From Candidatus Thorarchaeota archaeon (GTDB taxonomy: Archaea > Asgardarchaeota > Thorarchaeia > Thorarchaeales > Thorarchaeaceae): DNA of 10,778 bases. Positions 1-10,778 of the stretch are shown here, in pieces. The notes under the pieces are model-generated. The model saw only the letters and a list, made by a program, of their open reading frames with translations, had not been told where the DNA came from and searched no databases. The stretch lies in the NCBI GenBank assembly GCA_016839605.1, contig JAEOTX010000244.1, positions 1-10,778 on the forward strand, read 5' to 3'. The translations under genes and the position numbers were made by a program. How positions within the stretch are numbered: the stretch's first letter is position 1; each line of letters starts with the position of its first letter.

Positions 1-1412
1 GGATCAGTCTTTTTCTTTATCTTCGCCATCTTTCCATAAATGTGCTTACCGAAGAAACTCCGACTATATGCAACGTTCCACATGCCAATAGAATATGCAC
101 GGCCACCATGTTTCACACCAAGGTTGATGACATCAAGTGACCGATACCATCCCATGAGGAATGAGATCCTCTTCCGTTCGTCATCAAGAAACCATGTCAG
201 AACAGCGACTTCTCCTTTATCCGAAACTGCTCCTTCAGCTGCGTATGATTCTCCCTTGAAGTGCTTGTCCATATGTTGTAGAAAACCACTCAAACGTTGA
301 AGAGGAACATATACCTCAGAAGGTGCAAGACTTGGTCCAAGTCGCTTTATTCTCATGGGATAGAATCTCTCAGCCCATTCATGGTTCGCAATCTCTTCAG
401 ACTCAATCGTGCCATTATGTTGATGCACGATTTGAAGAAGTTTCCCCGTTCCTTCAGTAATCTCGTCCTGCGTCCCTTCGAAAGCAGCAAGAATGAGCCA
501 TTCGCCTGCTGACTCAGGAGCCATATCAAGCTCAGCCAGCATTTTGTGAAATAGGTCGGTGATGAAATGAAGATAGAAAGGTCTAGTGGCTTTGAGAATG
601 TCCTCCATCGCTGTCTGCATAGCTTCTCGGTTACTGAATGACGCCACAACTGGATGGATGTTTTTGAGAGGTATCAGTTTCAGTACTACTCGGGTTATGA
701 CCCCGAGCGCCCCGTTACTATCCACCATGAGTTCCTTGATTTCTTTTCCAGATTGGATTTTTTGATCTTCGTAGCTCCATAGATATTCATCCTCACCAGG
801 GAAGAAGCTATACCCTCCATCCTCATCATCAAAGAAATCCGCCTGGGGATCATTTGTTCTTACAATGCGACCATCAGGAAGGACCGTTTCCATATCAACA
901 ACCTGTTCTCGAATTCCACCGTATTTCGTGCTGCCAATTCCTATACCACCAGCAGCAACCCAACCCCCCACGGTACTTGACAATGCACTTGATGGATATG
1001 CTCTTACGGTGACACCTTCTTCCTCAAGGTCTTCTAGGAGTTTTCCCCATATGATGCCAGCTCCAACTTCCACAGTCATTTTATCCTTGTCAATCTCATG
1101 TATCTTATTCATTCGAGTAGTTTCGATGACCAAACCCCCTCGTGTGGGAAGAGCGCCCCCATACCCAGACGTACCATGACCGCGAGGAACTACTGGTATT
1201 TTGTGTTCAATACAATACTTCAAGAGGTTGGATACAATCTCAGCATTCACTGGCTGAGCTACAGCCTCTGCTTTTGTGACTAGAATGTCATTGACCAATC
1301 CTGGCAATGCTGCAATGTCGTGGGAATAGAGATTGGTCATGAACTCCTCTGCAGAGAAGAAGTCTTCACCAGTGATGTCAGCTAGACCTTGGAGTTGCTT
1401 GTTACTCAACAT
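1..1412 (-). CDS. FAD-binding oxidoreductase, VAO/PCMH (GlcD/D-lactate dehydrogenase-like) fold, paralog C; 3' end runs off the window
   Basis: Not in the ORF track. My translation of the minus strand is stop-free from GTG1421/ATG1418/ATG1412 to base 1: MLSNKQLQGLADITGEDFFSAEEFMTNLYSHDIAALPG...VVPRGHGTSGYGGALP...AYPSSALSSTVGGWVAAGGIGIGSTKYG...DSNGALGVITRVVLKL...EWAERFYPMRIKRLGPSLAPSEV...WFLDDERKR...HGGRAYSIGMWN...KIKKKTDP. It is colinear with 4010..5716. ATG1412 is preferred because GGTGA lies 5 nt upstream. Confidence 0.93.
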   Translation of the reverse strand, partial: MLSNKQLQGLADITGEDFFSAEEFMTNLYSHDIAALPGLVNDILVTKAEAVAQPVNAEIVSNLLKYCIEHKIPVVPRGHGTSGYGGALPTRGGLVIETTRMNKIHEIDKDKMTVEVGAGIIWGKLLEDLEEEGVTVRAYPSSALSSTVGGWVAAGGIGIGSTKYGGIREQVVDMETVLPDGRIVRTNDPQADFFDDEDGGYSFFPGEDEYLWSYEDQKIQSGKEIKELMVDSNGALGVITRVVLKLIPLKNIHPVVASFSNREAMQTAMEDILKATRPFYLHFITDLFHKMLAELDMAPESAGEWLILAAFEGTQDEITEGTGKLLQIVHQHNGTIESEEIANHEWAERFYPMRIKRLGPSLAPSEVYVPLQRLSGFLQHMDKHFKGESYAAEGAVSDKGEVAVLTWFLDDERKRISFLMGWYRSLDVINLGVKHGGRAYSIGMWNVAYSRSFFGKHIYGKMAKIKKKTD

Positions 1413-1421
1413 ATCCATCAC

Positions 1422-2606
1422 CTACTCTATGCCTAGTGCCTCCACTACAATCTGAGAAAGGTCTTTGAAGATGATTTTGGACTCTCTATCCTCAATCCCA
1501 TCCCTAAATGACATAGTACAGGAAGGACATTCACTAGCTATTATCTCAGCACCAGCCTTCTCAGCTGCTTCGATTCTCCGACCTGACACACGGACTGACA
1601 TCAAGGGATTAGTCCCCTTAAGGAGGCCCCCGCCGCCACAACATCTGGCCTTACTGCGATTGTGCTTCATTTCTCGAAGATCAAGCCCAGGGATTGCATT
1701 CAGTATCTCTCTTGCAGGATCGTAGATGTGTTGATGCCTGCCCAACTCGCAGGGATCATGCCATGTGACAACATGAGAATACTCCCTATCGAACTTGATC
1801 TTTCCTTCCTTCATCTGTCGCAAGATGAATTCAGAAAACGGAAGGAACTCTAATCCCTCCACAGCCTCTTTGCCCAATAGGTGGGGGTATTCTTCATTGA
1901 AAGCACGGTGGCACCCAGGGCAGTTGAATACAACCGTCTTTACTCCCAGTTCCTTCAGAGTGGTAAGGTGGTGCTCAGCCATAGATCTTGCCTTCTCAAA
2001 CTCACCTGCTACAAAGTAGGGGTTGCCGCAGCAGTATTCCTTTTCTCCGAGAATCGTGAAATCAAGCCCGAGATGGTCGAAGATTTTGGCTGTGTTCTCT
2101 CCCATGTGTGCTAGTGTCCCCTTGAATGAGATATTGCAGCCTGCGAAGTATGCATATTCGGCTGGGACAAGCTCCTTATCCTCTATAAGATCATCAACCA
2201 TATCTGTCCAAAGCGTTCTATCGACCTGATCAATCTCCATGATGTTCTTGCTGCTCTCAATTGAACTGTCTAAGAACTTCACAATCTCTGGCCATTCTCC
2301 AAGATTGCCGATCTCATTCCTGATTAGCTGCCAGAATCTAAGCAACGGGATATTAGTCTGACATATCTCCTCACATGCGCCACAGAGGGTGCATTTGAAG
2401 ATACGATCCGCAAAGTCCTCTGGAATAGGCTCATTATCTTTGATCAATGACTTTAGTTGGTAGAGCTTACCTCTTGGGGATTGAGAATCCCAAAGTGTAT
2501 CCAAATATGCTGGACAGACGAATGTGCAGAATCCACAGCGAGCACACACAGTAGGTTCGATATCGAGCGCTTCTGCCTTAAGTTGTTCAAACAAATCGCT
2601 TCCCAT
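1422..2606 (-). CDS. (Fe-S)-binding oxidoreductase subunit, GlcF/HdrD-like: two ferredoxin-type [4Fe-4S] motifs plus two CCG domains, paralog C
   Basis: CARCGFCTFVCP and CTLCGACEEICQ; CCG1 FAGC...YCCG...NCPGC; CCG2 HDPCELGR...RCCGGGG...ECPSC; SD GGAGG at 2613-2617. Confidence 0.93.
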   Translation of the reverse strand: MGSDLFEQLKAEALDIEPTVCARCGFCTFVCPAYLDTLWDSQSPRGKLYQLKSLIKDNEPIPEDFADRIFKCTLCGACEEICQTNIPLLRFWQLIRNEIGNLGEWPEIVKFLDSSIESSKNIMEIDQVDRTLWTDMVDDLIEDKELVPAEYAYFAGCNISFKGTLAHMGENTAKIFDHLGLDFTILGEKEYCCGNPYFVAGEFEKARSMAEHHLTTLKELGVKTVVFNCPGCHRAFNEEYPHLLGKEAVEGLEFLPFSEFILRQMKEGKIKFDREYSHVVTWHDPCELGRHQHIYDPAREILNAIPGLDLREMKHNRSKARCCGGGGLLKGTNPLMSVRVSGRRIEAAEKAGAEIIASECPSCTMSFRDGIEDRESKIIFKDLSQIVVEALGIE

Positions 2607-2618
2607 ACGAAGCCTCCT

Positions 2619-3116
2619 TTATGGCCAAGGTAGTCCTATCCAATCTAGGACTGGCTCTAATATCGATTCACCGTAGACTGCTATGCCTCCTAACGCAGCA
2701 ATTATGATCATTAGGACGCCAGCTACGATAACCATTATTCCATAGATGAGATATGATGAGGTCTTCTCCCAGACTCTATCACTAAGCTTTGTTCGCAAAA
2801 CTATCACGAAGATGTATATCTCAGTGGCAATAATCGACCAGAGAATCTTGAACCGCATGTAGGCATTGTTCTCGAGTGCTACATATGGCCAGTCCATGAA
2901 TCCAGAGATCATTCCAGCAAAGAGTCCAAGCAAGACGATTATATTCCCCCAGTGGATGAATATGTCAAACTCATGGAATAGCTTGGCCATCCGTGTACCC
3001 GGAGTTCTGATTCCCTCCCTAAACACTAGTCGGAATACAATGTTAATGAGTGCTAAGACAGCAGTTGCTGCACCGATTCCAGTGTGAAAGTGTACGAAGA
3101 CTGGATGTAACGCCAT
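2619..3116 (-). CDS. DUF2231-like integral membrane protein (about 4 TM helices)
   Basis: N-terminal LHPVFVHF and C-terminal LGGIAVYG resemble the DUF2231 HPxxVHFP and GGxxVY patterns, with four hydrophobic stretches. Start moved from GTG3125 to ATG3116 because that GTG lies inside the GGTGA SD. Confidence 0.75.
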   Translation of the reverse strand: MALHPVFVHFHTGIGAATAVLALINIVFRLVFREGIRTPGTRMAKLFHEFDIFIHWGNIIVLLGLFAGMISGFMDWPYVALENNAYMRFKILWSIIATEIYIFVIVLRTKLSDRVWEKTSSYLIYGIMVIVAGVLMIIIAALGGIAVYGESILEPVLDWIGLPWP

Positions 3117-3125
3117 ATCAATCAC

Positions 3126-3782
3126 CTACTGTGGACCTGCCCTCCGTATGATCACAAGACCAACAAGTGACAATATGATGGCTGTGACGGGAGTAAATAC
3201 GTACATCTGAGTGTACCAAATCTCCTTTCTTTCTTCCTCACTCAAAGTTGTAGGGGTAGGTGTGGTGGTAGTGGGTGTGGTAGTAGTAGGGGTTGGACTG
3301 GTCGTGGTCGTACCTGTGCCGGTTCCAGCAACAACATTTACAGAAACATCAAGACTTGCAGCCTTAAGATCTGAAACAGGGCCTGAGGCTGCCCAAATTT
3401 GGATTGTGAACGAGCCTGCTGATTGTGGAGTAATGGTCACAGCAACCGTTATCTCACCGGTGTTATCATTTGTGTCCTCGCCATCTCCATCCTCAACGAG
3501 CTGAGTGGAGTACGTAAACTGGTTATTATTTGCAAGACCCGTGACAATTTTAATTGCCTCACTTCCTGCTGCTGCATCAATAACAAGGATGAATTGCTCA
3601 CCTACAATGGCATCAACTGTCCCTGTTGCATTTGAGCCCAATGTCAGAACACTAGTATTGGTGTGACACGTATCACACGCTGAGTTCTGATCCACGTCTG
3701 CTATCGCAAAACCAGCACCAATGAATAATATAGCGATGAAGGCTATAGCGCCAAGCAACATCGTTCTGTGATGTCTTCCCAT
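3126..3782 (-). CDS. Exported, C-terminally membrane-anchored protein with one CxxCH heme-c motif (putative monoheme cytochrome c with a beta-rich domain)
   Basis: Basic N-region plus hydrophobic core ending AIA|D (signal peptide); CDTCH at 3663-3677; beta-strand-like domain; Thr/Pro linker; TM helix MYVFTPVTAIILSLVGLVII followed by RR; SD AGGTGA upstream. Confidence 0.8.
   Translation of the reverse strand: MGRHHRTMLLGAIAFIAILFIGAGFAIADVDQNSACDTCHTNTSVLTLGSNATGTVDAIVGEQFILVIDAAAGSEAIKIVTGLANNNQFTYSTQLVEDGDGEDTNDNTGEITVAVTITPQSAGSFTIQIWAASGPVSDLKAASLDVSVNVVAGTGTGTTTTSPTPTTTTPTTTTPTPTTLSEEERKEIWYTQMYVFTPVTAIILSLVGLVIIRRAGPQ
3247..3326 (-). repeat. Low-complexity Thr/Pro-rich linker coding tract (GTGTGTTTTSPTPTTTTPTTTTPTPTT)
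   Basis: Imperfect gtg/gta triplet repeats on the plus strand, within CDS 3126..3782, just before the TM anchor. Confidence 0.85.
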
Positions 3783-3788
3783 ACAATC

Positions 3789-3795
3789 ATCACCT
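3789..3795 (-). promoter_or_regulatory. Shine-Dalgarno site (AGGTGAT) for CDS 3126..3782
   Basis: Minus strand reads TAAGGTGATGATTGTATG, matching the archaeal GGAGGTGA-type SD. Confidence 0.7.
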
Positions 3796-3877
3796 TAGAG
3801 TCAGGCACACTTGCTCGAATCATCCGTTCGTTCATTGTCCAAGACCTATACGGTTTCAGTCCGAAACTCAATACCGT

Positions 3878-3894
3878 TATTTTAAGCATATCGG
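3878..3894 (-). promoter_or_regulatory. Putative archaeal promoter (BRE + TATA box) for TU3
   Basis: Minus strand CCGATATG-CTTAAAATA in the 227-nt intergenic gap, about 95 nt upstream of ATG3782; resembles the element at 6938-6955. Confidence 0.5.
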
Positions 3895-3939
3895 AATGTT
3901 CAATCATTACGATTCAAGTATAGATAGTTACGTCTTGCA

Positions 3940-3971
3940 TCTATTGCATAATAGAAATTACAATATGTAAT
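3940..3971. promoter_or_regulatory. Two adjacent palindromes, candidate transcription-factor operators
   Basis: TCTATT-gcat-AATAGA (3940-3955) and ATTACA-ata-TGTAAT (3957-3971), upstream of the putative TU3 promoter. Confidence 0.4.
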
Positions 3972-4009
3972 CATTCTCACCGTTTAGCTTCGATTGCGTC
4001 GCTTAATGC

Positions 4010-5716
4010 TTACCTGTTGAGAAACTTGTCAAGGAATCGTAACAGGGGGATTCCCATTGCCAGTGCCTGATTCAGCGTCATCAGCTTCATGGCTAATAGA
4101 CCTACTGCTCCTCCGAGAATCGACAAGTACCAAATGAGCTGTACATGCAGGAATTGCAGTGGAAACGATGTCAAGAGGTCGCCAGCCCGAGTGAGCCCTA
4201 GAAAACTTGGTCCAAAGAAGAGTAATCCGAATGTCAAGATGAAGCCCACGCCAAAACCAAAGAGTTGCGAATGCCATGCCGTCTGAGCTCTGCCACCAAA
4301 GACCTTCACCGGATTGAGCATATTTCGTGGGTCAACATCCTTCTTCAATTGCTTCAGCTTAGCTATCTTGTCTTCTCCATAGAATACCTTTGCATGCCTT
4401 GTGTTCCAGAGCGCTACAGCATAGGGGTGACCTTCGTGCTTTCGAGCCAGTGACGCTATGTCGAAAGATCTGTGCCATCCTATCGTATACCTGAATTTCT
4501 TTCTCTCATCATCTAATATCCAAACCAGGTAGGATGCCACACCATCCGCTCCGATTGTTCCCTCAACGGCGAACTTGGAGTTACCAAGCCTGTCTAGTGT
4601 GTCTTGATGGAGATCTGGGAGGTTGTCCACTGGAGTCGTGACCTCAGCGGGAACAAGACTGGGTCCCTGTCTCTTGAATCTTAGCGGATAAAGGCGTTCA
4701 TCCCAGTGGAAGTCTGCCCGTTTCTCATCGAGGAGTGTCCCCTGATTTTCACTTACAATCTTCTCAATTGCTTCTATGCCGTCATCATTGTCATAGATAG
4801 TACCATGCAAAGCTCCAGCAAGCAAGAATTTGTCCCATTCCGCAGGGAAACCAATCAGCGATGCTAGTTTGGAAGTATGGTTATTGTCAAGATATCGAAG
4901 GTGATATGGCAAAGCACTGTCAATCATTATCTGAGCTACTTTAGCGAGGTCTGCTATGGATTCGAATGAACATGCGAATGGACGGAGTTGCAGTTTGGGA
5001 ATAGTCCGGAGTGTGACCTTGGTGATGATTCCAAGCGTTCCGTATGTTCCTGATAGAACTTCATTGAGTCTGATGCTGCCGCCCACTTTATCGGAAAGCC
5101 ATTCAGTCCCTTCAGTCGCCTCATCATGAAGATCATCAGGCTGAGGTCCTACCACTACGTCACCTACTCTGACAATTTTGCCGTTAGCCAATACAGCCTC
5201 GATACCGACTACTTGGTCACCAATCTCGCCATGTTTCGCGGATCCAATTCCAAAGCCACCACTGGCAACGAAACCGCCAACTGTTGCGGCAGTGGCACTC
5301 GAAGGATAGACGGGCAAGGTAGTACCCATCCGTTCCAGAATCATCAGTAATTCCCGCCATGTTATTCCAGCCTCAACTGTAACAGTGCAAGCATAGTCAT
5401 CGAGATGAACCATCTGATTCATCTGTGTCAGACTCACACAGAGACCTCTCTTTACAGGAATTGCTCCTCCCCAACCTGATGTTCCATTGCCACGCGGTAC
5501 AATGGGCAGGTCATGCTCCATGGCGTACCTCAAAAGATGTTGCAGTGATTTTACAGTGACTGGCTGGGCAACAACGTCGAACTGATTGTCAATAATCTGC
5601 TTCGCTATGCCTGGAAGGTTAGCTGCGTCTTCAGAGTATATCCTGCACGTTTCATCATCTGCTGTCACATTGTCAGCGCCCACAATATCCTCAAGCTCCT
5701 GTGGGATTATCTTCAT
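4010..5716 (-). CDS. FAD-binding oxidoreductase, VAO/GlcD-like fold, paralog B, with C-terminal hydrophobic (about 2 TM) extension
   Basis: PRGNGTSGWGG PP-loop, YPSSATAATVGGFVASGGFGIGS, GTYGTLGIIT, C-terminal LKKDVDPRNMLNP; then about 85 mostly hydrophobic residues. The start overlaps the upstream stop (ATGA, 5713-5716). Confidence 0.93.
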   Translation of the reverse strand: MKIIPQELEDIVGADNVTADDETCRIYSEDAANLPGIAKQIIDNQFDVVAQPVTVKSLQHLLRYAMEHDLPIVPRGNGTSGWGGAIPVKRGLCVSLTQMNQMVHLDDYACTVTVEAGITWRELLMILERMGTTLPVYPSSATAATVGGFVASGGFGIGSAKHGEIGDQVVGIEAVLANGKIVRVGDVVVGPQPDDLHDEATEGTEWLSDKVGGSIRLNEVLSGTYGTLGIITKVTLRTIPKLQLRPFACSFESIADLAKVAQIMIDSALPYHLRYLDNNHTSKLASLIGFPAEWDKFLLAGALHGTIYDNDDGIEAIEKIVSENQGTLLDEKRADFHWDERLYPLRFKRQGPSLVPAEVTTPVDNLPDLHQDTLDRLGNSKFAVEGTIGADGVASYLVWILDDERKKFRYTIGWHRSFDIASLARKHEGHPYAVALWNTRHAKVFYGEDKIAKLKQLKKDVDPRNMLNPVKVFGGRAQTAWHSQLFGFGVGFILTFGLLFFGPSFLGLTRAGDLLTSFPLQFLHVQLIWYLSILGGAVGLLAMKLMTLNQALAMGIPLLRFLDKFLNR

Positions 5717-6915
5717 TGTTGCACATCTCCCTCCCCCTCTTCTGAGCTCAGTGAGTTTGCAACTAGCTGTGCAATGTCTAGAATCTGTACGCTGTAACCC
5801 AAAGTTATTGTTGCGAGGTCGAATGCCATCTCACAACGAGGGCATTCTGTGACAAGTAGTGATGCTGGAGTGACTGATGCATCCCTCAGCCGCATCTCAG
5901 CTATTTGTGCAGACAGGTGTGGGTCTATCATATTGAGGAGTGCATGCGAACCACAACACCTAGTGTCCTCCTCTGTTGAGACCATTTCCACTCGGTAAAT
6001 GCCAGGAATTCTCTCAATTACATTGCGGGGCTCCTTCCCAACTCCTAGAACCCTTGCTGATATGCAAGGGTCATGATACGTGGCAGTAATCATAGGCTGT
6101 TCTTCGAAAGCAAGGAGTCCCTTCTGGATGAGCTGATTAATGAACTGCGAAGCGGTCAGGAGTTCCATCTTTCTTACAGCAGATGTTCCCGAGCTCTTGT
6201 GCATTGAACTGATCCATGTGCTCGCACAAGACGGACAACTGAACACAACCTTCCTCACACCGAGATCAGCCAATGCCTGAGCGTTCTTCTCTACCATTGT
6301 TGGAGTGCCCTCAGGCTCTCCCGCCCATAGCAGTGGTGCTCCACAGCATGATTCCTCTTCGCCAAGGAGAGTGTACTCTACGCCTGCATGCTCCATGATT
6401 TTAATCATAGACCGGGCTACATCGTGAAGCGGGTGTTTCAATGATACATTGCACCCCAAGAAGAACGCCACTTCTGCTTTCGCACTGATTCTTGTTTCGA
6501 TAATATCCTCCATGCCCTCTGCCCATAGAAGCCTGCTTGCGCGGCCTATAGAAAATGGATCACCTGTCCTCTTGATGGATTCACTTGCGAACTTCACTGG
6601 AGCTGGAGTTAGGTTTCTTGCTTTGGCTTCTTCACGCATTAGCTCCCAAAACCGGTCGAGTCTGATGCTAGTAGTGCATACTGTCGTGCAATGTTCGCAT
6701 AAGGTACACAGAAAGAGTTTCCTCGTGAATTCTAGATTGAATTCTGACTCCTTCTCCAAAATTGATTTGGTAATGCTGAGTTTACCACGAGGGCCATAGG
6801 GTTCCCATCTCATCTGGCGAAAGACAGGACATACTAATGTGCAGTTGCCGCATGAAGCGCAAACATATGGGTCATTCTTCTGACCGCTCTGTTCAATCGG
6901 CCCTGGCTTAGTCAT
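5713..6915 (-). CDS. (Fe-S)-binding oxidoreductase subunit, GlcF/HdrD-like (2x[4Fe-4S] + 2 CCG), paralog B
   Basis: CASCGNCTLVCP and CTLCEHCTTVCT; FLGC...SCCG...SCPSC; HDPC...RCCG...ECPRC. Confidence 0.93.
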   Translation of the reverse strand: MTKPGPIEQSGQKNDPYVCASCGNCTLVCPVFRQMRWEPYGPRGKLSITKSILEKESEFNLEFTRKLFLCTLCEHCTTVCTTSIRLDRFWELMREEAKARNLTPAPVKFASESIKRTGDPFSIGRASRLLWAEGMEDIIETRISAKAEVAFFLGCNVSLKHPLHDVARSMIKIMEHAGVEYTLLGEEESCCGAPLLWAGEPEGTPTMVEKNAQALADLGVRKVVFSCPSCASTWISSMHKSSGTSAVRKMELLTASQFINQLIQKGLLAFEEQPMITATYHDPCISARVLGVGKEPRNVIERIPGIYRVEMVSTEEDTRCCGSHALLNMIDPHLSAQIAEMRLRDASVTPASLLVTECPRCEMAFDLATITLGYSVQILDIAQLVANSLSSEEGEGDVQQ

Positions 6916-6937
6916 TCCAAAAGACTCTCAATGATTC

Positions 6938-6955
6938 TACCTTAAGACTGTTCGG
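6938..6955 (-). promoter_or_regulatory. Putative archaeal promoter (BRE + TATA box) for TU2, probably giving a leaderless mRNA
   Basis: Minus strand CCGAACAGT-CTTAAGGTA; the CTTAAG at 6941-6946 is about 25 nt from ATG6915, and no clear SD precedes that ATG. Confidence 0.55.
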
Positions 6956-6964
6956 CTAAGGCTC

Positions 6965-7005
6965 AAAAATGAAAGGGTTCTGGAGCACCAGTTGGTGCCC
7001 CAGAA
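6965..7005 (-). terminator. Hairpin plus U-rich tract, likely terminator of TU1
   Basis: Minus strand TTCTGGGGCACC-AACT-GGTGCTCCAGAA (12-bp stem with one G-U pair), then CCCTTTCATTTTT, starting 13 nt after the stop at 7019. Confidence 0.7.
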
Positions 7006-7018
7006 GCGCTACTAATTC

Positions 7019-8350
7019 CTAGGAAAGGTCTTCTATCATCTCACCAGCGCAGGCTATGCCCGACATTGAAGCTGCTTCCATACTTGCATAGTATATTCCA
7101 CAATTAGCAAAAGCACCTGCAACATAGAGCCCTTCAACTCCAGTCCTGTTTGTTTTCAGTCGGTTTTCCATAATGCCCGGTGGTTGTGACAAGACTGATC
7201 TCCAGATCTTCCAGCTCTTCTTCCAGGTCACCTTGGTTTCTACACCCGGAATTAGTTCCTTTAGCTCATCAAGTAGTATCTCAGTTGCTTCTTCATCATT
7301 TACCTTGAGGAGTTCCTTGTCAATACTTGTGACAGTCAGAAGTGACTCACCGATTGGTGCCAGAACTCCTGAAACTCTTTTTGCTTCCGCTACAATGTTG
7401 ATTTTTCTTCTAGGAACAAATGCACCTACATTGAAATCAAGTACCCGTGAGGAGAGACCAAAGTAAGCGACGGTCGATGGAGCGTAGGTGAATTTACCAA
7501 CAGCTTCGGTGAAGTCCTTTGGCAATTTATTCATATTGATTAGATTGGGCAGTAGGTCGATGGGAGTCGTTACGACAACAGCATCTGTATCAACATGTGT
7601 ATCCTTGCCATCTTGTTCATAATCTACCCCCTGAACCTTACCATCTTCAATGATAATCTGTTTGACAGTGCAGTTCACTTTTGGTTCAACAGCGAAATTT
7701 CGAGCTTGAAGCATGAGGGTATATGGCACACTTCCTAGACCGCCTCGTTCAGGATACATTGCCTTGAATCCATCTTCATAGGCAAACCTCTGCTTCTCTG
7801 AGAAGAGATACTGCCCAGCAGAGACCTCATCAGGTGTCATGAAGGTGACTGTTCTAATCAATGGATCATAGAAATCCTGCTGAATAGATTCGGGAATGCC
7901 TTTCTCTTCTGCATATTGGGCAAAGGTCATTTTATCAAGTTCTAGAAACTCCTCATCAGGACGATTCATACTTTCCTGAACGATTAATCCCAGACGTGCC
8001 CTGTCTGTCATTGGCAAGAGCCCGAACTTGGCTAGGTCCACTGCAGACTTACGAACGATGTGCCTGTCACCCCCCTTGAGCCAGACCGCTCCTTCTCCTA
8101 CGGTAGTCATTCTGATTCCGCTTCGTTCCAGAATTGGAATCAGCGACTTGAAACCACCGACAAAGAAGTGGAGTCCCTGATCGAATACATAACCCGACTC
8201 AGTGAACGACCTCGCTCGGCCGCCTACAGTCTTCTCCTTCTCAAGGATTGTGCACCGTGCTTTTAGACCCTTGAGCTCTAATGCACAGCTAAAACCAGCA
8301 ATCCCTGCACCAACTACTACAACTTTAGTCCCCTTTCTCGACTCACTCAT
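7019..8350 (-). CDS. FAD-dependent oxidoreductase, amine-oxidase superfamily; closest in motifs to phytoene/zeta-carotene desaturases (CrtP/CrtQ) and HpnE
   Basis: Rossmann VVVGAGIAG...LEK...VGGR; DQGLHFF (cf. PDS/ZDS ExGLHxFFG); C-terminal GLYVAG...YYASMEAASMSG (cf. PDS FYLAGDYT...YLASMEGAVLSG). The superfamily call is firm; the subfamily call rests on remembered motifs. Confidence 0.85.
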   Translation of the reverse strand: MSESRKGTKVVVVGAGIAGFSCALELKGLKARCTILEKEKTVGGRARSFTESGYVFDQGLHFFVGGFKSLIPILERSGIRMTTVGEGAVWLKGGDRHIVRKSAVDLAKFGLLPMTDRARLGLIVQESMNRPDEEFLELDKMTFAQYAEEKGIPESIQQDFYDPLIRTVTFMTPDEVSAGQYLFSEKQRFAYEDGFKAMYPERGGLGSVPYTLMLQARNFAVEPKVNCTVKQIIIEDGKVQGVDYEQDGKDTHVDTDAVVVTTPIDLLPNLINMNKLPKDFTEAVGKFTYAPSTVAYFGLSSRVLDFNVGAFVPRRKINIVAEAKRVSGVLAPIGESLLTVTSIDKELLKVNDEEATEILLDELKELIPGVETKVTWKKSWKIWRSVLSQPPGIMENRLKTNRTGVEGLYVAGAFANCGIYYASMEAASMSGIACAGEMIEDLS

Positions 8351-8357
8351 TTCGTTC

Positions 8358-9482
8358 TCACTCCTCTACTAGAGATGACTGTGCCAGATCTAAGACCAGC
8401 TCGTCCAACTGAATGACTTCTAGGTTGGTTTCACGAGCACAGTAGCTCAAGTTCTTGTAACAAGATACACACGGTGTAATCATTCCGTCAACTCCTAGCT
8501 CAACAGCTTCATTAACCCTTCTTTTCCCAACAGATTCTGAGAGATCAGGATCTAGGACTGTCAAGAAACCACCACAGCAATTGGAATTCTCCCTGTTGTT
8601 AGGCAGTTCCACAAACTCGAGATCAGGAATAGCTTTGATTATCTCTCTGGGAGGCTCATAGATGCCAAGTGCCCTCCCAAGATGGCAACTGTCATGGAAC
8701 GTATAGGTGCCCTCCTTTCCCTTGAACGTCAAGACACCATTCTGAATCATGTCTGCTAGTACCTCAGCAGTGTGATGGATTTTCACATCAAATCCAGGAA
8801 CTAAGTGCGCATAGTGCTCTGCAAGTGTTCCATAGCACCCCCCGCAGCCAGTGACAATATGCTGTATGCCTGCTTTCTTGAACATCTCATAGTTCTTGCG
8901 TGCTATCCTCTCAAAACCCGCATCATCGCCTGCCCAGTAGGACATGAGCCCGCAGCACACTTCGCTAGGCACGAATCCTGCATCGACTTTGAGTTTCTGG
9001 AGCATGTCGACAACCATCTCTGGCTGATCAGGAAACCAGAAGCTTCCCATGCAGCCGCTGAATATTGCAGTATTCGATTTCTCTGGAAGGTCTAGGTCTT
9101 CAGCCCATATGGTCCGGTCTTCAGATTCGTATCCAATGAATGGCGTGCCTTCCTTGTCAAGCCAGTCAATGACCTTCACAAGGTTATCAGACATCTCTCC
9201 TCCTGTATTGAGAAGATTCGCCTTGGCATCATGCCAAATTTGAGTCACAGGAACACCAGCTGGGCAAATAGCCTCACACCTTCTGCAGTCTGCGCAATAG
9301 AGCCTCTGCAGCAGTTCTTGAGGCGGTTTCCTCATCTTTTCTCCATATGCTCTCAGCGCTCTGATTTTGCCTCCTGGACTGTCGAGCTCAGAACCCAATT
9401 CCATATACATCGGACAGGTGTCGCGACAGTAGTTGCAGGAGCCACAATGGCGCATCACTTTCTTATCAATATCCACTCTCAT
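8358..9482 (-). CDS. (Fe-S)-binding oxidoreductase subunit, GlcF/HdrD-like (2x[4Fe-4S] + 2 CCG), paralog A
   Basis: CGSCNYCRDTCP and CADCRRCEAICP; FSGC...VCCG...GCGGC; HDSCHLGR...NCCGG...PCVSC; SD GAGGTG overlapping the upstream stop. Confidence 0.93.
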   Translation of the reverse strand: MRVDIDKKVMRHCGSCNYCRDTCPMYMELGSELDSPGGKIRALRAYGEKMRKPPQELLQRLYCADCRRCEAICPAGVPVTQIWHDAKANLLNTGGEMSDNLVKVIDWLDKEGTPFIGYESEDRTIWAEDLDLPEKSNTAIFSGCMGSFWFPDQPEMVVDMLQKLKVDAGFVPSEVCCGLMSYWAGDDAGFERIARKNYEMFKKAGIQHIVTGCGGCYGTLAEHYAHLVPGFDVKIHHTAEVLADMIQNGVLTFKGKEGTYTFHDSCHLGRALGIYEPPREIIKAIPDLEFVELPNNRENSNCCGGFLTVLDPDLSESVGKRRVNEAVELGVDGMITPCVSCYKNLSYCARETNLEVIQLDELVLDLAQSSLVEE

Positions 9483-9494
9483 TGTTCTGCCACC

Positions 9495-10778
9495 TCATCT
9501 CCCCACATATCTTGAAAGCCGTCTAATCCCTGCGGCCATTGAAAACAACACATTCATCCTTGCATATGAAGTCATACAAGAGGTCACTCGATCTGGATTC
9601 ATGATGTTGTTCCGATCCCATTTTTCCTTGGCTGTCTTCATCATTTCCAGTTTCTCCGGATAAGCACGCTTCATATAGATTGAATTCTGGAGTCCGATCG
9701 AATAAGGCCCTCCTCCAAGAGAAATGGACTTCTTCACCATTTTATGGAGTATGCCCTTACTGGCAATGAACTTCAGATACTGGTCTGGATTCAGCATCAT
9801 CATTAACTCGATTCTCACCCAGCCTTGTGTACCCAGCATAGCGAACCAAATCGCAGGCACTTTATGGGATTTCTTATACAACTCATATTGCTTCAGCAGG
9901 TCGTAGACTTTGTCCACTTCAATCGAAACCTCCTGAAACATCAGAGTTTCACAGTGCTCCTTGGGACTGAACTCGCAGTCATAACGGAGAGCCCATTCTT
10001 GAGCTGCATACTCGACACTGAGGTCCATTCCACCGTTGTCTGCAATCACTTGCTTGAGTTCATCTATCGGGACCTTATCGGGATTATTTGGATAGGCAAC
10101 TGTTAAGACAAACTTCCCTTTTTCAAGTGGATTGCTATAGCTCTGGAAATCCTTGTCAGCAATCTTCAGATGGATGGGCCTCTGTTCAATGTCAGCAATC
10201 TGCCGCATCGTATTGCATAAATGCTCCAAATAATCGAAACTATAGCTGAAGGGTATGAAGTCATCTGGCTTCTGATGGATTTTCATCTTCACTTCAGTGA
10301 TGACTCCAAGTATGCCATAAGATCCGATGAATGGACCGATATCATCTCCACTGACCTTCACTAATTCTCCATCTGCATTGGCAATTGTCAATTCGAGTAG
10401 GTTCTCAATTAGGGCTCCATAGAAGGGGGTTCCGATACCCACTGCTCCACCGCATGCAATCCACCCACCAATGACGGCTGATTTCGCACTTGTCGGATAT
10501 ATCCCGATGGTCCGTCCTTCTTTTGCCAGTTCGATATCCAACCTTTCAAATGGAACTCCTGGTTCTAGCCTCACGTATCCTTCCTGTGCATTTATTTCAA
10601 GGATGGCGTCCATGCGTTTCATATCTAGAGATATACCGCCTCTGGTAGGGCTGGATGAGCCCAGACAGCTGGATGCGCCACCTCTTGGAATTACTGGGAG
10701 ATTATGTGAGGCTGCTGTTGTGAGAACTTCCTTGACCTCATCAACATTCTCGACTCTCACTACGTAGTCAGCAAGGTA
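9495..10778 (-). CDS. FAD-binding oxidoreductase, VAO/GlcD-like fold, paralog A; 5' end lies beyond the window
   Basis: The frame stays open past the track's GTG10760 to the edge (YLADYVVRVENVDEV...). Motifs: PRGGASSCLG, YPTSAKSAVIGGWIACGG, GSYGILGVIT, KEKWDRNNIMNP. Confidence 0.92.
   Translation of the reverse strand, partial: YLADYVVRVENVDEVKEVLTTAASHNLPVIPRGGASSCLGSSSPTRGGISLDMKRMDAILEINAQEGYVRLEPGVPFERLDIELAKEGRTIGIYPTSAKSAVIGGWIACGGAVGIGTPFYGALIENLLELTIANADGELVKVSGDDIGPFIGSYGILGVITEVKMKIHQKPDDFIPFSYSFDYLEHLCNTMRQIADIEQRPIHLKIADKDFQSYSNPLEKGKFVLTVAYPNNPDKVPIDELKQVIADNGGMDLSVEYAAQEWALRYDCEFSPKEHCETLMFQEVSIEVDKVYDLLKQYELYKKSHKVPAIWFAMLGTQGWVRIELMMMLNPDQYLKFIASKGILHKMVKKSISLGGGPYSIGLQNSIYMKRAYPEKLEMMKTAKEKWDRNNIMNPDRVTSCMTSYARMNVLFSMAAGIRRLSRYVGR

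Follow-up and report, generated by a model that had tools for sequence, protein, structure and literature searches.

What process do three flavoprotein/iron-sulfur modules serve when they lie on one strand with a carotenoid-desaturase-like enzyme in a Thorarchaeota genome? The window, that is, the whole stretch of 10,778 nt analysed here, is an entire contig, and all nine of its ORFs lie on the minus strand. ORF calling and Pfam searches confirmed the gene content proposed in the initial annotation: three FAD_binding_4 flavoproteins (FADox1-3), three proteins with 2x[4Fe-4S] and 2xCCG (CCG1-3), a PDS/HpnE-like flavoenzyme, an exported CxxCH protein (cyt218) and a four-TM protein (mem168) (Table 1). 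As also stated there, no LutB/C, Etf, HdrA or permease gene was present among the ORFs of the window. The combination had not been recognised as a characterised pathway, in agreement with our literature search, in which no paper describing the cluster was found. The interpretation offered there was borne out in part. Our preferred reading, which we put at a probability of about 0.5, is that the window forms the central part of an electron-transport island conserved in Thorarchaeota, with three paralogous cassettes, and that its genes encode quinone-linked, membrane-attached electron-transfer cassettes.

Table 1. Features of the 10,778-nt window, in the order in which they are read on the minus strand.
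Feature	Position	Strand	Basis
FADox1, cassette 1 flavoprotein	9495..10778	-	Pfam FAD_binding_4 + FAD-oxidase_C
CCG1, 2x[4Fe-4S] ferredoxin-like + two CCG domains (HdrD/GlcF/EtfD type)	8358..9482	-	Pfam, motifs
PDS/HpnE-like FAD enzyme, amine-oxidase superfamily	7019..8350	-	Pfam Amino_oxidase
12-bp hairpin + T-tract	6978..7005	-	strongest terminator-like match in the window
CCG2, cassette 2 Fe-S/CCG protein	5713..6915	-	Pfam, motifs
FADox2, 568-aa flavoprotein	4010..5716	-	Pfam, best PDB matches
cyt218, exported/membrane-tethered monohaem c-type cytochrome candidate	3126..3782	-	translation, hydropathy
mem168, four-helix membrane protein, distant DUF2231-like	2619..3125	-	translation, AlphaFold model
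CCG3, cassette 3 Fe-S/CCG protein	1422..2606	-	Pfam, motifs
FADox3, cassette 3 flavoprotein, 3' end cut	3..1421	-	Pfam, C191 overlap

Both terminal genes, FADox1 and FADox3, are interrupted at the contig ends. Each end shares an exact 127-nt overlap with another contig of the same genome, through which FADox1 carries on into contig C184 and FADox3 into contig C191; the latter join is also backed by protein-level continuity with an orthologue. After joining, the cluster is directly followed by a MenA-like gene (116 bits, cutoff 102), a polyprenyl synthase gene and a GGR-type gene, in a block that also encodes CcmB, CcmC, CcmE, CcmF and a multihaem cytochrome with eight motifs. The opposite flank is a complex-I-like locus with a FADox::NuoB fusion and Nuo-like genes.

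The gene set, whose co-occurrence had been named as a point to check, proved to be conserved together in related genomes. Its nine-gene order is identical in six genomes (G015, G011, G020, G012, G022 and G005) and kept across several Thorarchaeota genera, and 43 loci were found in this group. The genome G336, from another Asgard family, carries FADox, CCG, PDS-like, MenA, GGR and prenyl synthase genes as a one-strand operon, while PDS-like, MenA and GGR genes stand together in G033, and in G012 CCG1 is separated from the PDS-like gene by an inserted PNPOx::MenA fusion. A polyisoprenoid quinone, one of the hydrophobic substrates suggested by the initial annotation, is thus strongly linked to the cluster, since the quinone-tail genes adjoin it here and share its operon in a second Asgard family. 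Some genera have MenA with a FADox/CCG pair without the PDS-like gene and Ccm. CCG1 and the PDS-like gene are found beside a truncated FADox1 in the complete chromosome G004, in which MenA was not found; the PDS-like enzyme may thus be able to do without MenA.

FADox1-3 are paralogues that match FAD_binding_4 and FAD-oxidase_C with E-values of about 1e-34 to 1e-39 (for FAD_binding_4, 8e-34 in FADox1 and 1e-38 in FADox3). They differ at their C termini. The open frame of FADox1, extended by the C184 overlap, is 505 aa at most, without a long TM tail; FADox2 ends in a hydrophobic tail of about 95 aa with two TM-like segments by hydropathy (490-508 and 523-541), and full-length FADox3 (578 aa after joining C191) has three C-terminal TM-like helices. 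FADox2 and FADox3 are thus predicted to be anchored at the membrane by their C-terminal helices. Among solved structures, mLDHD, LctD and glycolate oxidase rank best for the cassette flavoproteins, the top matches of FADox2 being mLDHD (8jdb, 98 bits) and LctD (7qh2); PCMH (p-cresol methylhydroxylase) is also among its matches, with a likeness confined to the FAD-binding domain. GlcD is the best NCBIfam match, at 130-150 bits against a cutoff of 568. Alanine mutants of mLDHD at His398, His405, Glu442 and His443 are inactive (PMC10589216). All four residues are missing from FADox1; they are replaced by Thr, Ser, Pro and Tyr in FADox2, and in FADox3 by Ala, Val and, for the Glu442-His443 pair, Ala-Tyr. 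In every cassette flavoprotein, then, neither the His-His-Glu metal site nor the catalytic His that characterise D-2-hydroxyacid dehydrogenases is present, and Tyr takes the place of that catalytic His, while the carboxylate-binding Arg (Arg347) is conserved in all three. These replacements indicate that the cassette flavoproteins are not ordinary lactate or glycolate enzymes, in line with the initial annotation, which had named membership of the 2-hydroxyacid dehydrogenases as the finding that would count against it.

The partner proteins match Fer4_8 (6e-11 in CCG2) and two CCG domains, the latter with E-values of about 1e-28 to 1e-36 (CCG1 8e-32, CCG2 8e-28, CCG3 4e-36). CCG1 contains two CxxCxxCxxxC and two C...CCG...CxxC motifs, all Cys of which are invariant across nine orthologues, and both kinds of motif are retained in duplicate in the four local CCG proteins. 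Seven nucleotides separate CCG1 from the PDS-like gene, and the CCG2 stop codon overlaps the FADox2 start by 4 nt. The best PDB match of CCG3 was EtfD (9ojn_A, 121 bits), followed by HdrB (5odc_B, 40 bits); by NCBIfam the CCG proteins resemble GlcF and GlpC, and TfrB (thiol:fumarate reductase) was among the best NCBIfam matches, all scores being below equivalog cutoffs. Mycobacterial EtfD (Rv0338c homologue; PDB 9OJN), to which the CCG proteins come closest, has the same two [4Fe-4S] and two CCG domains and acts as an electron wire that connects a flavoprotein with a membrane module and menaquinone: electrons leave the flavin, pass the CCG clusters and then the cubane clusters, and reach menaquinone by way of haem b (PMC13083937). 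EtfD, however, combines five TM helices and a bis-His haem b in a single polypeptide, takes electrons from soluble ETF, holds a linear [3Fe-4S] cluster in one CCG site and has no cytochrome c. Here, by contrast, the CCG protein is soluble and has two intact CCG motifs; its partner is a VAO-type, partly membrane-anchored flavoprotein, the membrane component is a separate four-TM DUF2231-like protein, and a haem c protein that is exported comes in addition.

Two alternatives concern these families. The modules could be three copies of an ordinary D-lactate, glycolate or D-2-hydroxyacid dehydrogenase of the GlcDF or Dld-II type, differing in specificity. Like GlcDEF, Dld-II and LDHD/D2HGDH, they combine a FAD_binding_4 + FAD-oxidase_C flavoprotein, Arg347 equivalent included, with a GlcF-like (and GlpC-like) Fe-S/CCG subunit, and both the solved relatives and the NCBIfam ranking point the same way. 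This is nonetheless very improbable given the loss of residues essential in mLDHD (PMC10589216), the scores far below the GlcD cutoff and the presence of a canonical enzyme with an intact motif in the same genome, on contig C18, away from the island; C-terminal TM tails and linkage to cytochrome c and MenA genes further separate the cassettes from those enzymes. In the other alternative, heterodisulfide-reductase-like chemistry, a low-molecular-weight disulfide would be reduced or oxidised at the CCG clusters, with electrons supplied by the flavoprotein. GlcD-HdrD pairs with such chemistry have been proposed in published work for Bathyarchaeia, Methanomethylicia and Korarchaeia. The complete HdrB-like Cys set in both CCG motifs, HdrB and HdrC as the next-best solved relatives after EtfD, and the TfrB match are in keeping with it. 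Yet the EtfD score is three times that of HdrB, and the membrane parts and the MenA and Ccm linkage favour a quinone or cytochrome partner. Nor is a thiol cofactor pathway known in Thorarchaeota, and on balance we consider disulfide chemistry improbable. In HdrDE of Methanosarcina and in anaerobic GlpABC alike, a membrane-docked CCG/Fe-S subunit exchanges electrons with a lipid-soluble carrier, and in this respect both resemble the proposed cassettes. The cassettes nevertheless lack an HdrE/NarI-type cytochrome b and heterodisulfide cofactors. GlpABC, with two flavoproteins and one CCG subunit, compares with FADox1, CCG1 and the PDS-like enzyme, although the flavoproteins here come from families other than those of GlpA and GlpB.

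The PDS-like enzyme aligns over its full length with Amino_oxidase (E = 1e-34). Rice PDS (5mog) was its top PDB match (136 bits by profile; TM 0.86 by Foldseek); the equivalent of PDS Arg300 is retained ('QRF'), and FAD is presumably bound as in the plant and cyanobacterial enzymes. Identity is only 21%, however, and the NCBIfam scores for HpnE (114 bits, cutoff 283) and PDS (84 bits) are both far below the cutoffs. Its subfamily is confined to Asgard archaea, the next relatives being about 25% identical, and, unlike PDS or HpnE genes, this one shows translational coupling to the gene of a CCG Fe-S protein and adjoins MenA-type genes. In PDS the co-substrate is a quinone (plastoquinone), which occupies the same tunnel as the isoprenoid substrate (PMC5703498).

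In the 218-aa protein cyt218, an N-terminal hydrophobic anchor precedes a CDTCH motif and a beta-rich domain, and a Thr/Pro-rich linker leads to a C-terminal TM helix; the hydrophobic segments span 9-27 and 194-212. In eight orthologues the two Cys and the His of the motif are invariant, the Cys spacing being 2, 4 or 5 residues. Just upstream of the window lies a 397-aa paralogue (E = 5e-13) with its own C-X4-CH motif and TM helices. The AlphaFold model of mem168 (168 aa, four TM helices, several His) is a four-helix bundle (pLDDT 91), and by the positive-inside rule both termini are predicted to lie outside. A search of 1.84 billion representative proteins yielded no more than 50 relatives. 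The assignment of this protein to DUF2231 in the initial annotation holds indirectly, as a distant family link: some relatives match DUF2231 just under threshold, and Atlas features assign mem168 to it at 0.85. We infer that cyt218 binds haem; any cofactor in mem168 would likewise be putative. Only one His (H7) is nearly invariant in the mem168 family and no relative was detectable among solved haem proteins, so any electron path across the membrane would be hypothetical.

MenG/UbiE scored above cutoff in four Thorarchaeota genomes. For the naphthoquinone head group, genome searches revealed none of the known routes, with no match to MqnA/D and only sub-cutoff, crotonase-like matches to MenB; ALAD, of haem synthesis, was not found in five genomes. 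Both haem and the quinone ring would therefore have to come from scavenging or from enzymes outside the known routes. Against this background, the flavoprotein/CCG pairs and the PDS-like enzyme could act sequentially on a lipid-soluble molecule. Together with MenA, GGR, prenyl synthase and PNPOx-like proteins, they would synthesise or salvage an undescribed prenylated carrier, or modify one by desaturation, saturation or dehydroxylation, in organisms that lack the known head-group pathways. Such a biosynthetic or tailoring role, close to the successive steps on a hydrophobic substrate first proposed, would suit the G336 operon, the PNPOx::MenA fusion in G012, the failure to find Mqn or Men head-group genes, the remodelled active sites, the TM tails of FADox2 and FADox3 and the isoprenoid chains used by HpnE and PDS relatives. 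It is rather unlikely in our estimate, as the exported cytochrome and membrane parts of cassettes 1 and 3 fit electron transfer better, a similar flavoprotein is fused to NuoB, MenA occurs with a FADox/CCG pair in genera lacking the PDS-like gene and Ccm, and the cassettes are paralogous rather than a set of different chemistries. Successive steps are thus not established; the three modules resemble parallel electron-transfer cassettes just as much. It is barely credible that the PDS/HpnE-like enzyme desaturates phytoene or dehydroxylates hydroxysqualene as part of a carotenoid or hopanoid/squalene pathway, even with PDS as best solved relative and HpnE as best NCBIfam match. SQS_PSY (phytoene/squalene synthase) had no match in five genomes, one of them 100% complete, which makes the carotenoid or squalene substrate of the initial annotation unlikely; moreover, the scores are far under the cutoffs and the neighbours are MenA-type, not CrtB or HpnCD.

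What was observed, from the gene content and its conservation to the motifs, the fold relations and the linkage of the locus to Ccm and quinone-tail genes, is consistent with quinone-linked electron transfer as follows. Each cassette pairs a remodelled VAO/GlcD-fold flavoprotein with a wire of the EtfD/HdrD kind, built from two cubane clusters and two iron-sulfur clusters bound by CCG domains, the parts presumably forming a complex. Cassette 3 adds mem168 and the exported cyt218, a candidate monohaem c protein, and cassette 1 the upstream cyt218 paralogue fused to TM helices, together with the PDS-type flavoenzyme; in relatives of this enzyme a long isoprenoid and a quinone share one binding tunnel. 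The most likely function is an exchange of electrons between cytoplasmic substrates, a prenylated menaquinone-like carrier as the putative hub, and cytochromes c outside the membrane, the direction of flow among these being likewise a proposal; the carrier would receive its tail through the neighbouring genes for MenA, GGR and prenyl synthase. Precedents for the transfer from a VAO-fold or amine-oxidase-fold flavoprotein to a c-type cytochrome are PCMH (flavocytochrome c, PDB 1DII) and NicA2/CycN, although these are soluble, periplasmic and without a CCG wire or membrane parts.

Within the window, the hairpin with its T-tract sits directly after the stop codon of the PDS-like gene. At the same position, G015, G011 and G005 have a hairpin of altered sequence and G022 a different one. 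The element is probably a terminator or attenuator marking a sub-operon boundary.

The minus strand of the window carries all nine of its ORFs, and the gene content, motifs and domains previously described from the sequence alone were borne out by Pfam, NCBIfam and translation. Three FAD_binding_4 flavoproteins (FADox1 to FADox3) are each paired with a protein carrying two [4Fe-4S] and two CCG motifs (CCG1 to CCG3). They are accompanied by a PDS/HpnE-like flavoenzyme (hereafter PDS-like), a 218-aa exported CxxCH protein (cyt218) and a 168-aa protein with four TM helices (mem168). With E-values of 1e-28 to 1e-39, the Pfam and NCBIfam assignments are not due to chance.

Coordinates of the genes and sites discussed; positions without a prefix refer to the window, prefixes C and L denote other contigs and loci, and G numbers denote Asgard genomes (G000 is the source genome)
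Feature	Position	Strand	Description
FADox1	10778-9495	-	Pfam FAD_binding_4 + FAD-oxidase_C
CCG1	9482-8358	-	Pfam Fer4_8 + 2xCCG
PDS-like	8350-7019	-	Amino_oxidase/HpnE/PDS-like (Pfam and NCBIfam)
Hairpin	6978-7005	-	12-bp GC-rich hairpin and T-tract
CCG2	6915-5713	-	
FADox2	5716-4010	-	
cyt218	3782-3126	-	N-terminal hydrophobic anchor, one CDTCH, Thr/Pro-rich linker, C-terminal TM helix
CDTCH of cyt218	3663-3677	-	candidate haem-binding motif
mem168	3125-2619	-	four TM helices, several His
CCG3	2606-1422	-	
FADox3	1421-3	-	
Contig junction	1-127		exact reverse complement of C191 start (127 nt)
Contig junction	10652-10778		exact reverse complement of C184 end (127 nt)
397-aa protein	L079:14974-16167	+	on C184, just upstream of FADox1
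GlcD/LDHD-type enzyme (G000)	C18:30834-32198	-	intact HxxxxxxH and EH motifs
FAD_binding_4 protein (G000)	C179:111291-112670	-	AGPS-like SHQHGVG loop
PNPOx::MenA fusion (G012)	L015:11077-12615	-	512 aa
FADox1 remnant, CCG1, PDS-like (G004)	L011, CP070658, ~2.137-2.140 Mb		complete chromosome
Genes beyond FADox3 (G015)	L012:40-1774; L076:11008-11922	+; +	

The source genome is a metagenome assembly of 3.08 Mb, 80% complete, in which the window is an entire contig (C209). Given its exact terminal matches to two other contigs, C184, C209 and C191 (~74 kb together) appear to be a single locus split at assembly-graph branch points; after joining, FADox3 was colinear with full-length orthologues and the gene order was that of the relatives' long contigs. 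The joined locus starts with Nuo-like genes, an FADox::NuoB fusion (651 aa) and a further CCG protein (CCG0), and continues with a DUF7530+PNPOx membrane protein and a 161-aa PNPOx-like protein (both named from their G015 orthologues), the 397-aa protein and the nine window genes. Beyond these lie a MenA-like prenyltransferase on the opposite strand, a polyprenyl synthase, a GGR-family reductase, CcmB, CcmC, CcmE, an FMN reductase, CcmF, a 753-aa protein, a 520-aa cytochrome with eight C-X(2-5)-CH motifs, and MutS.

Within the window, FADox1, CCG1 and the PDS-like gene are separated by 12 and 7 nt, CCG2 and FADox2 overlap by 4 nt, and the cyt218, mem168, CCG3 and FADox3 genes are spaced by 0, 12 and 0 nt, which suggests three putative sub-operons (FADox1-CCG1-PDS-like, CCG2-FADox2 and cyt218-mem168-CCG3-FADox3). 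The strongest terminator-like hairpin of the window directly follows the PDS-like stop codon; a hairpin is kept at this site in four relatives with a different sequence, and it may be a terminator, an attenuator or a processing site. A bacterial promoter scan of the window gave nothing above shuffled sequences, the bacterial model not being relevant to archaea.

The gene set is conserved together in related genomes, the nine-gene order being kept in six relatives from three genera of one family (G015, G011, G020, G012, G022 and G005). At 70% identity or above, the PDS-like protein was found at 43 Thorarchaeota loci, and in a 400-genome Asgard sample it was present in 41 of the 85 other genomes of the source family (genera g1, g5, g7, g23 and g25). 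A second clade, 35-40% identical, occurs in families f32 (3 of 5 genomes) and f10 of the same sample; beyond these groups the next relatives are ~25% identical. Only Thorarchaeota orthologues were returned by a homologue search with FADox3. The complete chromosome of G004 retains CCG1, the PDS-like gene and an FADox1 truncated to its C-terminal domain, which here adjoin a eukaryote-type topoisomerase IB gene. Genera that have MenA and an FADox/CCG pair and lack the PDS-like gene also lack Ccm (two genomes checked), so the window cassettes look like an add-on travelling with cytochrome c maturation.

We then compared the flavoproteins with characterised enzymes. All three carry FAD_binding_4 and FAD-oxidase_C (Pfam), the C-terminal domain of FADox3 being recognised only by alignment to orthologues and PDB chains. 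Among solved structures, the flavoproteins come closest to mouse LDHD, LctD and glycolate oxidase (85-98 bits), and they scored 127-149 bits against the NCBIfam GlcD equivalog (TIGR00387), whose cutoff of 568 was not reached. In mouse LDHD, Mn2+ is bound by His398, His405 and Glu442 and the carboxylate by Arg347, with His443 acting as base; alanine mutants of all five residues are inactive (PMC10589216). In pairwise alignments, His398, His405, Glu442 and His443 are replaced by T, E, P and Y in FADox1, by T, S, P and Y in FADox2 and by A, V, A and Y in FADox3, with Arg347 conserved in each. This carboxylate-binding Arg is invariant in all cassette flavoproteins, and the Arg plus [P/A/L]-Tyr pattern recurred in every orthologue, in the relatives' fourth cassette and in the homologue from G336, a family f32 genome (30-sequence alignment). 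A quick tree, read for its groupings only and not for the sequence of events, set the cassette flavoproteins apart from canonical enzymes, in the groups (F1+F4) and (F2, F3, G336 homologue, FADox::NuoB). The C termini of FADox2 and FADox3 are extended by ~95-100 aa that include two or three TM-like helices. Elsewhere in the source genome, a canonical GlcD/LDHD-type enzyme with intact motifs and a separate FAD_binding_4 protein with an AGPS-like loop are encoded.

The three window CCG proteins each contain two CxxCxxCxxxC motifs and two complete C...CCG...CxxC motifs, and CCG0 contains one exact CxxCxxCxxxC match and both CCG motifs (motif scan). Pfam CCG was matched twice per CCG protein, and the Cys residues are invariant in CCG1 orthologues. 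Scores were far below the cutoffs of all named NCBIfam equivalogs (TfrB, LdhH, GlpC, GlcF, DsrK), for example 148-151 bits against 385 for TfrB and 64-92 against 333 for GlcF. Complex prediction for CCG1 with the PDS-like protein gave a score of 0.01, which is evidence neither way.

Pfam Amino_oxidase covered residues 17-439 of the PDS-like protein, its full length. In profile comparison, rice PDS (5mog) aligned over the full length with 136 bits, the next entry scoring 77, and the AlphaFold model (pLDDT 82.6) had a TM-score of 0.86 to 5mog, compared with ~0.70 to protoporphyrinogen oxidases and amine oxidases (MAO). The QRF of the PDS-like protein aligns with the NRF of rice PDS, so that the equivalent of Arg300 is conserved; in the rice enzyme this residue contacts norflurazon, a quinone analogue, and phytoene and plastoquinone bind alternately in one hydrophobic tunnel (PMC5703498). 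Neither the HpnE equivalog (114 bits, cutoff 283) nor that of PDS (84 bits, cutoff 569) was reached. A protoporphyrinogen oxidase identity was considered for this gene and rejected, as PDS scores far higher and ALAD was not found in five genomes.

The exported and membrane parts were examined in turn. Both Cys and the His of the cyt218 motif are invariant in eight orthologues (including L012-L018 and L077), in which no other His or Met is invariant, and the N-terminal hydrophobic segment of residues 9-27 is a candidate export signal. Motif spacing varies among close orthologues (C-X2-CH, C-X4-CH, C-X5-CH), and the X4 and X5 spacings, unusual for the Ccm system, also occur in the 397-aa protein and the 520-aa multihaem protein. 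Maturation genes CcmB, CcmC, CcmE and CcmF lie within the same island. The 397-aa protein is a cyt218 paralogue (E 5e-13) whose cyt218-like N-terminal half, with a C-X4-CH motif, is fused to His-bearing TM helices; as it adjoins FADox1, cassette 1 too has a predicted exported haem and membrane part, just outside the window. Its membrane part is unrelated to the mem168 family (hhalign probability 1.5%).

The mem168 model is a confident four-helix bundle (pLDDT 91), and the family has 50 matches among 1.84 billion representative proteins. mem168 did not match DUF2231 (PF09990) even at E = 10; three of ten distant relatives tested covered the whole model with 19-24.5 bits (cutoff 26.4), and Atlas features of mem168 gave 0.85 to DUF2231 clusters. 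His7 is the only nearly invariant His across the family, His14 is common, and His51 is invariant among Thor orthologues only. Foldseek gave no PDB match better than E = 0.2, and a wider fold search returned generic four-helix bundles only. Given these unspecific fold searches and the near-invariance of His7 alone, the haem module that the initial annotation saw in mem168 is a hypothetical one. The weak top Foldseek rows are haem-handling membrane proteins (CcsBA, CcmC, STEAP), a lead only.

Genes for a quinone tail accompany the cassettes. In G336, FADox (527 aa), CCG (393), PDS-like (450), MenA-like (315), GGR-family (399) and polyprenyl synthase (351) genes follow one another head to tail on one strand, and G033 has the order PDS-like, MenA, GGR. 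In G000, G002, G011, G015 and G020, the cluster has a MenA-like gene at a distance of 0-10 kb; that of G000, outside the window, exceeded the TIGR00751 cutoff by a narrow margin (116 bits, cutoff 102.15) and fell below the cutoffs of the other MenA equivalog models. In G012, a PNPOx-like split-barrel is fused to a MenA-type prenyltransferase between CCG1 and the PDS-like gene, which hints at a possible reduce-then-prenylate step. MenG/UbiE was above cutoff in four Thor genomes.

The cassettes are repeatedly linked to MenA, GGR and prenyl synthase genes in two Asgard families; together with the Ccm genes and the NuoB fusion, this linkage points to a quinone-centred electron-transport island, a reading to which we assign a probability of about one half. 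The cassette parts resemble a split, elaborated EtfD/HdrDE-type system. In mycobacterial EtfD, the proposed path runs from a flavoprotein through two CCG-bound and two cubane clusters to haem b and menaquinone (PMC13083937). By analogy, a dedicated flavoprotein would supply electrons to a membrane-located CCG/Fe-S wire or take them from it. Further partners would be a quinone and, for two of the cassettes, an exported cytochrome c. Counting against this reading, no known head-group pathway was found (MqnA/D not detected, MenB with sub-cutoff matches only), and a search of five genomes yielded no ALAD (PF00490), so that haem would need import; the complete G004 chromosome lacks cassette 3, MenA was not found in it, and the two genomes checked that have MenA and an FADox/CCG pair but no PDS-like gene also lack Ccm. 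The missing head-group pathway instead fits a biosynthetic or tailoring role, in which the FADox/CCG/PDS-like trio would belong to an undescribed O2-independent route making, salvaging or tailoring a prenylated quinone-like electron carrier. This role, also favoured by the operon shared with MenA, GGR and prenyl synthase genes in a second Asgard family and by the PNPOx-like proteins adjoining the trio in G000, is possible but unlikely.

Hdr-like disulfide chemistry we consider improbable; the closest solved relative of CCG3 is mycobacterial EtfD (9ojn, 121 bits), compared with 40 bits for HdrB. As judged from their sequences, the cassette flavoproteins are not ordinary 2-hydroxyacid dehydrogenases, and such an activity is very improbable despite the conserved Arg: the metal and base residues are lost, the GlcD cutoff is missed and the quick tree groups them apart from canonical enzymes. 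Characterised 2-hydroxyacid dehydrogenase clades were what the initial annotation had named as the alternative to a multi-step redox pathway for a hydrophobic substrate. Carotenoids, one of the substrates it proposed, are unlikely. Phytoene/squalene synthase (PF00494, SQS_PSY) was not found in G000, G011, G015, G020 or G336, one of them 100% complete, which leaves a carotenoid or hopanoid pathway with almost no probability.

No description of the cluster was found in literature on Thorarchaeota HdrD/GlcD, menaquinone/cytochrome c or DUF2231. Models of Thorarchaeota usually portray them as ferredoxin-based fermenters or acetogens, and in the searchable literature Asgard menaquinone-linked respiration is assigned to Heimdallarchaeia. 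In the conserved island, a complex-I-like pump is linked with surface cytochromes, cytochrome c maturation, a set of quinone-tail genes and several cassettes resembling flavin/Fe-S dehydrogenases; such an island would alter the picture of energy metabolism for close relatives of the eukaryotic host lineage. The biosynthetic route, if true, would mean that Thor-type Asgard archaea possess a membrane redox carrier of their own, with a respiration-like chain extending to the cell surface. At the level of single proteins, the locus would provide a new VAO-fold flavoprotein subfamily whose Arg/Tyr site is predicted to be free of metal, a new enzyme of the PDS type that is coupled to an Fe-S protein, and an EtfD-type electron wire in split form.

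In G015, the region beyond FADox3 holds genes for a polyferredoxin membrane protein (NapH-like), a cupredoxin of the CuA type (COX2/NosZ-like) and a DOMON-like haem-binding protein (EB_dh).

Follow-up and report, generated by a model that had tools for sequence, protein, structure and literature searches.

Tyrosine-variant VAO-fold flavoproteins without the metal site, paired with HdrD/GlcF-like proteins in a Thorarchaeota gene cluster

The closest described relatives of the proteins analysed here are the FAD-dependent D-2-hydroxyacid dehydrogenases, namely mouse LDHD (8JDB-8JDY), LctD (7QH2), the D-lactate dehydrogenase 9QGZ/9QIT, human D2HGDH (6LPN) and GlcD. In LDHD, H398, H405 and E442 bind Mn2+, R347 and H443 bind the substrate, H443 is the base, and the alanine mutants of all five residues were dead (PMC10589216). 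In GlcDEF and YdiJ the FAD protein is paired with a CCG protein of the GlcF/HdrD type. AGPS (2UUU/4BBY), which belongs to this branch and handles lipids, also lacks a metal; it has no Fe-S partner and its reaction is a net non-redox exchange. In vanillyl-alcohol oxidase, Tyr503 and Arg504 bind or deprotonate a substrate oxygen (PMC5646868). CCG-domain Fe-S proteins occur as well in Hdr-like systems linked to lipoate, sHdr-LbpA among them (Cao et al. 2018; Tanabe et al. 2023; PMC6067878, PMC10332631); sHdr lacks a VAO-fold flavoprotein.

The window, the whole 10,778-nt Thorarchaeota contig JAEOTX010000244.1, carries three FAD/Hdr modules, all on the minus strand (Table 1). FAD_binding_4 was detected in all three FAD reading frames with 117-132 bits, and their mutual identity is 27-38%. 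Each module is adjoined by a CCG protein with complete Cys motifs; Hdr2 and FAD2 overlap by 4 nt. FAD1 is truncated at its C-terminus, where the contig stops, and resumes as a TM tail on contig C191 (3-440), which according to tblastn holds residues 433-578 of the FAD1 orthologue of the related genome G011. The N-terminus of FAD3 is located on contig C184 (29085-29468), and an overlap with the C184 end was found. The genes for the membrane protein and the monohaem protein lie between modules 1 and 2 and the HpnE-like gene between modules 2 and 3; the same arrangement is kept in the relatives G011 and G012.

Table 1. Genes and sequence features of the analysed contig.
Feature	Position	Strand	Description	Evidence
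FAD1	3..1421	-	VAO-fold flavoprotein, Tyr-variant clade	PF01565 132 bits
FAD1 motif	75..110	-	HGGRAYSIGMWN; Tyr at catalytic-His position	translation, alignment
Hdr1	1422..2606	-	HdrD/GlcF-like, 2x[4Fe-4S], 2 CCG domains, FAD1 partner	PF02754 124 bits, Fer4_8
Membrane protein and monohaem protein	2619..3782	-	168-aa polytopic membrane protein; 218-aa CxxCH monohaem protein on a Thr/Pro stalk	sequences
FAD2	4010..5716	-	complete, 568 aa, Tyr-variant clade	PF01565 120 bits, PF02913 41 bits
FAD2 C-terminal extension	4013..4300	-	about 96 aa, hydrophobic TM helices	sequence; beyond GlcD/LDHD end
FAD2 motif	4403..4438	-	HEGHPYAVALWN; Y432 aligns to LDHD His443	translation, alignment
FAD2 W338-D-E-R341	4694..4705	-	R341 corresponds to LDHD R347 and AGPS R419	alignments
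FAD2 YPSS (Y137-S140)	5297..5308	-	clade-wide signature	LDHD has xPxDPG there
Hdr2	5713..6915	-	HdrD/GlcF-like CCG Fe-S protein, FAD2 partner	PF02754 97 bits
HpnE/phytoene-desaturase-like protein	7019..8350	-	amine-oxidase-fold flavoprotein	PF01593 121 bits
Hdr3	8358..9482	-	HdrD/GlcF-like CCG Fe-S protein, FAD3 partner	PF02754 110 bits
FAD3	9495..10778	-	different subclade of the Tyr-variant clade	PF01565 117 bits, PF02913 32 bits
FAD3 motif	9684..9716	-	GGGPYSIGLQN	translation, alignment

The preliminary description of this DNA had placed a shared tyrosine motif at about 70-110, 4403-4438 and 9684-9716, and translation of 75-110, 4403-4438 and 9684-9716 of the minus strand reproduced it exactly. 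G429, Y432 and N438 are invariant among the three paralogues. When PDB chains were aligned with phmmer and with profiles, the tyrosine fell on the GEHGIG histidine of mouse LDHD, LctD and 9qgz and on the final histidine of the AGPS sequence HHHGVG. The catalytic loop is three residues shorter than in LDHD, LctD, 9qgz/9qit and AGPS; the metal-ligand Glu is missing because of this deletion, and the Tyr/His equivalence read from the alignments should accordingly be taken as positional, not geometric. The stretch corresponding to HxGDGNxH reads EGTIGADGVAS, EGAVSDKGEVA and FAMLGTQGWVR, with no His in any of them, and both His metal ligands are replaced by non-ligand residues. A conserved substitute was also searched for, and no His column reached 80% in the 98 Tyr-type representative clusters. 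The replacement of the canonical His/Glu motifs was thus confirmed as a real absence of the His-His-Glu site. The altered GSEG (DSNG, GTYG and GSYG) and the YP[ST]S of all three proteins (YPSS or YPTS) were likewise found as described earlier. The residues H427, E428 and H430 flanking the FAD2 tyrosine are not conserved, and FGGLPY occupies the flanking-His site in 71 of 120 orthologues.

The AF2 model of FAD2 residues 1-479 had a pLDDT of 93.3 overall and 92 near the motif. Its best fold match was mLDHD (TM 0.80/0.85), and the other nearest folds were 9qit/9qgz, LctD, AGPS and D2HGDH. The proteins share with the D-2-hydroxyacid dehydrogenases the three-domain fold (TM 0.80-0.85), a full-length alignment at 22% identity, the terminal DPxxxxNPGK and the substrate-anchoring arginine (R347 in LDHD). 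In contrast to these enzymes, the clade has Tyr for His in the shortened loop, YP[ST]S in place of the PxDPG of LDHD, a KRxGPS segment (RFKRQGPS after W338-D-E-R341 in FAD2) and, at the C-terminus, a hydrophobic tail or TM anchor. FAD1 and FAD2 bear TM tails, the tail of FAD3 is amphipathic, and none of the CCG proteins is anchored. AGPS ranked second among the structural and profile matches (E 2e-55), and its R419 is aligned; however, neither its HHH loop nor the tyrosine of its SHTYTNG segment (Tyr578) is found in the clade. The tyrosine may be equivalent in position to that of the VAO/PCMH 4-phenol oxidising enzymes, in which an active-site Tyr near a C-terminal DPN motif acts with an Arg: in a VAO/PCMH-like paralogue on contig C72 of the same genome the Tyr-Arg pair precedes DPN by 30 residues, the spacing of Y432. 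The sequence alignment covers the FAD domain only, and the cap domain of the clade is nearer to that of LDHD. The Tyr-Arg dyad itself is absent from the clade, since Ser or Ala follows the tyrosine. A His or Tyr for covalent attachment of the flavin was not identified in the clade flavoproteins.

The best sequence and fold matches (LDHD, LctD, 9qgz/9qit), the conserved carboxylate-binding Arg and the GlcDEF-like CCG partner could be explained if the proteins were ordinary D-lactate, glycolate or D-2-hydroxyacid dehydrogenases in which Tyr serves for His and no metal is needed. This is unlikely, as H398A, H405A, E442A and H443A each inactivated LDHD (PMC10589216) and every one of these residues is substituted or deleted in the present proteins; moreover, contig C18 of the same genome encodes a canonical paralogue (H...H/AEHGFG) together with a separate CCG partner. 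The three FAD proteins scored 127-149 bits with the glcD equivalog against a cut-off of 567.9 and 31-58 bits with the GlcE model against 284, and reached none of the NCBIfam equivalog cut-offs. Labels that name lactate or glycolate specifically are not warranted by these scores, nor by the loss of the metal site and the Tyr in place of the catalytic His. The expectation that automatic labels would be wrong was borne out in part: relatives are called 'glycolate oxidase' or 'D-lactate dehydrogenase (cytochrome) family' in some sources, but the NCBI name of these proteins is already the generic 'FAD-binding oxidoreductase'.

Among FAD2 orthologues of 48-100% identity, 116 of 120 keep PYA[VI][GA]LWN, and the motif is under strong purifying selection. 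Tyr was present in 98 of the 131 full-length representative clusters nearest to the profile; in these 98 clusters, P138 (100%), S140 (99%), W338 (98%), G435 (97%), R341 (90%), K348 (90%) and E358 (89%) are conserved. The clade-wide signatures are YP[ST]S, W..R, KR.GPS, GG.PY..G and the hydrophobic C-terminal tail. The motif proposed earlier thus holds for its Tyr and Gly throughout the clade but not for its Trp (53%) or Asn (41%, with F in 32% and L in 20%), and GSEG is retained in 56% of the clusters. The Asn and the altered GSEG are therefore lineage features. One subclade has V, L, A or G instead of the tyrosine, so that the fold, and at least some functions, can do without it. Of the stand-alone members, 39 of 40 extend at least 19 residues beyond NPGK, and the 99-aa tails of representatives P0107 and P0121 reach a 19-residue Kyte-Doolittle maximum of 2.7. 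Many members are fused to, or encoded beside, an HdrD/GlcF-like CCG Fe-S protein; C-terminal extensions of more than 250 residues occur in 38 of 164 relatives, with an HdrD-like domain where scanned.

The clade was found in Asgard archaea, Bacillota, Chloroflexota, syntrophs and Aminicenantes. In the tree it separates from those paralogues of the same genome that are canonical (AEHGFG) or AGPS-like (SHQHGVG), and FAD3 falls in a different subclade of it. The clade is a large, widespread, uncharacterised branch of the lactate/glycolate-dehydrogenase fold without the metal site, covered by no solved structure or NCBIfam equivalog, and a position as sister to the D-2-hydroxyacid-dehydrogenase/AGPS branch is favoured. 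The orthologue conservation, the tree separation and the spread over many phyla uphold the view of a distinct subfamily rather than decay. The loss of the canonical catalytic residues might otherwise suggest non-catalytic, GlcE-like scaffold subunits; this is hardly credible in view of the strongly conserved replacement residues in more than 100 clusters and in the orthologues, the intact FAD-binding motifs, the lack of a canonical GlcD partner within the cluster and the low GlcE scores. The different chemistry proposed for the subfamily is a possible reading of its sequences.

The three FAD proteins are probably the flavoprotein subunits of paralogous, membrane-linked, metal-independent dehydrogenases, each composed of a VAO-fold FAD protein and an HdrD/GlcF-type protein with 2x[4Fe-4S] and two CCG domains. 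The clade has the shortened catalytic loop GGxP-Y-xxG and no Mn/Zn-binding His-His-Glu triad; Tyr stands at the place of the general-base His, the anchoring Arg is retained, and the basic LRxKRxGPS segment and hydrophobic tail are added. Dehydrogenation at the flavin would proceed without metal: the Tyr hydroxyl and Arg may polarise the oxygen of an anionic, probably hydrophobic, substrate in a manner comparable with Tyr503/Arg504 of vanillyl-alcohol oxidase, and the hydride would be transferred to flavin N5. Electrons would pass between FAD and the Fe-S/CCG partner and, in the Thorarchaeota host, presumably on to a membrane quinone/cytochrome system. An anionic hydroxy-type substrate remains compatible because the LDHD carboxylate-binding Arg is conserved, and together with Tyr it could still support slow 2-hydroxyacid oxidation.

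A bacterial sister subclade with the same active-site signature (A3 invariants W310, R313, E330 and Y406) has, in up to 72 of 80 loci, neighbouring genes for GcvH-like carriers, for lipoate ligases and radical-SAM/GGR-like proteins of lipoate assembly, and for E1/E2 of a 2-oxoacid/acetoin-type complex, which resembles the sHdr-LbpA-type systems. The embedding of the bacterial 'GGRPYGVGLWN' subclade in lipoylation/GcvH/E1-E2 operons is more in keeping with a reaction at the CCG (disulfide) site than with a substrate being oxidised at the flavin. It is conceivable, though rather doubtful, that the enzymes are dithiol:quinone oxidoreductases in which a dithiol/disulfide, either small or bound to a protein, such as a lipoyl carrier, reacts at the CCG site, and the Tyr-lined flavin pocket admits or releases a lipophilic carrier such as quinone. 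The restriction of TM anchors to the flavoproteins, the linked MenA-like gene and the FAD/Hdr module located about 1.3 kb from a GcvH-like gene on contig C66 of the same genome are in line with it. However, no GcvH or lipoate-ligase gene was found in or beside this cluster or its orthologous clusters, the fused Aminicenantes-type members had no lipoyl neighbours at the loci examined, the conserved Arg and basic segment resemble an anionic-substrate binding site, and the flavin is the substrate site in the GlcDEF and YdiJ paradigms.

The cluster runs on into genes for CcmABC, a GGR-family reductase, an IdsA-like polyprenyl synthase and a MenA-like prenyltransferase, which scored 108 bits with TIGR00751 (cut-off 102); the adjacency of MenA and Ccm was seen within one genus only. 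The MenA-like, IdsA-like and GGR linkage recurs in three genomes, and a PNPOx::MenA fusion lies within the G012 cluster. Together with the TM anchors and the lipid-linked substrates of AGPS and DprE1 in the superfamily, this would suit enzymes that make or modify a prenylated quinone or lipid, acting with the MenA-like, PNPOx-like and HpnE-like proteins. No known naphthoquinone head-group pathway was found in the MAG, which speaks against the quinone link of the dehydrogenases; the absence of MqnA/D and of a true MenB suits the biosynthetic role as well, but proves little because the MAG is only 80% complete. Such a role is quite improbable: three to four paralogous modules, each with its own Fe-S partner, resemble catabolic or respiratory input, and the clade is widespread without MenA neighbours. 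The fused Aminicenantes-type relatives stand alone beside ArsR regulators; about a dozen of 80 loci also hold FadL/TodX porins for hydrophobic compounds, in line with the favoured dehydrogenase reading.

The three peptides placed at the catalytic motif by the preliminary description were reproduced exactly by translation of the window. The proteins that carry them, the paralogous VAO-fold flavoproteins FAD1, FAD2 and FAD3, were 27–38% identical in pairs, and G429, Y432 and N438 (FAD2 numbering, used unless another protein is named) were invariant among the three. Alignments to solved structures, both single-sequence and profile-based, were concordant on the motif position. GG-x-P-Y-x-x-G aligned with GGTCtgEHGIG of mouse LDHD, with its equivalents in LctD and the D-lactate dehydrogenase 9QGZ/9QIT (deposited under the title 'glycolate oxidase'), and with GGslsHHHGVG of AGPS. 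In these alignments the Tyr falls on the catalytic His (LDHD H443), a three-residue deletion takes out the Glu, and the counterpart of the HxGDGNxH segment is without any His. None of the PDB entries has the Tyr variant.

In LDHD, H398, H405 and E442 bind Mn2+, R347 and H443 bind the substrate with H443 acting as the base, and Ala at any of these five residues kills the activity (PMC10589216). In FAD1–3, both metal-binding His were replaced with non-ligand residues, E442 was deleted, and the general-base His of GEHGxG was a Tyr, as it was in 98 of 131 related clusters. Because these essential residues are replaced or deleted, the metal-assisted mechanism of LDHD cannot operate in FAD1–3. The carboxylate-binding Arg (LDHD R347) was retained, WDER, WAER and WALR aligning with WAAR, and was 90% conserved in the Tyr-variant clade. 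A plain 2-hydroxyacid dehydrogenase, which this Arg would suit and the missing ligands and base would not, was ranked third among the readings and is quite improbable. With the Arg conserved, the Tyr invariant and a basic segment added, the active site is probably functional and would bind an anionic group without a metal; metal-independent substrate dehydrogenation was ranked first, as the probable function of the Tyr-variant flavoproteins.

A profile of the three paralogues was searched against 1.84 billion representatives. Among the best 150 matches, almost all readable C-termini had GG[RK]PY[SG]xG[LI][WY][NF], and GEHGIG was found in one only. The Tyr column of the 131 aligned full-length domains contained Y in 98 and H in 6, two of the latter being the canonical and AGPS-like proteins of the Thorarchaeota MAG itself; L, V, A or G occurred in one subclade. 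In the 98 Tyr-type clusters, P138, S140, W338, R341, K348, E358, G435 and the terminal D..NP.K were each conserved at 89% or more, and no His column reached 80%. Metal ligands supplied from elsewhere were ruled out, there being no conserved His column and H427, E428 and H430 of FAD2 being missing in most orthologues. Residues 427–431 of FAD2 (window 4424–4438) read His-Glu-Gly-His-Pro before the Tyr and could mimic a metal site; most orthologues have FGGLP.

The FAD2 orthologue set comprised 120 sequences of 48–100% identity, mostly from Thorarchaeota, plus Hod- and Sif-archaeal MAGs. PYA[VI][GA]LWN was kept in 116 of them and YP[ST]S in 118. In the FastTree phylogeny, the clade stood apart from the MAG's canonical AEHGFG protein (contig C18) and its AGPS-like SHQHGVG protein (contig C179). 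The orthologue counts and the tree bear out the earlier proposal of a distinct subfamily rather than decay, which is left as a minor reading, and YP[ST]S was shared as described, P138 and S140 being among the most conserved columns. The proposed common motif held for its Tyr, which is clade-wide, but not for its Asn, which is only 41% conserved and local. The altered GSEG is likewise a local feature, the Glu being kept in 56% of the clusters.

The signature of the clade consists of YP[ST]S, W..R, KR.GPS, GG.PY..G and a tail past NPGK. It was complete in FAD1 (its tail read from an orthologue and from contig C191) and FAD2, and FAD3 lacked only KR.GPS, having PKEHCETL at this site. FAD3 belonged to one subclade, and FAD1 and FAD2 to another, in which HdrD-fused proteins of 850–1070 aa are frequent. 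Members were named from Desulfitobacterium, Aminicenantes, Anaerolineae, Methanomassiliicoccales, Syntrophomonas, Sporomusa, Desulfosporosinus and others, with database names that were generic or of the 'glycolate oxidase' type throughout. Six representatives of about 880–935 aa (P0124, P0125, P0135, P0137, P0139, P0155), found for example in Methanomassiliicoccales, were tandem double-flavoprotein fusions in which a truncated VAO-fold domain precedes a complete one. Their motif is without the Tyr (GGRTTGFG, GGRPSGMG), and the architecture resembles a GlcE-GlcD fusion.

FAD1–3 fell short of all NCBIfam equivalog cut-offs. The scores were 127–149 bits with the glcD equivalog (TIGR00387, cut-off 567.9), 71–74 bits with PRK11230 (NF008408, cut-off 897) and 47–65 bits with YdiJ (NF049975, cut-off 1350), and nine further clade members were below every NCBIfam equivalog cut-off. 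GlcE-like decay was ruled out by the conservation and by the model scores, the GlcE model NF008439 (cut-off 284) giving 31, 58 and 49 bits. AGPS membership was ruled out by the missing HHH loop (GGrp---Y versus GGslsHHH) and the missing Tyr578: the SHTYTNG segment of AGPS aligned with GADGVAS, SDKGEVA and GTQGWVR, which contain no Tyr. In VAO, Tyr503 and Arg504 activate the substrate oxygen (PMC5646868). This Tyr-plus-Arg activation is a precedent for the conserved Tyr and Arg of the clade. VAO and PCMH chains aligned with FAD1–3 over the FAD domain only, and the residue after the Tyr is Ser or Ala with no Y503-R504-type dyad, unlike in 4-phenol oxidising VAO/PCMH enzymes. Y432 may be equivalent to VAO Tyr503, judging from an equal spacing to DPN in a VAO/PCMH-like paralogue of the same MAG (contig C72) and from the VAO sequence; the alignment of the C72 paralogue was ambiguous on this point.

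The AF2 model of FAD2 residues 1–479, built on a 52-sequence alignment, had a mean pLDDT of 93.3 (92 near the motif). Foldseek returned mouse LDHD first (TM 0.80/0.85, 22% identity); 9QIT/9QGZ, LctD, 3PM9, AGPS and D2HGDH came next, and the predicted fold of FAD2 belongs to the D-2-hydroxyacid-dehydrogenase/AGPS branch. Whereas canonical enzymes stop at NPGK, 39 of 40 stand-alone clade members continued for at least 19 residues beyond it (median about 40), the tail often being amphipathic or hydrophobic. In the FAD1 and FAD2 lineages the tail was about 99 residues long with clear TM helices, and in FAD3 it was amphipathic. No TM segment was found in the Hdr partners, the HdrD/GlcF-like CCG Fe-S proteins Hdr1–3.

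Neither the fold nor the flavoprotein/CCG architecture is new; the metal-free Tyr-variant clade with its signature and tail is undescribed as far as the searched libraries and papers show, and the literature search found nothing relevant on a Tyr-variant GlcD family or a GlcD/HdrD/lipoate link. The clade is large, spans many anaerobe phyla and is without a structure or a curated family, and its crisp signature separates it from true D-2-hydroxyacid dehydrogenases. In archaeal metagenomics, a GlcD next to HdrD is routinely taken as lactate-driven heterodisulfide reduction (e.g. PMC6421429). A large share of such GlcD-labelled flavoproteins cannot use the known lactate/glycolate mechanism, and those metabolic inferences need revisiting.

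The window is a complete contig of a 3.08-Mb MAG with an estimated completeness of 80%. Membership of FAD1–3 in the VAO/PCMH superfamily was established with FAD_binding_4, and the cap domain was detected in FAD2 and FAD3; FAD1 is truncated in the window, and its full-length orthologue scored 43.7 bits with FAD-oxidase_C.

Genes of the window, all nine on the minus strand (cut-offs: FAD_binding_4, PF01565, 26.4 bits; FAD-oxidase_C, PF02913, 21.2 bits)
Gene	Position	Strand	Domains
FAD1	3-1421	-	FAD_binding_4 132 bits
Hdr1	1422-2606	-	ferredoxin-type dicluster domain, two CCG domains
168-aa membrane protein	2619-3125	-	
CxxCH monohaem protein	3126-3782	-	
FAD2	4010-5716	-	FAD_binding_4 120 bits; FAD-oxidase_C 41 bits
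Hdr2	5713-6915	-	ferredoxin-type dicluster domain, two CCG domains
HpnE/phytoene-desaturase-like flavoprotein	7019-8350	-	
Hdr3	8358-9482	-	ferredoxin-type dicluster domain, two CCG domains
FAD3	9495-10778	-	FAD_binding_4 117 bits; FAD-oxidase_C 32 bits

The Hdr1–3 genes adjoin or overlap those of FAD1–3, which is the flavoprotein and CCG Fe-S pairing of the GlcDEF/YdiJ/Dld-II type, and the fused flavoprotein-CCG relatives are 850–1070 aa long. Nearly all of the 14 VAO-fold genes of the MAG, canonical ones included, adjoin HdrD-like genes. The N-terminus of FAD3 was found on the end of contig C184 (C184:29085-29468) and the C-terminus of FAD1 on the start of C191 (C191:3-440). Since the window ends inside FAD3 and FAD1 and the sequence overlaps or continues on these contigs, C184, the window and C191 form one locus. 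The order FAD3, Hdr3, HpnE-like, Hdr2, FAD2, haem protein, TM protein, Hdr1, FAD1 was kept in congeneric genomes.

Upstream, C184 carries genes for two PNPOx-like proteins and for a fusion of a VAO-fold protein with a NuoB-like domain. The latter (C184:22605-24572(-), read as L025:8603-10558(-)) is a 651-aa clade flavoprotein with a C-terminal NuoB/hydrogenase-small-subunit-like fusion (Oxidored_q6, 83 bits) and a divergent HdrD-like gene beside it. Its motif, GGHAHSTGIWF, has His for Tyr, and GGH.HSTGIWF was also found in P0131 (646 aa). Immediately downstream of FAD1, C191 and the related genome G011 encode a MenA-like prenyltransferase that scores 108 bits with TIGR00751 (cut-off 102), together with an IdsA-like polyprenyl synthase, CcmABC and a protein of the geranylgeranyl-reductase family (C191:459-3906; L023:198-5867). 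In another related genome, G012, a 512-aa PNPOx::MenA fusion lies inside the cluster between Hdr3 and the HpnE-like gene (L024:16876-18414(-)). Near the fusion are genes of an EB_dh haem-b domain protein (L024:128-1231) and a cupredoxin/Fer4_5 membrane protein (L024:5053-6978), and a fourth FAD/Hdr module is near the cluster. The MenA-like, IdsA-like, GGR and Ccm stretch of C191 may be a respiratory island of the quinone/cytochrome c type in the Thorarchaeon; the 80% complete MAG yielded no MqnA/D and no true MenB.

The relatives of the Aminicenantes type, 1030-aa flavoprotein::HdrD fusions, were encoded by solitary genes (L112-L191). An ArsR-type regulator was nearby in 31 of the 80 loci, usually just upstream, and a FadL/TodX porin (outer-membrane, hydrophobic compounds) occurred in about a dozen; no conserved operon was found in these 80 loci beyond the regulator and the occasional porin. 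The flavoproteins carry membrane anchors, non-ligand residues occupy the former metal site, the genomic context includes quinone prenylation and cytochrome c, and the fused relatives have FadL/TodX neighbours; together these points suggest that FAD1–3-type enzymes work at the membrane, with a lipophilic molecule as substrate or carrier. A biosynthetic role is given minor weight. The association with quinone-prenylation and cytochrome c maturation genes bears on whether this Asgard lineage respires.

A different context was found in the bacterial 'GGRPYGVGLWNTPY' subclade of Syntrophomonas, Sporomusa, Desulfosporosinus, Anaerolineae and Syntrophaceae (L026-L105, e.g. L065:125-15393, L055). Here the flavoprotein gene is part of an operon that is strongly conserved and also encodes E1 alpha, E1 beta and E2 of the 2-oxoacid/acetoin type, lipoate ligases and GcvH-like carriers, an AcoX/NAD-kinase-like protein, DUF6506, a radical-SAM protein and a GGR-like flavoprotein. 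The gene order is E1 alpha, E1 beta, AcoX-like, E2, LplA, GcvH, flavoprotein, HdrD-like, DUF6506, LplA, GcvH, GGR-like, radical SAM. A conventional E3 was not seen among the conserved neighbours, and no paper on this lipoyl-operon association was found in the literature search. The lipoyl context leaves room for the opposite assignment, in which the CCG site would carry out the dithiol chemistry and the flavin would serve the carrier; this model was ranked second, behind metal-independent dehydrogenation at the flavin, and is rather unlikely.

A broader proposal, advanced tentatively and with low confidence, is that the clade comprises widespread undescribed membrane-associated flavo/Fe-S enzymes, in which the Tyr/Arg flavin pocket would bind a lipophilic quinone-like carrier or substrate, the CCG site would handle a dithiol/disulfide (a lipoyl protein in bacteria), and the Thorarchaeota modules would be part of an anaerobic respiratory chain. 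If true, three to four modules together with Ccm, the MenA-like prenyltransferase and a cytochrome c facing outward would amount to an anaerobic respiratory chain not recognised before, in an archaeon closely related to the eukaryotic host lineage. On contig C66 of the MAG (C66:26448-30551), a GcvH-like gene (C66:30219-30551) is about 1.3 kb away from another pair of HdrD-like and divergent VAO-fold genes, the one archaeal sign of the lipoyl link seen in bacteria.
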